Positions 1-64,000 of a stretch of 64,000 nt of DNA are shown piece by piece. The stretch comes from Candidatus Harrisonbacteria bacterium. GTDB lineage: Bacteria > Patescibacteriota > Minisyncoccia > UBA6257 > 02-FULL-45-10c. A program made the position numbers and the translations under genes. The notes below the pieces were generated by a model. That model was not told the origin of the DNA, searched no databases, and was given only the letters and a program-made list of their open reading frames with translations. The DNA lies in assembly GCA_016214655.1 (NCBI GenBank), contig JACROC010000006.1, forward strand, positions 21,377-85,376. Reading direction: 5' to 3'. Within the stretch, counting starts at the first letter, position 1, and each line of letters begins with the position of its first letter.

Positions 1-797
1 AATCAGTTTCTATTGTCTATGATTTTCCTTATAAACATTTGCCGCCGCGCGACTTGAAAGATCGGCTTCGCCGGATTGTGATCGGCTGGTATCACGGATT
101 TTCATTGCGCCGGGCCGGTGCGATTGTGGCGATATCCCATTCAACTAAAGACGAAATAATAAAATTTTTTAATATCAATCCCGGAAAAATCAAAGTCATC
201 TATCACGGTTTTAAAAGCATCTGCGTATTACCGGAGCAAAAATTGGATTTGCCGGATAAATTCTTTTTTTTCGCCGGCACTCTTAAGGAACGGAAAAACG
301 TGCTGAATATAGTCCGCGCTTATAATCTGTTTCGGAAGGCGCGGCCGGATATTGGAATGAAATTGGTTTTGAGCGGAAAAAGCGAGGGCACATATTATGA
401 AGCGCTGAAAAAATATGTTGCGCAGGAGGGTTTGGCGGAAGATGTCGTATTTTCCGGTTATCTTAATGACGGGCAGTTATCGTATGTTTATAAAAAGGCC
501 AGTGCGCTGGTGTTTCCGAGTATTATTGAAGGATCCGGAAACCCGATTTTGGAGGCAATGGACTGCGGATTGCCGGTGATCACTTCCAATATCTTTGGTC
601 CGGCTGAATTGGGAAGCGGCGGATCGGCGCTTTTAGTTGATCCATATAGCGTGGAAGAATTGGCAAGTGCCATGCAAAAAGTGGCAATGGATAAGAAGGT
701 AAGAGAATTTTTGATTGAAAAAGGACGGCGGCAAATAAAGAAATTTTCCTGGGATACGGCAGTGAGAGAGCTCCTTTCGGTAATTAAATCTTTATAG
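1..797 (+). CDS. GT4-family glycosyltransferase (GT-B fold), C-terminal part; 5' end truncated by window edge
   Basis: Reading frame is open from nt 3 up to the listed TTG at 39 (no in-frame stop), so the N-terminal half is outside the window. C-terminal domain shows the retaining-GT4 signature ...FPSIIEGSGNPILEAMDCGLPVITS... Confidence 0.7.
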   Translation, partial: SVSIVYDFPYKHLPPRDLKDRLRRIVIGWYHGFSLRRAGAIVAISHSTKDEIIKFFNINPGKIKVIYHGFKSICVLPEQKLDLPDKFFFFAGTLKERKNVLNIVRAYNLFRKARPDIGMKLVLSGKSEGTYYEALKKYVAQEGLAEDVVFSGYLNDGQLSYVYKKASALVFPSIIEGSGNPILEAMDCGLPVITSNIFGPAELGSGGSALLVDPYSVEELASAMQKVAMDKKVREFLIEKGRRQIKKFSWDTAVRELLSVIKSL

Positions 798-803
798 CGT
801 AGA

Positions 804-1940
804 ATGTATTTTTATTATCGCATACGAAATTGGATTTTTATCTCGCTTAGCATAATTTTATCCCCGGTCATTTTTCTTATTATTCGGTGGCGGGCTCGCA
901 GAAAAAGCGGCAGCCAATTCCCGAGAATTCTTGTGATTCCGCAGTTTACCCGAATCGGCGATGTGGTGTGCGCGACACCGGTGTTCCGGGCGATCAAGAA
1001 GCAATACCCAGAAAGTTTTATCGCGGTAGTGGTGCATAAAAAAGCCGCCGGCATTTTGAAAAATAATCCGCATATCGATGAGGTTATATTATATGGGTAT
1101 GCAAATTTTTTGGACGCGATCCGCCGAATCAGATTCCTTCAATTAAATTGGAGTTTTTGCTTATCCGGAAGTTCCATCGGGAATTTGATGGCATGGTGGG
1201 GAATGATTCCAAATCGTGTTAAATTAACCCGCTCAGGCAGGCCGGTTTCGGAATGGCTGACAGATTGGTTGAATAATTATCAATTTTTTTATGCGCACCA
1301 TACCTATTTGCCTGGCCATTACTTAAAGATGCTTTCGGTATTAGGCATTTCTAATCCGGAAGAGGTAAAAGAAGTTTTTGTTGCTCCAGAAGGGGAGAAA
1401 AAAATCGGACAATTTTTAAAGATTCATCAGATAAGCGAATTTGATATGTTGGTGGGAATGAGTATTACTGCGGGTAATAAAATCAAAGAATGGGGCGACG
1501 GCAAATTCATAGAGCTAGCAAAAAGAATTGTTGCAAAATATACCGCAAAGATTGTTTTTATTGGTGGAAAGAATGATAATGCACGCATTGCATCCTTATT
1601 GGAGAATCTGCCCAAAGTAAGTTATTTCAAGGCGACCGATTTTTCGCTGGAGGAATTGCCTTCTTTGATAAAGCACCTCAAATTATATATTGCAGTGGAT
1701 ACGGGCCCAATATATGTTGCGCATGCACTAAAAACGCCGTTGATTGATATCGTCGGGCCCGTAGATCCTCGGGAACAGCCGCCCCATGATGAGCGCAGTT
1801 TGTTGGTATTGCCGTCAGATGGCATCAATCCGTCAAGCTTTGTATTTAAAAAAGCGGGAGAGGAGGTAAATTATAAGGCAGCTATCGATTCCATTTCAGT
1901 AGAAAGGGTGATGGAAGCAGTAGAAAAATTGATTTCTTAA
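804..1940 (+). CDS. GT9-family glycosyltransferase (ADP-heptose:LPS heptosyltransferase-like)
   Basis: N-terminal motif ILVIPQFTRIGDVVCATPVFRAIKKQYP and C-terminal ...YIAVDTGPIYVAHALKTPLIDIVGP are typical of WaaC/WaaF-type GT9 enzymes. ATG at 804. Confidence 0.65.
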   Translation: MYFYYRIRNWIFISLSIILSPVIFLIIRWRARRKSGSQFPRILVIPQFTRIGDVVCATPVFRAIKKQYPESFIAVVVHKKAAGILKNNPHIDEVILYGYANFLDAIRRIRFLQLNWSFCLSGSSIGNLMAWWGMIPNRVKLTRSGRPVSEWLTDWLNNYQFFYAHHTYLPGHYLKMLSVLGISNPEEVKEVFVAPEGEKKIGQFLKIHQISEFDMLVGMSITAGNKIKEWGDGKFIELAKRIVAKYTAKIVFIGGKNDNARIASLLENLPKVSYFKATDFSLEELPSLIKHLKLYIAVDTGPIYVAHALKTPLIDIVGPVDPREQPPHDERSLLVLPSDGINPSSFVFKKAGEEVNYKAAIDSISVERVMEAVEKLIS

Positions 1941-3004
1941 TGAGAGTTTGTTTTTTAACTCATAATTTGAGATCGGATAATGGCGCGGGAGTTTTTTCTC
2001 TCCGGCTTATTCGGAGCATGCAGGATGCTTTGAGATGTAAAGTGGTGGCATTGACGGCGGTTCCCGATAAAATCAGGTTCTGGAGCGCATTTTTCCAATT
2101 ACGAAAGATTTTGAAAGGATGCGACATTATTCATGCGCTGGATGCCTATCCTTACGGCGTTATGGCAACATTAGCTGCCCTAGGATTAGGAAAGAAAATA
2201 ATCATTACTGCGGTAGGAACCGGCTCAATTAATCCGCTCTATAGGATTCCGTATTCGTGGTTATTGAAATATGTATATCGGCGGGCATATAAAATTACCG
2301 CGATCAGCCATTTTACCAAAAATGAAATATTAAAAAAAGTACCGGATATTCAAATTGAAGTAATTAATCACGGAGTTGATCTTGAAAAGTTTCAAAAAAA
2401 TATTGATACGCGTAAATGCGTCAATGCAGACCAATATAAGCCATATATATTGAGCGTGGGTTCGCTCCGCTGGCGGAAAGGATATCATCTGAGCATTCCG
2501 GCTTTTGCGCGGGTCGCGGCTGAATTCCCAAATTTGAAATACATTATTGTCGGAAAAAAATATGCGGCGGATTATTACCAAAGATTGCAAAAACTCATTT
2601 CCGATTATAAGCTGGAGGACAAGGTATTTTTACTTGATTCTGTAGATAATTTTGACGATCTTTTGTGTTTGTATCGGGGCGCAGAATTATTCTGCCTTTT
2701 ATCGCAAAATGCAAGGCATGATGTTGAGGGATTTGGCCTGGTATTTTTGGAAGCGGCAGCCGCTGGCCTTCCGGTAATCGGCAGTAAAGGCGGGGGCATT
2801 GAGGACGCCGTATTGGAGAATAAAAATGGATTTTTGGTGCCAGAACAAGACGAAGATGTGTTTGCGGGCGCGGTCATTAAGATTTTGAAAAATAAGGATT
2901 TGCGAAATGGGATGGTTAAGGAATCGCTTTCATTGGCCGAATCATCCCGATGGGACAAAAGATTGGATGAATATGCTGCTATTTATAAATCTATAATTCA
3001 TTAA
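1940..3004 (+). CDS. GT4-family glycosyltransferase
   Basis: C-terminal EGFGLVFLEAAAAGLPVIGSKGGGIEDAV (E-x7-E GT4 motif). ATG overlaps upstream stop (taATGa). Confidence 0.75.
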   Translation: MRVCFLTHNLRSDNGAGVFSLRLIRSMQDALRCKVVALTAVPDKIRFWSAFFQLRKILKGCDIIHALDAYPYGVMATLAALGLGKKIIITAVGTGSINPLYRIPYSWLLKYVYRRAYKITAISHFTKNEILKKVPDIQIEVINHGVDLEKFQKNIDTRKCVNADQYKPYILSVGSLRWRKGYHLSIPAFARVAAEFPNLKYIIVGKKYAADYYQRLQKLISDYKLEDKVFLLDSVDNFDDLLCLYRGAELFCLLSQNARHDVEGFGLVFLEAAAAGLPVIGSKGGGIEDAVLENKNGFLVPEQDEDVFAGAVIKILKNKDLRNGMVKESLSLAESSRWDKRLDEYAAIYKSIIH

Positions 3005-3047
3005 ATAAAGTTACGAAAATCTCCTTATTTTGGTTATACTCAATAAC

Positions 3048-4052
3048 ATGGCGCAAAAAAAGAAAGCATTGATTACCGGCATTACCGGACAAGACGGCTC
3101 TTATATGGCTGATTTTTTGCTGGCAAAGGGATATGAAGTGCATGGATTGGTAAGGCGCTCCTCAAGTTTTAATACCGGAAGAATTGATCATTTGTATGGC
3201 GGGACAGTGCAGGAGACGAAGGATTTTTTTATGCACTACGGCGATCTTACCGATACGAATTCACTGATTCATATTATTGATAAATGCCGTCCGGATGAGG
3301 TGTATCATTTTGGCGCTCAGAGCCACGTGCGCATCAGTTTTGATATTCCGGAATCTACTGCGCAAATTACCGGCGTATCTACCCTCAAGCTTCTGGAAGC
3401 GCTTCGTATTGTAAGTCCGAAAACAAAATTTTATCAGGCATCTTCTAGCGAAATGTTCGGTAAAGCAAGAGAGATACCCCAGAAAGAGACAACCCCGTTT
3501 TATCCCCGCAGTCCGTACGGCATTGCGAAAGTTTTTGCATACTGGACCGCAGTGAATTACCGGGAAGCGTACGGAATGTTTGCTTGCAACGGAATTCTGT
3601 TTAACCATGAATCGCCGCGCCGCGGTGAGAATTTCGTAACGCGGAAGATTACCACTGGTATTGCGAAAATTTTAGCCGGCAAACAAAAGAAAATTTATTT
3701 GGGAAATCTTGATGCCAAAAGGGATTGGGGATATGCCCCCGAATATATGGATGCTGCCTGGCGCATGCTTCAGCAGCCGGAGCCCGACGATTATGTTATC
3801 GCAACCGGTGAAACGCATACAGTGCGGGAATTTGTGGAGGAAGCGTTCCGTGTAGCGGGTATTGCGGATTGGAAGAATTATATTGAAGTTGATCCTAGAT
3901 ATTATCGTCCTGCGGAAGTTGATGTGCTGATTGGCGACGCCACTAAAGCAAAGCAGAAATTGGGATGGGAGCCGAAAGTAAAATTCAAGGAATTAGCGGA
4001 AATCATGGTGAAAGCTGATTGTAAAAAGCAAGGTATTGAGCTGAAGTCATGA
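3048..4052 (+). CDS. gmd: GDP-mannose 4,6-dehydratase
   Basis: [46 protein letters not shown]... classic Gmd N-terminus. Catalytic SSSEMFG / YGIAK motifs present. ATG at 3048 (the listed start at 3030 is TTG). Confidence 0.9.
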
Positions 4053-5251
4053 GAAAGATCGGATATCAAATCGGCGTTGGGTGCGCTGATATCAGTAAAA
4101 AAGAAAAAGAATATGTAAAAGACGTGTTGGAGCACGAGCGTCTTTCCTACGGGCCTTACACAAAGAAATTTGAAGAAGAATTCGCAAGAGCTCATGGGTG
4201 CAGATATGCCATTTTTTTGAATAGCGGCACTAGCGCGCTTCGGATTGCGGTAGCCGCTTTGAAAGAGATTGAGGGCTGGAAAGATGGGGATGAGGTATTG
4301 TGCCCCGCAGTTACCTTTGTTGCTTCTTCAAATGTGATTATTATGAACGGCTTAAAGCCGGTGTTTGTGGACGTTGATCCGCGGACATACAATATTGATC
4401 CGCGAAAGATTGAAGAGGAAATTACCAAGAAGACCCGTGCGATTATGGCGGTTAATTTGTTTGGACAGCCGGCGGATATGGATCCGATCTTAAAGATTGC
4501 TAAAAAACACAAGCTGAAAATTATTGAGGATTCCTGCGAAACAATGTTTGTGAAATACAAAGGTAGGCCGGCGGGTTCTTTCGGAGATATCAGCTGTTTT
4601 TCAACATATGTTGCGCATTTATTGGTAACTGGAGTAGGCGGATTTTCCTGCACGAGCAATCCAAAATACGCGGAAGTGATGAAGAGTTTGGCGAATCACG
4701 GCCGGGACGGGATTTATCTGCATATTGATGACGATAAAAATTTGAACAAACAGGGTCTATTTCAGGTAGTGTCCCGGCGATTCCATTTTATCCGCCTTGG
4801 TTATAGTTTTAGGGCGACCGAAATGGAAGCAGCTCTGGGTATAGGTCAGATGGAGCGGAAGGACCAGATTTTAGGGGCAAGGAAAAAGAATGCGGCGTAT
4901 TTGCTGAAAAAATTAAAGCCGCTTGCACAATATCTCCAGCTCCCGTGGCATCCCGGGCGGGTGGAACATTCATTTATGATGTTTCCGATTGTGGTGAAGC
5001 GGGGCGTTGGTATAAAAAAGCAAGACCTGGTGATGTACTTGGAAGAGCATAATGTGGAGACGCGCGACATGCTCCCGCTTTTAAGCCAGCCGGTGTATAA
5101 AAAATTATTCGGCGATATTGAAAACCAATATCCGGTGGCGAAATGGGTAAATGGTAATGGATTTTATATTGGCTGTCATCAAAAACTGACCAAGAAAGAA
5201 ATGGATTATATGGTTGCCGTTTTTGAAGATTTCTTTAAAAAACGAGTATGA
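4049..5251 (+). CDS. DegT/DnrJ/EryC1-family PLP enzyme, ColD-like (GDP-4-keto-6-deoxy-D-mannose 3-dehydratase-like)
   Basis: DegT-fold sequence. At the position where aminotransferases carry the Schiff-base Lys (SFHxxK...GEGG) this protein has ...[19 protein letters not shown]..., i.e. His instead of Lys, as in ColD (remembered as ...TFSSFYSHHIATMEGG...). The C-terminus NGFYIGCHQ resembles ColD GLFVGNHQ. Translationally coupled to gmd (ATGA overlap). Confidence 0.6.
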
Positions 5252-6474
5252 ACATTAAGAAAATTGCTGTCATTCTTCGCCGCCTGAATGTACGCGGCGG
5301 TACCCAGCGCCAGGCGCTTTCTTTGGCGCGTGAGTTGCAAAAGCGCGGCCATACCATCAAGCTCTATACGTTTCTTTATGACGCCGATCGTTCCTATGGG
5401 GATATGCTGAAGAATTTTGAGGTTGTTTCGCTGAATAAAGGCACCGGACCATCTTGGTTAAAATCAGTTCCATTAGTGCGGCATTTTTTGCAATTAGTGA
5501 ATGAAAATAAACTTGCAAAGGAGCTTGCGATGATGATGGATGACGATTTTGACTTACTCAATCCTCACGATCAGGTTAGTTATAAAGTTGCATTTTATTA
5601 CAAAAAATATAAAAGAAATGTTCCATCGGTGTGGCATATGAATGATTTGCCGCTTTTATGCTGGGCCTACGACCGCTTAATGGGTGCAGATGAGGCATTC
5701 CGTCAGTCGCTGGTAAAGCGGTTTCTGTATTATATTGCCGATCAATATGAAATCCGGAAATTCCTGCGGCATCAAGACGCGATTATTGTGGTAGATAGTT
5801 TTAATGTGGATCTTGTAAAAAAATATATGAATCTCGAAGCGATAACCGTGCGGAGCGGCCCAGATACGGAGCATTTCACTTTTACCAAAAGAACGCCGCC
5901 ATCAAAAAATATTAAAATTCTTACCAGCGGCATTTTGATGCCGCACCGGCGGTATCAGGATACTATCCGAGCGGTAAAGATGTTATTGGATGAAGGATGT
6001 GCTCCGACGCTGACCATTCTCGGAGATTATGAAAATGATAAGAAATACCATCAACTGCTTATTAATCTGGTAAATGAATTAGGGATTCAGAATAATGTAA
6101 AATTTTTGGGCAGAGTATCTGAAAAAGATTTATTGCGGGCTTATGCGGAGCACGATATCTACGTATTTCAGCACCATCTTCAGTCTGATGGATTGTCTCC
6201 GTTTGAGGCGGCAGTCTCTGGTTTGCCGATCCTGGTGTCGCGTACCGCCGGATGCCATGAAATGCTTACTGATCACGAGAACGCGCTCATTATAGAACCA
6301 AAAAATCCCGCAGATATTGCGGGATGCGTGAAGGAATTAGCTGATAATTCTGATTTATATATGAAATTGAGCAAGAACGGCGCAGAGTTTGTGTGTGAAA
6401 ATTTTTCTTGGGCGAAATATGCCGATGGGGTATTGCGAGTTTTTGAAAATGCAGCTAAAAGTTACAAGGAATAA
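5248..6474 (+). CDS. GT4-family glycosyltransferase
   Basis: N-terminal GT4 N-domain (RGGTQRQALSLARELQKRGHTIKLY). C-terminal LSPFEAAVSGLPILVSRTAGCHEML motif. Confidence 0.7.
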   Translation: MNIKKIAVILRRLNVRGGTQRQALSLARELQKRGHTIKLYTFLYDADRSYGDMLKNFEVVSLNKGTGPSWLKSVPLVRHFLQLVNENKLAKELAMMMDDDFDLLNPHDQVSYKVAFYYKKYKRNVPSVWHMNDLPLLCWAYDRLMGADEAFRQSLVKRFLYYIADQYEIRKFLRHQDAIIVVDSFNVDLVKKYMNLEAITVRSGPDTEHFTFTKRTPPSKNIKILTSGILMPHRRYQDTIRAVKMLLDEGCAPTLTILGDYENDKKYHQLLINLVNELGIQNNVKFLGRVSEKDLLRAYAEHDIYVFQHHLQSDGLSPFEAAVSGLPILVSRTAGCHEMLTDHENALIIEPKNPADIAGCVKELADNSDLYMKLSKNGAEFVCENFSWAKYADGVLRVFENAAKSYKE

Positions 6475-7352
6475 TATTTTTCCAGATATTTTTGCAAGGA
6501 AACTCGCCAATGAGGAAGTTTTGGTAATTTGGTATTCAGAAGTACGTTAGACGGCGCGCGCGGCACTTTAAAGAATTTGTCTTGATTAACGAAAGTAAGA
6601 CGGAATTTTTCCATTGGGATTTTAAGGTGGTTGGCGATTAATTTTAGTACGTCCAAAGTCGTTGCCTCTCCGGCATTAACTTCATTTACAAGGTGAAATA
6701 TCCCGCTTGCATAATTTCCGCCCAACAAATTGTTTAGTCCTTCGGCGAAGTCATGCGTCCAGGTGGGCGAACGCCATTGGTCTTGGATGACAGACAATTC
6801 GTTTTTTTCTTTAAGATCGTTTATAAATCGATCCACGAATGTTTGTCTTCCTCGTCCATAGAGCCACCCGGTCCGGACGATAAACCATTTTAGGAATGTC
6901 TCCGGATGGGCTGACGCAATCTCTTGTATTAAATCCTCCGCTTCTTTTTTCGCTTTTTGGTATGCGCTTATCGGCTGGCGATCGTCATTCTCTTTATATC
7001 CTTCAACTTTACAATTTTGAAAAGTTCCGCCGAATACTTCGGAAGTGCTGATCTGGACTACTATCGTCGGTTTTTTGAGCTCGATTAATGCCTCAAGGAT
7101 ATTTTTAATTCCGTCACGATTTACCGCATAGCATTTGGCTGGATTTTGTTCGCAAAAATTAATATTCAGAATAGCCGCGCAGTTGATAACGATATCGGGA
7201 CGATGCGTTTCAAGCTGGGCGTGGATGCTTTCCGGATCGGCGATTTCAATATCCTGGTGAGTGAGCTGGATCACTTCAAATTGAGATTTTAGGTGACCCG
7301 ACAATTCTTTTCCCAAAAGCCCACCCGCTCCCGTAATTAAGATCCTTTTCAT
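6462..7352 (-). CDS. NAD(P)-dependent sugar-nucleotide reductase/epimerase, RmlD-like (possible 4-reductase partner of the gmd/ColD-like branch)
   Basis: MKRILITGAGGLLGKELS... Rossmann GxxGxxG motif. Length (~296 aa) and layout match dTDP-4-dehydrorhamnose reductase-type SDRs. It is the only minus-strand gene in the first 20 kb. Confidence 0.55.
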   Translation of the reverse strand: MKRILITGAGGLLGKELSGHLKSQFEVIQLTHQDIEIADPESIHAQLETHRPDIVINCAAILNINFCEQNPAKCYAVNRDGIKNILEALIELKKPTIVVQISTSEVFGGTFQNCKVEGYKENDDRQPISAYQKAKKEAEDLIQEIASAHPETFLKWFIVRTGWLYGRGRQTFVDRFINDLKEKNELSVIQDQWRSPTWTHDFAEGLNNLLGGNYASGIFHLVNEVNAGEATTLDVLKLIANHLKIPMEKFRLTFVNQDKFFKVPRAPSNVLLNTKLPKLPHWRVSLQKYLEKYYSL

Positions 7353-7421
7353 ATGTTTCCTTTTTAATGTTTCTAAGGTTATACTTTACGCTAACCTATA
7401 CGCAAATTCAAGGCAATTTAT

Positions 7422-8804
7422 ATGAAAAAAACTTTATTTTTTTCCGCTTATTCAACCATGGGATTCAGAAATTTTTTGGTGATTCCTAATGGCGTGGCTG
7501 CGCGGCTGGCGCAAAATAAAAACTTGGAATTAGTTTTCTTGATTCCGAGAGGATCCAATCTCGGCGCCTTGATTAAAAAATATAACCTTGGCCCGAATGT
7601 AATTGTTGAAGAGGTGGATACGAAAATGCAGAAATTTTCGCTTATTCAAAAAGCATTTTATTTTTTTTATTCCTATCTTATTTTTACCGGCACGACTCGC
7701 CTGCTTGCGACATTCGGGGCGCGGGCTGACGCGCCTCCGGCCGGAGGTAATAGATACGCCGCGCCTCTTAAAAGCTTGATTTCCAAAACATTCGGAAGAT
7801 CCCGGCGGATTAAAACCGTTTTTGTTCCGTGGGCGTATAAGAAGCTTTTTTTCAGGAAAGAACTTGCCGATCTTTTTGAAAAGTATCACCCAGATTTGGT
7901 ATTTTTATCCGGCATCGCCGCCTTTGAGGACGAGGAATTATTGGCGGAAGCGCAGCGTAGAAGGGTGAAGACGATTGGCATGCCTACAAACTGGGATCAC
8001 CTTAATAAGTATTATATTCCGGTTCATGCGGACTTTTTGCTGATCCAGAATGAGCCGATGAAAAAAGAGGCGATGGAATATCATGGTTATCGCGAAGATC
8101 AGATTGTGATGGTAGGTTTTCCGCAATTTGATTTTTATGTAATCGGAAAGGAATATATTAAGCCGCGTGCGGAGGTGTTTAAAAAATACGGGTTTGACCC
8201 GGATTCAAAACTCATCTTATTTATTTCCGGAAGCGTTTATGCTTTGGACGAACAGGATATTTTAAGGGCTATTTATGATCGGGCCTGGCGCGGAGAATTT
8301 GGATATCCGGTTAGCGTGATGGTGCGCCCATATCCAAATCGCGCCGACATCGTCAAATATAAGCACTTGGAGGGCTTGCCGGGAATTGCATTTTTTTGGG
8401 AAAATACTTCAACTAATTTTGAAAATATTATTGAATTTACAAATATCCTACGCCATGCCGATGCGGTTATTTCCGTATTTTCCACGACGGCGATTGAAGC
8501 TGCGATATTTGATAAGCCAACTATTACTATAGGATTTGACGGCTATAGTAAGCGGCCGATGCACCAATCTTTGGCGCGCATGGAGAAGCTTTCGCATTTT
8601 AAACACGTACTGGACACCGGGAGCGTGAAAGTTGCGCGAAGTTTTGAGGAATTATTCGCCCAACTAGGCCAATACTTGAAGTCGCCGGAAACTGATCGGG
8701 AACAGCGTAAACTGTTAATCGAAAAAATGTGTTACAAAATGGACGGCAATTCCACGCAGCGGATTGTTGAGTTTATTAATGCGCAACTAAGCGATGCAAA
8801 ATAG
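7422..8804 (+). CDS. TagF/TagB-like CDP-glycerol glycerophosphotransferase-family protein (paralog 1 of 5)
   Basis: Shares with four other ORFs the motifs YHPDLVFLSG...VKTIGMPTNWDHLN, KLILFISGS (compare the family motif ILYAPTWR) and STTAIEAAIFDKPTITIGFDGY (compare the family motif DYSSVxFDFxxLxKPII). About 450 aa. Confidence 0.5.
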   Translation: MKKTLFFSAYSTMGFRNFLVIPNGVAARLAQNKNLELVFLIPRGSNLGALIKKYNLGPNVIVEEVDTKMQKFSLIQKAFYFFYSYLIFTGTTRLLATFGARADAPPAGGNRYAAPLKSLISKTFGRSRRIKTVFVPWAYKKLFFRKELADLFEKYHPDLVFLSGIAAFEDEELLAEAQRRRVKTIGMPTNWDHLNKYYIPVHADFLLIQNEPMKKEAMEYHGYREDQIVMVGFPQFDFYVIGKEYIKPRAEVFKKYGFDPDSKLILFISGSVYALDEQDILRAIYDRAWRGEFGYPVSVMVRPYPNRADIVKYKHLEGLPGIAFFWENTSTNFENIIEFTNILRHADAVISVFSTTAIEAAIFDKPTITIGFDGYSKRPMHQSLARMEKLSHFKHVLDTGSVKVARSFEELFAQLGQYLKSPETDREQRKLLIEKMCYKMDGNSTQRIVEFINAQLSDAK

Positions 8805-10170
8805 GCCGGCTTCTTTTACTAAGAAATTTATCAGCGGCGAGATGTACTTCGGATTTTGGGGCATGATTTCCAAGGTATTAGGTTTGGGCAACACTTTTTT
8901 GACCGTCTCCTCATTAACGGTTTATCAGTATGGAGTATTGCAATTGATTCTTGCCACCTATGCGGCGTTCGCTGATCTGATGCTGATCGGCAGTCCGGTA
9001 GTCAGCAATGAGATTTTCCGTTTAGTCGGATCGGGAAAAGAGGAAAAAGCAAAACGCCTTTTTTTTGAATATAATAAGCTTTACGTATTAATCGCAATAT
9101 TTTTTTGGGGCTTATTCTTTTTTGGCGCGCCGGTTCTTTCATTCAGATATGGTCCGGATTTCATTCAATTCGCCAAGATTATTTCATTTTTATTTTTATT
9201 TGAGGTCTTCTTGGCTGCAGCGAAATTATTGCTTAAATTGAGGTTGAAGTTTAAAGTTGTCGCCAGCCGGTCTTCAATTGCTAAATTTGTCCAATTTTCT
9301 ATATTAAGCTATTTCTTTTTCTTTTCGCACCTTGGTTTGAGAGAGGTTTTGTTGTCTTTGGTAATTGCCATGTTTATCTCTCTTTTATCTTTAGTTCCGG
9401 CCGCAATAAAAGCTTATCGTCCATGGGTCGGTAGGGCCGCCTTAAACGAAAGGATTCTTTTGGGGATATTTTTTGCGCATGGTAAGTGGGATATATTAAG
9501 ATCTTTATTCTCAAGATTAACCTCAAGAATTGAGCCGTGGATACTCAAATTATTTGTCGGTACGGAAGCCGTTGCCATTTTTTCCGTGGCTAACACGATT
9601 GTTGGAACAATAAAAGACTATTTCCCGAATAATACGATAAATTCTCTCGCCGCCTTGGCCGTAGAAGATAAAGCCAGGTCCCAAAGAATTTTTTCTTATG
9701 GAATGAAATATATGTTTTTACTTTCAATCGCGGTATCTATTGCGGCGCTAATTGCGGTTCCTCCCTTTATTAGATTATTTTTTGCGAAATATAGCGCTTC
9801 TTTGCCGCTTTTCTACATCCTATTGTTTAATTTGCCGATGGGAATGCTGGCATTTATGCCGTCTATTTATTTACAAATTCTGAAGAAACAGAAGTTTTTA
9901 CTCTATCAAGGAGTCATAAGATCTATCATAGAAATTCCGTTAGTATTGATTCTGGTTATTCTATTTGGATTGTGGGGGTTAGTTGCAAAGGAAATATTAA
10001 TAAAGCTGATCATGTTCCCGATCACCCTCTGGTATTTTTTGAGATATCAAAATCTGGTATCCATAAAATGGGGCGAGTTATTTTCATTTACCGGAAACGA
10101 TAGAATATTCTTGGCGAATATGTATTCTAATTTTACTTCTTTGATTAAAATGAAATTGAATATAAAATGA
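8794..10170 (+). CDS. polytopic membrane protein, putative MOP/Wzx-type glycopolymer flippase
   Basis: 458 aa and about 12-14 hydrophobic segments throughout. Embedded between TagF-like paralogs. No soluble domain. Confidence 0.35.
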   Translation: MQNRPASFTKKFISGEMYFGFWGMISKVLGLGNTFLTVSSLTVYQYGVLQLILATYAAFADLMLIGSPVVSNEIFRLVGSGKEEKAKRLFFEYNKLYVLIAIFFWGLFFFGAPVLSFRYGPDFIQFAKIISFLFLFEVFLAAAKLLLKLRLKFKVVASRSSIAKFVQFSILSYFFFFSHLGLREVLLSLVIAMFISLLSLVPAAIKAYRPWVGRAALNERILLGIFFAHGKWDILRSLFSRLTSRIEPWILKLFVGTEAVAIFSVANTIVGTIKDYFPNNTINSLAALAVEDKARSQRIFSYGMKYMFLLSIAVSIAALIAVPPFIRLFFAKYSASLPLFYILLFNLPMGMLAFMPSIYLQILKKQKFLLYQGVIRSIIEIPLVLILVILFGLWGLVAKEILIKLIMFPITLWYFLRYQNLVSIKWGELFSFTGNDRIFLANMYSNFTSLIKMKLNIK

Positions 10171-10178
10171 ACTGATAT

Positions 10179-11531
10179 ATGAAAACTATATTTTTATTCA
10201 TACCGAATTACGTCTACTCCTCTGATTTTTTATGTACCGGATTTATAAGATGCCTGGTTTCCAGATTCCGGGTCGTTATTTTCGCGCCCGAGGTGATTTT
10301 GGAGAGCAATAAATTGCGGCTTCAATCGCCGAACCTGGTTTGTATAAAGTGGGAAACACAATATCCGCGATTTTGGAATTTATTCGGAAGATATTTGCGG
10401 TATTCTCTTATCAGGAAATATGATTTTGAACCGGTGATTCAGCGGAACCGCAAAAAAGGAATGAAGGATTGGCGGAGAAAAATATTGCGGTTTTTTTCGT
10501 ATGCGTTTCCGGCGGCGTGGCTGACGCCGGATCTTTTTTTTAAATTGGAAATTTTACTGGCCCCCAAATCCAAATTATTTTCAGAATACGCGGAAAAGTA
10601 TCAGCCGGCCATTGTTGTTACTCCTACTCCGGGATTTACTCATTTTGACGCCGAAGCGATTGTGCTGGCGAAAAAATCGCATCTTCCCACCGCTGCCATC
10701 GATTTTAGCTGGGACAACCTGCATAATGGCGGCCCGCATTTTAGAAGAGTCGATTATCTGATTGTTTGGAATAAAATTATTAAAAATACTGCCGTCAGGG
10801 AATACGGATATCCGGAAAACCGCGTTTTTGTTTCAGGAATAATGAGATTTGACCATTACTTTAAAAAACAGCCCGGCGAATTGTCCAGGGAAGAATTTCT
10901 TAAAAGTAAAAATTTAGACCCGAAGGAAAAGTTAATACTTATTACTACGGTCACTAAGGGCAATTATCCCAACGAGCATTTATTATTAAAAGATTTATTG
11001 GAAGCCAGAGAGAAAAATGTTTTTAACGGTTTCCCGAATATTCTGGTCAGAATGCACCCTAAAGAAGAAGTGAAAAATTTTACCGCTTTTCTGGATGCGG
11101 GAATCAGGGGTTTATGCGTTGAAAAAGCCGGTAAAGAAAAAGCAGTGGAATTGGGCAGTAATATTGAAATGGATGAGGAGGACCTGTTAAATCTCAAGCA
11201 TACTTTGGAATATTGCGATCTGAACATCAATTACTTATCCACTATTACCCTAGAAGCTTTTGTTTTTGACAGGCCGGTTATTAATATCAACTATCCGCCG
11301 GAATATCATTTGGGCTATACCTTCAGCCATTATAAGCCGTTGATTGAAATGAAATCTGTCCGGCTGGCATATAGTTTTGAAGAGCTGATTAACGATATCA
11401 ATATTTATTTTAAAAATCCCAATCTGGAACATCGGGAACGGCAGGCGGCTTTTGAGAAATATATCAAGTTTTCCGACGGCCTTAGCTACAAGAGGAGCGT
11501 TGATTTTTTGCATTCCATATTATATAAATAA
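10179..11531 (+). CDS. TagF/TagB-like glycerophosphotransferase-family protein (paralog 2, most divergent)
   Basis: YQPAIVVTPTPGFTHFDAEAIVLAKKSHLPTAAIDFSWDNLHNGG, KLILITTVTKGNYP and STITLEAFVFDRPVININYP align with the paralog motifs. Confidence 0.45.
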   Translation: MKTIFLFIPNYVYSSDFLCTGFIRCLVSRFRVVIFAPEVILESNKLRLQSPNLVCIKWETQYPRFWNLFGRYLRYSLIRKYDFEPVIQRNRKKGMKDWRRKILRFFSYAFPAAWLTPDLFFKLEILLAPKSKLFSEYAEKYQPAIVVTPTPGFTHFDAEAIVLAKKSHLPTAAIDFSWDNLHNGGPHFRRVDYLIVWNKIIKNTAVREYGYPENRVFVSGIMRFDHYFKKQPGELSREEFLKSKNLDPKEKLILITTVTKGNYPNEHLLLKDLLEAREKNVFNGFPNILVRMHPKEEVKNFTAFLDAGIRGLCVEKAGKEKAVELGSNIEMDEEDLLNLKHTLEYCDLNINYLSTITLEAFVFDRPVININYPPEYHLGYTFSHYKPLIEMKSVRLAYSFEELINDINIYFKNPNLEHRERQAAFEKYIKFSDGLSYKRSVDFLHSILYK

Positions 11532-11550
11532 CCAAGTGTTTAAGCGGTTT

Positions 11551-12768
11551 ATGCGGGATAAACAGGTGCAGAATTTGGTTGGGCAAGAATTGAGGCGGCA
11601 GCAGCTTTCGCTTGATTTAATTGCTTCGGAAAATTACGTTTCTCCCCAGATACTGAAGATTTTAGGATCGCCGCTGGTTAATAAATATTCCGAGGGTTAT
11701 CCGGGAAAGCGATATTATCCCGGCAATGAATTTTATGACCTGATTGAAAAATTGGCCCAAGACCGGGCCAGGAAGGTTTTTAATCTGTCTCACCGGAGCT
11801 GGGATGTTAACGTTCAGCCGTATTCCGGTTCGCCTGCAAATCTGGCGGTTTATTTCGCTTTAATGGATCCGGGTGATGTTTTGATGGGTATGAATTTGAT
11901 GTCTGGCGGCCATTTGACCCATGGCCATAAAGTGAATTTTTCCGGCAAAATTTATAAATCGGTCCAATACGGCGTTAATGAACAAACCGGGTTGGTAGAT
12001 TATTCCAAGGCGGCAAATCTAGCCAGAAAATATAAACCAAAGGTTATTGTTTCCGGGTTAACGGCTTATCCCAGAAAAATTAATTTCAAAAAATTCGGCC
12101 AGATTGCCAAATCGGTCGGCGCATATCATTTGGCGGACATTTCACACATTGCCGGCTTGGTAGCGGCTGGTTTGCACCAGTCCCCATTTCATTATAGTGA
12201 CGTAGTAATGACCACAACTCATAAGACTTTGCGCGGTCCAAGGGGCGCGATAATTTTTGCCAGGAAAGAATTATCTGAAAAAATAGATAGGGCGGTTTTT
12301 CCCGGGATTCAGGGCGGCCCGCACAATAACGTAGTTGCCGCCAAAGCAGTGATGTTTTTTGAGGCGCTAAAGCCGGAATTTAAGCGGTATCAGCGGCAAG
12401 TTGTAAAAAACGCCGCTGCTCTGGCTGGTAATTTAAGGGATTTAGGATTTAAATTAGTTACCGGCGGAACGGATAATCATTTGATTCTCGTTGATCTCAG
12501 GGATTCTTTGATTGACGGGTTAACCGCGGAGAAAATACTGGAAAAAAATAATATTACTGCGAATCGCAATGCTATACCGGGTGACTATTCTCCGTTTAAG
12601 CCGTCGGGCATCAGAATCGGCACGCCAGCGGTCACCACTCGTAGGATGGGCGAGTCGGAAATGTCTGAAATTGCCGGATTCATTTATCTGGCTTTAATTA
12701 AAAAACGAGATGTTAAAAAGGAAGTTGAAAAATTATGCAGAAGGTTTCCCTTGGAATATGGATATTAA
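11551..12768 (+). CDS. glyA: serine hydroxymethyltransferase
   Basis: LDLIASENYVSPQILKILGSPLVNKYSEGYPGKRYYPG... and the PLP-lysine region VVMTTTHKTLRGPRGAIIF. ATG at 11551 (the listed start at 11452 is upstream of the previous gene's stop). Confidence 0.9.
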   Translation: MRDKQVQNLVGQELRRQQLSLDLIASENYVSPQILKILGSPLVNKYSEGYPGKRYYPGNEFYDLIEKLAQDRARKVFNLSHRSWDVNVQPYSGSPANLAVYFALMDPGDVLMGMNLMSGGHLTHGHKVNFSGKIYKSVQYGVNEQTGLVDYSKAANLARKYKPKVIVSGLTAYPRKINFKKFGQIAKSVGAYHLADISHIAGLVAAGLHQSPFHYSDVVMTTTHKTLRGPRGAIIFARKELSEKIDRAVFPGIQGGPHNNVVAAKAVMFFEALKPEFKRYQRQVVKNAAALAGNLRDLGFKLVTGGTDNHLILVDLRDSLIDGLTAEKILEKNNITANRNAIPGDYSPFKPSGIRIGTPAVTTRRMGESEMSEIAGFIYLALIKKRDVKKEVEKLCRRFPLEYGY

Positions 12769-13654
12769 AAATTTTATTGTAAATTATCATTATGTTGAGG
12801 ATCCCCGGCCGGATTTTTCCGGCATTTGGCCGTGCTCTATTAGCGAATTTGAGCGTCAAATAAAATTCTTATCCGGTAATTTTTCTATAGTGTCGGCTGT
12901 TGACGTTTATAGGGCATCCCAGGAGAATAGCGGGGGTAATTATTGCGCCATTACTTTTGATGACGGCTTGAGGGATCAATATCAGAATGCGGTCCCGATT
13001 TTGAAAAAATATAACGCGACCGCGACTTTTTTTATTATTACTGATACCCTTAATGGATTTTTGCCACCCGCCCACCAGATCCACTTTTTGCTTTCCAAAG
13101 TTCCGGCAGAAAAATTAATTGATTTATTCAACGATTTTCAGAACCAATATCAGATACCCAAAGATCGGAGAGTTAATCCTAAAAAAAGACTTTTTGAGGA
13201 TATTTTGATTGCCAATTTTAAAGAAACTATGATGTCGGCGCCCCAAGACCTGACAGAACCGTTTTTGGGACATTGTTTTGAAAATCTTTCTTTGGATCCG
13301 GAAAAGTTCGGGCGGGGAACCTTTATGGATGAGCCGGAAATTCTCAGTTTAAGAAACACCGGTTTTTCCATCGGCAGCCACGCCCATAAACATTATTTGG
13401 AAGAAAGCATTAATCAAAAATATTTTCCTAGCGAGGTACGGGATTCTAAAAAAATTCTCGGGAGACTCCTCGGAGAAGATCCGACGATTTTCTCTTATCC
13501 CCATGGCCGGCACAATAATGAGGTTATCGCCCTTTTAAAAGAAGAAGGATTTAAACACGCTTTTATCACGGATCCGCGTCCCCCGAGGGCTGGAGACAAT
13601 CCGTATCTTATACCGAGACTGGATACCAACGATATTAAAAAATTAATTTATTAA
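12758..13654 (+). CDS. polysaccharide deacetylase (NodB-homology, CE4)
   Basis: NodB motif 1 AITFDDGLRDQ and His motif IGSHAHKH. ATG at 12758 overlaps the glyA stop. Confidence 0.7.
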   Translation: MDIKNFIVNYHYVEDPRPDFSGIWPCSISEFERQIKFLSGNFSIVSAVDVYRASQENSGGNYCAITFDDGLRDQYQNAVPILKKYNATATFFIITDTLNGFLPPAHQIHFLLSKVPAEKLIDLFNDFQNQYQIPKDRRVNPKKRLFEDILIANFKETMMSAPQDLTEPFLGHCFENLSLDPEKFGRGTFMDEPEILSLRNTGFSIGSHAHKHYLEESINQKYFPSEVRDSKKILGRLLGEDPTIFSYPHGRHNNEVIALLKEEGFKHAFITDPRPPRAGDNPYLIPRLDTNDIKKLIY

Positions 13655-13656
13655 TT

Positions 13657-14454
13657 ATGGTTTCAGCAGTTTTAATAACCAGCAATGCTTTACGGCATCA
13701 TTTTGTCGCCAATTATCTTTCTGACCATTTGAATTTGGCGGGCGTGGTATCTGAAGCCAAGCTTGCTTCTCCTCAGGGCGCCACCGTGGCGGAGGATGAA
13801 ATCATAAAAACGCATTTGCAGGAATTGAAAGAAACAGAGAAAGAATTTTTCGGTGGATATGAAAATTTTAAAATTCCAAAAAGCAGCGTATTAGAAATCG
13901 CGCGCGGCACTTCTAATGACCCCGCGGTTTTTGAGTGGGTTAAAAATAAAAATCCGGAATACCTGATTTTATTCGGATCCTCAATAATCAAAGACCCCCT
14001 TTTGAGTTATTTTAAGGATAAGGTGATTAATATGCATTTGGGTTTGTCCCCGTATTATCGCGGCTCTGGAACTAATTTTTGGCCCCTGGTATTTCGCGAA
14101 CCGGAGTGTGTCGGCGCAACTATTCATTTGGCGACGCTTGAGGTTGATGCCGGCGCAATCTTGGGTCAAGTGAGGCCGGACTTTGTTCCTGGTGATAATT
14201 GCCACACTTTGGGTTTTAAAACCGTTATTGCCGGAACGCAGTTACTGGTAAAGATCATTGGGGCGTATAATAAAGGAAATCTGGCGGGGCATAGACAAAA
14301 TCTGTCTATTGGCAAAGTATTTAAGAAAAAGAATTTTAATGCCGAAGCAGTGTTAGCTATGAGGAAAAATTTTGAAACCGGAATGATTGAAGAATATTTA
14401 AATGATCAGGCAGATCGCAATCAACAATATCCAATAATTTCCCCATTTTTATAA
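13657..14454 (+). CDS. formyltransferase-domain protein, sugar N-formyltransferase-like
   Basis: Formyl_trans_N catalytic signature NMHLGLSPYYRG (compare N-x-H-x-S-LLP-x-x-RG) and GATIHLATLEVDAGAILGQ (catalytic Asp). 265 aa with no tRNA-binding C-terminal domain, so not Fmt. Confidence 0.6.
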   Translation: MVSAVLITSNALRHHFVANYLSDHLNLAGVVSEAKLASPQGATVAEDEIIKTHLQELKETEKEFFGGYENFKIPKSSVLEIARGTSNDPAVFEWVKNKNPEYLILFGSSIIKDPLLSYFKDKVINMHLGLSPYYRGSGTNFWPLVFREPECVGATIHLATLEVDAGAILGQVRPDFVPGDNCHTLGFKTVIAGTQLLVKIIGAYNKGNLAGHRQNLSIGKVFKKKNFNAEAVLAMRKNFETGMIEEYLNDQADRNQQYPIISPFL

Positions 14455-14487
14455 AAAATAAATTAGAAATTAATTTTTAGATAACCC

Positions 14488-15855
14488 ATGCACCCACAAC
14501 CAGCAAAAACTATTTTTCTTACTAGCTTCCACGTGCTTATTTCCAGAAATATCCTCTCGACACCAATTTTAAAGATGTTGACTGATAAAGGCGTACAAAT
14601 AGTTATCTTGGTACCAGATTACAAGAAAGAATTTTTTGAAAAGAACTTTTCCGGACCAAACATTATCATTGAGGGGATAGAGGCATATGGGTTCTCAAAG
14701 AGTTTTATTGGCTTATTCTTTAAACGCTTGTCGCGTGTTATTCTTGATACGGATACAGTAAGGATTAGAATGAAGTATAAGCTCGTTGTAGAGAGAAAAT
14801 TTATATATTATTTTTTATTTTTTGTGCCGGCGAAGATTTTAGGGAAATCCAAAACTGTAATTAGCCTGATAAGATTTTTAGATTATAAACTGCGCTCGAA
14901 GCCGGGATATTTCCTGGATTTATTTAATAGATATCATCCTGATCTTATAGTCGCCACTGATGTGAATAATGAGAATGATGTTGCATTACTTCAGGATGCA
15001 AAGGCCAAAAAAATGCCGACAGCTGCTATTGTGCGGTCGTGGGATAATTTAACAAATTTTCTAATGAGAAGCACACCCGATTGGTTGGTTGTTGCAAATG
15101 AGATTATGAAATCACAAGTAATTACATATCATGGCCTCAGGGCGGAGAATGTTTTGGTAACCGGGATGCCGCATTATGACCGCTATATCCGCGGTGCTAC
15201 GATGAGTCGTAAAGAATTTTTTGATTCCATTGACGCAGATCAAAGGAAGAAATTAATTTTATATGTGCCAGTTGCGGATTATCGGGTGAAAGAAAATGAT
15301 ATTGATTCGTATATTATACGCTTACTTTCAAGTCTAGATGTAAATACTCTTGTCCGTTTTCCCCCCGCAGCTACGGTGGCAGTGGATAAAACTCAATTTC
15401 CGGAGAATGTGATCTTTGACGAGCCGGGAGTTCGATTCGGCGGCAAGGGAGATAGCGAGATGACGAAAGAGGATGACGATGGGTTGATTAATATTCTTTC
15501 TTATTCTGACGTGGTTGTATCCGGTCCGGGCACGATGAATATTGATGCGGCGATTTTTGATAAACCAATTGTGCTTGTGAATTTATATCCCACCCAGCGT
15601 ATTCAATTGGAGGGTATCAAAGAATACGGATATACACATATCCAAAATATATTAAAAACCGGCGGAATTCGTATGGCGACGAATAAAGAAGAACTTTTTG
15701 ATTTTATCAATCTGTATTTTAAAAATCCGAGTTTGGATGCTGATGGCAGGCGGAGAATTACCAGAGAACAGTGTTACAAATTAGATGGCAGAAGTAGCGA
15801 ACGCGTTACTAACCATATTTTAAGATTTTTGTCTGAAAATGAAATCATTGCTTAA
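14488..15855 (+). CDS. TagF/TagB-like glycerophosphotransferase-family protein (paralog 3)
   Basis: YHPDLIVATDVNNENDVALLQDAKAKKMPTAAIVRSWDNLTNF, KLILYVPVADYR, SGPGTMNIDAAIFDKPIVLVNLY and the C-terminal REQCYKLDGRSSERV shared with paralogs. Confidence 0.5.
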   Translation: MHPQPAKTIFLTSFHVLISRNILSTPILKMLTDKGVQIVILVPDYKKEFFEKNFSGPNIIIEGIEAYGFSKSFIGLFFKRLSRVILDTDTVRIRMKYKLVVERKFIYYFLFFVPAKILGKSKTVISLIRFLDYKLRSKPGYFLDLFNRYHPDLIVATDVNNENDVALLQDAKAKKMPTAAIVRSWDNLTNFLMRSTPDWLVVANEIMKSQVITYHGLRAENVLVTGMPHYDRYIRGATMSRKEFFDSIDADQRKKLILYVPVADYRVKENDIDSYIIRLLSSLDVNTLVRFPPAATVAVDKTQFPENVIFDEPGVRFGGKGDSEMTKEDDDGLINILSYSDVVVSGPGTMNIDAAIFDKPIVLVNLYPTQRIQLEGIKEYGYTHIQNILKTGGIRMATNKEELFDFINLYFKNPSLDADGRRRITREQCYKLDGRSSERVTNHILRFLSENEIIA

Positions 15856-16699
15856 TAAAATTAAAAATTTCTTACGTTGTCCCCTAGATTATTCTGCGCA
15901 ATTCGAATTAAGTGGGGGCGTATTTATTTGTCGAGGGTGTAAGAAGGAATATGGTATCCGTGATGGAAAGGTAATTTTTGATCATCCACCCAGCGATGTA
16001 CTTGTTTGTACTAAAAGAAATCCGATTGATAAAACAAAATGGAGTGAGTGGCGGGCTGCCAACTTCGAATATTTAAAAAGTTTTCTTTTAGAGGAGGAAA
16101 AAAATAAAATCTTAATTGATATTGGCGCGGGTACTGCTTCTTTCCGCGAATTGACTGGATCATTCAAAACTACAATTGGTATTGATTTTTATCCACATGA
16201 GATGGTTGATGTGGTGGCAGATGTTACTAAGCCATTACCAATTAGAGATGAGAGTTGTGACATAGTTTTTTTGTCCAATGTTTTAGAGCATATTCCTGAG
16301 CCACAGCCGTTGCTCGATGAGTGTTATCGTATTTTAAAGCCGAGAGGATATATTATTGGCGCAGTTCCCTTTCTGATGCAAATTCATCAAGAACCTTATG
16401 ATTTCAATCGTTATACTGATTTTATGCTTGAGCGAATGTTGGCTCATAGTGGATTTGAGCGTACGCGGGTCACATCATTAGGAACGCCGTTAGATGTATA
16501 TCGCACGATGCAGAGAGAATATTTCCACATTTTATTAAATAAGCAATTGTCGGTGAATATTTTCAAAAATTCTGTCTTACAATTCGCAATTCGCTTTACC
16601 AGAAAAATTACTTATCTCTTTACTCGCATCTATAAGTTGTTCCCCCTCCTCTCATCTAATAGATATACGGAAGGATATGGTTTTATTGGATATAAATAA
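15839..16699 (+). CDS. class I SAM-dependent methyltransferase with N-terminal Cys4 zinc-ribbon
   Basis: CPLD...CRGCKKEY zinc-ribbon. MTase motif I ILIDIGAGTASF and post-I/II motifs DIVFLSNVLEHIPE...YRILKPRGYIIG. Confidence 0.65.
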   Translation: MKSLLNKIKNFLRCPLDYSAQFELSGGVFICRGCKKEYGIRDGKVIFDHPPSDVLVCTKRNPIDKTKWSEWRAANFEYLKSFLLEEEKNKILIDIGAGTASFRELTGSFKTTIGIDFYPHEMVDVVADVTKPLPIRDESCDIVFLSNVLEHIPEPQPLLDECYRILKPRGYIIGAVPFLMQIHQEPYDFNRYTDFMLERMLAHSGFERTRVTSLGTPLDVYRTMQREYFHILLNKQLSVNIFKNSVLQFAIRFTRKITYLFTRIYKLFPLLSSNRYTEGYGFIGYK

Positions 16700-16773
16700 C
16701 TATTGACGAGCTATTACTTTTTTAGTAAGCTTTTTTTAGCTACATTGACTTCTATATAGAGGAGGAACGGAAG

Positions 16774-17715
16774 ATGCAAAGAGTAAAGATCGCGGGTTTA
16801 GAGGTTGGAGATGGCGCCCCCGTTTTTATGATTGCCGAGATTGGAATTAACCATAATGGCAGTTTAGATGTTGTTAAAAAATTAATTGATGCCGCTGCTG
16901 AAGCGGGGTGTCAAGCGGTAAAGTTCCAAAAGCGCACAATTCCAGTTATTTATTCTGAAGCCGAGCTCCAGAAGCCTCGTGAAGTGCCCGCTGATGTGAT
17001 CGTGCGAGCTCTGAAGAGGGGGGTTCTTTCTAAAGAGGCAGTTGTTCGCCTTGTCGACTCGGATCTTCGGCAGACAACAAATGGCGATTTGAAGCTGGCG
17101 TTGGAGTTGACGGCATCAGAGTATGCCGAAATTGATGTATATTGTAAAACAAAAAACATGCTTTGGTTCGCTTCTCCTTGGGATGAGGATAGCGTTGATT
17201 TTTTGGATCAATTTAATCCCTGTTGTTATAAAGTGGCATCTGCGTCATTAACTGATGACGGATTATTGGAGTATATTCGTTCTAGGGGGTGTCCCGTGAT
17301 TCTTTCAACTGGTATGAGTACTCTTGAGCAGATTGATCATGCGATTGATGTCCTTGGAGAGGATGATCTGGTATTACTGCATTGCGTTTCTACTTATCCA
17401 GCAGAGTACAAAGAACTTAATCTCCGCGTAATTCCGGTTTTAAAAGCAAGATATGATATTCCGGTAGGATATAGCGGTCATGAGCGAGGTATCCATTCGT
17501 CAGCTCATGCAGTTGCGTTAGGCGCTTGTGCAGTCGAAAGACATGTGACCCTTGATCGTATAATGTGGGGTAGTGATCAGGCTGCTAGTATTGAGCCGAA
17601 AGGATTGGAGTCATTAGTAAAAGAGATTCGTCATTTAGAGGAGGCATTGGGAGATGGAGAGAAGCGATTACTTGATTCAGAAGTTCCTATTATGAAGAAA
17701 CTGCGACGGAAATAA
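16774..17715 (+). CDS. neuB: NeuB-family nonulosonic acid (sialic-acid-type) synthase, no SAF domain
   Basis: APVFMIAEIGINHNGSLDVVKKLIDAAAEAGCQAVKFQKRT... is the NeuB/PseI/SpsE TIM-barrel signature. 313 aa, ends before any SAF domain. Carries a ~45-aa insert after KFQKRT. RBS gaggagg upstream. Confidence 0.75.
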   Translation: MQRVKIAGLEVGDGAPVFMIAEIGINHNGSLDVVKKLIDAAAEAGCQAVKFQKRTIPVIYSEAELQKPREVPADVIVRALKRGVLSKEAVVRLVDSDLRQTTNGDLKLALELTASEYAEIDVYCKTKNMLWFASPWDEDSVDFLDQFNPCCYKVASASLTDDGLLEYIRSRGCPVILSTGMSTLEQIDHAIDVLGEDDLVLLHCVSTYPAEYKELNLRVIPVLKARYDIPVGYSGHERGIHSSAHAVALGACAVERHVTLDRIMWGSDQAASIEPKGLESLVKEIRHLEEALGDGEKRLLDSEVPIMKKLRRK

Positions 17716-17726
17716 AGATGTACACC

Positions 17727-17753
17727 GCCGGATTATCTGATCCGGCTTTTTTA
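17727..17753 (+). terminator. rho-independent terminator after the NeuB-like gene
   Basis: gccggat-tatctg-atccggc hairpin followed by ttttttattt. Confidence 0.55.
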
Positions 17754-17754
17754 T

Positions 17755-17783
17755 TTGCTAAATATCAATTTTTGTGTTAGATT
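17755..17783 (+). promoter_or_regulatory. candidate sigma70-type promoter for the SDR/oxidoreductase genes
   Basis: TTGCTA - 17 nt - (TGt)TAGATT, about 35 nt upstream of the ATG at 17819 with RBS ggaggg. By-eye match only. Confidence 0.25.
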
Positions 17784-17818
17784 GCTTCTAGTTTCCTTGA
17801 GAAGTCAATGGAGGGAAG

Positions 17819-18556
17819 ATGCAAAATCTCTTTTCTTTAAATGGGAAAGTGATAATTCTTACTGGCGGCAGCGGGTTTTTGGGATCATATTATATGCGAG
17901 CTTTGCGTGATGCGGGCGCTATCGTTATCGATTGGGATTTGAAATCTGGCATTGATATTACCGATGATCAATCAGTCGCGGCAGCAATTGAGAATGTTTT
18001 GGAGAAATATGGAAGAGTTGATGGATTGGTCAATAATGCGGCGCTGGATGCAAAACCACATTCTGATCCAGCGAGTAATTGGAAGCCGTATGAAGAATTT
18101 CCAATGGATCTTTGGGAGAGAGAATTGGCGGTAAATCTGACGGGTGCAATGAGGGTGACTAAGGTGGTTGTCCCGTACATGATGCGTCAGCGTTTCGGCT
18201 CTATTATTTTTGTAGCTTCTGATTTGGCTTTAATTGCGCCAAATAATTCTATCTACGATGCGGGTCGCTTTAAGGATATTGCTTATATCACTTCAAAGGC
18301 TGGTCTTCTTGGCCTGATGCGAGCATGGGCTTCGCGACTCGGGTCATACAATGTCCGAGTAAATGCGTTCGTCCCCGGCGGAGTTTTTAACGGCCATTCG
18401 GAAGAATTTGTAAAAAAGAATGGGGCGCTTAACATGTTGGGGCGTATGGCTGAGCCAAACGAGTACAGTGGCGCAATTATCTTTTTACTTTCCGATGCCT
18501 CAACATTTATGACTGGTTCATGTATGGTGATGGATGGAGGGAGGACTGCATGGTAA
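17819..18556 (+). CDS. short-chain dehydrogenase/reductase (SDR)
   Basis: TGGSGFLGSYY (TGxxxGxG) and YITSKAGLLGL (YxxxK). Confidence 0.75.
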   Translation: MQNLFSLNGKVIILTGGSGFLGSYYMRALRDAGAIVIDWDLKSGIDITDDQSVAAAIENVLEKYGRVDGLVNNAALDAKPHSDPASNWKPYEEFPMDLWERELAVNLTGAMRVTKVVVPYMMRQRFGSIIFVASDLALIAPNNSIYDAGRFKDIAYITSKAGLLGLMRAWASRLGSYNVRVNAFVPGGVFNGHSEEFVKKNGALNMLGRMAEPNEYSGAIIFLLSDASTFMTGSCMVMDGGRTAW

Positions 18557-18561
18557 ATAAA

Positions 18562-19551
18562 ATGAAGTTCCTTTTGTGCGGAATAGGGTCAATGGGGCAG
18601 AGGCATTTTCGGAATTTGAATGGATTGAGGCAGGAAATTGCACTTTTTCGGTCAAAACAAACAACCACTCCTTTTATTGAAAAGTTTTTTGAGGAGCAAA
18701 GAAAGAAAGGATTATTAATCCCTCTTTTTTATGACCTAGAGCTAGCATTGACAAGTTTTCGGCCGGATGCAGTTGTGGTTGCAAATCCTAATTCTCTGCA
18801 TATGCCCATTTCGTTGGCTGGCGCAAGAGCTGGTTGCCATCTTTTTATTGAAAAGCCAGTTTCCCATACGATGGATCAGATGGACGAATTGACAGAATTA
18901 CTCAAGAAGAAGAATTTAATTGCAATGGTCGGCTATAATCTTCGGTTTCATCCGCTTTTACAATTGATGAAAAGGATGTACGAATCCGGAGAAATCGGGC
19001 GCGCTGTATCTGTCCATGTTGAAGTTGGAGAAAATATTGAGGATTGGCATCCGTGGGAAGATTATAGAGACGCATACGCATGCTGGAAAAGCGGCGGTGG
19101 CGGAGTAACGTTATGTTTTAGCCACGACATAGATTATCTTTATTGGTTTTTTGGAATGCCAGAACGCGTGCAGGCTATTGGGGGTAAAAAGGCTCCGCTT
19201 GGCGGAGATGCCGAGGATACTATAAAGGCACTTATGGAATTTCGCGGCGGGCTAATTGCCTCGCTCCACATGGATTATTGGCAGAGACCAAAAAAGCGGA
19301 CATTTGAAATTATAGGAACACTTGGAAGGATGATGTGGGATTGCGGCGCAGGGACATTGGTGCTGGAAAAAAGAGATCTAATCAAAAAAACTTTTGACGT
19401 CCCAAAGAATTTCGATAGGAATGATATGTTTATTTCTGAGATGAAAAATTTTATTTTATCCGCAGAAAATAAAGAAAATCTACTTATTCCATTTGAAGAA
19501 GGGGTTGATGTTCTTAGGATTTGTATTGACATTAAGAAAAAAATTTATTAA
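18562..19551 (+). CDS. Gfo/Idh/MocA-family NAD(P)-dependent oxidoreductase
   Basis: MKFLLCGIGSMGQRHFRNL Rossmann N-terminus and the family-typical EKP motif (LFIEKPVSHT). ATG at 18562 just after the SDR stop. Confidence 0.7.
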   Translation: MKFLLCGIGSMGQRHFRNLNGLRQEIALFRSKQTTTPFIEKFFEEQRKKGLLIPLFYDLELALTSFRPDAVVVANPNSLHMPISLAGARAGCHLFIEKPVSHTMDQMDELTELLKKKNLIAMVGYNLRFHPLLQLMKRMYESGEIGRAVSVHVEVGENIEDWHPWEDYRDAYACWKSGGGGVTLCFSHDIDYLYWFFGMPERVQAIGGKKAPLGGDAEDTIKALMEFRGGLIASLHMDYWQRPKKRTFEIIGTLGRMMWDCGAGTLVLEKRDLIKKTFDVPKNFDRNDMFISEMKNFILSAENKENLLIPFEEGVDVLRICIDIKKKIY

Positions 19552-19560
19552 ATATATATT

Positions 19561-19590
19561 TCCGTGTTACGTAGACACGGATTTTTTTTT
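19561..19590 (+). terminator. rho-independent terminator
   Basis: tccgtgt-tacgtag-acacgga perfect 7-bp stem followed by T9. Confidence 0.6.
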
Positions 19591-19607
19591 GAATTATCAT
19601 TAAAAAA

Positions 19608-20624
19608 ATGAATTATTACGAAATACAAAATCAATCCAGGAAATTGCTTTCTTGGTTTTTAGATATAAGATCGAAAATCCTTGATTTAGATGGAGAGCAC
19701 CGTGTTTATGAAATTGCCGAAATTATAGCTTGTAATTATAGAAATTTAAATATTAATTTTCCTAAAAATGAAGTCATTGTAAGCGCTCCTCAAATTACAA
19801 ATAATTATTTTAATAATGATTCGGAATATAGGAAGCCTGTTAAGGATTTATTTAATCTAGTAAACAGGGAGCTCTCTCCATTTGTCAGTCAATTTTATTT
19901 ACACGGTAGCTTAGCTACCGAAGATTATAAAAAGGGATGGAGCGATTTAGATACATTTATGGTTATTAATGGGGAGGTTGTATTAGACGCGAAAAAGCTA
20001 ATTAAACTTCGAGAAATATGTTTTAATGCCTGGCCGATATTTTTGGAAATTACCCCATTACAGCATCACGGATTTATAATCATTACTGAGCTTGATACAA
20101 AATGTTATTCTAATTCTTTTTTACCAACGGAAGTATTTAAGTTGTCACTAGCTATGAAAAATAACCAGCCAACGCTTAAATTGTTAATTCGGGACGATGA
20201 TGGGTTGTCTAAAAATTTATTATTAAATAGATTAGAGCTTGCTCGTGAATCGGCGAATGAAGGAATTTTTAAATATCATCCACACAATGGGAAATATCTT
20301 TTATCTGAATTTCGTAATGCAAACGATTCAATGCATCAACTGTTTTCATTTTTAGGAAATAATATGAATGCTCCAATTTATTTTTTAGATTCTATTGGGA
20401 AAGGCTGTCATAAAAAAGAATCTTTTTTAAGAGCGCGATCATATTTTTCGGATGAGGCCTGGAGCGTTATTGACAAAGCAAGTATTATCAGGGATTTATG
20501 GCCAGATAAGGAAGGTCAAAGATACAGAGGTAATGCGATTCCGAAGTGGGTTATGGAAATTTTAGGGAAAAATTATATTAAGGAAGCCGTTACTTTGTGG
20601 GAAGAAGCGGTTAGTAATGTTTAA
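19608..20624 (+). CDS. uncharacterized protein with polymerase-beta-type nucleotidyltransferase-fold motif (possibly LicD/fukutin-like phosphotransferase)
   Basis: hG[ST]-x10-[DE]h[DE]h pattern: LHGSLATEDYKKGWSDLDTFMVI. No other recognisable domain. 338 aa. Confidence 0.3.
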   Translation: MNYYEIQNQSRKLLSWFLDIRSKILDLDGEHRVYEIAEIIACNYRNLNINFPKNEVIVSAPQITNNYFNNDSEYRKPVKDLFNLVNRELSPFVSQFYLHGSLATEDYKKGWSDLDTFMVINGEVVLDAKKLIKLREICFNAWPIFLEITPLQHHGFIIITELDTKCYSNSFLPTEVFKLSLAMKNNQPTLKLLIRDDDGLSKNLLLNRLELARESANEGIFKYHPHNGKYLLSEFRNANDSMHQLFSFLGNNMNAPIYFLDSIGKGCHKKESFLRARSYFSDEAWSVIDKASIIRDLWPDKEGQRYRGNAIPKWVMEILGKNYIKEAVTLWEEAVSNV

Positions 20625-20636
20625 AAATGAAATATT

Positions 20637-21695
20637 ATGAATAAAAAATTTGTTAATCCACCGCCTCGCAATATTAGTTTGGCGAAATATGATGCTGCCC
20701 ACAAAGAGCTTATCGAAGTCTTTTCGCAGTTTACGGATGTTGCGGCTTTGTATGATTATGGCACCGTCCATAATCCCGGCATTAGCGACCTCGATATTTT
20801 TCTGATTTTAAAGGGTGATTTGCATTCTTCGAAGGCAGAAGACTATCTTATTAGTGAAAAGAAATTTCCCCATACATATTCTCTTCCCCGAGGCACATTA
20901 ATGGTTATGAATGTTGGTGATTTTCAAGGGGTTCACTGGTTTGACGATCAAATTAAACTAAGCCATTTTTTTGGAGATAAAATTATATTGCAGGATATAG
21001 ATCTAGAAATGCAACGGCAGAGATTTTTTGCAAGTATTATTGATTGGCTGCCAGAGCGTTTAGGTGCCTTAGTCCGCTTACTACAGAAATCGGAAATCGA
21101 CATAGTATTTTCGCTACGCGTATTGAGGTGTTATTGTTATACGTTGGAAAAATTATACAAACTTACCAAGGGTTCTCAATATCAGGAATTTGTTAATCGA
21201 GTTTTGGATTTAAGAAACCATTGGAATGACGGAAGAGAAAAAGAATTAGTTGAATTAATACGTGGAGGAATCGTATTAGGATGTAAAGCGCTTTTAGATG
21301 TTTCGGATACGATTCTAAAAAATGAAGAAGGAGCTGTTGGTGAATTATCTTTATATCCCGATCTGAGATTTCATTTTATTGATAATGCGCAACTATTATC
21401 TGCTCAATGGATTTTGTCCAATTTGCATCCATCGAGTATTGTTATCCCGGTTCCGAGCACATATGCCCCGCATTTTTCTTTTTATAGCCAGCAGCCGGGA
21501 TTTCTAGCGGAACAAATGCGTCGGCAAATGAATATGTCGTTGATGCTTCAACCGAAGAGTGAATTATATAGAAAATTTTTAGCTAAGAAAATCGGATTGG
21601 CAACTCGTGCCGGAGAATTTTTGCTTCGCAATGGATTTAAGGACGGGCTTTTTCGTTTTGGGTTCTATTTTAAAAATTATTTGAATAATTTTTAA
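20637..21695 (+). CDS. uncharacterized nucleotidyltransferase-fold protein, distant paralog of the preceding gene
   Basis: YDYGTVHNPGISDLDIFLIL shows the same G[ST]...SDLD-hydrophobic-strand pattern. 352 aa. Confidence 0.3.
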   Translation: MNKKFVNPPPRNISLAKYDAAHKELIEVFSQFTDVAALYDYGTVHNPGISDLDIFLILKGDLHSSKAEDYLISEKKFPHTYSLPRGTLMVMNVGDFQGVHWFDDQIKLSHFFGDKIILQDIDLEMQRQRFFASIIDWLPERLGALVRLLQKSEIDIVFSLRVLRCYCYTLEKLYKLTKGSQYQEFVNRVLDLRNHWNDGREKELVELIRGGIVLGCKALLDVSDTILKNEEGAVGELSLYPDLRFHFIDNAQLLSAQWILSNLHPSSIVIPVPSTYAPHFSFYSQQPGFLAEQMRRQMNMSLMLQPKSELYRKFLAKKIGLATRAGEFLLRNGFKDGLFRFGFYFKNYLNNF

Positions 21696-22407
21696 AATTC
21701 TGTTCGGCGATCTTGAGATCTTTATACGTATCGATATCAACAAATTTTTCCTTTGGCATAATAAACCCACATACTTTGCTTCCCCACACCCTCCCCCCTT
21801 TTATATATTTGGCTTTTGTGGCATATATTAATCCAACTTGTAAATAATATCGCGGAAGCATTTGTCTGGGTACATCAGTTCCTAGTTTTCTGTAGTTTGT
21901 GGTTGGTAAGAGCGCTTTCATGCGACCACTTTTACCATGAGGCAGTGTCCACATCTTGAATGGATTGTAGGGACTAGGATCAATTATTGTTCTTATAGAT
22001 TCACATTTATGTCGATGCATGAATGTAAGAACATTATCAATGTCTTTTCCTGTTCTAAATGGTGATGTTGGTTGAAGTATGACGATAATATCGGGATCCC
22101 ATCCTCGATTTTTTTGAAGCCACTGTAGCGCATGGGCCAAAAAGTCAATATCTTTTGATTTATCACCAGCTAATCTTTTGGGGCGGAGGAACGGGACGTC
22201 GGCTTTATATTTTTTTGCTACCCTGGCAATTGCGGGATCATCGGTTGACACCATGAATGTATCTAGTAGTTTAGATTGTTGTGCGGCGCGGATAGTATAA
22301 TAAATTAGAGGTTTTCCGTGTAGGGGAATAATATTTTTATGAGGTATTCCCTTTGATCCGCCGCGTGCAGGAATGATTCCGACTATTTTTATCTGACTTT
22401 TTTTCAT
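21670..22407 (-). CDS. neuA: acylneuraminate (CMP-nonulosonic acid) cytidylyltransferase
   Basis: KIVGIIPARGGSKGIPHKNIIPLHGKPLIYYTIRAA...STDDPAIARVAKKYKADV, the CTP_transf_3 signature. Confidence 0.8.
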   Translation of the reverse strand: MKKSQIKIVGIIPARGGSKGIPHKNIIPLHGKPLIYYTIRAAQQSKLLDTFMVSTDDPAIARVAKKYKADVPFLRPKRLAGDKSKDIDFLAHALQWLQKNRGWDPDIIVILQPTSPFRTGKDIDNVLTFMHRHKCESIRTIIDPSPYNPFKMWTLPHGKSGRMKALLPTTNYRKLGTDVPRQMLPRYYLQVGLIYATKAKYIKGGRVWGSKVCGFIMPKEKFVDIDTYKDLKIAEQNFKNYSNNF

Positions 22408-22492
22408 ATTATTTATTGTACAGAATAAATTTTATTTTGGTTACCATTGTCTCTGGGGAACAGTTTTAAATTACGACCCATTTTTTAGTAGA

Positions 22493-23809
22493 ATGACTAT
22501 TTTTATCACTAGTTTTCAATCGCTTATTTCACGGAATATTTTAGGAACTCCACTACTTTCATTTTTGAAAAGTAACAATGTGCAAGTGGTGCTTTTGGTT
22601 CCTCAAAAAAAGAAAGATTTTTTTGAAGAAGAATTCAGAGAATTTGAAGTTGTTGTAGAGAGTATTGATACAAAGTTGCAATGGCAAGATAAATTTTTAC
22701 GCTATCTATTTCTTACAGCGCTTAAGACGCGTACTTTAGACATCAAGCGGGAAACAGAAATGAAGGGAAGCGGGAAATGGCTTAAGGTTATTATTAGAAA
22801 TAGTAGCATAGGACGGAAGATGTTGCGATGGCTAAATGCGATTTTGACCCCACGCAATACATTTAAAGATTCATTTCAAAAGTATAATCCTGATTTAGTA
22901 TTTTCAACTGATGCACAAAATGAAATAGATGTCAGGTTGCTCTTGGATGCAAAAAGGAATGGCGTGAGCACGATCGGCATGGTTCGATCATGGGATAATC
23001 TTACCGCTAAGGGCGTGATTCGGGTTATCCCGGATTTGTTAGCGGTTCATAATGAAATTCTTAAAGAAGAAGCTATAACTCTTCATGGAATTCCGGAAGA
23101 AAGGATAAAGATTATCGGCATTCCGCACTACGATCGATATTTTCAGGGCTCGCATTCCAGCCGGGAGGAATTTATGAAACGAATCGGTGCTAATCCCCAA
23201 AAGAAATTAATATTATTTGCGCCTACCGGCGATCGGTATATCGGTGAAAATACAGTTGATAAAGAAGTGTTGGAGATTTTGGATAAAAATATCGGAGAAG
23301 AATACCAGATTTTGGTGCGTTTTCCGCCGGCTGATACGGTATCAGGCCTGGATGGCCGGGAAAACAACAGCCGTTTTATTTTTGACCGGCCGAGCAGGCG
23401 ATTTAAAGTATTAAAAAATACCGAACTTACCAAAGAAGAAGACGCGCATCTGGTAGATTCGATTTATTGGAGCGATTTGATAATCGCAGGCCCATCTACG
23501 CTCTGTGTTGATGCGGCAGTTTTCAACAAGCCGATAGTGCTGGTTGGATTTGATGGCTATGAAAAGCGCCCATATTATCAAGGTATCCGCCGATATTATG
23601 ATTACAATCATTTTGATCCGATACTTAAAAGCGGAGGAGTAAAATTAGCAGAGAATGCAGAGGCGTTAGCTAAATCTGTAAAGGCTTATTTGCAAAATCC
23701 ATTTCTGGATGAACAGGGGAGGCGAGCGATTGTCCGGCAAGAATGTTGGAATACGGATGGGAAAGCAACGGAGCGGCTGGCAAATTCGTTAATTTCCGCA
23801 CTTAAATAG
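22493..23809 (+). CDS. TagF/TagB-like glycerophosphotransferase-family protein (paralog 4)
   Basis: YNPDLVFSTDAQNEIDVRLLLDAKRNGVSTIGMVRSWDNLTAKG, KLILFAPTGDRY, AGPSTLCVDAAVFNKPIVLVGFDGY, and C-terminal RQECWNTDGKATERL. Confidence 0.5.
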   Translation: MTIFITSFQSLISRNILGTPLLSFLKSNNVQVVLLVPQKKKDFFEEEFREFEVVVESIDTKLQWQDKFLRYLFLTALKTRTLDIKRETEMKGSGKWLKVIIRNSSIGRKMLRWLNAILTPRNTFKDSFQKYNPDLVFSTDAQNEIDVRLLLDAKRNGVSTIGMVRSWDNLTAKGVIRVIPDLLAVHNEILKEEAITLHGIPEERIKIIGIPHYDRYFQGSHSSREEFMKRIGANPQKKLILFAPTGDRYIGENTVDKEVLEILDKNIGEEYQILVRFPPADTVSGLDGRENNSRFIFDRPSRRFKVLKNTELTKEEDAHLVDSIYWSDLIIAGPSTLCVDAAVFNKPIVLVGFDGYEKRPYYQGIRRYYDYNHFDPILKSGGVKLAENAEALAKSVKAYLQNPFLDEQGRRAIVRQECWNTDGKATERLANSLISALK

Positions 23810-23851
23810 CATTTTCTAGGGCATCGGAATTATGTTAAGATAAACCTGTTT

Positions 23852-24562
23852 ATGAAAACGCTTTCTGTTGTGATTCCGGTATACAATGAAAAAAATACAA
23901 TTCACAATGTTCTTTCGGCGGTAGAGAAATCGGATATCGGCAACATCGAGAAAGAGATTATCATTGTGGATGATTGTTCCGCTGACGGTACGCGCGAGAT
24001 TTTGGCTGAACTGGAAAAGCAGAAGAAATATAAAATCTTGTATCAGGAGAAAAACATGGGCAAGGGCGCGGCGCTTCGCCGCGGGTTTTCGTCGGTTACC
24101 GGCGATTTTATAATTATCCAGGATGCAGATTTGGAATATGATCCGGCGGAATACGGCACAATGCTGAAGCCGCTCTTGGATGGCCGCGCCGATGTAGTTT
24201 ACGGTTCCCGTTTTTTTGGCGGAGAAAAAACTGTGCACCGCGCATTATTTTTTTGGCATTACTTGGGAAATAGATTTATTACTTTTGTCTCAAATCTTTT
24301 TACCAATCTTAATCTCACCGATATGGAGACCGGTTATAAGGCATTTACAAAATCGGCCATTGAGAAGATCGTCCCGCATTTGGAATCAAATCGTTTTGGC
24401 ATAGAGCCGGAAATTACCGCCTATGCGGCAAAAAACCGTTTGCGCGTTTACGAAGTCGGCATTTCGTATTCCGGAAGGACCTATGAAGAAGGAAAAAAAA
24501 TAAATTGGAAAGACGGTATTGCGGCGATTTGGTTCATAGTGAAATATAATTTACTGAAATAA
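23852..24562 (+). CDS. GT2-family polyprenyl-phosphate glycosyltransferase (DPM1/GtrB/ArnC-like)
   Basis: [14 protein letters not shown]...[12 protein letters not shown]...[10 protein letters not shown] (the DxD and acceptor motifs). 236 aa, soluble-type DPM1-like. Confidence 0.8.
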
Positions 24563-24564
24563 AT

Positions 24565-26214
24565 ATGGCTTTTGGAATTTTTACAAAATTTTCGGTGTTG
24601 CCGGTACTGCTCCAAAAAATATTTTTGCTGCAATTTCCTAATATATATACGCAGCACAACTTTATTATTTTAATTGAATCGCTGGTCTATATTTATGCTT
24701 CTTTTTTGGCGGGATCGTTTTTGTTGAGGAAAATGGGGCTTGACCTGAATTCCCGATTGAAACAGGCTGCCTATTCGGTAATGAGCGGATATGCCATTTT
24801 TGGTCTCTGGGGATTGGTTTTGGCCGCATCCGGATTATTTGAGCCGATGTATTTAAGGATGTTTTTGGTTTTGGCTGTTCTTGGTTCGGCGGGAACTATC
24901 GCAAAGCAGGGGATGGAAATCTGGAAGGCGGATTATTCAAAAGAGAGAATAACCCGTTTTCTGAAAACGATAGCAGACAGTTCATTAATTTTGAAATTAC
25001 TTATTGCGCTTTGGATAGCTGCCAATTTTGCCATTGTACTTGTGCCGATAACTGGCCATGATACGCTGCATTATCATCTTCCGATTATGGCGAATTTAAT
25101 TAGCGAGGGAAGGATGAATTTTGATACTGCTTTGCCGAGCAGATTTTTGCCGATTTTCGGAGAGATTATCTATGCGGTGCCAATGGCGATTTTCAGCAAT
25201 CTTACGGAACCATTTGTGTTCCAGGTGATGCAGTACAGCTTTTTGATTTTATTTGCGATTTTGATATACGAATTTTTGAAACCGCGTATTTCCAATCAAT
25301 TCTTGGGTCTTGCGGCAGTATTGCTTTTATTCTCAATTATGGATTTTCAGCGTGAGATTATGCACGGCGGATACATAGATGTATTGGCATTTCTATTTGG
25401 CAGCGCTAGCACTCTGCTTTTGATTGAAAACTGCTGCGAGGTGAATATGCGGCCTAGAGAAGTGATGCTTTCCGCGCTGATGCTCGGGGTTGCGCTCGGC
25501 GTTAAATATCTTGCATTGGTTTTTGCGGCAATCAACTTTTTATTTTTATTGGTGATGTTTTGGCGGCAGAAGGTAAATTATGGCGTTATAGCAAGGTGGC
25601 TGGCAGGATATGGGCTTATCATATTTGCCGTGTCGGGGTTTTGGTATTTAAAAAATGCGATTTTCTTTGGAAGCCCTATTTACCCGATGTTTTCTAACAA
25701 ATTGTTTACCTCGCAGGTAAATGTGTTTCTTTTAGACAGGACGGTACTTAATTTTTTCTGGTTTCCGTTTTATCGGTACGGACAGTGGTTTGTCCAGGAT
25801 GTGGAGACCTCCAGCCGTCTTGTGGTGCTGGGATATTTTATTGCCGCATATCTTTTATTCGCGATTTTCTTTTTCAGTAAAAAACTGCGTTGCGCAGAAA
25901 CGCTTTTATTCGTTTTTGTGCAATTATATCTTTTGTTTTTGTTTTTTATGTCCCATCAATATCGGTTCTTACTTCCTTCTAATATCATGCTGGTTCCGCT
26001 TTTGATCTTATTTATTGACCAGGTGTATCAATTTTTAAAAACAAAACTTTTTGAAAATCCATATTCTATTTTTGTCAGAGCATCTTTTTGGGCGATGAGT
26101 ATAGGTTTTGCACTGTTATTCCTCGCCAACACTCATTATTTATACGCTAAATTTTCGTATGCGACTGGCGTGTATGACCAGGATGAATACAGAAGCGAGA
26201 TTGGCGGGTTCTAG
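24565..26214 (+). CDS. polytopic membrane protein, putative GT-C-type glycosyltransferase (GT39/GT83-like) partnered with the upstream GT2
   Basis: 549 aa and more than 12 hydrophobic segments. Acidic/His loop (GHDTLHYH) after TM helices 3-4. Gene order GT2 then large membrane protein is typical of polyprenyl-P-sugar donor/GT-C pairs. No diagnostic motif confirmed. Confidence 0.3.
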   Translation: MAFGIFTKFSVLPVLLQKIFLLQFPNIYTQHNFIILIESLVYIYASFLAGSFLLRKMGLDLNSRLKQAAYSVMSGYAIFGLWGLVLAASGLFEPMYLRMFLVLAVLGSAGTIAKQGMEIWKADYSKERITRFLKTIADSSLILKLLIALWIAANFAIVLVPITGHDTLHYHLPIMANLISEGRMNFDTALPSRFLPIFGEIIYAVPMAIFSNLTEPFVFQVMQYSFLILFAILIYEFLKPRISNQFLGLAAVLLLFSIMDFQREIMHGGYIDVLAFLFGSASTLLLIENCCEVNMRPREVMLSALMLGVALGVKYLALVFAAINFLFLLVMFWRQKVNYGVIARWLAGYGLIIFAVSGFWYLKNAIFFGSPIYPMFSNKLFTSQVNVFLLDRTVLNFFWFPFYRYGQWFVQDVETSSRLVVLGYFIAAYLLFAIFFFSKKLRCAETLLFVFVQLYLLFLFFMSHQYRFLLPSNIMLVPLLILFIDQVYQFLKTKLFENPYSIFVRASFWAMSIGFALLFLANTHYLYAKFSYATGVYDQDEYRSEIGGF

Positions 26215-26229
26215 TGTTATATATTGCAT

Positions 26230-27567
26230 ATGATTAAAACGCTTTTTTTAACTATATTTGAAGGGGCAGAGGCGCGGAATCTTTTACGGACTTCAGTGGC
26301 GCCGACGCTATTAAGCGATCCGGAAGTGCGAATTGTGCTTTTTACGAAAAGTCCGGATCGCGTGGAGTATTATAAAAAAGAATTCAGCGATCCGAGATTG
26401 ATCTATGAGGTAGTGGCGCCGATAAAAGTTGAAGGATTAGACAAGTTCTTTGCCTTCTTAAAATTTCTTCTTTTAAAAACCGAAACTACGGATCTCCGGC
26501 GCTCCTCGCGCTTTAGCTTATTTGCCAGCTGGCTCTTGGCCCGGCCCGCAGTAAGGAGGATGGTCCGATTTCTGGATTATCATTTGGTGAGAAATTCCGC
26601 GTATAGCCGCTATTTTGACGCTTATAAACCGGACGCGGTTTTGCTTGCCCATTTATTTGATGAACCAGAGATTCATCTTTTGCGCGAGGCAAAAAAGCGC
26701 AGAGTAAAGACGATCGGATTTGTAAATTCGTGGGATAAGGTTACGGCCCGCTGTATCCTGCGCTTGCTGCCCGATAAGGCAGTCGTCTTTAACGATGTCG
26801 TGAAAAAAGAAATGATGGAGCATAATGAAATGGCGGAAAAAGATATTTTTGTTAGCGGCCTGCCCCAATACGATAGTTATTTTATGGATAAAAATTACAC
26901 TTCGCGGGAAGTTTTTTTTAATAAATTAAATCTTGATCCGAGGAAAAAATTAATCGTCTACGCGCCGCTGGGCCGCACCTGTGGCGAATCTGACTGGGAT
27001 ATAATCGATCTTTTATATCGTCTCCGTGACAGCGGAAGATTCGGCGATGGCGCGGATTTACTTGTCCGGTTCCAGCCCAATGATTTCTTGGATGAGGCAG
27101 AATTGAAAAAGCGGCCACATCTTAAGTATGATTATCCGGGCACCCGTTTTTCTTCGACGCGCGGCATAGACTGGGATATGAATGCCGAGCACTTGAAGCA
27201 TTTAAGGGACACGCTTCATCATATGTCGCTTTTGGTATGTTACGCGTCTAGCGTCAGCATTGATGCGGCGATTTTTGATAAACCGATTATTAACATTAAT
27301 TTTGAAACCCGGAAACCGGATTCTTTTGAAGAGTCTTCAACTAAATATTATTCGTTCACTCATTACAAAAAAGCGCTGGCTACGGGAGGAATCCGCCTGG
27401 CGAGCAGCGAGGAAGAATTGGTTGCAGCAATTAAGGAATACCTTGCTGATTCTTCGCCTGATCGCGAAGGCAGGAAGAGATTGGTGCGCGAACAATGCCA
27501 ATTTGTTGACGGTAAAGCCGGCGAGAGGATTGGTAAATTTATACTAGAGCCATTTAAGACCCAATGA
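26230..27567 (+). CDS. TagF/TagB-like glycerophosphotransferase-family protein (paralog 5)
   Basis: YKPDAVLLAHLFDEPEIHLLREAKKRRVKTIGFVNSWDKVTAR, KLIVYAPLGRT, ASSVSIDAAIFDKPIININFE, C-terminal REQCQFVDGKAGERI. ATG at 26230. Confidence 0.5.
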   Translation: MIKTLFLTIFEGAEARNLLRTSVAPTLLSDPEVRIVLFTKSPDRVEYYKKEFSDPRLIYEVVAPIKVEGLDKFFAFLKFLLLKTETTDLRRSSRFSLFASWLLARPAVRRMVRFLDYHLVRNSAYSRYFDAYKPDAVLLAHLFDEPEIHLLREAKKRRVKTIGFVNSWDKVTARCILRLLPDKAVVFNDVVKKEMMEHNEMAEKDIFVSGLPQYDSYFMDKNYTSREVFFNKLNLDPRKKLIVYAPLGRTCGESDWDIIDLLYRLRDSGRFGDGADLLVRFQPNDFLDEAELKKRPHLKYDYPGTRFSSTRGIDWDMNAEHLKHLRDTLHHMSLLVCYASSVSIDAAIFDKPIININFETRKPDSFEESSTKYYSFTHYKKALATGGIRLASSEEELVAAIKEYLADSSPDREGRKRLVREQCQFVDGKAGERIGKFILEPFKTQ

Positions 27568-27626
27568 TTTCTTTTTAGTTAAAAATATCGTATTATGATA
27601 TTCAAACCTAAAGATGGCTAGAAAAA

Positions 27627-28256
27627 ATGAATACACATAATATATTTGAACATAAGCAGGGGGCGGAGCATATTGCAACGCCGGTTTCAATTTATATGGT
27701 CAAGCGTCTTTCTAGGAAGTGTAAACACATCTTAGAAATAGGAGGGGGAATTGGTACTTTGACATACTCAATTTTATCTGAGAGCGAGAGCCAAGTTGAT
27801 GTGTATGAAGATAATGATTTTTGTATTAATGAATTAAAAAAAAATCTCGCCGAGTTATCGGAGAGATACACGCTTTTGGATGATTGTACCCAATCACCTC
27901 CACGAATTGATTATGATCTTGTGATTATTGATGGGGGACAGGGCGGCTATGATTGTGGTTATCCTGGCATGACGGAGAATATCTTTACATTTGTTAAACC
28001 CACCTTTGTATATTTTGAAGGAGTACGAAGAAAACAAAGGCGGACCACCCTTAGGGTTCTTAGGAATCGCTATACGATAAAAATTTACCGAATTCCATTC
28101 TATTTTTATCAAGATCGTTTATACAAAGGCGGAACCCTTATGAGGTGTTATGTGTGTAATTCGTTTGTCAAACGGTGGGTGAATTATATACTGAACACAA
28201 TATACGAGTCGCAGTATACGGAAAAATTCTTTGGTAGGATAAAACCGCCTGTATAA
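27627..28256 (+). CDS. hypothetical protein, possible small SAM-dependent methyltransferase
   Basis: Motif-I-like ILEIGGGIGTLTYS followed by the acidic VYEDN and DLVIIDGG. Weak. Confidence 0.3.
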   Translation: MNTHNIFEHKQGAEHIATPVSIYMVKRLSRKCKHILEIGGGIGTLTYSILSESESQVDVYEDNDFCINELKKNLAELSERYTLLDDCTQSPPRIDYDLVIIDGGQGGYDCGYPGMTENIFTFVKPTFVYFEGVRRKQRRTTLRVLRNRYTIKIYRIPFYFYQDRLYKGGTLMRCYVCNSFVKRWVNYILNTIYESQYTEKFFGRIKPPV

Positions 28257-28265
28257 TAAATCTCT

Positions 28266-29279
28266 ATGATTGAGGAGAATAGAATTTTTGATTATTTTAA
28301 AGTGCGGTTGGAAGAGCTCCCGTGCAATCTTTGCGGGAAAGATAATTTTGCGGTGCTGGCGAAGCGGTCCGGAAACGGCCTTTTGGCGCAGACCTGCATG
28401 TGCCGGAATTGCGGATTAATTTATATCAATCCGCGCATGACCAAGGCGGGGTACGATGATTATTATAAATATTTTTATCGCCAGGACCGGGCGTCGGCTA
28501 AGGGCAGGAATTTGGTTCAAAGCGAAAAAAATAACTGGATTGAGCAGAATTTTTTAAGAGCCAGAAAATTCGGATTGGCCTTAGGCGGGTTGCTTAAGGA
28601 TTATTTCAAGCCGGGCCTGACTATTGATATCGGCTCAAGCACTGGCGGAGTATTATACGGATTGCGCGAGGCAATCGGGAACTTGGATTTGCTCGGCATA
28701 GAGCCATCGATTGCCGAATCCAATTTTGCCAATCAAAAAGGCGTGAAAACTCTGAATGCGCTTTTCGAAAATATACCCGAAAAGGAAATCGGCAAGGCGG
28801 CCAATATTCTATGCGTACAAAGTTTGAACCATTTGTTGGATCCGCGCAGTTTTTTCCAGCGCTGCTTCGAGTATCTTCAGGATGGCGGCTGCCTTATCTT
28901 GTCGGTAAAAAATTTCCGGCATCAGGCGCGCCGTGCCGGATCAATAGAGGCGGGAGTGCAGATTGATCATCCGTTTATGTTTACTCCGGAGACGCTGAAG
29001 CTTTTCGTGGAATCGGTAGGATTCAAGGTGGTATATCTCGATGTAGATGAAGGAAAATCTGAATTTGATTTGCGGAAGCAGCGGAACGAAGGATTAAGCC
29101 GCCATCATATCCGTTTGGCGGCTGAAAAGCCAGAGAAATGGGCGGGCGGGAGAATGGCTGGCGTTTCTAAGCCGGATGTCTATTGGAAGTCGCGCCTGCA
29201 ATTTTGGAAGCCGTATGTAAAGCTTTATTATTGGCTTTTTTATTCCCATCGGTTAAGTTTTTTAAGGAAAACTTTCTAA
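28266..29279 (+). CDS. class I SAM-dependent methyltransferase with N-terminal zinc-ribbon
   Basis: CNLCG...CRNCG ribbon. Motif I TIDIGSSTGGVL and DGGCLILSV. Confidence 0.5.
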   Translation: MIEENRIFDYFKVRLEELPCNLCGKDNFAVLAKRSGNGLLAQTCMCRNCGLIYINPRMTKAGYDDYYKYFYRQDRASAKGRNLVQSEKNNWIEQNFLRARKFGLALGGLLKDYFKPGLTIDIGSSTGGVLYGLREAIGNLDLLGIEPSIAESNFANQKGVKTLNALFENIPEKEIGKAANILCVQSLNHLLDPRSFFQRCFEYLQDGGCLILSVKNFRHQARRAGSIEAGVQIDHPFMFTPETLKLFVESVGFKVVYLDVDEGKSEFDLRKQRNEGLSRHHIRLAAEKPEKWAGGRMAGVSKPDVYWKSRLQFWKPYVKLYYWLFYSHRLSFLRKTF

Positions 29280-29384
29280 ATTTTAAGGGGAAACCGGGTC
29301 ATATTTTGCGGGGTTGTATATAGATACAAACCCGATATTTATTTGTCAAAGTGAGTAATTTATTGTATCTTATTAAGGTTCGTA

Positions 29385-30566
29385 ATGTCCCTAAAAATCA
29401 TGAAAAAAACAGCTAAACGCAAAATTTGTTTCCCGATAATGAATAAGATCCATTATGCCCGGCAGAAGCATCTTTTGACGCTTTTAAAAAATCATCCGAA
29501 GGCGGATCTTCAAATCGTTGCCGGAGGATCGGTGTTGCTGGAAAAATACGGTGAACGGTTTTTATCCGCAATCCAAGATGCCGGATTTACCGTGCAGGAT
29601 ACGCTCTATAATGTCATTGATGGCGGAAGCCATATTTCGATGGCAAAAACTGCTGGTTTAACTGCGCTGGAGTTTTCCAATTCTCTATATAAATTGAATC
29701 CGGACGTGGTGCTGATCCGCGGCGATCGTTTTGAGCAATTAGCAATTGCAATGACTGCCGCATATTTGAATAAAACTATTGCGCATATTGAAGGCGGGGA
29801 TGTGAGCGGGACGATTGACGAAAGCGTGCGCCATGCGATCACGAAATTGGCGCATATTCATTTTGTGACTAATGAAGACGCGCGCAAGCGGGTGATTCAG
29901 ATGGGAGAGAATCCCAAAATGGTTTTTAATGTCGGATCTCCGGATGCGGAGTTCGCGGCTTCGGTTGATAAAAAATTGGATGGCAGCGCGGTAAATCGAA
30001 TTGGCATCGGTGAAGAAATTGATTTAAGTAAACCGTTTTTGATGGTGATGCAGCATCCAGTCACAACGGAAAAGAATAACCGCGAGCATATGGAATTGAC
30101 GCTGAAAGCGGTGAATGAATTGAATATGCCGGCGATCTGGTTTTGGCCGAACAGCGATGCCGGGACAAATGAAATTTCCAAGGCAATCCGCGATTACCGT
30201 GAATCAGGAAAACTGACCAATGCGCAGGTAAGATTCGTGACTGATTTATTGCCAGAAGATTTTATTGCTTTATTGCGCCGCGCAAGTGTTCTGATCGGCA
30301 ATTCTTCGGCGGGCATTAAAGAATGTTCATATTTAGGTGTGCCGGTGGTGAACATCGGTACCCGGCAGAATAATCGTTTGCGCGGCCAGAACGTGCTGGA
30401 TGTAGGTTATAGCGTGAATGCGATTAAAAAGGCTATTCAGTCGCAGCTTGAGCACGGTAAATATCAGAGCTCGGATCTTTACTATAAACCGGACGGAAGT
30501 AAAAAAATGGCGGAAATTTTAACCACCGTTCCGCTTTATTCACAAAAGAAGTTCTACAATGTCTAA
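29385..30566 (+). CDS. neuC: UDP-N-acetylglucosamine 2-epimerase, NeuC-like (hydrolysing type)
   Basis: Epimerase_2 fold with HIEGGDVSGTIDESVRHAITKLAHIHFVTNE (compare the HxEGG motif of hydrolysing NeuC/SiaA). Confidence 0.7.
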   Translation: MSLKIMKKTAKRKICFPIMNKIHYARQKHLLTLLKNHPKADLQIVAGGSVLLEKYGERFLSAIQDAGFTVQDTLYNVIDGGSHISMAKTAGLTALEFSNSLYKLNPDVVLIRGDRFEQLAIAMTAAYLNKTIAHIEGGDVSGTIDESVRHAITKLAHIHFVTNEDARKRVIQMGENPKMVFNVGSPDAEFAASVDKKLDGSAVNRIGIGEEIDLSKPFLMVMQHPVTTEKNNREHMELTLKAVNELNMPAIWFWPNSDAGTNEISKAIRDYRESGKLTNAQVRFVTDLLPEDFIALLRRASVLIGNSSAGIKECSYLGVPVVNIGTRQNNRLRGQNVLDVGYSVNAIKKAIQSQLEHGKYQSSDLYYKPDGSKKMAEILTTVPLYSQKKFYNV

Positions 30567-31278
30567 GGTTCTTGGGGTTATTACTGCGCGAGGCGGTTCC
30601 AAGGGAGTTCCCGGGAAAAATATTAAATTATTATCAGGAAAGCCGCTTATTGCATATACTATCGCAGCCGCCAAAAATTCTGGCATTTTGGACAGGCTGA
30701 TTTTATCTACCGACGATTCCAGTATTGCGGCGGTTGCAAAAAAATGCGGCTGTGAAGTGCCGTTTATGCGGCCGAAAGAAATTGCTCAAGATGAAACCTC
30801 GCATTTGCCAGTAATACAGCATGCGGTCCAGTGGCTTAAAGACAATGAAAATTACTGGCCGGATTATGTGATGATTTTGCAGCCAACTTCGCCTTTGCGG
30901 CAGGCATTCCATATCAAAGAAGCGGCGGATCTTATTGTGAAAAGCGGGGCCGATTCGGTATTAAGCGTAGCGGAGATTCCGGAGAATTTCAGTCCTTATA
31001 AGGCGATGGTCGTGGAGAATGGCGAATTAAGATTGTTCAATGGGAATCCGGTACGGAAACGAATGGCGCGCCGGCAGGATCTCGGAAAAACTTATTGGAG
31101 TATCGGATCAATTTATCTTTTTAGAACCGAATTGCTTTTTGATAAAAATGAGCCGAATTTCTACGGCGATAAAGTTATGCCGTACGTTATTGAAGATAAA
31201 TACCTGGTTGATATTAATGTTCCGGAAGATTGGGAAAAAGCCGAAAGAGCCCTTAATAATCTAAACCCTAAACCCTAA
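30559..31278 (+). CDS. neuA: acylneuraminate (CMP-nonulosonic acid) cytidylyltransferase
   Basis: VLGVITARGGSKGVPGKNIKLLSGKPLIAYTIAAA...STDDSSIAAVAKKCGCEV. Confidence 0.8.
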   Translation: MSKVLGVITARGGSKGVPGKNIKLLSGKPLIAYTIAAAKNSGILDRLILSTDDSSIAAVAKKCGCEVPFMRPKEIAQDETSHLPVIQHAVQWLKDNENYWPDYVMILQPTSPLRQAFHIKEAADLIVKSGADSVLSVAEIPENFSPYKAMVVENGELRLFNGNPVRKRMARRQDLGKTYWSIGSIYLFRTELLFDKNEPNFYGDKVMPYVIEDKYLVDINVPEDWEKAERALNNLNPKP

Positions 31279-31292
31279 ACCCTATTTTATCC

Positions 31293-32228
31293 ATGGTTAC
31301 TCTCATTACCGAACCAAAAGATTATTCTGAAAAAGCTCTAGATATTTATCGATCAATGGGGAGGGTTTATTTTGGCGGGACGCCAAGAGAAGATGCGGAG
31401 ATTTTAGTAGTTCGTCTCGGTTATAAAATTGACAGGCTTTGGATGGATAAAGTGCCGAATCTAAAGATAATTGCCACGCCGACGACTGGATTGAATCATA
31501 TTGATTTGAAGGAGGCGGAAAAACGCGGCATAAAAATAATTTCTTTGCGCGGGCACACCGGTTTTTTGAGCCGTATTACTTCTACCGCCGAAGAGACGTT
31601 GGCCTTGATGTTGGCTTTGGTGCGGAAATTGCCCTGGGCTTTTGATGATGTGAAAAGGGGAAACTGGAATCGGGATGCATTTAAGGGTCATCAATTAGCG
31701 GAAAAAACTTTGGGCATTTTAGGTCTTGGTCGTTTAGGGAAGATAATGGCGAGATATGGCCAGGCGCTCGGCATGCGAGTGATCGCATCGGATCCAAATG
31801 TCGGTGTTGATGAAATGAAGCAGTTGGGAGTTGAGCGCGTTGCAATGGAAGAACTTTTCCGCTTGTCGGATGTGCTTTCGATTCATGTATTGTTAACTGA
31901 TGAAACTAAAAATTTAGTTAAGGAACATCATTTGAAGTTAATGAAGCCTGAAGCGGTATTGATTAATACGGCCAGGGCGGAAATTATTGAGAAGGGCGCA
32001 TTGGAAAAAGCATTAAAAGAGAAATGGATTGCCGGCGCGGCAGTGGACGTCATGTGGGATGAGCAGGGTAATGGCGGGCATCTGAAAAATAACGAACTTC
32101 TAGAATACGCAAAAAATAACAACAATCTTTTAATTTCCCCGCATTTTGGCGGAGCCACCTATGAAGCCATGCAGATTACGGAGGAGTTCATTGCCGATTT
32201 GGTAAAAAAAGAATCAGCCAAATTATGA
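31293..32228 (+). CDS. D-isomer-specific 2-hydroxyacid dehydrogenase-family protein (NAD-binding)
   Basis: LGILGLGRLGKIMARYGQALGMRVIASDP (GxGxxG) plus the catalytic-domain arrangement of PGDH/formate-DH-like enzymes. Confidence 0.7.
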   Translation: MVTLITEPKDYSEKALDIYRSMGRVYFGGTPREDAEILVVRLGYKIDRLWMDKVPNLKIIATPTTGLNHIDLKEAEKRGIKIISLRGHTGFLSRITSTAEETLALMLALVRKLPWAFDDVKRGNWNRDAFKGHQLAEKTLGILGLGRLGKIMARYGQALGMRVIASDPNVGVDEMKQLGVERVAMEELFRLSDVLSIHVLLTDETKNLVKEHHLKLMKPEAVLINTARAEIIEKGALEKALKEKWIAGAAVDVMWDEQGNGGHLKNNELLEYAKNNNNLLISPHFGGATYEAMQITEEFIADLVKKESAKL

Positions 32229-33346
32229 CCGCATCCGAAAAAATTTGGGAGAAAATAGAAAAAGGGGTATTTATTATTGCTGAAGCAGGCAAGAATTTTA
32301 TTCAAACCGCGGATGACCGGCTGGTGGAAGAATATTTGAAAAACGCGAAAGAATTAGTCGATCGGGCGGTCTGGGCCGGCGCGGACGCAATTAAATTTCA
32401 AACCCATAGCGTTGAAGATGAGCAATTAAATATTGAAATTGTTTCACCCCATTTTAAAGGATTAGACCGGTATCAATGGGTGCGCCGGAATACTTTGGCA
32501 ACGCCGGTAAATGAATTTTGGCGGCCATTAAAGGATTACTGCGAACAGAAAGGAATTGTGTTTTTCTCGACGCCCATGAGCCGCGGCGCCGCCATGCGGC
32601 TTTCCGAAGTCGGGGTTCCGCTTTGGAAGATCGGCTCCGGAGATATATTGGATTTTGTGTGCATGGATTATCTGCGCGCCACGGATATTCCGGTTATTAT
32701 GTCTTCCGGCATGAGTACGCTGGAGGAAGTCCGGAAAGGAATTGATTTTTTGCGCGCGAAAAATCCGCGCGTAGCCCTTATGCATGCGTTATCAAAATAC
32801 CCCGGTCTTCCGGAGGAGGCGAATCTGGCAGTCATGCAGTTATTCCAAGAAAGTTTTCCAGGAGTTCCGATTGGGTTCTCTGAAAATTCTGTAGGTATTG
32901 AGCCGTCACTGCTTGCAGTTGCCTTAGGAGCGACGATTATTGAAAAGCATTTTACTTTACGGCGCGATTTATGGGGTTCAGATCACAAAGTTTCTTCCAC
33001 GCCGGAAGAATTTAAGGAATTGGTCGCGGCAATTAGAAAAATCGAAAATAGTTCGGAAGAAAAGGATCGCTGGATAAATTATCCGAACCTTTCCGCAGTA
33101 CTCGGAAAGAAAGAAAAAATTCTTCAAAAAGACGAGGCGGAATTCAGGCCGATTTTCAGGAAATCGCTGATGGCTGGGATGGATCTTACGGCGGGAACGG
33201 TATTAGAACCGAAAATGCTTTATGCGATGCGCCCGCAAAAGTATGCCGGCGGGCTGCCGTCGGAAGATTATGAAGAAGTTCTTGGAAAGCGGATTAAAAT
33301 TCCGTTAAAAAAATTTGACCCGATTACCAAAATGGTATTAGAATAA
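32225..33346 (+). CDS. neuB: NeuB-family nonulosonic acid synthase with C-terminal SAF domain
   Basis: FIIAEAGKNFIQ...AGADAIKFQTH... TIM-barrel plus a C-terminal SAF-like segment (LMAGMDLTAGTVLEPKMLYAMRP). Confidence 0.8.
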   Translation: MTASEKIWEKIEKGVFIIAEAGKNFIQTADDRLVEEYLKNAKELVDRAVWAGADAIKFQTHSVEDEQLNIEIVSPHFKGLDRYQWVRRNTLATPVNEFWRPLKDYCEQKGIVFFSTPMSRGAAMRLSEVGVPLWKIGSGDILDFVCMDYLRATDIPVIMSSGMSTLEEVRKGIDFLRAKNPRVALMHALSKYPGLPEEANLAVMQLFQESFPGVPIGFSENSVGIEPSLLAVALGATIIEKHFTLRRDLWGSDHKVSSTPEEFKELVAAIRKIENSSEEKDRWINYPNLSAVLGKKEKILQKDEAEFRPIFRKSLMAGMDLTAGTVLEPKMLYAMRPQKYAGGLPSEDYEEVLGKRIKIPLKKFDPITKMVLE

Positions 33347-33390
33347 ATAAACTCGTTACATTTTTTTAATCAAGGGTGTTGTATTAGTGT

Positions 33391-34308
33391 ATGAATAACA
33401 CATTAAAAATCGGAATTGCCGGCGTCGGCTGGGTCGGCGCCCAGCTCAAAAAATATTTTGAAGAAGTTAGGGATTTTAAGGTCGGGGAGAATTTACTATT
33501 GTATGATATTTTACCCGAAAAATGCGCTGGCAATATAGAAGATGCAGATGTTATTTTCGTAACTCTGCCCACGCCGCGAAGTCGGAATGACGGATCCTGC
33601 AATATCTCTATTGTTACGTCCGCGATTGCTAAGCTGGATGAATTAAGCAAGGACTCTTCGAAAATTATCGTCATTAAATCCACTGTCCCCCCGGGTACGA
33701 CAGAAGATTTCCAGAAAAAGTATCCGCGCCACAAGTTTTTATTCAATCCGGAATTTCTTACCGAGAGCCGCGCCTGGGAAGATATGATGCGGCCGGACCG
33801 GCAGATTATCGGTTATACCGAACATAGTTTGGATGCGGCCCAATTAGTTCTTTCTTTGCTTCCCAAGGCGCCGTTTATGTCGCCATGGGGAACGGGAACA
33901 TATCATCAGACTCGGATCAGTGCGACTGAGGCTGAATTCATAAAATACGCTGGCAACCTTCATTTTGTCCGGAAGGTGAATTGGGCGAATGCACTGGCGC
34001 GTGCGGCGGAAAAAATGGGCGTGAATTACGAGAATGTCCGGAAGGGTATGGCGGCAGACCACCGGATCGGCGATTCTCACTTGGATGTGCATCATGGCGG
34101 CTACCGGGGCTGGGGAGGATCCTGTTTCCCAAAAGATTTAGATGCATTTATACAATTTGCAAAAAGTGAGGGCCTTTCTGAAGTTGAAACTCTTCTTATG
34201 TCGGACCGCAATTTTAATGAAACTCTTTTACAGGAACAGGGACTTTCTTTAGAGCTGGTAAGCGACCATATTGATAAGCTTGCGGAGAAATTAAAGAAGA
34301 AAGCTTAG
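33391..34308 (+). CDS. UDP-glucose/GDP-mannose dehydrogenase-family protein lacking the C-terminal nucleotide-sugar-binding domain
   Basis: IGIAGVGWVG, IVIKSTVPPGTT, NPEFLTES, EAEFIKYAGN and the catalytic GGSCFPKD are all present. The protein ends about 55 aa after the catalytic Cys at 305 aa; canonical members are about 390-450 aa. Confidence 0.55.
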   Translation: MNNTLKIGIAGVGWVGAQLKKYFEEVRDFKVGENLLLYDILPEKCAGNIEDADVIFVTLPTPRSRNDGSCNISIVTSAIAKLDELSKDSSKIIVIKSTVPPGTTEDFQKKYPRHKFLFNPEFLTESRAWEDMMRPDRQIIGYTEHSLDAAQLVLSLLPKAPFMSPWGTGTYHQTRISATEAEFIKYAGNLHFVRKVNWANALARAAEKMGVNYENVRKGMAADHRIGDSHLDVHHGGYRGWGGSCFPKDLDAFIQFAKSEGLSEVETLLMSDRNFNETLLQEQGLSLELVSDHIDKLAEKLKKKA

Positions 34309-34382
34309 AAACTAGTTTTGTTTGCAGATTTGGATTGGATATAATAGAGTTAAAATTGCGTAAGGAAACGCAATTTTATTTT

Positions 34383-36590
34383 ATGAGCAATACTGCGTAC
34401 AAAAATTTCGCACTTTTTATAATAAAAGCCGGAGCTTTTATTATCCCATTGATACCGCTTTATATTGCCAATTCTCTATTTTTCCCATATATAACCGGCA
34501 AGGCGTTTATTTTCCGGATATTGGTGGAAATCATTTTTGCGGCTTGGGTATGGCTGGCGATTTTCTATCCGGAATATCGTCCGCAGAAGACTCCGCTTCT
34601 CATTGCCGCATCACTTTTTTTTGCCGCAGTCGTTTTAGCAACTATTTTGGGCATCAATCCAGCAAGGAGTTTTTGGTCCAATTATGAAAGGATGGAAGGG
34701 TTAGTCGCATATCTCCATCTCTTTGCCTATTTTTTGGTTTTAGGGCATGTATTTAAAAAATCCAATTGGATCATATTTTTCAACGCATTCGTATTGGCCG
34801 GCCTGGCGGAAAATATTTATGCGCTTATTCAGAAACTTGGTTATTTGCCTTCGCCGCAAGGCGGATTTAGGGTGGACGGGACAATCGGCAATCCGACGTA
34901 CCTTGCCGCTTATCTTATTTTTGTGATGGCATTCAGCGGCTGGTTATTTTTGCAGACTGCAAACAAATTCGCGAGATATTTTTACGGCGCCATGGCTGCG
35001 TTTTCTCTGTTAAGCATTTATTTCACCGCGACGCGGGGCGTGGCGGTGGCGTTGGTGGCTGGCGGTATTGCGGGAATCCTATTCTATTTGTCGTTAGTCC
35101 GGGCAATGGATTATAAGCAGCGATGGTATCGAAAATTGGCAATAGCCGGATTGGTGCTGATTTTGTTGGGCTCTTTCTCGGTTAAAATATTCAAGGATTC
35201 ATCGGTGGTCAAAAATAGCGAAGTACTTTCTCGGTTCGCCTCAATTTCTTTTTCTGAGGCGAGGACGAGGTTTACGATTTGGAAGATGGGTTTTGCCGGC
35301 GTGAAGGAAAAGCCGGTTCTTGGTTGGGGGCCGGAAAATTACCCGGTTATCTTTGCAAAGTTTTATAATCCAAGCCTCTATTCTCAAGAACCCTGGTTTG
35401 ACCGTTCCCATAATATTATTTTGGATTGGCTTATTAACGCCGGTATATTAGGTCTTTTTTCTTATCTGAGTATTTTAATAATTGCCGGTTATATAGTTTG
35501 GAAATCATATCGCCGTGGGCGGCTCCCGGCAGAAGAAACGATTTTACTGCTGGTACTTTTATTGGTTTATTTTTTGCAAAATCTTTTTGTTTTTGACCAA
35601 ATCGCAACGTACATTAGTTATTTCGCGGTTCTTGCCTATATTCATAATGTTGCGATTTCTGCCGAGATCCATAAGGAAAAGATTAAGCCGTCTATCCGGT
35701 CGTCAGTTGATGCAGCTAATTATGGACCAATCGCAGCCGGTTTTTTGTTGATTCCGCTGGTGCTGGTGGTTTATTTCATAAATGCCAGGCCATTTTTTGC
35801 TAATAAGAGCTTGCTTAATTCTTTAAAACTTCAAAACCTTCAGGATTTCGAAGGGGCCTTTAAGGGTTATGGACAGGCTTTATCGTATAATACGCTTGGC
35901 AATCAGGAAGTCCGGGAACAATTTGTCCGCTTTGCGGTTAATGCCGGAGCGCTTTCGGGAGTTAGTGCGGAATTTAAGAATAAAATTCTTAGCCGGGCCA
36001 TTGAAGAAGCTGAGGGGGGGGTAAAAGAAAATCTTTTGGATCCGCGGGCCTATCTTTTCTTGGGTTCTATCTACAGCCGGGTTGGGTTAATAGATCCTGC
36101 GATTCAGGTTTTGAACAGGGCGGTGGAATTGTCTCCCAGGAAACAGCAAATTTATTTTGAGTTAGCAGATGCTTATCTTAAAAAAGGAGAAAACGCCAAT
36201 GCGGTTAGGGCCCTGGAGAAATCTTTTAATGATGCTCCGGCCTTTGACCAAGCCAGAATGAATTTAGTGGCCGCTTATATTCTAAATAATCAGCAAGATA
36301 AAGCGGATCAGCTGCTTTTGGAGGCTTATAAAAAAGTTAATATTCCGGATCAGCTCCTGGTGCAGGTTTATTCCGTGACAAAAAATTATGAACGGCTGCT
36401 CGGCATTTGGCAGGCTTTTGCCGGTTCTGATCCCGCCAACGTTGAATACCGGAAGCGTTTGGCTGCCGCTTATCTCTTGGTTAATCAGAAAGATGCGGCC
36501 GTCAGCGAATTGGAAGAGGCCATCCGCCTCAGTCCCGGATTCAAGTCCGAAGGCGAAGCGTTAATTGCGGAAATTAGAAAAGGAAAATAA
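34383..36590 (+). CDS. Wzy_C (O-antigen ligase/polymerase-like) polytopic membrane protein fused to C-terminal TPR repeats
   Basis: About 12 TM helices with the Wzy_C-type loop ...YFTATRGVAVALVAGG... C-terminal ~280 aa are TPR-like (LGSIYSRVGLIDPAIQVLNRAVELSP..., AYLLVNQKDAAVSELEEAIRLSPG). ATG at 34383. Confidence 0.55.
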   Translation: MSNTAYKNFALFIIKAGAFIIPLIPLYIANSLFFPYITGKAFIFRILVEIIFAAWVWLAIFYPEYRPQKTPLLIAASLFFAAVVLATILGINPARSFWSNYERMEGLVAYLHLFAYFLVLGHVFKKSNWIIFFNAFVLAGLAENIYALIQKLGYLPSPQGGFRVDGTIGNPTYLAAYLIFVMAFSGWLFLQTANKFARYFYGAMAAFSLLSIYFTATRGVAVALVAGGIAGILFYLSLVRAMDYKQRWYRKLAIAGLVLILLGSFSVKIFKDSSVVKNSEVLSRFASISFSEARTRFTIWKMGFAGVKEKPVLGWGPENYPVIFAKFYNPSLYSQEPWFDRSHNIILDWLINAGILGLFSYLSILIIAGYIVWKSYRRGRLPAEETILLLVLLLVYFLQNLFVFDQIATYISYFAVLAYIHNVAISAEIHKEKIKPSIRSSVDAANYGPIAAGFLLIPLVLVVYFINARPFFANKSLLNSLKLQNLQDFEGAFKGYGQALSYNTLGNQEVREQFVRFAVNAGALSGVSAEFKNKILSRAIEEAEGGVKENLLDPRAYLFLGSIYSRVGLIDPAIQVLNRAVELSPRKQQIYFELADAYLKKGENANAVRALEKSFNDAPAFDQARMNLVAAYILNNQQDKADQLLLEAYKKVNIPDQLLVQVYSVTKNYERLLGIWQAFAGSDPANVEYRKRLAAAYLLVNQKDAAVSELEEAIRLSPGFKSEGEALIAEIRKGK

Positions 36591-38009
36591 TTCTTCTTTT
36601 TGGAATTTTAAAATCAGCAGATAGGCGATTATCGCGATCCCTAGGTTGAAGATTAAATTCAGGCCAAGGGTTTTAAGCAGGGCAGTTGTAATTGCCGTCA
36701 AAACTGCCGCTGTTAGCGGTTTTTTGATTTTATTCCAGATTTCAAATTCGCTTATCTCCTTTAGTTTTTTCCACATTAGAGAGTTGGCAATTATTTGGGT
36801 GAAGAGTGTGGCGGCCGCGCAGCCGGCGATGCCGAAAGATGGGATTAAAAGGAAATTAAAGAAAACATTGCCGATGGTTCCCACTAACGAAAAAGCAATG
36901 AATCTTTTCTGCTGGTCATGCGCCAGGATGGCGTTGTTGATAATTGCCGACGGGAAGACTATTAAAATGGTTCCCAGTAAAATTTGAAAAGAAGCAATGG
37001 AATTTTGGTAAGCCGGGCCAAAAAATAAATTAATAAGCTGATCGCCAAGAATAATTCCGCCAAAAGTTATCGGCAGAGCAGCCAAGAAAACTATCTTCAA
37101 AGAATTTTCCAGAATTTTTTTGAATTCTTCCCGGCTGGTTTTGGCTAATTTGGTAAATACGGGAAATAAGCTGACTGCAAATAGAGCCGGTAAGATATAT
37201 AAGAATTGAACTGGTCGCTGGGCAGCTGAATAAAATCCTAATTCTTCTGGGGTGCGCAGCCAGCCTAGCATGACGATGTCGGTATTTATCATAATTGCGC
37301 CAAGGGATCCGGCGAGCGCTATCGGCCAGGCCATTTCCAAAATTGGCTTGACGAGCTGGTAGTCAAAATGGGTCAGGAGACTGCTGAAGTAAGGTTTCAG
37401 CCGCCAGACGATTAATAAAAACCCGATTGCAGTGGCAATGGCATAGCTGATAGTCAGGTTGAGGCTGTTGGGATAGAACCATAAGAAAAGGAAGCCTAAG
37501 ACGGAAATGGCAACGTTGGTTAAAGTTTCATTTATGCCTTCCCACTGCATTTTTTCCTTGGCCCGGCCGAGGGTAAAACCGAAATTTCTCAAGCTGTCAA
37601 AAATCAAAATTAAAGCGGCAACCGGCAAAAGCGATTTTACCTCCTCGATTTTAGTGATAATCGGAGCGCCGAAGATTAGTAATACGGCACCGAGCATTAA
37701 AAGTACTGATTTTATGAAAAAGGCCGTGGAAAAATATTTGTTGCTGACCTCCGGGCTTTTGGCGGATTCTCTTGTTACAATGGCGCTTATGCCGATATCG
37801 GTAAAAATGGTTAAAAAGGCCACTAAGCTGGTGGCGTAAGAAAAAGCGCCCCAGCTGGCTGGTCCGAGAATTCTGGCGGCATAGATGATAATGGCGACCC
37901 TCGCCAGCCGCCCGAAAATCTGCCCGAAAAATAGCCAGAAAGTATTTTTAGCGATGGACTGGTGGAGATTTTGATTTTCGAAAAGCAGATTTTTGATTCG
38001 CGAAAACAT
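36561..38009 (-). CDS. Wzx-type flippase (MOP superfamily, Polysacc_synt)
   Basis: 482 aa, 12-14 TM, N-terminus ...LLFENQNLHQSIAKNTFWLFFGQIFGRLARVAIIIYAARILG... typical of Wzx/RfbX. 3' end overlaps the convergent upstream gene by about 30 nt. Confidence 0.65.
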   Translation of the reverse strand: MFSRIKNLLFENQNLHQSIAKNTFWLFFGQIFGRLARVAIIIYAARILGPASWGAFSYATSLVAFLTIFTDIGISAIVTRESAKSPEVSNKYFSTAFFIKSVLLMLGAVLLIFGAPIITKIEEVKSLLPVAALILIFDSLRNFGFTLGRAKEKMQWEGINETLTNVAISVLGFLFLWFYPNSLNLTISYAIATAIGFLLIVWRLKPYFSSLLTHFDYQLVKPILEMAWPIALAGSLGAIMINTDIVMLGWLRTPEELGFYSAAQRPVQFLYILPALFAVSLFPVFTKLAKTSREEFKKILENSLKIVFLAALPITFGGIILGDQLINLFFGPAYQNSIASFQILLGTILIVFPSAIINNAILAHDQQKRFIAFSLVGTIGNVFFNFLLIPSFGIAGCAAATLFTQIIANSLMWKKLKEISEFEIWNKIKKPLTAAVLTAITTALLKTLGLNLIFNLGIAIIAYLLILKFQKEELFSFSNFRN

Positions 38010-38056
38010 ATTAAAAAGCTCTGCCTGTTTGTCGTACGGCAGATAAGCAGAGATTA

Positions 38057-39397
38057 TTACGTGTGGTTAGTGATCAGAAATTTAATAGTCCTTAGAATAA
38101 TCAAAAAATCCAAAAGCGGGGAGTTATTTTTAATGTAGTAAATATCGTATTGCAGTTTCTGATAGGCATCTTCGGCCGAGGCGGCGTAGCGGTAGTTAAT
38201 CTGTGCCCAGCCGGTAATGCCCGGTTTGGTCAGGTGACGGAGATCATAATAGGGCAATTCCTTCCTTAATTTGACGACGAATTCCGGCCGCTCCGGCCTT
38301 GGGCCGACAAAAGACAGCTCGCCTTTCAGGATGTTGATTAACTGCGGCAATTCATCCAGATGCGACCGGCGCAAAATTTTCCCAATCCAAGTCGCCCGTT
38401 TATCTTGATGGTAGTTGGCCCATTGCGGCCCGGATTTTTCTGCATCAACATACATGGTGCGGAATTTATAGATGGTGAATTCTTTTTCGTGTTTGCCGAT
38501 TCTAGTTTGCCTGAAAATTACTGGGCCGGGAGAAGTAAATTTAATTAAAATTGCTATTAGAATTATCAGCGGTGATAAGATTATTCCCAGCAGTAAAGCG
38601 CCCACGATTTCCAGCGGCCCGCTTAATAATTCATAAATTTTATGTTTATTTACCAGATTTTCCAAAAACCAGACTTCTTCCAGTTCGGCTAGCGGGACTT
38701 TATGGAAAATTATTTCATGGAGCCGGGAAAGTTCCATCACTTCGATTCCTAGGACGATGGTTTTATAAATTAATTTGGCCGCCTGGCTGTCTTTTTTAAG
38801 ATGCGCCGGAATTACCATTGTATTGATATTATTAGCCATGATTATCTGCGCCAGATGTCCAAACTCTATGTCTTTAAGGCCTTCCTGCATCCAATATTTT
38901 ACCTGATAGCCGAGCTGCGGATTATTCTGGATATGTTCCATTATTTCTTGGGCGGTTTTATTTGATCCGACGATTAAAACCCGGTTTGCCGCCCCGGTTT
39001 TCCCGACGGCAAAGTTGTAAATTTGTCTCCAAAGATAATTTATACCTCCGAAGACCAAGAAGAAAATAACTAGATTAGTTTTCGGGGTGATGCCGAAATA
39101 GGGTATCAAGTAAAAAAAGATTGCCGTCAGCGCGACATTGAAAATCAGGGCATTCCAAAATACCTGTTCAAACTCCAATCCGTTTTTCAGGAATTTCAGG
39201 TCATAGAGGCCGGCAATGTAAGATACGGCTATCCAGATTCCGAAAATAATTGTGAACGGCTGTATGTGATAATTAATCAGTTCGGCGTAAAATAAATTCC
39301 CGTATCTTAGCCAAAGAGTTAAGATAAGGGCGGCGTAGAGGGTGAGAATGTCGCCGATTATTAAAGTAGTTTGTTTTAATCTGGACAAATTATTCAT
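38057..39397 (-). CDS. polyprenyl-phosphate hexose-1-phosphate transferase (WbaP/WcaJ/PglB-type initiating phosphoglycosyl transferase, Bac_transf)
   Basis: N-terminal TM bundle plus C-terminal SPGPVIFRQTRIGKHEKEFTIYKFRTM...ELPQLINILKGELSFVGPRPERPEFV, the Bac_transf catalytic signature. Confidence 0.85.
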   Translation of the reverse strand: MNNLSRLKQTTLIIGDILTLYAALILTLWLRYGNLFYAELINYHIQPFTIIFGIWIAVSYIAGLYDLKFLKNGLEFEQVFWNALIFNVALTAIFFYLIPYFGITPKTNLVIFFLVFGGINYLWRQIYNFAVGKTGAANRVLIVGSNKTAQEIMEHIQNNPQLGYQVKYWMQEGLKDIEFGHLAQIIMANNINTMVIPAHLKKDSQAAKLIYKTIVLGIEVMELSRLHEIIFHKVPLAELEEVWFLENLVNKHKIYELLSGPLEIVGALLLGIILSPLIILIAILIKFTSPGPVIFRQTRIGKHEKEFTIYKFRTMYVDAEKSGPQWANYHQDKRATWIGKILRRSHLDELPQLINILKGELSFVGPRPERPEFVVKLRKELPYYDLRHLTKPGITGWAQINYRYAASAEDAYQKLQYDIYYIKNNSPLLDFLIILRTIKFLITNHT

Positions 39398-39447
39398 TTG
39401 AGTTACTATAATAAGTACTATATTAATATAACAGTAAATTTACCTAT

Positions 39448-40176
39448 ATGGATACTGAAAATCAGAAGCCACAAAGTAGTGGCAATAATCAAAATATATT
39501 TCTTCCAGCCAGCATTTTGATAGCCGCCGTTTTAATTTCCGGTTCGTTGATTTACAGCACCGGCAAGAAAGCCGCTCCAAGCCAGCTGGGCGCCAATACC
39601 GGGGAAGTGGTGGCCGGCGTAACGACTGGGAAGGAATTGGAGTTGACCAGCGAGGATGTAGTTTTGGGCGATTTGAATGCGCCGGTGACGGTGGTGGAAT
39701 ACGGAGATTTTCAGTGTCCTTTTTGCGGCCGTTTTTATTCCACAACCGAAAATCAAATCAGAGAAAATTATGTGAAATCCAATAAGGTTAAGTTTGTGTA
39801 TCGGCACTTCGCTTTCCTCGGACCGGAATCCCGGGTGGCGGCTAATGCGGCGGAATGCGCCAAGGATCAGGGAAAGTTTTGGGCGTATCATGATTCGCTG
39901 TACGATACAGAAATTAAAGATGGCGAAGAGCATAATGGAAATTTGAATCGCGATCTATTTTTATCTTTGGCCAAGGATCTTAGTCTGAATGAGAATGATT
40001 TTACCGCTTGTTTGGATAGTAATAAATATGATGAAAAAGTTCAGAAAGATTATGTAGGCGCTCAAGCGCTGGGAGTCCGGGCTACGCCGACCATTTTTGT
40101 TGATGACAAGAAAGTAGAGGGCGCATTGCCTTATGAACAATTTAAATTGCTGATTGATCAAGAATTATCAAAATAG
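39448..40176 (+). CDS. DsbA-like thiol:disulfide oxidoreductase (thioredoxin fold, membrane-anchored)
   Basis: N-terminal TM anchor. CxxC active site GDFQCPFCGRF. DsbA_FrnE-like length. Confidence 0.65.
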   Translation: MDTENQKPQSSGNNQNIFLPASILIAAVLISGSLIYSTGKKAAPSQLGANTGEVVAGVTTGKELELTSEDVVLGDLNAPVTVVEYGDFQCPFCGRFYSTTENQIRENYVKSNKVKFVYRHFAFLGPESRVAANAAECAKDQGKFWAYHDSLYDTEIKDGEEHNGNLNRDLFLSLAKDLSLNENDFTACLDSNKYDEKVQKDYVGAQALGVRATPTIFVDDKKVEGALPYEQFKLLIDQELSK

Positions 40177-40202
40177 TTTGTGGTATAATCTAATTAAGTA
40201 AT

Positions 40203-40442
40203 ATGGCGAAAAACATCACAATTTACTCCACTCCGACTTGCGTTTATTGCAAAATGGCGAAAGAATTTTTTAAGAAAAATAACGTGCAATATACGGAGCA
40301 CAATGTTGCCGAGGATGAAAAGGCCAGAGAAGAAATGGTGGAAAAATCTCATCAGCTGGGCGTGCCGGTGATTGATATTGACGGCGAGGTGCATGTCGGA
40401 TTCAACCGGTCAGAGTTGGAAAGGGCGTTAGGGTTGAAATAG
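40203..40442 (+). CDS. glutaredoxin / NrdH-like redoxin
   Basis: 79 aa, ITIYSTPTCVYCKMAKEFFKK (CxxC in the glutaredoxin context). Confidence 0.7.
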   Translation: MAKNITIYSTPTCVYCKMAKEFFKKNNVQYTEHNVAEDEKAREEMVEKSHQLGVPVIDIDGEVHVGFNRSELERALGLK

Positions 40443-40489
40443 CTTTTATTTAAAGCTGATTTACCAAGTTGTCGTAGAGAAACTACGGA

Positions 40490-40533
40490 GGCGTCAAAAG
40501 ATTAGTGTCCCGCCTTGCGGGACTTTTGACGCC
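40490..40533 (+). promoter_or_regulatory. GC-rich nested hairpin in the trxB leader
   Basis: ggcgtcaaaag ... cttttgacgcc outer stem enclosing gtcccgc-ctt-gcgggac inner stem. GC content is far above the local average. Confidence 0.35.
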
Positions 40534-40564
40534 GAGGCGTAGCGGGCTTGCGCCGCTGGAGCGC

Positions 40565-40580
40565 GAGAACCGCGGTTCTC
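40565..40580. promoter_or_regulatory. perfect 16-bp palindrome GAGAACCGCGGTTCTC about 33 bp upstream of the trxB start; candidate operator
   Basis: Exact inverted repeat read from the sequence (gagaaccg / cggttctc). Confidence 0.35.
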
Positions 40581-40612
40581 ATAGACAATTTGGTGAAGCA
40601 GCCTCTCTTTGT

Positions 40613-41539
40613 ATGTATGATTTAGTTATTGTGGGCGGCGGTCCTGGCGGTGTGGCAGCCGGCGTTTATGCGGCCAGGAAGAAACTTAATACTGTAGTTG
40701 TTGCGGAAAATTTCGGCGGCCAGTCGGCAGTCTCTGCCGACATCCAGAATTGGATCGGAACCAAATCCGTTTCCGGTTTTGATTTGGCGAAAAATCTGGA
40801 AGAGCATTTGCGCGCTCAGCAAGATTTGGAAATCGTTGACGGTGATCTCGTAACTAAAGTTGAAAAAGCCGACGGCGGTTTTAAAGTTTCTACCCGCGGC
40901 GGAAAATTATTGGATACTAAAACCATTTTGGTTGCTTCCGGCAGCCGGCACCGGCGGCTGGGTGTTCCCGGAGAAGACAGGTTAGATGGCAAAGGGGTTG
41001 TCTGGTGTTCCACCTGCGATGCGCCATTATTCGGCGGTAAAACGGTGGCGGTTGTTGGCGCCGGTAATGCCGGTTTGGAAGCGGTCAGGGATTCGCTGGC
41101 CTATGCTTCAAAAGTATATTTAATCGTGCGAGGTGAGGTTATCAAAGGAGATCCGCAGACCTTAGAGGAAATTAAAAAAGATTCCCGCCTGGAAATTATG
41201 TATTTGGCGGAGACGCAAGAAATACTTGGGGATAAATTTGTAACCGGACTAAAGTATTTGGATAAAAAAGACAATCAAGTTAAGGAATTAAAGGTTGACG
41301 GAGTTTTTGTGGAGATCGGCGCTGTGCCGAATGTTGAATTTCTCGGTGATTTAGTCAAAAAAGACCAGTACAATGCGATTATTGTTGATCACACTACCCA
41401 GCAGACATCCCAATTGGGGATTTGGGCTGCCGGTGACGTCACTTCGCTTCTATATAGGCAAAATAATATTTCCGCTGGCGACGCCGTTAAGGCAGTGCTG
41501 AACATTAACGATTATTTGAGCAAGATAAATAGAAGTTAG
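40613..41539 (+). CDS. trxB: thioredoxin-disulfide reductase
   Basis: MYDLVIVGGGPGGVAAGVYAARK (FAD GxGxxG), redox-active CSTCD (CxxC), second Rossmann VAVVGAGNAGLEAV. ATG at 40613. Confidence 0.8.
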   Translation: MYDLVIVGGGPGGVAAGVYAARKKLNTVVVAENFGGQSAVSADIQNWIGTKSVSGFDLAKNLEEHLRAQQDLEIVDGDLVTKVEKADGGFKVSTRGGKLLDTKTILVASGSRHRRLGVPGEDRLDGKGVVWCSTCDAPLFGGKTVAVVGAGNAGLEAVRDSLAYASKVYLIVRGEVIKGDPQTLEEIKKDSRLEIMYLAETQEILGDKFVTGLKYLDKKDNQVKELKVDGVFVEIGAVPNVEFLGDLVKKDQYNAIIVDHTTQQTSQLGIWAAGDVTSLLYRQNNISAGDAVKAVLNINDYLSKINRS

Positions 41540-41597
41540 AATTTTGCTGAATTACTCACGTATTTTCTTTAGACACTTCACCTCAGCAGATACTTCA

Positions 41598-41633
41598 CCC
41601 CAGCTATATTTGCGATCGCAAATATAGCTGGGG
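41598..41633. repeat. 36-bp perfect palindrome, copy 1 of a 3-member family
   Basis: CCCCAGCTATATTTGCGATCGCAAATATAGCTGGGG, ending 25 bp upstream of the PaaX-like ATG. Confidence 0.8.
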
Positions 41634-41658
41634 TATTATAAATAAACTCCATATATCT

Positions 41659-42213
41659 ATGCGAATTGGTCCAATTCAAAAAAAGTTTTTAATTTTACTT
41701 TTCGGCCACTTATCTATGGGATTTTGTTATTCTTATGGGCAGCGCGCCAAGGTATTACGAGAAATGGATAAAGAATGGGAGCGAGTTAATGAAGAATCGC
41801 TGCGTCAGGCTATTCAAGGTCTTTATAAGAATAGATTGATAGATATAAAAGAATCGGCTGACGGCAAAGTTGTAATAAAACTTCAAGATCAGGGGAGGGA
41901 AAAAGTCTTAAGTTATAAATTAGATGAGATGGAAATTCCTAAAGCTAAAAGGTGGGACGGTAAATGGCGGATGGTCTTATTTGATATCCCCGATAATAAG
42001 AAGAAAGCCCGGGAGTCTTTGCGTCTTCATTTAAAGCGTTTGGGCTTTTATCAGTATCAGAAGAGTGTATTTATTTATCCATGCGAATGCAAAAACGAAA
42101 TCGATTTTTTGGTTGAGTTCCATAAAATTCGTCCGTATGTGCGGCAGCTGATCATTTCAGAAATGGATAACGACTTTCATTTGCGGAAAATTTTTCAAAA
42201 ATTGATTGCATAG
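41659..42213 (+). CDS. PaaX-like small winged-helix regulator-family protein (Cas2-like fold C-domain)
   Basis: C-terminal WDGKWRMVLFDIPDNKKKARESLRLHLKRLGFYQYQKSVFIYP resembles the PaaX C-domain / Cas2-like strand-helix motif. N-terminal half looks like a wHTH. Confidence 0.35.
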   Translation: MRIGPIQKKFLILLFGHLSMGFCYSYGQRAKVLREMDKEWERVNEESLRQAIQGLYKNRLIDIKESADGKVVIKLQDQGREKVLSYKLDEMEIPKAKRWDGKWRMVLFDIPDNKKKARESLRLHLKRLGFYQYQKSVFIYPCECKNEIDFLVEFHKIRPYVRQLIISEMDNDFHLRKIFQKLIA

Positions 42214-42275
42214 TTGTCGAAAAAAGAAGCAATCTAAAATACCCTACCCGTATTTTTAGGTGAAAACGATTTACT

Positions 42276-42307
42276 CCAGCTATATTTGCTATAGCAAATA
42301 TAGCTGG
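42276..42307. repeat. 32-bp perfect palindrome, copy 2
   Basis: CCAGCTATATTTGCTATAGCAAATATAGCTGG, followed by gttgttgacgttttttct. 45 bp upstream of ORF 42353. Confidence 0.8.
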
Positions 42308-42352
42308 GGTTGTTGACGTTTTTTCTGAGATTGATATAGAATATACACTAAT

Positions 42353-42850
42353 ATGTTCTCTAGAAATTTTTTTATTTTTTCCGGAGTTTTGATTTTGGTT
42401 GTGGTTTTGGCGGCGGGATCGCTTTTGTGGTGGCAGAGACACAATGATCCGGTTCGTCAGCAGCAAGCATTACTTGAAGATTATCAGCGGAAGGTGGAAG
42501 AAGCTTATAGCAATGATACCTACGGCGGCTCTACGCCGGAGGAAACCCTCCGCCTTTTTGTAGAGGCTCTTAAAAAAGAAGATATTGAACTTGCAAGTAA
42601 GTATTTTGCGTTAGATGATAATTTGGATAGGGGGAGATGGTATGGGGCGTTAAAAAAAGAAAAAGAGAACGGTAAGCTAAGTAATATAATTTCCGTAATA
42701 AATAGAGCTCAACCGGGGGATAATTCAGATAAAAATTTTGAGAAGCATTATTTTAATTTTATTGTCTATCGCGGAGATGGGGAAGTAGAGGCGGATATTA
42801 GTTTAGTCTTTAACCCAACTTCAAAAGTATGGAAAATAGAAAGCTTATAA
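42353..42850 (+). CDS. hypothetical membrane-anchored protein
   Basis: N-terminal TM (FIFSGVLILVVVLAAGSLLWW) then a ~140-aa soluble domain with no recognised motif. Confidence 0.3.
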   Translation: MFSRNFFIFSGVLILVVVLAAGSLLWWQRHNDPVRQQQALLEDYQRKVEEAYSNDTYGGSTPEETLRLFVEALKKEDIELASKYFALDDNLDRGRWYGALKKEKENGKLSNIISVINRAQPGDNSDKNFEKHYFNFIVYRGDGEVEADISLVFNPTSKVWKIESL

Positions 42851-45800
42851 AAATTTTTATCCCAGTTATGCTGGGATTTTTTAGTTATGCGAATTTGGCT
42901 CTTGCGTATGAGGTAGGCACGCACGAGTTTTTGACCAAGGAAGTAGTAGAATTTTACAATCAAAATTTTTCTGGCAATAAAATCTTGGATGAATATAAGC
43001 CCGCTATTATTAGCGGCGCCAATCACGAAGATGATAATCCGCGCTGGATGAATCATTTCTATGACCCAGTTTATAATCGCGGTTTAACAAAGATTCCCGG
43101 CAATTGGGTTAGTTCCAAAGATTGGGCGCATAATTCGGATCAGCAGATTTCCGCTTTATATAATCCAGTTTTAAATACAACTATTGCCGGACTTTTGGCG
43201 GTGACTAACCCCGGAGAATTGCGCAAAACCGATTTTACTTGGGAACGCGCCATTCGTGATTATTTAAGAGGCGACAAAGAAAGAGCTTTCCGCGGGTTGG
43301 GACAGATTCTGCATTTGATTGAGGATGCTTCGGTGCCGGATCATACTCGCAATGATCCGCATCCGGCCTTTGATCAAGAAGATTTTTTAGAAACTGGCAG
43401 CCCTTATGAACTTTGGACTGGTGATTTTAATCTGGATAATCCCGATAAAAATTTGTCGTTACGATTATCCAATAAAAAACCGATTGCCTTGGATGATTTA
43501 GATACCTATTTTGATTCCTTGGCGTCATATTCAAATAATAATTTTTATAGTAAAGATACGATTGGTGGCCAAGAATATAATTTACCGAAACCAGATTATT
43601 TATTTAAAGATAGACAACGTATTTACGCATTTAAAATAGATTTCGAATTTGGAGATTATCGGTTATTTGAAAAGATTGTTCCGGATATTTTATTAAAAAA
43701 TGAACTTGAGGCAGAGTTGAGGCCGATTGTATTGCAAGATTACTGGGATCGGCTTTCTGTAAAAGCGGTACAACATGGCGCCGGAGTTGTTGATTTGTTC
43801 TTTAAAGAAATTGAAAAAGCAAAAAACAACCCTAATTTTGTAACGGAAGAACCAAAGTCTTTATTAGCGCAAGTAGCGGATGCAATGCGCGGCTTATTTA
43901 CCAACATAACCGCGCTTTTTAAAGGAGAAGATGATTTGAAGTTGGTTGCAGAGATTTCGTTGGATAAAAATGAGAAGAGTGGTGAAGTTGTGGCTTTTGG
44001 TGATAACAGTGTTTTGGGTGGCGAAATTCCTAGTGGTTCCGAGCAAAATAAGATTGATAGGAATAATGGGATGAATACGGATAATGAGCCAGTTGAGTTG
44101 GACAGAAATTTTGTTGATGATCAAAATGAAGATGCGGCTGAAGCTGCTAATAGGAAGAATGAAGAAGTTGCTACTACCACTGCGGTGGTAACGAAAAATA
44201 ACACCAGCGTTTCAGAAAAACCAGTTACTGCGCCGGTTAAGAACTGTTCTTTTGCAACTGACAAAACTCCGAGCCACCAAAAACTATTAATTAATGAAGT
44301 CGCCTGGATGGGCGGGTTTTCCAGCGCTAATGACGAGTGGACGGAGCTTAAAAATATTTCCGGAGATGATTTAGATATTTCCAGTTGGCAGCTTTTGGAT
44401 AAAGATGAGCAGATCAAAATTGTATTTCCAGGCGGAGCTAAACTATCTAGCGGCGGATTCATGCTTTTGGAGAGAACCAATGACGACTCGGTTTCCGGGC
44501 TTGCGGCTAATTTAATTTATGCCGGGGCATTGTCTAATGCTAATGAGGGATTAAGACTTTTTGATCCGGATTGTAATTTAGTTGATGAGGTTTTAGCGGC
44601 GAGCGATTGGCCATCCGGAGATGCGGCTGCTCGGAAAACCATGGAGCGGGGAAGTGATTTAAGCTGGCATGCGTACAGCGGTGATGGCGAGAATTTTGGC
44701 GGAGCGCAGATTATGGGAACGCCAAAAAAAGAAAATAGTTCCCGTTATATGTCTGGCGGCGGAAATAGCGCGGCAACCGAGAATCAACAAGTTAGTCCGG
44801 CGCCGGCAACCCAGAAAATTTTAATTTCCGAGGTGCAGACTACCGGCGGCACCGGCCAGACTAACAATGAATTTATTGAACTATATAATCCGAATAATGC
44901 CGTATTTGATTTAAAAGGATACCGGTTGGTGAAACGAACTAAAACTGGTACTGCTGATACAACTATTAAATCATGGACAACTGATGCTTTTGTGCCAGCA
45001 AAAGGATTTTATCTTTGGGCGAATAGCAGTTACACCGGTATTGTGGTGACGCCGGATGCTACCACTACGGTAAGTATTGCTGATGATAACGGGATTGCCA
45101 TCCGTCTTGGCTCCGAGGACACCGGTACTATTATTGACAGCGTTGGCTGGGGAGAGGCGCAGAACGTTTTTGCGGAAGGAGCGGCATTCTTAACTAATAC
45201 CGGGGCTAACCAAAGTTTGGAAAGAAAAGCATTGCAGAATAATAGTTGTGTCTCGGCGCAATCGGGCGGAGAATTTTTAGGCAATGGCTGTGATGTGAAT
45301 AACAACCAGAATGATTTTGACCTCCGCGGTTCGCCGAATCCGCAGAGTAGCAAAAGTTTTATTGAGCCGCGCTCGGCTCCAAGCGCAGTCAGTAATTTTA
45401 ACGCCGAGTATGCATCGTCAACACTCGGCGTTTCGCTTAGTTGGAGCGCGTCGGCGGATTATTTAGGATCAACTTCTACTACTCAATACGTTTTAAGCTA
45501 TGCCACTTCTACCGGCACCGCTCTGAAAGAATTGGCCATTCTGACGGCGACTACCACTTACAAATTTACCACTGCGGAAGTTGGATTGAATTATGATTTC
45601 TTAATTTCGGCAAAAGACAAAGAGGGGTTGGCTTCTGACTCCAGTACCAAGACATTAAGCGTGCCGAGCCAGTTTACTAACTTTTATTTTTATAAAGACA
45701 CCCGTACTGCTTCCAGCACAAAATATCTGGCGGAGTTTTATTATAACAATTACCCGCTTATCCAGGATTTGTACTGGAGTCCGGCGGATAGTTCTTGGAA

Positions 45801-47046
45801 AATCTTAGTTTTTTATCTGAATAAAGAGGCGCCGAAAGAACTGGAATTGAATGCCGGTAATAATTGGCAACCAGGAAATTTAAGCGGGGTGTTGGATATA
45901 GTTTATGCCAATTGTGCCAGCGGAAATTCAAACAGATTTTCTTTGACTCTTCCGGATGTAGAATCGCAGTGCAATAGTGGCGGCGGAGTGGCTAATAATG
46001 CGTTTAAATTCAGTAATCTGGAAGATCCGCATATTTTACTGGAGCTAGCCACGACTACTGCCGGCATCACTTTCGCGGCTGATGATTTTATAACTGTTGG
46101 AGCTTATTCGTTATACGATGCAGGAGCCGGCGACCAGAAATTTAAATTATCAACTTTGGATCGTGATAAATATTATTTCAGTACCAGTACGCCGACTCAC
46201 CAGGCGCCAGCGATGCCGGAAAATTTGGAATTGAAAGTTAATTCTGACTCATCTCTTTTAAGAATTATCTGGGATAAAGGAACTCTAGACGGCGATACGT
46301 TGGATAATTTAATAACTTTTGAGATCAATTATTCTACTACCACTTTGGATGATGCCGGGTGGGGTGCGGTTCCGAATGCTAGCCAGGATCCGGGAGAGGG
46401 CAGTGAAATTAACGGCCGTCCGTTTACTAAAATTACAGTTGAGCCGGACAATACTTATAATATAGCTTTGAGAGCGAAAGATGATTTCGGTAATGTTTCT
46501 TCTGCGACTACCACGATTTATTTTATTCCGGAAATTTCACCACCATATGGAATGTCCAATATAGAGTGGGGTCATTTGAATAGTTCTTCTACCATTGAAA
46601 TCGGTTTTAATGCTAACGCCTATCCTTTTATGACCGCCAATAAAACTAGCGCTATTTTGTTCTTTTTAAATCAGCTTCCGCCAGCCGGTTATTCATTTTC
46701 TAATAATGCTGAGCGATGGACTATCGGCGGTTCAAACAGTGTTTTGAAGCTGCAATATAATACCTGCCAGAGCAATAACGACGGTTTGCTGGGCGGTTTG
46801 CTGATGCATAATGATTCCAGTTGTCCGAATGGCGGCAGCGGACTCAGGAAAAATTCGGTGCGGAAAGATCTGACTTCTGGACAAACCAATTTCACTACAA
46901 CGGTTGCCGGGGTGCTTACTAGCGGCGGGACTGAATCACATACTTTTAGCACTGGTGATTATCTGACCATGGGATTTTATGAGCGTAACGGCAGCACTTT
47001 TGAGGAAGTTTCCGTTTACAATAAAAAAATCTATTTTCAACCATAG
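42829..47046 (+). CDS. giant secreted protein: N-terminal Zn-dependent phospholipase C / P1-nuclease-superfamily domain, two lamin-tail (LTD) domains, and a long beta-rich Ser/Thr-rich C-terminal region
   Basis: Signal peptide. Mature N-terminus YEVGTHEF..., ANHEDDNPRWMNHFYDPVYN and ILHLIEDASVPDHTRND match the His/Asp zinc-ligand pattern of Zn-PLC (HFYDPD, LHYLGD...PMHAAN). Two LTD signatures LLINEVAWMGG...DEWTELKN and ILISEVQTTGG...NEFIELYNPNN...DLKGYRL. Confidence 0.55.
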   Translation: MENRKLIKIFIPVMLGFFSYANLALAYEVGTHEFLTKEVVEFYNQNFSGNKILDEYKPAIISGANHEDDNPRWMNHFYDPVYNRGLTKIPGNWVSSKDWAHNSDQQISALYNPVLNTTIAGLLAVTNPGELRKTDFTWERAIRDYLRGDKERAFRGLGQILHLIEDASVPDHTRNDPHPAFDQEDFLETGSPYELWTGDFNLDNPDKNLSLRLSNKKPIALDDLDTYFDSLASYSNNNFYSKDTIGGQEYNLPKPDYLFKDRQRIYAFKIDFEFGDYRLFEKIVPDILLKNELEAELRPIVLQDYWDRLSVKAVQHGAGVVDLFFKEIEKAKNNPNFVTEEPKSLLAQVADAMRGLFTNITALFKGEDDLKLVAEISLDKNEKSGEVVAFGDNSVLGGEIPSGSEQNKIDRNNGMNTDNEPVELDRNFVDDQNEDAAEAANRKNEEVATTTAVVTKNNTSVSEKPVTAPVKNCSFATDKTPSHQKLLINEVAWMGGFSSANDEWTELKNISGDDLDISSWQLLDKDEQIKIVFPGGAKLSSGGFMLLERTNDDSVSGLAANLIYAGALSNANEGLRLFDPDCNLVDEVLAASDWPSGDAAARKTMERGSDLSWHAYSGDGENFGGAQIMGTPKKENSSRYMSGGGNSAATENQQVSPAPATQKILISEVQTTGGTGQTNNEFIELYNPNNAVFDLKGYRLVKRTKTGTADTTIKSWTTDAFVPAKGFYLWANSSYTGIVVTPDATTTVSIADDNGIAIRLGSEDTGTIIDSVGWGEAQNVFAEGAAFLTNTGANQSLERKALQNNSCVSAQSGGEFLGNGCDVNNNQNDFDLRGSPNPQSSKSFIEPRSAPSAVSNFNAEYASSTLGVSLSWSASADYLGSTSTTQYVLSYATSTGTALKELAILTATTTYKFTTAEVGLNYDFLISAKDKEGLASDSSTKTLSVPSQFTNFYFYKDTRTASSTKYLAEFYYNNYPLIQDLYWSPADSSWKILVFYLNKEAPKELELNAGNNWQPGNLSGVLDIVYANCASGNSNRFSLTLPDVESQCNSGGGVANNAFKFSNLEDPHILLELATTTAGITFAADDFITVGAYSLYDAGAGDQKFKLSTLDRDKYYFSTSTPTHQAPAMPENLELKVNSDSSLLRIIWDKGTLDGDTLDNLITFEINYSTTTLDDAGWGAVPNASQDPGEGSEINGRPFTKITVEPDNTYNIALRAKDDFGNVSSATTTIYFIPEISPPYGMSNIEWGHLNSSSTIEIGFNANAYPFMTANKTSAILFFLNQLPPAGYSFSNNAERWTIGGSNSVLKLQYNTCQSNNDGLLGGLLMHNDSSCPNGGSGLRKNSVRKDLTSGQTNFTTTVAGVLTSGGTESHTFSTGDYLTMGFYERNGSTFEEVSVYNKKIYFQP

Positions 47047-47104
47047 ATATTCGTGATAATCTGAATTCAGCTCTGTAATTGAAAAAGGATAACCTTTGTT
47101 AGCG

Positions 47105-47365
47105 ATGGCTGCGCCGCTGATAAGTTTGATTTGTCTGATTTTCGGAATGACGCACCAGATAAAAATTATCATAGACAAAGGACATTGTGAGGAGCTGTCC
47201 TTGCCAAGGATTTTTTTGGGAACTTTTTCCGGAGTGGTCTGGGTGCTTTACGGACTGGAGCTTGGCAATAACTGGATGATTGCGCTGAATGTAGTCGGAA
47301 TTATTATGAATTTGGCTTTGATGTCGATTATCTTCCATTTGCGTAAAAAACTTCCACCTCAATAA
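47105..47365 (+). CDS. SemiSWEET-like (MtN3/PQ-loop) small sugar transporter
   Basis: 86 aa, 3 predicted TM. LIFGMTHQIKIIIDKGHCEELSLPRIFLGTFSGVVWVLYG parallels the SemiSWEET PQ-loop region (PQV.RV..TK...DIS...Y....G...W..YG) with HQ in place of PQ. Confidence 0.45.
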   Translation: MAAPLISLICLIFGMTHQIKIIIDKGHCEELSLPRIFLGTFSGVVWVLYGLELGNNWMIALNVVGIIMNLALMSIIFHLRKKLPPQ

Positions 47366-47495
47366 GGCGGATTTTGTTTTGGGGATTGCGCCCTCCTGAT
47401 CAGGACGCGGGTGTTTATAGAATCATCTTTTTTGAAATGGAGCCGGCCAATTTCGGATTCAATCGGGCAGTTTATTATGATGCGCCGTTAGATTT

Positions 47496-47521
47496 AAAAA
47501 GTAGCGTTTAACGCTACTTTT
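47496..47521. terminator. bidirectional terminator between convergent genes
   Basis: aaaaa-gtagcg-tttaa-cgctac-tttt, with the A-run and T-run flanking a 6-bp GC-containing stem. Overlaps the stop of the minus-strand gene. Confidence 0.5.
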
Positions 47522-48350
47522 AATTTGTCTCACCGCCTTCTTTTATTTCAGAGATTCTTTTAATGGTGCGGTCGTAGACTTCGTCGTTTTCTATTGCGAT
47601 TCCCAAGCCTTTTATTTTGAGATCTTTTTGCGGGCCATTTTTGAAGGCGCCTAGGCGGGTGCTGAGGAAATCTGTGAGCTTTTCCAGCATTCCAGAAACT
47701 TTCATTAATTTATGATGTTGGTTTGTCGGGATTCCGCGCCGGGAAAAAGCCAGATGCAGCATTTCATGGGCTACTGTCCCATAAAAATAGACCCCGCTTT
47801 CTTCATAGGATATATCATTATTGATGCGGCGATAATAATTTTCCCAATGATAAAGCGTTTCAGCGATTTCCTCCACATATATTTCCGCGCGATTCTGGTT
47901 CAAAAAAGCTCTGCCCAGAATTCCTTGTGCCGAATCGATTATTCGGTTTTTATCGCTTTTACATTGTTTCCGGTCTTTTTTATTTTGATACCGGCTGCAA
48001 TCTTCGCGTAGTATTCTGTACTCTGATCGCAGATAGTCTTGATAAAGATTATTTGCCGGTTGTCCGAGGACGGCCGATGCCCGGCTTTCTATTACCTGGC
48101 GATTTTTTTCGCAGCGCGTCTTCTTTCCATTTTCGTATTGTTCGCAATCGCGCATGAGAAGCTGATAATAAAAATCCTCCTTTAGAAAAACGATTTCTGG
48201 TAGTGGAGTATTAGGAGGTAGATCCGTCAGTTTCAGGATTTTTTTCCAGGTGTCTTGGACTAATACCGTATCCACTTGCTCTTCATCGCAGCTGGCTAAG
48301 GTTAAAATTGGCAGAAGCAGTATAATCCGCCATATTTTTTTAAGGTGCAC
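47520..48350 (-). CDS. putative lipoprotein zinc metallopeptidase (HExxH)
   Basis: Signal peptide plus lipobox ILTLASC. HExxH in VAHEMLHLAF. GTG start. Confidence 0.4.
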   Translation of the reverse strand: MHLKKIWRIILLLPILTLASCDEEQVDTVLVQDTWKKILKLTDLPPNTPLPEIVFLKEDFYYQLLMRDCEQYENGKKTRCEKNRQVIESRASAVLGQPANNLYQDYLRSEYRILREDCSRYQNKKDRKQCKSDKNRIIDSAQGILGRAFLNQNRAEIYVEEIAETLYHWENYYRRINNDISYEESGVYFYGTVAHEMLHLAFSRRGIPTNQHHKLMKVSGMLEKLTDFLSTRLGAFKNGPQKDLKIKGLGIAIENDEVYDRTIKRISEIKEGGETN

Positions 48351-48420
48351 AGCGACTCCATTAATCAGCGCAGTTATTTAATCTATAACATATTCATTAG
48401 CGGCTCACAATTGAATTTTA

Positions 48421-48453
48421 ATAAAAATTAAATCCGCCCTTTTAGGGGCGGAT
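48421..48453 (-). terminator. rho-independent terminator (minus strand)
   Basis: On the minus strand: atccgccc-ctaaaa-gggcggat followed by ttaatttttatt. Confidence 0.5.
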
Positions 48454-48461
48454 AATAATGC

Positions 48462-49091
48462 TTACCAGCAATCTGACCAGTGGCCGTATTCGGTGTCGGC
48501 GTGAATATTTGGTGGAAGTTTGGAGGAAGATTTATTTTTTCCTTCCGTCTTTTCATCTTTATAAATGCCATAGTCCAAAAACTGGAGGGAAAGATATTTT
48601 GCTAAGCCGTCATGATGGAGTTTGAAATGGTCGCTGATAACGTCGATAACTTTGGATAAATATTGGCGATCCCGCATGATTCTATGCTGTTGTGTGGTCT
48701 CCTCGCGGACGTGGATTGCGTAGTGGAGCATTTCGTGGGCAACCGTGTTATAAAGCAATGCCTCGGCCTCATAATAGGATATGTCGTATCCGTATGCGGC
48801 ACCGTATTTGCCATATCGATCGCGGGAATTCCAAATATATTCCATTAGTTGGCCGATATAGATTTCTGCTTTGCGGCCATTCCAATAATATCGTCCATGG
48901 GCTTTTTCACCCATAACATCATTGCCATTAATGAATTCAATTACCGGTTTTGGCGTGTCCGGCGGCAATTCAGCAATTTTCATGACCTCCTGCCAGATGT
49001 GATCGATTAGCTGCTGATCAATTTCTTTCTCCTTGCAGTTTGCCCAAGCCAGGAGCGGAATAATCGGGAGTAGCCGTATTAGTTTTTTCAA
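48462..49091 (-). CDS. putative secreted zinc metallopeptidase (HExxH), paralog of the gene downstream on the same strand
   Basis: Signal peptide. VAHEMLHYAIH. Shares ELPPDTP / ELPPNTP and ...YNTVAHEMLH... blocks with ORF 47520-48350. TTG start. Confidence 0.4.
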   Translation of the reverse strand: MKKLIRLLPIIPLLAWANCKEKEIDQQLIDHIWQEVMKIAELPPDTPKPVIEFINGNDVMGEKAHGRYYWNGRKAEIYIGQLMEYIWNSRDRYGKYGAAYGYDISYYEAEALLYNTVAHEMLHYAIHVREETTQQHRIMRDRQYLSKVIDVISDHFKLHHDGLAKYLSLQFLDYGIYKDEKTEGKNKSSSKLPPNIHADTEYGHWSDCW

Positions 49092-49174
49092 GGCGCACTA
49101 CCTTTGAGTTGGTAATCCTAATTAAAATTTACTATATATTTTGGATTTTGTGAATAAAAATATTTTAGAGTACA

Positions 49175-49657
49175 ATGATTTGCATGGTTATTATCTTAGA
49201 TAATATCCGCAGCGTCCATAACGTAGGATCAATTTTCCGTACTGCCGATGCCGCGGGCGTTGAGAAAATTTATTTATGCGGCATTACACCGGAGCCGGTA
49301 GATCGCTTCGGTAGGCCACTGGAGCAATTTGTTAAAGTTTCTCTTGGAGCGGAGAAAACAGTGGAATGGCAAAAGATTAAAGTTATAAGTAAATTGATTG
49401 ATAAATTAAAAAAAGAAAACTATAAAATTTTTGCGGTAGAACAATCCAAAAAATCTATCCCGTTCTATACCCCTAACCCTAAACCCCATACCCTTAAAAA
49501 AACCACATTAGTTTTTGGTAACGAAGTAAAAGGAATTTCACCGGCGATTTTGAAGAAGGCGGATAAGATTTTGGAAATTCCGATGAGTGGCAGAAAAGAA
49601 TCTTTGAATGTGGCTGTCGCTTTCGGTATTGTTGTATTCGGTATTTTATATAAATAA
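49175..49657 (+). CDS. SpoU/TrmH-family RNA 2'-O-methyltransferase
   Basis: ILDNIRSVHNVGSIFRTADAAGV...LVFGNEVKGIS...LNVAVAFGIVVF (SPOUT motifs). Confidence 0.75.
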   Translation: MICMVIILDNIRSVHNVGSIFRTADAAGVEKIYLCGITPEPVDRFGRPLEQFVKVSLGAEKTVEWQKIKVISKLIDKLKKENYKIFAVEQSKKSIPFYTPNPKPHTLKKTTLVFGNEVKGISPAILKKADKILEIPMSGRKESLNVAVAFGIVVFGILYK

Positions 49658-49658
49658 C

Positions 49659-50126
49659 ATGACTGTGCTTAAAAAAATTTTTGTTAGCCTTGGTCTTTTT
49701 ACGGTTGTGGTGGTTTTGGGTGGGTTATACGGATTATTGTTGGGTAATAGGGACAGAAGGGAAGAGTTCAAAACTTTGATAATAGGCACGAATAAGTTTG
49801 AAATTGAAATTGCGGATAACGCCTTAGAACAAGCGCACGGACTTTCTGGTAGGGATTTTTTAGCAGATGATCGCGGTATGCTTTTCGTATTTGCAGATTT
49901 ATCCGTTCGAAGTTTTTGGATGGCGGGGATGAAATTTCCTCTGGACATTATTTGGATTAAGGGGGATAAGGTTGTCGGTTTCTCCGAGAATTTGCCGTTA
50001 GCTTCGGCCGCAAATGTCAAGATCTATTACTCACCGGAATCAATTGACAAGGTTTTGGAGATTAACGCCGGGTTAGTAAATAAGTTAGGAATTCGGGCGG
50101 GTGATGTTATTGGATTTGATCAGTGA
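49659..50126 (+). CDS. DUF192 (COG1430) family protein
   Basis: FEIEIADNALEQAHGLSGRDFLADDRGMLFVF...MKFPLDIIWI is the DUF192 signature. ATG at 49659, two nt after the trmH-like stop. Confidence 0.6.
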   Translation: MTVLKKIFVSLGLFTVVVVLGGLYGLLLGNRDRREEFKTLIIGTNKFEIEIADNALEQAHGLSGRDFLADDRGMLFVFADLSVRSFWMAGMKFPLDIIWIKGDKVVGFSENLPLASAANVKIYYSPESIDKVLEINAGLVNKLGIRAGDVIGFDQ

Positions 50127-50180
50127 TAATTTTTGTGATAATATACTAAAAATCCTTAAACATAAGGAGGTTCATTGAAA

Positions 50181-50669
50181 ATGAAATGGTTTGCGACTGG
50201 TTTGGCGGCAGTATCTTTTTTTATATTGGTTTCTTGCGTGCAGGCGGCGGAAACTTATATCCGTTTTGGTGAGGGTTATTTAGTCGGTTTGAGCAAGAAT
50301 CGGCTGGCGATTGGAAATTCCATCGGCGTCAATGTCACTGCCGGTTATCAGTTTTCCAAGAAAACCGCTCTGGAAGGTGACTATATAAATTATCGGCAGG
50401 GGCCGTCTGCTGGATTCGTCTCTCTCAATTTTTCTAGGCCCGATGGCGCTTGGCGTCCACGTTTGAATATGGGATTGGGTGCTATTGACCATAAGCTATT
50501 GGGGTTTGGCATTGCCGGAAAAGTTGGTGCGGGATTAAGTTATTTTTATCAGCCGATTTCCAGCCCGGAAATTGCGATTGGTTTTGAGACCTCTCTAATA
50601 AAAGGTACCGGTGGAGTAGGCAGCTTTCTTTATCTGAACAATGCTTTGATGTTCGCATTACATTTTTAA
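50181..50669 (+). CDS. hypothetical secreted protein
   Basis: RBS aaggagg. Signal peptide MKWFATGLAAVSFFILVSCVQA. Gly/Tyr-rich, beta-strand-like composition. Confidence 0.35.
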   Translation: MKWFATGLAAVSFFILVSCVQAAETYIRFGEGYLVGLSKNRLAIGNSIGVNVTAGYQFSKKTALEGDYINYRQGPSAGFVSLNFSRPDGAWRPRLNMGLGAIDHKLLGFGIAGKVGAGLSYFYQPISSPEIAIGFETSLIKGTGGVGSFLYLNNALMFALHF

Positions 50670-50678
50670 GTTTTCTGG

Positions 50679-50706
50679 CTCTTCGTTAAACCCGAAGAGT
50701 TTTTTA
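50679..50706 (+). terminator. rho-independent terminator
   Basis: ctcttcg-ttaaacc-cgaagag followed by tttttta. Confidence 0.55.
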
Positions 50707-50749
50707 TTTAAAGGCGTGGTATGGATGGTTTACGTGTTATATTAAAAAG

Positions 50750-51175
50750 ATGCGCCTGATTAGCAGACAAAAAAACCAATATTTCCTGCGTTTTGATTAC
50801 GGAGAGGACTTTTTAATGGAGTTCAAAAGATTTTTCTTAAACTATAAAATTGGCGGCGGCTGGGTTAGCGGATTGGGCTCCATGATCAATCCGGAGCTTG
50901 CTTATTATGATTTAGAAAAAGGAAAGTACCTTAATAAAAGATTTACAGGTAAGTTTGAAGTTTTAAATTTAACCGGCAACGCCGCTTATCTGGGCAAAAA
51001 TTTGGTTCTACACATTCACATTACCTTGAGTGGCAGAGATTATAAAGTGTTTGGCGGCCATTTAATTGACGGGAAGGTGGGCGGAACTTTGGAGGTGTTT
51101 TTAAATGCCGTATCCGGAACTAAGCGATTAAAGAAAAAACTTGATAGCGCCACTGGTTTGACGCTATTGTATTAG
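50750..51175 (+). CDS. PPC-domain (DUF296) protein
   Basis: FLRFDYGEDFLMEF...VSGLGSMINPEL...LHIHITLSGRDYKVFGGHLIDGKVGGTLEVFL matches the DUF296/PPC pattern. Confidence 0.5.
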   Translation: MRLISRQKNQYFLRFDYGEDFLMEFKRFFLNYKIGGGWVSGLGSMINPELAYYDLEKGKYLNKRFTGKFEVLNLTGNAAYLGKNLVLHIHITLSGRDYKVFGGHLIDGKVGGTLEVFLNAVSGTKRLKKKLDSATGLTLLY

Positions 51176-51190
51176 AACCGATAAGATTTC

Positions 51191-52390
51191 ATGCCTATTG
51201 AATCACAAAAGAAAATTTTAGGTTTGCGTCCGAATGTTTTCTGGCTGGGGCTGGTAAGCTTATTAAATGATTTTTCTTCTGAATTAATTTATTCGGTCAT
51301 GCCGGCTTTTTTGACCGCGGTTTTAGGTGCGCCCCCTATTTTAGTCGGTTTTATAGAGGGTTTTGCCGATGCCTTGGCGAGTGTTTTAAAGATTTATTCC
51401 GGCTGGTTTTCAGATAAAATCCGAAAGCGGAAGATTCTGGCAGTCACTGGTTATACAATTTCTACGGCTACGCGCTGGTTTTTAGCTTTAGTCGCTAATT
51501 TCTGGCAAGTGTTTATTTTACGCGCGATCGATAGAGTCGGTAAGGGACTTCGCGATTCGCCGCGAGATGCGCTTATTTCCGAATCCGTTGAAGTAAAAGA
51601 GTTGGGAAAATCTTTCGGTTATCATCGTGCGATGGATGGTGTGGGTTCTGCCCTTGGTCCTCTCTGTGCGGTTTTGCTTTTGCCGCTGATTCTGAATGAT
51701 TACCGGTTACTGTTTAAAATTGGATTTGTGGTGGGAATACTGTCGGTCTTAACCTTCATTTTTGTAAAGGATGTTAAAAAGGAAAAAACTTCAGAACCGG
51801 AAGAACCTCATCCGCCCTTCAGTTTTTCTTTAAGAGATTATAGCCATAATTTTAAAGTTTATATTGCGGCGGTTTTTGTTTTCGGTTTGGGGGTGATGCC
51901 GTTGGCGCTTTTATTATTGAAGGCGCAGGAGCTTGGTCTGAACAGCTACGCCATACCTTTGATGTATTTTATTTACAACCTCTCTTTTATTATTTTTGCC
52001 ATTCCGGCTGGAAAACTCGCTGATCGTCTTGGCGACAAAAAAATAATTGCCGGAGGATTTTTAGCCGCTGTCCTGGCATACTTGGAATTGGCATTTTTTG
52101 CTACCGTGCCAGCGGTTATTTTAGGATTTATTTTATTCGGGATCTATTCAGCCATGACTGATGGTGTAGAAAGGGCTTTTGCCGCTAAATTGGTTTCGTC
52201 TGATAAAATTGCGACCGGCCAGGGATTTTTGAATGCGGCCGTAGGAATTTCTTCGCTGCTGGCTGGTTTAGTTGGCGGAGCCATCTGGACCCAATTTGGA
52301 TCCAATACCGCTCTTTTATACGGCGCAGCTATGATGGTTGTTGGGCTATTAACATTTATTCATTTAAATAGGCATCAGAACAATGTATAA
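51191..52390 (+). CDS. MFS transporter
   Basis: 399 aa and 12 predicted TM helices. Loop 2-3 motif GWFSDKIRKRKIL and the MFS-like repeat in the second half. Confidence 0.6.
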   Translation: MPIESQKKILGLRPNVFWLGLVSLLNDFSSELIYSVMPAFLTAVLGAPPILVGFIEGFADALASVLKIYSGWFSDKIRKRKILAVTGYTISTATRWFLALVANFWQVFILRAIDRVGKGLRDSPRDALISESVEVKELGKSFGYHRAMDGVGSALGPLCAVLLLPLILNDYRLLFKIGFVVGILSVLTFIFVKDVKKEKTSEPEEPHPPFSFSLRDYSHNFKVYIAAVFVFGLGVMPLALLLLKAQELGLNSYAIPLMYFIYNLSFIIFAIPAGKLADRLGDKKIIAGGFLAAVLAYLELAFFATVPAVILGFILFGIYSAMTDGVERAFAAKLVSSDKIATGQGFLNAAVGISSLLAGLVGGAIWTQFGSNTALLYGAAMMVVGLLTFIHLNRHQNNV

Positions 52391-52396
52391 TAAGAT

Positions 52397-52807
52397 ATGG
52401 CCAATATACGGTACGTTTTAGGAGTCATCCTTCTTCTGTACGCGGCGGCATTTGTATTTTTTATTATTGATTGCCGAAGCGCGCCAGATTCGTGTTCCGG
52501 AGAAATTTATCTCACCGGATTGACGATCTTAGCGATTATAGGCGGCTTGGCTTTGTTTAAAAATTTTGCGCATATTGGTTATGCTATTGCCATGATACTG
52601 GGATTATTGGGCTTTGTTTATTCCTGGGCTTTTTACGCGCTCGGTTCCACTGAAACGAATTTACAGCCCGGTACCCTCACTGTCATTTTTCCGTCATTCT
52701 TTTTAATCTTTGGCTTTACCTTTACTTCTAGCGTCGTCGGTCTTATGAAAAAGCCGGCTGAGAAGTTGAAATTAGAATACAAAAAATTAAAGAAAAATAA
52801 TTTTTAA
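52397..52807 (+). CDS. hypothetical small membrane protein
   Basis: 136 aa with 4 hydrophobic segments and no motif. Confidence 0.3.
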   Translation: MANIRYVLGVILLLYAAAFVFFIIDCRSAPDSCSGEIYLTGLTILAIIGGLALFKNFAHIGYAIAMILGLLGFVYSWAFYALGSTETNLQPGTLTVIFPSFFLIFGFTFTSSVVGLMKKPAEKLKLEYKKLKKNNF

Positions 52808-52809
52808 TT

Positions 52810-53856
52810 ATGGAGAAATATCGCATTGCTATAAACGGATTTGGCAGAATTGGCCGGCTATTTTTCCGGCAGGCTTTTGGCAACAAAAATTTAAATATCG
52901 TAGCCATTAATGATCTCGGTGACATTGAAAACCTCGCTTATCTTTTAAAATATGATTCGGTTTATCGAACTTATGACAAATCGGTGGAATTCAAGCGGGA
53001 TCCAGGCGGGATTGGCGGGGAATTAATAGTTGATGGAAAAGTAATCAAGGTCATTCAAGAAAAAGATTTAACTAAATTGCCGTGGAAGGATTTAAAAATT
53101 GACGTGGCGGTGGAATCTACTGGCGCCTTTGAATCATTTGAGAGGGCTTCATTTCATGTGACTGCGGCCGGCGCCAGGCGGGTGGTAATTTCTGCTCCAG
53201 CTAAAGATGAGGAGGGTGTTGCCGGAGGTAAAACAATTTTGCTTGGAGTTAACGAAGATGAATTTAAAACCTGCAGGGTGTCTTCCAATGGTTCTTGCAC
53301 TACTAACGCCACTTCTCCGGTAGCGGCGATTATGCATGAGGAGATCGGGATTTTAAAGGCATTTTTGGCCACTACTCATGGTTATACCGCTACGCAGAAT
53401 TTAGTTGATGGTCCGACTAAAGGAAAAGATTTTCGTCGTGGCCGGGCAGCGGCAGTGAATATCGCCCCGTCTTTTACCGGAGCGGCGATTTCCGTAACCA
53501 GGGCGATTAAAGATTTAGAGGGAAAATTTGACGGTATTGCGTTACGCGTGCCGATTGTGACCGGTTCGCTTGGTGATTTTACTTTTCTTACTAAAAGAAA
53601 GACTTCCGCGGAGGAAGTAAATGATATTTTTAGAAAAGCCGCTGATTCAAAACGTTGGAAAGGAATTTTAAAAGTTAGCGAGGATCAGCTGGTTTCTTCG
53701 GATATTATCGGCGAATCGGTGGCTGCTATTGTGGATTTGCAATATACCAAAGTTGTTGACGATGATTTGGTGAAAGTTCTAGCTTGGTACGACAACGAAT
53801 GGGGTTATGTGACTACGTTAGTTACGCATGTATTAAGGGCAGCAGACGCAATTTAA
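52810..53856 (+). CDS. gap: glyceraldehyde-3-phosphate dehydrogenase (type I)
   Basis: RIAINGFGRIGRLFFR...SNGSCTTNATSPVAAIM (catalytic Cys) ...WYDNEWGY. Confidence 0.9.
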   Translation: MEKYRIAINGFGRIGRLFFRQAFGNKNLNIVAINDLGDIENLAYLLKYDSVYRTYDKSVEFKRDPGGIGGELIVDGKVIKVIQEKDLTKLPWKDLKIDVAVESTGAFESFERASFHVTAAGARRVVISAPAKDEEGVAGGKTILLGVNEDEFKTCRVSSNGSCTTNATSPVAAIMHEEIGILKAFLATTHGYTATQNLVDGPTKGKDFRRGRAAAVNIAPSFTGAAISVTRAIKDLEGKFDGIALRVPIVTGSLGDFTFLTKRKTSAEEVNDIFRKAADSKRWKGILKVSEDQLVSSDIIGESVAAIVDLQYTKVVDDDLVKVLAWYDNEWGYVTTLVTHVLRAADAI

Positions 53857-54308
53857 TGCTTGTTTACATTGGCGCTGATCATCGGGGATTTCCTTTAAAG
53901 GAATCCCTTAAAAAATATTTACAGGAAAATGGCTATGAGGCAGTTGATGTTGGGAATAAAAAATTAGATCCTAAAGACGATTATCCTGATTTTGCTTCTA
54001 AGGTTGCTAAAGAAGTCAGTTTAGACCCGGAACACTCTCGGGGTATTGTAATTTGCGGTTCTGGAGTCGGGGTTGATGTGGTAGCGAATAAATATCCGAA
54101 TGTCCGTTCAGCGCTGGCTGCCACGCCGGATCAGGCAATGGATTCCCGCAATGACGACGATACTAATGTCCTTGCTTTGGCGGCTAATTATTTAAGCGAG
54201 GACGAGGCGTTGAAGATTACCGAGGTTTGGCTGCAGACTGATTTTTCCGAGGAAGAGAGGCACTGGAGAAGATTGGGGAAGATTGAAAAAATTGAAGATA
54301 AGCTATAG
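53856..54308 (+). CDS. rpiB: ribose-5-phosphate isomerase B (RpiB/LacAB family)
   Basis: MLVYIGADHRGFPLKE...GIVICGSGVGVDVVANK...ALAANYL. ATG overlaps the gap stop (taATG). Confidence 0.75.
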   Translation: MLVYIGADHRGFPLKESLKKYLQENGYEAVDVGNKKLDPKDDYPDFASKVAKEVSLDPEHSRGIVICGSGVGVDVVANKYPNVRSALAATPDQAMDSRNDDDTNVLALAANYLSEDEALKITEVWLQTDFSEEERHWRRLGKIEKIEDKL

Positions 54309-55037
54309 TTTCTTATAGAGCTGCTTAAAAATCACTTTTTGGAAATCCGATAAGGCGGAATTTTCAATAATTATCGCCTGTTCGGTATTAAGATCAATAA
54401 AGGCTACCCGGTCCCGATAAATTATCTGGATAATGTTTTGATTGAAGAGATCAACTTCTGGCGGAATAAATTTGATAAAACGCTCCAATCGGGGGCGTTT
54501 TTGCTTGCCGGATATTGGATTGCTGATTACTAACCGTTCCAATCGTTTTTTGTCACGACGCTCACGATAATCTGGAGCTAAATAGCGATTTACCGCTGCC
54601 AGGTCGCGTTCTGAGGTATAACGGTAGAAGGTGTCTCTGGGCTTGCTATGATTAATGACATCGTCAAAAACTGCGCGGATTCCTTTTGGCCCGTGAAAAA
54701 TTCGCATGGAGCTGTTTACAGTTTCGGCATGGGAAAGGTCTTGATTTTTTATTGATCCAGCGAGACTTTCAAGGTTTTTGGTAAATAATTTTAAAATGCG
54801 CTGGCTGTTTTCGGGAACGTAATAATTTCTCTCCCCAATTTTTTTAGTTGAAATTAATTTTGCATCGAGTAAGGCGCGCAGTGCGCGATAGACTGCCGGC
54901 CGGTGGACTTTAGTTTTGGAAACTATTGCGGTAGCCAGCAGGGGACCGCTATTTTTTACTGCTTGGTAGATTTTATCGGTGTGTTTTGGGAACCCAAGCT
55001 GGATGAAAACTTGGGTGAGCTCTGTAATTTCTTTCAT
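54303..55037 (-). CDS. TrmB-family (sugar-responsive) transcriptional regulator
   Basis: N-terminal wHTH ...IYQAVKNSGPLLATAIVSKTKVHRPAVYRALRALLDAKLIS... plus a TrmB-like C-domain. Divergent from prs. Confidence 0.55.
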   Translation of the reverse strand: MKEITELTQVFIQLGFPKHTDKIYQAVKNSGPLLATAIVSKTKVHRPAVYRALRALLDAKLISTKKIGERNYYVPENSQRILKLFTKNLESLAGSIKNQDLSHAETVNSSMRIFHGPKGIRAVFDDVINHSKPRDTFYRYTSERDLAAVNRYLAPDYRERRDKKRLERLVISNPISGKQKRPRLERFIKFIPPEVDLFNQNIIQIIYRDRVAFIDLNTEQAIIIENSALSDFQKVIFKQLYKKL

Positions 55038-55044
55038 AATATGA

Positions 55045-55062
55045 GTGTACTTTATTTAGTAC
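55045..55062. promoter_or_regulatory. 18-bp palindromic operator-like site TGTACTTTATTTAGTACA (copy 1), between the TrmB-like gene and prs
   Basis: Perfect inverted repeat TGTACT / AGTACA. With flanks, 31 of 33 bp identical to the copy at 57095-57128. Confidence 0.5.
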
Positions 55063-55139
55063 ATATTTTCAAGTTTTTTTGCGGAAATTTAGCATATCTG
55101 ATATGCTCATGGGGTTGTTCTTTGAAAAGGAGGCAGGAA

Positions 55140-56132
55140 ATGAACCCGTCCCACGAAAACTTATTTGTTCTGGTTTCTTCGCCGCTAATGTATGATCTTG
55201 GCGAGGCAATCATACGGCATCTGGAGGGCCGTAAGATGCAGATGGCGCATCATCGGATTGAATACACCAGTTTTGCCAATGGCGAGTTTCTTCCATACAT
55301 TCCGCAGCCGATCCGCGGACAACATGCCTTTTTTCTTCATGGGCTTCAGCACCCCGATCCTAATTCGGCGGTTATGAAGATGCTTTTGACGGCCGATGCC
55401 ATGCGCCGCGCTTCAGTGGCGGGCATTACTTTAGTGACTCCGTATCTTCCATATTTGCGGCAGGATCGCAAAGACCGGGCGCGGGTGCCGATTTCAGCCA
55501 GGCTTCTCGCTGACTTGATTGAATCTAACCGGACAGTGAAGCAATTGATTACGATTGATATGCACGCTGAGCAGGAGCAGGGATTTTTCTCGATTCCGGT
55601 TGATAATTTAACCGGCGTTCGCCTGTTTTCGGAACACATCCGGGCGAAGTTCGGAGATGATGTCAAAAATCTGGTTGCGGTGGCGGCGGATTTCGGAGCT
55701 GCGGTGCGCACCCGGAGATTAGCGAGGGCGCTCGGTGATATTCCGGCTGCGATCTTTGAGAAGCGGCGGCCAACGCCGAATCAGGCAGAGATTGTTTCTG
55801 TTAATGGTACTAGTGTTGCGGGTAAAGAGGTGGTTATTTACGAAGACATGATTGATACCGGACATACTATTTTAGGAGTTATAAAGACTCTAAAAAATAT
55901 GGGTGCCCGGGGAGTTCATGTTTATGCGACTCATGGGATTTTTAGCGGCGGCGCTGAAAAACATTTTGCTGCTGAAGATTCTGCTGTTGTCTGCACTGAT
56001 TCGATTCCGCGAACGGTTGAATATTATCAGAGGGAGAAATGGCTGACCAGAATTCCGATTGACGCCTATTTTGCTGAAGCTATTTATGCGGCAACGCAGA
56101 TGGGCGGCAGCATCAGCAGGCTTGCGCAATGA
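55140..56132 (+). CDS. prs: ribose-phosphate pyrophosphokinase (PRPP synthase)
   Basis: RBS aaggagg, then MNPSHENLFVLVSS...YTSFANGEF...LITIDMHAEQ...YEDMIDTGHT. ATG at 55140. Confidence 0.85.
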   Translation: MNPSHENLFVLVSSPLMYDLGEAIIRHLEGRKMQMAHHRIEYTSFANGEFLPYIPQPIRGQHAFFLHGLQHPDPNSAVMKMLLTADAMRRASVAGITLVTPYLPYLRQDRKDRARVPISARLLADLIESNRTVKQLITIDMHAEQEQGFFSIPVDNLTGVRLFSEHIRAKFGDDVKNLVAVAADFGAAVRTRRLARALGDIPAAIFEKRRPTPNQAEIVSVNGTSVAGKEVVIYEDMIDTGHTILGVIKTLKNMGARGVHVYATHGIFSGGAEKHFAAEDSAVVCTDSIPRTVEYYQREKWLTRIPIDAYFAEAIYAATQMGGSISRLAQ

Positions 56133-56656
56133 ATCTCAAAGAATATATTCGCGATGTGCCGGATTTCCCAAGAAAAGGTATTTTGTTTAGGGATATTACA
56201 TCCTTACTGGAACAGCCGGAGGCATTTAGAGAAGTTATCAGAGAAATGTCAACTAAGTGGCGCGATAAGATTGACGTCATTACAGCCCTGGATGCCCGGG
56301 GCTTTATTTTCGGCGGGGCGCTTTCGGTAGAGCTTGGAGTTCCTCTGGTGCTTGCGCGAAAGAAAGGAAAATTGCCGGGAAAAACTGTGAGCGTTTCTTA
56401 CGGATTGGAATATGGCACTGATACTTTAGAGATGCATGCTGATTCTTTGACTTCGGGAATGCGCGTTTTGGTGGTTGATGATTTACTGGCAACCGGAGGT
56501 ACGGCAAGCGCAGCTTGCTCGCTTATCGAAAAATTAGGCGCAGAAGTAGCGGGATGCGCTTTTGTAATTGAACTAGAAGGATTGGGAGGCCGTGAGAATC
56601 TTAGCAAATATCAAATACAATCACTTGTGCGTTACACCGAGGAAACAAATGAATAA
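56129..56656 (+). CDS. apt: adenine phosphoribosyltransferase
   Basis: IRDVPDFPRKGILFRDITSLL...VLVVDDLLATGGTA (PRPP-binding motif). Confidence 0.9.
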   Translation: MNLKEYIRDVPDFPRKGILFRDITSLLEQPEAFREVIREMSTKWRDKIDVITALDARGFIFGGALSVELGVPLVLARKKGKLPGKTVSVSYGLEYGTDTLEMHADSLTSGMRVLVVDDLLATGGTASAACSLIEKLGAEVAGCAFVIELEGLGGRENLSKYQIQSLVRYTEETNE

Positions 56657-57056
56657 TCCAGCTAAAATTATTTATTGCGCTGATGTCATTGCGCGATATG
56701 GAGAACATATTGTCATTGTAGAGCGACTTGGTTCGGTAAAAGGTTTGGCGCTTCCAGGAGGAAAGCAGGATCCTGGTGAAACTCTTTCGCAAACAGTTAA
56801 GCGAGAATTTCTTGAAGAAACTGGCCTCGAGCTCGTTATTGAAGAAGTATTAGGAACGCGAGCTGAAGACGGCCGTGATCTGCGCGGAAGATATGTTTCA
56901 ACAATATTTCTTGGAACCGCGCATGGTGTGCCGCGTGACGAGGTTGGTAAAACTCGAGTAAAGTTTTTTGATCTTCAGACGCTTGCAGAAAATAGACATC
57001 TTTTTGTCTTTGATCACGCAATTATTCTGGAAGAGTATCGCCGCCTAGTAGGTTAA
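56649..57056 (+). CDS. NUDIX hydrolase
   Basis: Nudix box GGKQDPGETLSQTVKREFLEETGLEL. ATG at 56649. Confidence 0.75.
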   Translation: MNNPAKIIYCADVIARYGEHIVIVERLGSVKGLALPGGKQDPGETLSQTVKREFLEETGLELVIEEVLGTRAEDGRDLRGRYVSTIFLGTAHGVPRDEVGKTRVKFFDLQTLAENRHLFVFDHAIILEEYRRLVG

Positions 57057-57074
57057 TCCGAACGGCGGTTTTTT
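57039..57074 (+). repeat. 36-bp segment CGCCGCCTAGTAGGTTAATCCGAACGGCGGTTTTTT (terminator-like: GC stem plus T6), copy 1
   Basis: Exact duplicate of 57726-57761. Spans the last codons and stop of the NUDIX gene plus a ccgcc...ggcgg hairpin and a T-run. Confidence 0.6.
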
Positions 57075-57095
57075 GTTGCGGGCGATCCATTATTT

Positions 57096-57113
57096 TGTAC
57101 TTTATTTAGTACA
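57096..57113. promoter_or_regulatory. 18-bp palindromic operator-like site TGTACTTTATTTAGTACA (copy 2), upstream of ORF 57198
   Basis: Identical palindrome plus the conserved flank ATTTTCAA. Possible -35/-10 TTGTAC-17-TTCAAT overlapping it. Confidence 0.5.
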
Positions 57114-57197
57114 GATTTTCAATTTTTCCAGCATAAATTTTTAAATTCTATTATATTCATTAAGCAGTTCTTTGAAATCGTAAACAGGAGGTGGCTC

Positions 57198-57716
57198 ATG
57201 GAGATCGAGTTGTATCGAAATACTAAAGCCGAGATTCCGGATGGTGAGAAAGAGAAGGATTCTTCAATTAAGAAAGCCCAAGAGCTTTGCAAACGTTATA
57301 GGAATTTGGGGTTAGAAGGGCAGGCTACCATGATTGAAAAAGCGATAAAAGTTGGTGGGCCGCTTATCACTGATAAGATTAAGCCGGATTTATTTTGGCG
57401 GAAAATATCTGATAATGACTTGCGTATTTGGAGAATTTTTTTACCAACCAGTTATAGATCTGATTTGGGGCCTGGCAGGACACTCGCAAGCTATGCTTTT
57501 GACCAAATACCGGAAGAAGTAATTTCGGAGTTTGAGTTAGCAAAAGCACTGCGTTTATTTAATGTTTACGAAGTTAGGACTCCTGAAGGAAGGAATATTG
57601 ATCCGATTTTGATTGGATTGTACGGCAATACCTCATATCTTATTGCTCGCTGGGGGGAAAGCTTGCAATCGTTTGAGGAAATTAAAAGACAAGTGCGTCA
57701 AAGCAGAGGTTGGTAA
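57198..57716 (+). CDS. hypothetical protein
   Basis: RBS acaggagg. 172 aa with no recognisable motif. Bracketed by the duplicated operator and the duplicated terminator segment. Confidence 0.3.
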   Translation: MEIELYRNTKAEIPDGEKEKDSSIKKAQELCKRYRNLGLEGQATMIEKAIKVGGPLITDKIKPDLFWRKISDNDLRIWRIFLPTSYRSDLGPGRTLASYAFDQIPEEVISEFELAKALRLFNVYEVRTPEGRNIDPILIGLYGNTSYLIARWGESLQSFEEIKRQVRQSRGW

Positions 57717-57725
57717 AATTATCAG

Positions 57726-57761
57726 CGCCGCCTAGTAGGTTAATCCGAACGGCGGTTTTTT
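57726..57761 (+). repeat. 36-bp terminator-like segment, copy 2
   Basis: Identical to 57039-57074. Confidence 0.6.
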
Positions 57762-57829
57762 ATTTGTATAAGAATTTATTTTATGTTATTTTTTAGTCAG
57801 CAAGAATATTGAAAAGATAAAGAGGCCGG

Positions 57830-58546
57830 ATGATTTCGGAAAAAATCAGCACTTTGGTTTTAATCAGGCACGGCAGATCTTTGAGGAATGTTTATGAAAC
57901 TGCCGGGCCGTTTTATGAAAATAATGAGCAGAGGAGAAAAGTAGGAATTTCGCAGGATCGTTTAATACCGCTGGTTGAGGAAGGATGGGAACAGGCACGC
58001 GGAGCAGGCAAGGGCATTCGCGAATTGTTCGGTGTACCCAATTACCTTTTTAATTCCGGATTTGTAAGAACCAAGCAGACAACCGAAGGGATTTTAGAAG
58101 CCTATTCCGCGGAGGAGCTGAAAAGTTTGACTATTATAGAAAGCCATTTGATCAGGGAGCGCAATCCAGGATATCTTTGGAATTTTACGGTTGCGGAAGT
58201 TGAGAAATTTTTTCCGTGGTGGGAAGAGTATTGGAGAAAAGCTGATCCGTTTATTACTTTTCCGCTTGGCGGCGAAAGTATGGCGAGTATATGCGAGGGA
58301 AGGCTGGCGGCTTTCTTACGTAATTTGGATGGAGAGCTGGCATATGTGCCAGGCGGATCCAAAGTTTTCGTTGTCTCTCACGGCCGGGCGATTTTGGGAA
58401 TGCGGTATCTTTTGGAGAATTGGAACTATGAAAGAATTCATTCTGCTTTGCGCAATGAAAATCCGCCGAATTGTTCCGTTACTTGGTATCAATTTGATAA
58501 TTCTGGAAAAGCAGAATTACAGTTTGCTAATAAAGTTTTTTATTAA
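57830..58546 (+). CDS. histidine phosphatase-family protein (phosphoglycerate-mutase-like)
   Basis: LVLIRHGRSLRN (RHG catalytic motif) and a later His in VSHGRAIL. Confidence 0.55.
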   Translation: MISEKISTLVLIRHGRSLRNVYETAGPFYENNEQRRKVGISQDRLIPLVEEGWEQARGAGKGIRELFGVPNYLFNSGFVRTKQTTEGILEAYSAEELKSLTIIESHLIRERNPGYLWNFTVAEVEKFFPWWEEYWRKADPFITFPLGGESMASICEGRLAAFLRNLDGELAYVPGGSKVFVVSHGRAILGMRYLLENWNYERIHSALRNENPPNCSVTWYQFDNSGKAELQFANKVFY

Positions 58547-58572
58547 AACCTCCTTAATTGGGAGGTTTTTAT
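58547..58572 (+). terminator. rho-independent terminator
   Basis: aacctcc-ttaattg-ggaggtt followed by ttt. Confidence 0.5.
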
Positions 58573-58575
58573 TTA

Positions 58576-58611
58576 CCCCAGTTATATTTGCTATAGCAAA
58601 TATAACTGGGG
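58576..58611. repeat. 36-bp perfect palindrome, copy 3
   Basis: CCCCAGTTATATTTGCTATAGCAAATATAACTGGGG. Differs from copy 1 by paired (compensatory) substitutions that keep the symmetry perfect. 39 bp upstream of rpe. Confidence 0.8.
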
Positions 58612-58650
58612 TTGGGGCAATATATTTAATTTTTATGGTAAAATATCAAT

Positions 58651-59292
58651 ATGCAAGTAATTCCGGCAATTAATGAAACTATTTTTTCGGAGATAGAGGA
58701 TAAGATAAAAAAAGCCCATGCTTTTGGAGCCGGGTGGGTGCATTTGGATGTAAGCGACGGAAAATTTACGAAAAATACGCTTTGGAATAATCCGAAAGAT
58801 TTAGCTGGTATTTATGCTACGCGGGAACAGCACCCACACATTGAGGTTCATTTGATGGTGGAAAATCCGGATGAGGTCTTAGATGATTGGCTGGATGCCG
58901 GCGTTAAACGAGTGATCGTTCATGTTGAGGCTGTAAAAGATGTTGACGTTATGAAAATGAAATGCGGGATGTTTGGTGTACAGTTGGTATTGGCATCAAA
59001 CCCAGATACGCCAGTAGAGCAATTATTAAAATATAAGGACGACACAGGTGAATTTCTAATCTTAGCTGTTAATCCGGGTCTGGCTGGACAGAAATTTCAA
59101 GAGAATCAGTTAGAGAAAATTAAAACTTTGCGGCAGAAATTTCCTGATGCTAAAATTGAAGTAGACGGCGGAGTTAATTTAGAAAATGCGCCGAAAATTA
59201 AGGAAGCCGGCGCAGATATTCTTGTTGCGGCATCGGCTATTTGGGGGAGTAAGGATCCGAAAGAAGCATATAATAAATTGTCAGAGGTTTAG
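58651..59292 (+). CDS. rpe: ribulose-phosphate 3-epimerase-like
   Basis: VIPAINETIFSEIEDKIKK...WVHLDVSDGKFTKNTLW...HLMVENP...VDGGVN (ribulose-phosphate-binding barrel). Confidence 0.7.
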   Translation: MQVIPAINETIFSEIEDKIKKAHAFGAGWVHLDVSDGKFTKNTLWNNPKDLAGIYATREQHPHIEVHLMVENPDEVLDDWLDAGVKRVIVHVEAVKDVDVMKMKCGMFGVQLVLASNPDTPVEQLLKYKDDTGEFLILAVNPGLAGQKFQENQLEKIKTLRQKFPDAKIEVDGGVNLENAPKIKEAGADILVAASAIWGSKDPKEAYNKLSEV

Positions 59293-59295
59293 TGT

Positions 59296-60162
59296 ATGGC
59301 AGAGTTGCACGAAAATAAATTAAAATTTTTAGAGGAGATGGCGAATAAGATCCGCCAGGATATTATTTCTTCTTTAGTAGAAGCAAAATCCGGGCATTCT
59401 GCCGGTCCTTTGGGGATGGCGGATATTTTTGCCGCGCTTTATTTTCATATTTTAAATCATGACCCGAAAAATCCGGCTTGGCCGGATCGCGATCGGGTGG
59501 TGGTTTCTAATGGCCATATTTGCCCAGTGCTTTATGCGACGCTAGCTAATGCTAATTATTTTCCAGTGGAGGAATTGATGACTTTAAGGAAAATAAATTC
59601 ACGTCTACAGGGCCATCCTCATCGCAATTCATTGCCGGGGCTGGAGACAACTTCCGGTCCGCTTGGTTCCGGAATTTCACAATCAATTGGCATGGCGTTA
59701 GCGGCCAGATTAGATAAAAAGAAATATCGGATCTATTGTCTTACTTCTGACGGTGAGCATCAGGAGGGAAATACCTGGGAAGCGGTTATGTTTGCGGGCA
59801 AGCAAAAATCCAAGCTCAATAATTTAACCGTGATTATGGACCGGAATAATATCCAAATTGACGGTTTCACGGAGGAAGTGATGCCGCTGGAGCCGCTTCG
59901 CCAAAAATATGAAGTTTTTGGCTGGCATGTCATTGATGTGAGCGGCCATGACATTGCGGAATTTGTTTCCGCGGTTAATGAGGCGAAGGCGATTTATGAA
60001 AAGCCGACCATGATTATCGCCCATACCATACCCGGCAAAGGGGTGAGTTTTATGGAGAATGATTATGTTTGGCATGGCAAGCCGCCAAATCCGGAAGAAG
60101 CGAAAGCGGCTTTATTGGAATTAAGGACGCTTGGCGGACAGATTAAGTCAGAACACGAATAG
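59296..60162 (+). CDS. tkt: transketolase, N-terminal (TPP-binding) subunit of a split enzyme
   Basis: SGHSAGPLGMADIFAALYFHILNHDP...DRVVVSNGHICPVLYATL...GSGISQSIGMALAARL...LTSDGEHQEGNTWEA. Confidence 0.85.
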   Translation: MAELHENKLKFLEEMANKIRQDIISSLVEAKSGHSAGPLGMADIFAALYFHILNHDPKNPAWPDRDRVVVSNGHICPVLYATLANANYFPVEELMTLRKINSRLQGHPHRNSLPGLETTSGPLGSGISQSIGMALAARLDKKKYRIYCLTSDGEHQEGNTWEAVMFAGKQKSKLNNLTVIMDRNNIQIDGFTEEVMPLEPLRQKYEVFGWHVIDVSGHDIAEFVSAVNEAKAIYEKPTMIIAHTIPGKGVSFMENDYVWHGKPPNPEEAKAALLELRTLGGQIKSEHE

Positions 60163-60231
60163 CGAATTTGTTATAATTGTAATTAGCAGTGAAAGGTCGC
60201 TGATAATAATTAATGATAAAAATTTATACAT

Positions 60232-60480
60232 ATGATGCAAGGTGAACATGGTAAGTGGCATTGGTCTTGTTGCCTGAGGCCGGCCTTGGGAATGCTTCTC
60301 TGGCTTGCCGGGGCAGCAGCTTTAGCATTGGCTTGGTGGGCGGTCTGGAGGCGGGAATTGGTGTGGGGTCTTGAGCCGCTGGCCTGGTACTGGAATGCCT
60401 TAATCCTTGGAGTTTTGGCATTAGGTTGCAAGGGACACGGTAGCGGACATTGTGGTACTTGTATGCCAGAATCTAAATAA
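60232..60480. other. GC-rich, G+T-skewed ~250-bp island between the two transketolase genes (compositional anomaly; coding status unclear)
   Basis: Top strand is dominated by G and T with few A (ggccttggg, ggcttgccgggg, ggcttggtgggcggtctggaggcggg...). ORFs open in several frames on both strands. The + ORF has no RBS and gives a Trp/Ala/Leu/Gly-rich product. Confidence 0.5.
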
Positions 60481-60546
60481 TAGAGAAAATTCTCGAGAAT
60501 TTTCACTGTGGCTCCGCTTTGCGGGGCTACCAGAAAGTTTTTGAGC

Positions 60547-61560
60547 ATGCTTAATTCCAACGCAAAAATTAATTCTAAAATATTTGATGCCGATATTGAG
60601 TATCGGCCGACTCGCGATGGTTATGGCGAAGGTTTGGTGATTGCCGGCGAACAAGATCCAAATGTGGTAGTTTTATGCGCCGATCTTACCGAATCCACCC
60701 GCTCCGAAGGATTTGCTAAAAAATTTCCGGAAAGATTTTTTGAGGTGGGCGTGGCAGAGCAGAATCTGGCAACCATTGCTTCCGGGCTTGGTGTCAGCGG
60801 CAAGATTCCTTTTATTTCTTCTTACGCAACTTTTTCTCCGGGAAGAAATTGGGAGCAAATCCGCACTACGATTTCTTACAATGATTCCAATGTGAAAATT
60901 GCCGGCGCCCATGCGGGAATTTCTGTCGGTCCGGATGGCGCAACGCATCAAGCGATAGAAGATATTGCAACTATGCGGGTGATGGCAAACATGAAGGTGA
61001 TTGTTCCTTGTGATGCGGTCGAAGCAAAAAAGGCGACCATGGCGGCGGCAAAAATCTGGGGTCCGGTTTACTTGCGTTTCGGCCGGGAAAAAATGCCAGT
61101 TTTTACAACCGAAGAAACACCATTTATTCCCGGGAAGGCGGAAATTTTCTGGGAATCTACCGGGAAAAAAAGCCGCGCCAAAAAACCGCAAGTTGTGATA
61201 GTCGGCTGCGGTTCGCTGGTTCATTATGCGTTGTTGGCCGCCAAAGAACTGGAAGAAGAGGGAATCGGAACCATAGTAATAAACAGTCACACTATCAAGC
61301 CCCTAGATGAAAAAACTATTTTAACAGCCGCAGAAGATTGCGGAGCGGTAGTGACGGTGGAAGAACATCAGGTGTTGGGCGGGCTTGGTGGGGCGGTAGC
61401 GGAATTGCTCGCCAAAAAATTGCCGATCCCCATGGAATTTATCGGAATGCAGAATGTTTTTGGCGAATCTGGCCCGCCCAAAGAATTGATAGAGAAGTAT
61501 GGAATGGGAGTGGAAGATATCAAGGCGGCGGTGAAAAAGGTTTTGAAAAGAAGAAAATAA
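60547..61560 (+). CDS. tkt: transketolase, C-terminal (pyrimidine-binding plus C-domain) subunit
   Basis: GEGLVIAGEQDPNVVVLCADLTESTRS...FFEVGVAEQNLATIASGLGVSGKIPFISSYATF. ATG at 60547. Confidence 0.85.
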   Translation: MLNSNAKINSKIFDADIEYRPTRDGYGEGLVIAGEQDPNVVVLCADLTESTRSEGFAKKFPERFFEVGVAEQNLATIASGLGVSGKIPFISSYATFSPGRNWEQIRTTISYNDSNVKIAGAHAGISVGPDGATHQAIEDIATMRVMANMKVIVPCDAVEAKKATMAAAKIWGPVYLRFGREKMPVFTTEETPFIPGKAEIFWESTGKKSRAKKPQVVIVGCGSLVHYALLAAKELEEEGIGTIVINSHTIKPLDEKTILTAAEDCGAVVTVEEHQVLGGLGGAVAELLAKKLPIPMEFIGMQNVFGESGPPKELIEKYGMGVEDIKAAVKKVLKRRK

Positions 61561-61586
61561 ATCCAGTCATTGACTGGATTTATTTT
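61559..61586 (+). terminator. rho-independent terminator
   Basis: aaatccagt-cattg-actggattt followed by attttgggg. Confidence 0.5.
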
Positions 61587-61635
61587 GGGGTTTATTATCA
61601 AGTCACAGTTCTTTGAGAAACTGCGAGGTTTAGCT

Positions 61636-62271
61636 ATGTCTTTGGTATTGGTGCCTTTGGTTCTGGCGATAGTTATGGCATCAATTATTCTGCATGAAGT
61701 GGCTCACGGATTAGCAGCGCTGATGTTCGGTGATGATACAGCTAAAGAGGCTGGGCGTTTAACTCTTAATCCGATTGTTCACATTGATCTAATCGGATCT
61801 ATTTTTTTGCCGGTGGTGTGTTTATTGATGGGCGCACCGATGATCGGCTGGGCAAAACCGGTTCCGGTAGACTTTAACCGCCTTCCGTCGCGATTTGCCG
61901 ATCTTTGCGTGAGTCTGGCTGGTATTGCAGTTAACTTCACTTTAGCGGTTGGTGCCGGTTTATTGATCCGGACCTCTCCGCATTGGCTGGTATGGATTTT
62001 TGGAAGTGATGTAAGTCAGGGACAGATGTATGCGCTCTTGGGTCCGCTGATGCTCGTAGCGCAGATTAATTTAGTTCTCGGAGTCTTTAATCTGATGCCC
62101 GTGCCGCCACTGGATGGCTGGCGCATCTGGGGCGTCTGGCTTCCGTATGATTGGAGAATGTTCATTGAGATGAAGGCGATGTGGTTTATGATTGCGCTCT
62201 TTATTCTCTTGCCGTACCTGCCTGTTTTCTGGCTGGTAAATCTTTTGTACACTCTTCTAATCGGTCTTTAA
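61636..62271 (+). CDS. site-2-protease-family (M50) membrane metalloprotease
   Basis: HExxH in a TM helix, IILHEVAHGLAAL, with a downstream LDG-type motif (NLMPVPPLDGWRI). ATG at 61636. Confidence 0.7.
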   Translation: MSLVLVPLVLAIVMASIILHEVAHGLAALMFGDDTAKEAGRLTLNPIVHIDLIGSIFLPVVCLLMGAPMIGWAKPVPVDFNRLPSRFADLCVSLAGIAVNFTLAVGAGLLIRTSPHWLVWIFGSDVSQGQMYALLGPLMLVAQINLVLGVFNLMPVPPLDGWRIWGVWLPYDWRMFIEMKAMWFMIALFILLPYLPVFWLVNLLYTLLIGL

Positions 62272-62274
62272 TAA

Positions 62275-62297
62275 TCCTGCTTTAGCGGGATTTTTTG
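62275..62297 (+). terminator. rho-independent terminator
   Basis: tcctgc-ttta-gcggga (one G-U pair) followed by ttttttg. Confidence 0.45.
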
Positions 62298-62317
62298 TTT
62301 TATGATAAAATTTTACT

Positions 62318-63367
62318 ATGTACGATATTGTAACTATCGGTTCGGTTACCAGGGATAATTTTTTAGAATCGGATTACGAGATTATTAAATGGCCGAAAAC
62401 GCCATCCGGAAGGGCGATTTGTTTGCCGTTCGGAGAAAAGCTCCCCATTAAGCGCTTGTTTCTTACGACTGGCGGAAATTCCGCCAATGCCAGCGTGACT
62501 TTTGCGAGACAAGGATTTCAAACCGCTTGTTTTGGAAAAATCGGAGATGATTTGTCGGGCAGAGAATTGTCCCAGCGCTTAAAAAAAGAAGGCGTTCAGA
62601 CAACTTTTTCCATTTCCGAAAATCGGCCTACCGCCTACTCATCTCTTTTATTAAAAGGAGGCGAAAGGACAATTTTGGGTTATCATGGAGCTTCCGATAC
62701 TTGGACTCTGAATGATATTCCTTGGAGAAAATTAAAATCTAAGTGGTGGTATTTGTCTCTGGCTGGAGAGTCGGATAAATTTTTGAAACCATTATTGCAA
62801 TTTGCTAAAAAAAATAAAATTAAAGTTGCTTTTAATCCGAGTGGACACCATATCGGGCATAAACGGAAAGAAGTTTTGTCCGCCTTGAAAGACTCAGCCT
62901 TTTTAGTTTTAAATGAAGGAGAGGCAGCGGATTTAGTCGGTATCCCGTTTAAAAAAGAAAAAGAGGTTTTTAAGAAATTGGATAACTTAACTCCCGGGAT
63001 CGTGGCGGTGACTGACGGCCCGAACGGTGTGACTGTTTCAGACGGAAAATATTTGTATAAAGCAGGGGTTTTCAAAGAAAAAGCAGTGGTGGATCGCACT
63101 GGCGCGGGTGACGCGTTTGGATCCGGATTTGTAGCCGGATTAATGCATGCCGAGCGTCCAGCGTCCAGCGTCCGGCGTTCAGAGAAAAAAGAACTAAGCG
63201 CTAACCGCTATACGCTAGATGCTATAAGATATGCCATTCGCCTTGCTTCAGCCAATGCCACGTCGGTCGTAGAGCATATCGGCGCGACTGAAGGTACTCT
63301 TACTAAAAATCAATTTGAAAAACAAAGACGCTGGAGTAAATTTTTGATTAAAATAAAAAAGATTTAG
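62318..63367 (+). CDS. PfkB-family carbohydrate/nucleoside kinase (ribokinase-like)
   Basis: GGNSANASVTFARQG (Gly-Gly motif) and DRTGAGDAFGSGFVAG (anion hole). Contains a ~20-aa low-complexity insert. Confidence 0.75.
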   Translation: MYDIVTIGSVTRDNFLESDYEIIKWPKTPSGRAICLPFGEKLPIKRLFLTTGGNSANASVTFARQGFQTACFGKIGDDLSGRELSQRLKKEGVQTTFSISENRPTAYSSLLLKGGERTILGYHGASDTWTLNDIPWRKLKSKWWYLSLAGESDKFLKPLLQFAKKNKIKVAFNPSGHHIGHKRKEVLSALKDSAFLVLNEGEAADLVGIPFKKEKEVFKKLDNLTPGIVAVTDGPNGVTVSDGKYLYKAGVFKEKAVVDRTGAGDAFGSGFVAGLMHAERPASSVRRSEKKELSANRYTLDAIRYAIRLASANATSVVEHIGATEGTLTKNQFEKQRRWSKFLIKIKKI

Positions 63368-63370
63368 CTT

Positions 63371-64000
63371 ATGGATAATAATTACGAAAAAATATCAAAA
63401 ATTCTAAGATTCGATAAAAACCGCATTCAAGAATTGCAGGCGGCGATGTCTAGAGTTACCGGTAAAGAAGGAGTATGTGAGGATGTTACCGCGCGGAATG
63501 ATGAATTGGTCCGCCAGCGATTGGATTTTCTTGGTTTGGGCAAAAATGTTTCAGCGCTGGAAGTTTACGATGCTTTAATCAGCAAAATTGAGGCGGACGA
63601 TGTTAAAATTTTTGAAGCGATCGGACTTTTTTCTTTGCGTAATCCGGATACTGCCGGCAAGATAGTGGATTTTGTGGAAAAACTACATCCTTTACGGAAA
63701 GGATATTTTTTGAAATACGAGCGCGCAACCGAATTTTTGCGGCGCGAACCGCCTAAGATGATAATGAAAGCGCTTGGTTATAAAGATGTTGAGGACTTGA
63801 TTAAAAATGAAGATTTACTGGAGGTGTATAGCGCGCTTCGATTTTTGGAAGACCCAGATTGGCTGAATAAGGCGTTTTTTAAACAATACGAGCAGTTGAC
63901 CCCGGAAGATTTTGAAGAGCGGCCGATCCAGCTGCGCGCGCTGGATCCAAAATGGACCAAGGCGGCGGAAAAATTTGTCGCTAAAAAATACCACAATGTC
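63371..64000 (+). CDS. hypothetical protein, 3'-truncated by window edge
   Basis: ATG at 63371, then open frame with no stop to nt 64000 (MDNNYEKISKILRFDKNRIQELQAAMSRVTGKEG...). No recognised motif. Confidence 0.35.
   Translation, partial: MDNNYEKISKILRFDKNRIQELQAAMSRVTGKEGVCEDVTARNDELVRQRLDFLGLGKNVSALEVYDALISKIEADDVKIFEAIGLFSLRNPDTAGKIVDFVEKLHPLRKGYFLKYERATEFLRREPPKMIMKALGYKDVEDLIKNEDLLEVYSALRFLEDPDWLNKAFFKQYEQLTPEDFEERPIQLRALDPKWTKAAEKFVAKKYHNV

Follow-up and report, generated by a model that had tools for sequence, protein, structure and literature searches.

The two halves of a split transketolase are normally encoded by adjacent or overlapping genes. The mercury transporter MerF is a protein of about 80 amino acids with two transmembrane (TM) helices, a cysteine pair at helix 1 and a second cysteine pair in its C-terminal tail. 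Both descriptions bear on a locus of Candidatus Harrisonbacteria (Parcubacteria/CPR), in which the transketolase halves are not adjacent but separated by a gap of 384 nt. We analyzed this locus within a contiguous stretch of 64,000 nucleotides, which is referred to as the window. Its relevant genes are:

59296–60162, + strand: tktN, N-terminal (thiamine-diphosphate-binding) half of transketolase, 288 aa (PF00456, E 8e-61)
60232–60480, + strand: small ORF, 82 aa, predicted two-pass Cys/His/Trp-rich membrane protein (homologs, synteny, pN<pS, AF2 model, hydropathy)
60547–61560, + strand: tktC, pyrimidine-binding and C-terminal domains of transketolase, 337 aa (PF02779+PF02780)

The Transketolase_N domain and the Transket_pyr and Transketolase_C domains thus reside on separate genes. 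The product of tktN is 100% identical to the NCBI entry 'MAG: transketolase [Candidatus Harrisonbacteria bacterium]'. The ATG at 60547 was taken as the start of tktC and the upstream GTG at 60508 was discounted: when its product is compared to relatives by tblastn, the alignment starts with the first or second residue at almost all loci. The neighborhood comprises His_Phos_1, Ribul_P_3_epim, the transketolase halves, Peptidase_M50 and PfkB. We consider it likely that the interval between the two halves is a compact expression module inside the split transketolase, consisting of a membrane-protein gene with its own promoter, a leader motif and a 3′ RNA element.

Coding character of the interval

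The core of the interval (60250–60470) has a GC content of 0.566 compared to 0.419 for the window and a G+T content of 0.66, both within the top 0.1% of 221-nt windows, and its A content of 0.149 versus 0.28 falls into the lowest 0.02%. An initial annotation of this DNA had correctly reported the separation of the tkt halves as well as the GC-rich and G/T-skewed core; its wording 'almost A-free' was overstated, as 15% of the positions are A. Reading frames are open on both strands as it had also stated (82 and 39 aa on the + strand, 116 and 65 aa on the − strand), which it had taken as a sign of compositional bias and not of coding.

The variation among relatives contradicts this latter interpretation. 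Homologs of the small ORF, whose product contains the peptide ELVWGLEPLAWYWNALILGVLALGCK, share between 100 and 40% identity (n = 19), and the family amounts to 76 clusters at 50% identity in a search of 1.84 billion representatives. Frame, start and stop are conserved, a second in-frame stop codon (TAG, 60481–60483) follows the ORF, and non-synonymous divergence lies far under the synonymous one, with pN at ~0.33, pS saturated at ~0.77 and pN<pS for 153/153 pairs. Variability at codon positions 1, 2 and 3 is 0.27, 0.21 and 0.45, i.e. highest at the third position, and the amino acid motifs are kept although the DNA is saturated. The occurrence of the segment in relatives with variation at the third codon position is the very observation that the initial annotation had named as speaking against a non-coding origin. 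As judged from these substitution patterns and the conserved synteny, the small ORF is a conserved protein-coding gene under purifying selection. The antisense 116-aa ORF was rejected as a true gene, since the antisense frame sharing third positions contains stops in 30/39 relatives; it would also cross the RNA element into tktC. A Shine-Dalgarno sequence is absent from the small ORF. This carries no weight because the genome hardly uses such sequences, an SD-like 4-mer preceding 14/57 long ORFs in the window versus a background of 21%. Gene callers often miss the small gene, and it is uncalled in two of the relatives (L092 and L093).

The compositional anomaly of the core is genuine and its cause is coding, not a repeat, foreign DNA or a non-coding RNA. 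The G/T-rich, A-poor and GC-rich make-up results from a product rich in Leu, Gly, Ala, Trp and Cys, the GC3 of the small ORF follows that of the host genes (0.33 to 0.71), and the enrichment is found at codon positions 1 and 2 only. The apparent anomaly hence has an ordinary cause, a small membrane-protein gene whose DNA, within a genome of low GC content, is rich in GC, poor in A and open in multiple frames. The GC-rich windows around 40.5 kb lie within a thioredoxin-reductase-like gene. The recurring GGCTTGG/CTGG units described by the initial annotation do not form a repeat array, and the degenerate tandem repeat that it had considered was not found: TRF (minimum score 30) returned no tandem repeats in the interval, and a repeat search found just three short two-copy families with matches of 12–21 nt. 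One of these pairs, TGGCTTGCCGGG and TGGCTTGGTGGG, encodes Trp-Leu-Ala-Gly and Trp-Leu-Gly-Gly in the frame of the ORF.

The leading idea of the initial annotation, a structured non-coding RNA occupying the GC-rich core with an ORF that merely results from composition, is in our view extremely improbable. It can draw on the folding of the + strand of 60163–60546, which is better than that of shuffled sequences (z-score −4.0 versus +0.2 for the − strand), on the several open frames and on an antisense strand that is open across at least 90% of the ORF length in 21/39 relatives. However, the core varies with coding periodicity, and a cmscan of 59900–60800 against Rfam at E≤10 returned snoZ159 alone (E=4.5), while the whole window yielded 0 matches at the gathering threshold and five related loci yielded nothing. 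The initial annotation had seen no match to RNase P, tmRNA or SRP consensus motifs by eye. Structure detectable by a covariance model is limited to the 3′ spacer (60485–60545), so that RNA structure is indeed present in the interval, but not in the GC-rich core where it had been sought.

Architecture, family and genomic position of the small protein

The conserved motifs of the small protein are an H-x-K-W-H-W-x-C-C-W head, a second helix with GLEPLAWYWNALVLGVLALG and a C-x-x-C tail. The window protein, which harbors nine Trp and five Cys residues, can be divided into an N-terminal tail containing HGKWHWSCC, TM1 at about residues 19–39, an RRE loop, TM2 (LEPLAWYWNALILGVLALG) and the tail CKGHGSGHCGTCMPESK; this tail, like the missing Shine-Dalgarno sequence, had been described correctly before. 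AF2 models the protein as a helical hairpin (H9–41/H48–67) with a moderate pLDDT of 64.5 and tails below pLDDT 50, and the hydropathy profile agrees with the two helices of the model. Among 87 family members, the tails carry on average 5.7 K+R and the loop 0.8. By the positive-inside rule, the small protein would be a membrane helical hairpin in N-in/C-in orientation.

The tails of the family are enriched in Cys, His and Met, with at least four tail cysteines in 64/87 members and none in 5/87. The four conserved tail cysteines (CC ahead of helix 1, CxxC past helix 2) together with the histidines most likely form a cytoplasm-facing site at the membrane surface that binds metal or thiol, while the invariant, polar-studded second helix (E-P...W-Y-W-N) probably serves in oligomerization or partner binding. 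From the candidates considered initially, the evidence favors the genuine tiny membrane peptide with a putative metal site. In a variant from Giovannonibacteria (L030, L090, L091), the tkt slot, the leader motif and WYWNALVLGVL are retained, but no cysteine is left and the 3′ element is gone. Since this variant as well as the 5/87 members without tail cysteines exist, the cysteine site is not indispensable.

Searches in Pfam and NCBIfam assigned the window protein to 0 families and gave isolated single matches with E 0.004 or weaker for the 87 members. A profile search of the PDB with the family reached a best E of 0.17, with SERCA helices only, Foldseek against the PDB a best E of 3.1, with PsbZ-like hairpins and no family, and an exact-sequence look-up of the 82-aa window protein no record. 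The family is small and uncharacterized, and has so far been seen only in Patescibacteria, within the Parcubacteria (CPR). The window itself contains no paralog.

Wherever flanks are present, class-A copies of the gene are located at the tktN|tktC junction in every relative, and this synteny is strict although the tkt proteins of these relatives are only 62–91% identical. The spacers around the class-A gene measure 44–280 nt; in some relatives, MITE-like hairpins are inserted in these spacers. Tkt halves without an intervening gene were seen in L094 only, where the junction is empty and the gap is 123 nt long. Paralogs, among them the class-B copies L021, L022 and L054, reside outside tkt, some of them before an ordinary terminator, and two genomes contain second copies (L013/L021 and L009/L022).

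One might suspect from the strict synteny that the split transketolase has a third subunit in the small protein, which would anchor it to the membrane or serve in its assembly. This would explain why small two-helix membrane genes repeatedly fill the tktN|tktC junction, as an unrelated two-helix protein, DUF5671, occupies the same slot in other Parcubacteria. The putative promoter of the gene, its terminator-like end and its long spacers are, however, at odds with tight coupling, paralogs are found elsewhere, the junction of L094 is empty and L098 possesses a tktN without a following tktC. Hence, we regard a third subunit as very unlikely.

A remnant of foreign or mobile DNA, as had been suggested initially, or a type I toxin-antitoxin-like cassette with a small hydrophobic toxin and a structured mRNA appears highly improbable, even though the module is self-contained (promoter, ORF and 3′ palindrome), second copies occur within the same genomes and MITE-like hairpins are found nearby in some relatives. 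GC3 is ameliorated to each host and the position is stable across deep divergence. The repeat search revealed no repeat flanks around the module, and an exact 19-mer scan of viral contigs revealed no phage-borne copies but two chance matches, both without the ORF. A conserved antisense promoter or antisense RNA is not evident. Type I toxins are typically short (<60 aa) and single-helix, unlike the 82-aa two-helix product with its conserved Cys/His motifs.

Putative promoter, leader motif and 3′ RNA element

The upstream spacer between tktN and the small ORF contains three features:

60169–60177, + strand: extended -10 promoter-like box TGtTATAAT, 7 nt past the tktN stop codon
60192–60199, + strand: leader motif AAAGGTCG (A-run plus invariant GGTCG), found at nearly all class-A loci
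60200–60231, + strand: A/T-rich leader without Shine-Dalgarno sequence, of the same character across all relatives

The pattern TG[n]TATA[A/C]T is present in nearly all class-A and several class-B upstream spacers, and the conserved box suggests an internal promoter of the small gene. The leader motif is mostly located 15–18 nt past the -10 box and 19–55 nt ahead of the ATG at nearly all class-A loci. Its GGTCG is present in 36/36 unique class-A upstream regions and 13/31 class-B ones, compared to a chance expectation of 0.08 per 110 nt. Within ~370 kb of loci, there are 40 instances of the composite of both elements (-10 box, 12–20 nt, A[AC]GGTCG), 40/40 just 5′ of the small ORF, and the composite as well as AAAGGTCG itself occur once in the window. 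A complement (CGACC) to GGTCG that could pair leader and 3′ element was not found by eye in the window transcript. A promoter and terminator scan missed both the conserved -10 box and the 3′ element; its own proposal, TTAGCA-16-AATAAT at 60183–60210, was rejected, since what the relatives conserve is a different element.

Downstream of the small ORF, the 3′ element is composed of:

60485–60504, + strand: P1, perfect palindrome GAAAATTCTCGAGAATTTTC forming the hairpin GAAAAUUC-UCGA-GAAUUUUC, left arm 4 nt past the TAA
60508–60530, + strand: inner GC-rich hairpin GUGGCUCCGC-UUU-GCGGGGCUAC, variable in sequence with pairing kept
60492–60545, + strand: P2, outer stem pairing CUCGAGAAUUUUC (60492–60504) with GAAAGUUUUUGAG (60533–60545) and enclosing the inner hairpin

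P1 and P2 are mutually exclusive since GAGAAUUUUC is common to both pairings. In an alignment that was fitted to the model and therefore favors it, 95.4% of the P1 cells are paired across 27 elements with four pairs changed on both sides, the inner hairpin shows compensatory changes in 9/9 modeled pairs (97.8% of cells paired), and pairing in the outer stem of P2 reaches 92%, the exchanges being U:G/U:A/C:G and C:G/U:A; by the same fitted alignment, 92.2% of the cells of the 3′ element are paired, whereas shuffling gives 75.6% and sliding no more than 61%. Taken as a whole, the stem comprises over 20 bp in an interrupted helix. With P2, the minimum free energy is −30.1 kcal/mol, compared to −23.9 when P1 is enforced. 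As the G:U pairs of P1 work on the + strand only, they indicate together with the fold z-scores that the structure belongs to the + strand RNA. Being a perfect palindrome of DNA, P1 may also represent a site for a DNA-binding protein.

The covariance model R1 has a sole match in the window (60483–60548, 76.9 bits), and its strong matches across 26 loci all lie directly 3′ of the small ORF on the + strand. In 21/29 unique elements, CGAGAA starts at most 16 nt from the stop codon, while the left arm of P1 is absent from four elements (L001, L017, L047, L055). P2 contains a U-run and ends 1 nt short of the tktC ATG, and in the relatives the tktC start is likewise at or near the 3′ arm. Since the class-B paralogs L021, L022 and L054 retain the leader motif and P1, both are features of the small gene rather than of tkt; family members with neither motif also exist.

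In the module that we propose, the small gene would be expressed from its own extended -10 promoter and the gene-specific AAAGGUCG leader motif. Downstream, GAGAAUUUUC would have two alternative partners. Pairing with the upstream arm GAAAAUUC, which would be covered by a terminating ribosome, gives P1; pairing with the downstream arm GAAAGUUUUUGAG gives P2 and thereby extends the covarying GC hairpin to the U-run before tktC. As there is no space for a promoter before tktC at most loci, the gene must be transcribed through the 3′ element. It is therefore most likely that the element sets or modulates how much transcript, or translatable start region, reaches tktC. It might act as a terminator that is leaky or can be switched, or else as a hairpin for processing and stabilization. 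Features of an intrinsic terminator are the GC-rich stem and the position after a stop codon; a simple consensus scan made no call. Most of the 27 aligned elements have the U-run, but its loss from GC-rich relatives, for example L007 and L010, disfavors termination as a universal role. The element looks like a terminator/antiterminator-like or a processing element.

A more far-reaching version, unlikely in our estimate, would see the module as an undescribed CPR cis-regulatory device in which a mini-protein is encoded beside a ribosome-sensitive two-state RNA (P1/P2) that tunes tktC. Translation, membrane insertion or metal/thiol loading of the mini-protein would then tune the second transketolase half, and a trans-acting factor would bind to the AAAGGUCG leader. 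If true, the only pentose-glycolysis route of the cell would be coupled to the status of the envelope or of metals.

Quite unlikely is that the small ORF acts mainly as a regulatory uORF, i.e. as a leader peptide or a SecM/MifM-type 'monitoring substrate' without a job of its own as a protein, whose translation, insertion or metal/thiol status would set the passage into tktC via the P1/P2 switch. The two exclusive and covarying pairings are compatible with such a function, as is the position of the P1 left arm, which starts at −4 to +7 nt relative to the stop codon in those 21/29 elements, where a terminating ribosome would mask it, the U-run of P2 abutting the tktC start, and a membrane protein with nine Trp and five Cys residues as the product. 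Yet all 82 residues, above all helix 2, are under strong purifying selection, paralogs are found away from tkt, some before an ordinary terminator, and the family includes members with neither motif. A known arrest motif is absent, and the downstream gene encodes a cytosolic enzyme and no component of the translocon.

Comparison with known systems

With respect to the protein, the closest likeness is to MerF/MerT, and the small protein is by analogy comparable to the mercury transporter MerF in architecture: about 80 aa, two TM helices, a vicinal Cys pair where helix 1 begins, a second Cys pair in the C-terminal tail and both tails predicted to be cytoplasmic, most likely with a metal/thiol site. 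The likeness is one of architecture only. The Pfam scan of the 87 members found no Mer family and the PDB search no MerF chain, the tail pair is CxxC instead of the CC of Mer, and the mer operon context (merR, merP, merA) is replaced by pentose-phosphate genes. The small protein stands for an uncharacterized Cys/His-rich two-helix family of Patescibacteria only, which gene callers often overlook.

On the RNA level, the locus resembles the leader-peptide attenuators (trp/his) and the arrest monitors SecM, MifM and VemP in that the stop codon of an ORF abuts the first of two exclusive hairpins, the second structure carrying a U-run and/or covering the start region of the downstream gene. It differs from the attenuators by an ORF of 82 aa that is conserved over its full length and has paralogs elsewhere. 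Neither a regulatory codon run nor a known arrest motif is present, the downstream gene encodes half of a metabolic enzyme, in this case tktC, rather than an export or insertion factor as for SecM, MifM and VemP, and there is no similarity to a solved or curated family. Intrinsic terminators and stabilizer or RNase III hairpins share with the 3′ element a GC stem-loop of variable sequence and kept pairing just after a stop codon, here flanked by A-rich and U-rich arms. In contrast to these, the flanking arms are conserved in sequence though synonymous sites are saturated, and the element is tied to one gene family. In contrast to a terminator, it is followed by a gene without its own promoter, which excludes complete termination as the outcome. 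Rfam contains neither the two gene-specific non-coding motifs nor the covarying two-state RNA element. Gene regulation in the CPR is almost unexplored, and a conserved cis element before an essential pentose-phosphate gene would be a useful entry point.

DUF5671 (PF18920) is found at the tktN|tktC junction in other Parcubacteria, two short ones with a hydrophobic segment at each end. Its sequence is unrelated to that of the small-protein family, homology having been rejected with an hhalign probability of 1%, it is free of cysteines, and neither the leader motif nor the 3′ palindrome was seen at its loci. That unrelated small membrane proteins recur at this junction may point to some connection of transketolase with the membrane. 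Compared to other split transketolases, the flanking halves are standard (PF00456 and PF02779+PF02780). What sets this locus apart is a third, putatively independently promoted gene and a structured RNA between the halves. The small gene thus resides stably within an operon of core metabolism, in organisms whose metabolism is minimal.

A conserved small gene between the transketolase halves

The initial annotation had described two transketolase genes that are split apart, a GC-rich and G/T-skewed core between them and open frames on both strands, all of which our analysis bears out: both genes carry the respective domain matches, the gap measures 384 nt and several frames are open on either strand. 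The arrangement is as follows:

59296–60162, + strand: tktN, gene for the N-terminal half of the split transketolase (Transketolase_N match)
60232–60480, + strand: small ORF encoding 82 aa
60547–61560, + strand: tktC, gene for the pyrimidine-binding and C-terminal half (Transket_pyr and Transketolase_C match)

The core (60250–60470) has a GC content of 0.566 compared to a window mean of 0.419, a G+T fraction of 0.66 and an A fraction of 0.149, and each of these values belongs to the most extreme ≤0.1% of 221-nt windows. The multiple open frames had been taken as a sign of bias rather than coding, a reading that does not hold since the core carries a conserved gene with homologues and third-position variation. 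The 82-aa ORF has 19 database homologues with identities from 100% down to 40%, the identical one being the NCBI entry 'hypothetical protein HZB99_03460 [Candidatus Harrisonbacteria bacterium]', and a profile search across 1.84 billion representatives delivered a family of 76 clusters. Synonymous change has reached saturation among 18 codon-aligned relatives (mean pS 0.77, mean pN 0.33), pN is smaller than pS in 153/153 pairs, and variability at codon positions 1, 2 and 3 amounts to 0.27, 0.21 and 0.45. Such variation of the segment in relatives had been named in advance as the mark of a real protein. Periodicity alone does not exclude an antisense 116-aa ORF, whose third positions coincide with those of the sense frame; as a gene it was rejected on account of stop codons in 30 of 39 unique relatives. 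The small ORF is thus almost certainly a conserved protein-coding gene.

The GC content at third codon positions (GC3) of the small ORF tracks that of the flanking genes in every genome (range 0.33 to 0.71; 0.51 versus 0.46 in the window), on which grounds foreign DNA was rejected. Since GC3 matches the host genes, the GC excess lies at codon positions 1 and 2, where it is set by a product rich in Leu, Gly, Ala, Trp and Cys, so that ordinary coding explains the compositional anomaly. The GGCTTGG units reported as recurring form no array, which likewise dismissed a tandem repeat; only short matches with two copies each were found (for example TGGCTTGCCGGG / TGGCTTGGTGGG), and in the frame of the small ORF these are Trp-Leu-Ala/Gly codons. 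The core as a non-coding RNA was also rejected, and nowhere in the 64-kb window does an Rfam family attain its gathering score. A tiny membrane peptide, putatively metal-binding and the last of the four candidates, is the one that fits. The missing ribosome binding site does not speak against coding, as a Shine-Dalgarno-like 4-mer precedes just 14 of the 57 long ORFs in the window (background 21%) and Shine-Dalgarno pairing seems to play little part in translation initiation in this organism. Other strongly GC-rich windows (40461–40941) fall in a thioredoxin-reductase-like gene within a thiol-redox cluster (39448–41539) that also encodes DsbA-like (CPFC) and glutaredoxin-like (CVYC) proteins.

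Distribution and predicted architecture of the family

Scanning 185,579 species genomes revealed the family at 23 loci, almost all of them labelled as Patescibacteria lineages (Harrisonbacteria, Paceibacter, Kaiserbacteria, Giovannonibacteria and others), and a metagenome scan added 61. Class A copies, with the head motif H-x-K-W-H-W-x-C-C, are found between tktN and tktC at every locus with available flanks, usually as part of the operon His_Phos_1 - rpe - tktN - small - tktC - (M50) - pfkB. Class B copies (head H-L-x-K-C-W-L-W-K, tail D-C-x-x-C-x-x-C) are located in unrelated contexts, at times as a second copy in a class A genome (loci L013/L021 and L009/L022); the window holds no paralogue. 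No gene had been called for the small ORF in the source annotation of loci L092 (about 3460–3725) and L093 (about 3805–4085), and the family is probably under-annotated and larger than the clusters found. Further tktN relatives were sampled, including L092, L093, L094, L095, L098 and L100, and three of their tktN/tktC junctions contain membrane-protein genes of DUF5671 (PF18920):

L093, 3400–3786
L095, 3354–3683
L100, 2956–3915

DUF5671 has no relationship to the Cys-rich family (hhalign probability 1%), and L093 harbors members of both. The junction of L094 is empty (123 nt), and in L098 no tktC follows tktN. As either DUF5671 or small-family genes occupy the same slot, the junction is a recurrent home of small membrane-protein genes in Parcubacteria. 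The Harrisonbacteria locus L092 additionally carries a Trp_repressor-family gene (PF01371, 1908–2357) between rpe and tktN and an MjaI-type restriction-modification pair directly 3′ of tktC.

In the family alignments, a head H-x-K-W-H-W-x-C-C-W-x-P is followed by a hydrophobic helix, a short basic loop, a nearly invariant second helix (G-L-E-P-L-A-W-Y-W-N-A-L-V-L-G-V-L-A-L-G) and a tail with C-x-x-C. AlphaFold2 supplied with the family alignment returned a helical hairpin (H9-41 and H48-67, pLDDT 64.5, tails <50), with which the hydropathy profile is consistent. Across 87 members, Lys and Arg are concentrated in the tails (mean 5.7 in both tails versus 0.8 in the loop), because of which both tails are predicted to be cytoplasmic by the positive-inside rule. 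Cysteines average 1.6 in the N-terminal and 3.2 in the C-terminal tail, at least four tail cysteines occur in 64/87 members, His, Met and Gly are also concentrated there, and some tails are metallothionein-like. We infer a putative membrane-anchored, cytoplasm-facing metal or thiol site (CC + CxxC in class A, C + CxxCxxC in class B); that binding of metal or thiol is the biochemical activity of the protein is a tentative proposal, with somewhat less than even chances. A degenerate class A variant of Giovannonibacteria (L030, L090, L091) has neither cysteines nor the 3′ element described below; it still sits in the tktN-tktC slot with AGGTCG right behind the tktN stop codon. As this Cys-less variant retains WYWNALVLGVL, the part that can least be dispensed with is the second helix rather than the Cys site. 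Many members of both classes end in Met (...GGM*, ...KEM*, ...PRQM*), the window copy in ...PESK*.

Elements flanking the small gene

60169–60177, + strand: −10-like box TG-n-TATA(A/C)T, 7 nt past the tktN stop codon
60192–60199, + strand: leader motif, an A-run with invariant GGTCG, usually 15–18 nt after the box
60485–60504, + strand: palindrome GAAAATTCTCGAGAATTTTC, directly 3′ of the small-ORF stop codon
60508–60530, + strand: GC-rich inner hairpin, different in sequence in every genome
60533–60545, + strand: 3′ arm GAAAGTTTTTGAG, complementary to CTCGAGAATTTTC with G:U pairs included

The box is read as a putative extended −10 promoter and the A-run with GGTCG as a putative leader or operator motif. 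An A/T-rich leader of 19–55 nt follows in nearly all class A loci. GGTCG occurs in 36/36 unique class A upstream regions and 13/31 class B regions (chance 0.08 per region), and the composite pattern of box and leader occurs 40 times across the loci, each time before the small ORF (40/40, 0 elsewhere) and once in the window. Upstream of the box, the tktN-small spacers of L005 (2442–2620), L009 and L019 contain a MITE-like, GC-rich long hairpin of ~170 nt (CTGCCTACCGGCACCGGAG...) that has no match in Rfam.

With a covariance model derived from 12 sequences, the 3′ element was detected in 26 loci (E<1e-3). All strong matches are on the + strand and immediately follow the small ORF, and the sole hit within the window is 60483–60548 (76.9 bits). 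On the model alignment, the nested form of outer stem and inner hairpin has 92.2% of cells paired (75.6% shuffled, ≤61% slid), with double changes at 9/9 pairs of the inner hairpin and exchanges of U:G/U:A/C:G and C:G/U:A in the outer stem. The alternative palindrome hairpin reaches 95.4% with four doubly changed pairs, and its G:U pairs exist on the + strand only. This demonstrates an RNA structure that covaries and can pair in two competing ways, and selection has very probably acted on it. The nested form is the more stable one in the window (−30.1 versus −23.9 kcal/mol with the palindrome hairpin enforced), and the fold of the entire spacer beats shuffled sequences on the + strand (z = −4.0), not on the − strand (z = +0.2). 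Leader motif and palindrome are each unique within the 64-kb window, and neither is present in Rfam. The class B loci L021, L022 and L054 keep both in surroundings devoid of tkt genes, which assigns the elements to the small gene. In L013 (3244–3520) and L020 (about 3244–3540), a ~280-nt insert with terminal inverted repeats (GGAATCTATTTT... / ...AAAATAGATTCC) separates the small-ORF stop codon from the 3′ element; it folds as one very long hairpin (whole spacers −142 and −151 kcal/mol), has no Rfam match and looks like a MITE.

A possible link to tktC expression and relation to known systems

The small gene would be transcribed from its own putative promoter and by read-through from tktN, and tktC would be reached solely by transcription across the 3′ element, which ends 0–40 nt before the tktC start in most loci (1 nt in the window). 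In 21/29 unique elements, the palindrome begins with its left arm so close to the stop codon (−4 to +7 nt) that a terminating ribosome would mask this arm. GAGAAUUUUC would then be free to close the long stem, with a U-run at its end and the tktC start region covered; with no ribosome at the stop codon, the palindrome hairpin could form and leave this region open. That the element modulates tktC expression in such a translation-dependent manner is possible, though somewhat less likely than not. GC-rich relatives missing the U-run and four elements lacking the left arm speak against termination as a universal role, and the element may instead bind a protein or act as a hairpin for processing or stabilisation.

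No family in Pfam, NCBIfam or PDB matches the small protein, Foldseek found nothing beyond generic two-helix hairpins (E>3), and all tests for membership in Rfam, Pfam, NCBIfam and PDB families and the Mer transporters failed; neither protein nor elements belong to any described family tested. The residual interest lies in an uncharacterised family restricted to Patescibacteria, the fixed position of its gene inside a split transketolase and the cis elements specific to this gene. The protein resembles MerF in architecture only, and the two-pairing 3′ element would follow the same logic as a translation-coupled attenuator. Small Cys-rich membrane proteins, internal promoters and hairpins resembling terminators or antiterminators are all kinds already known.
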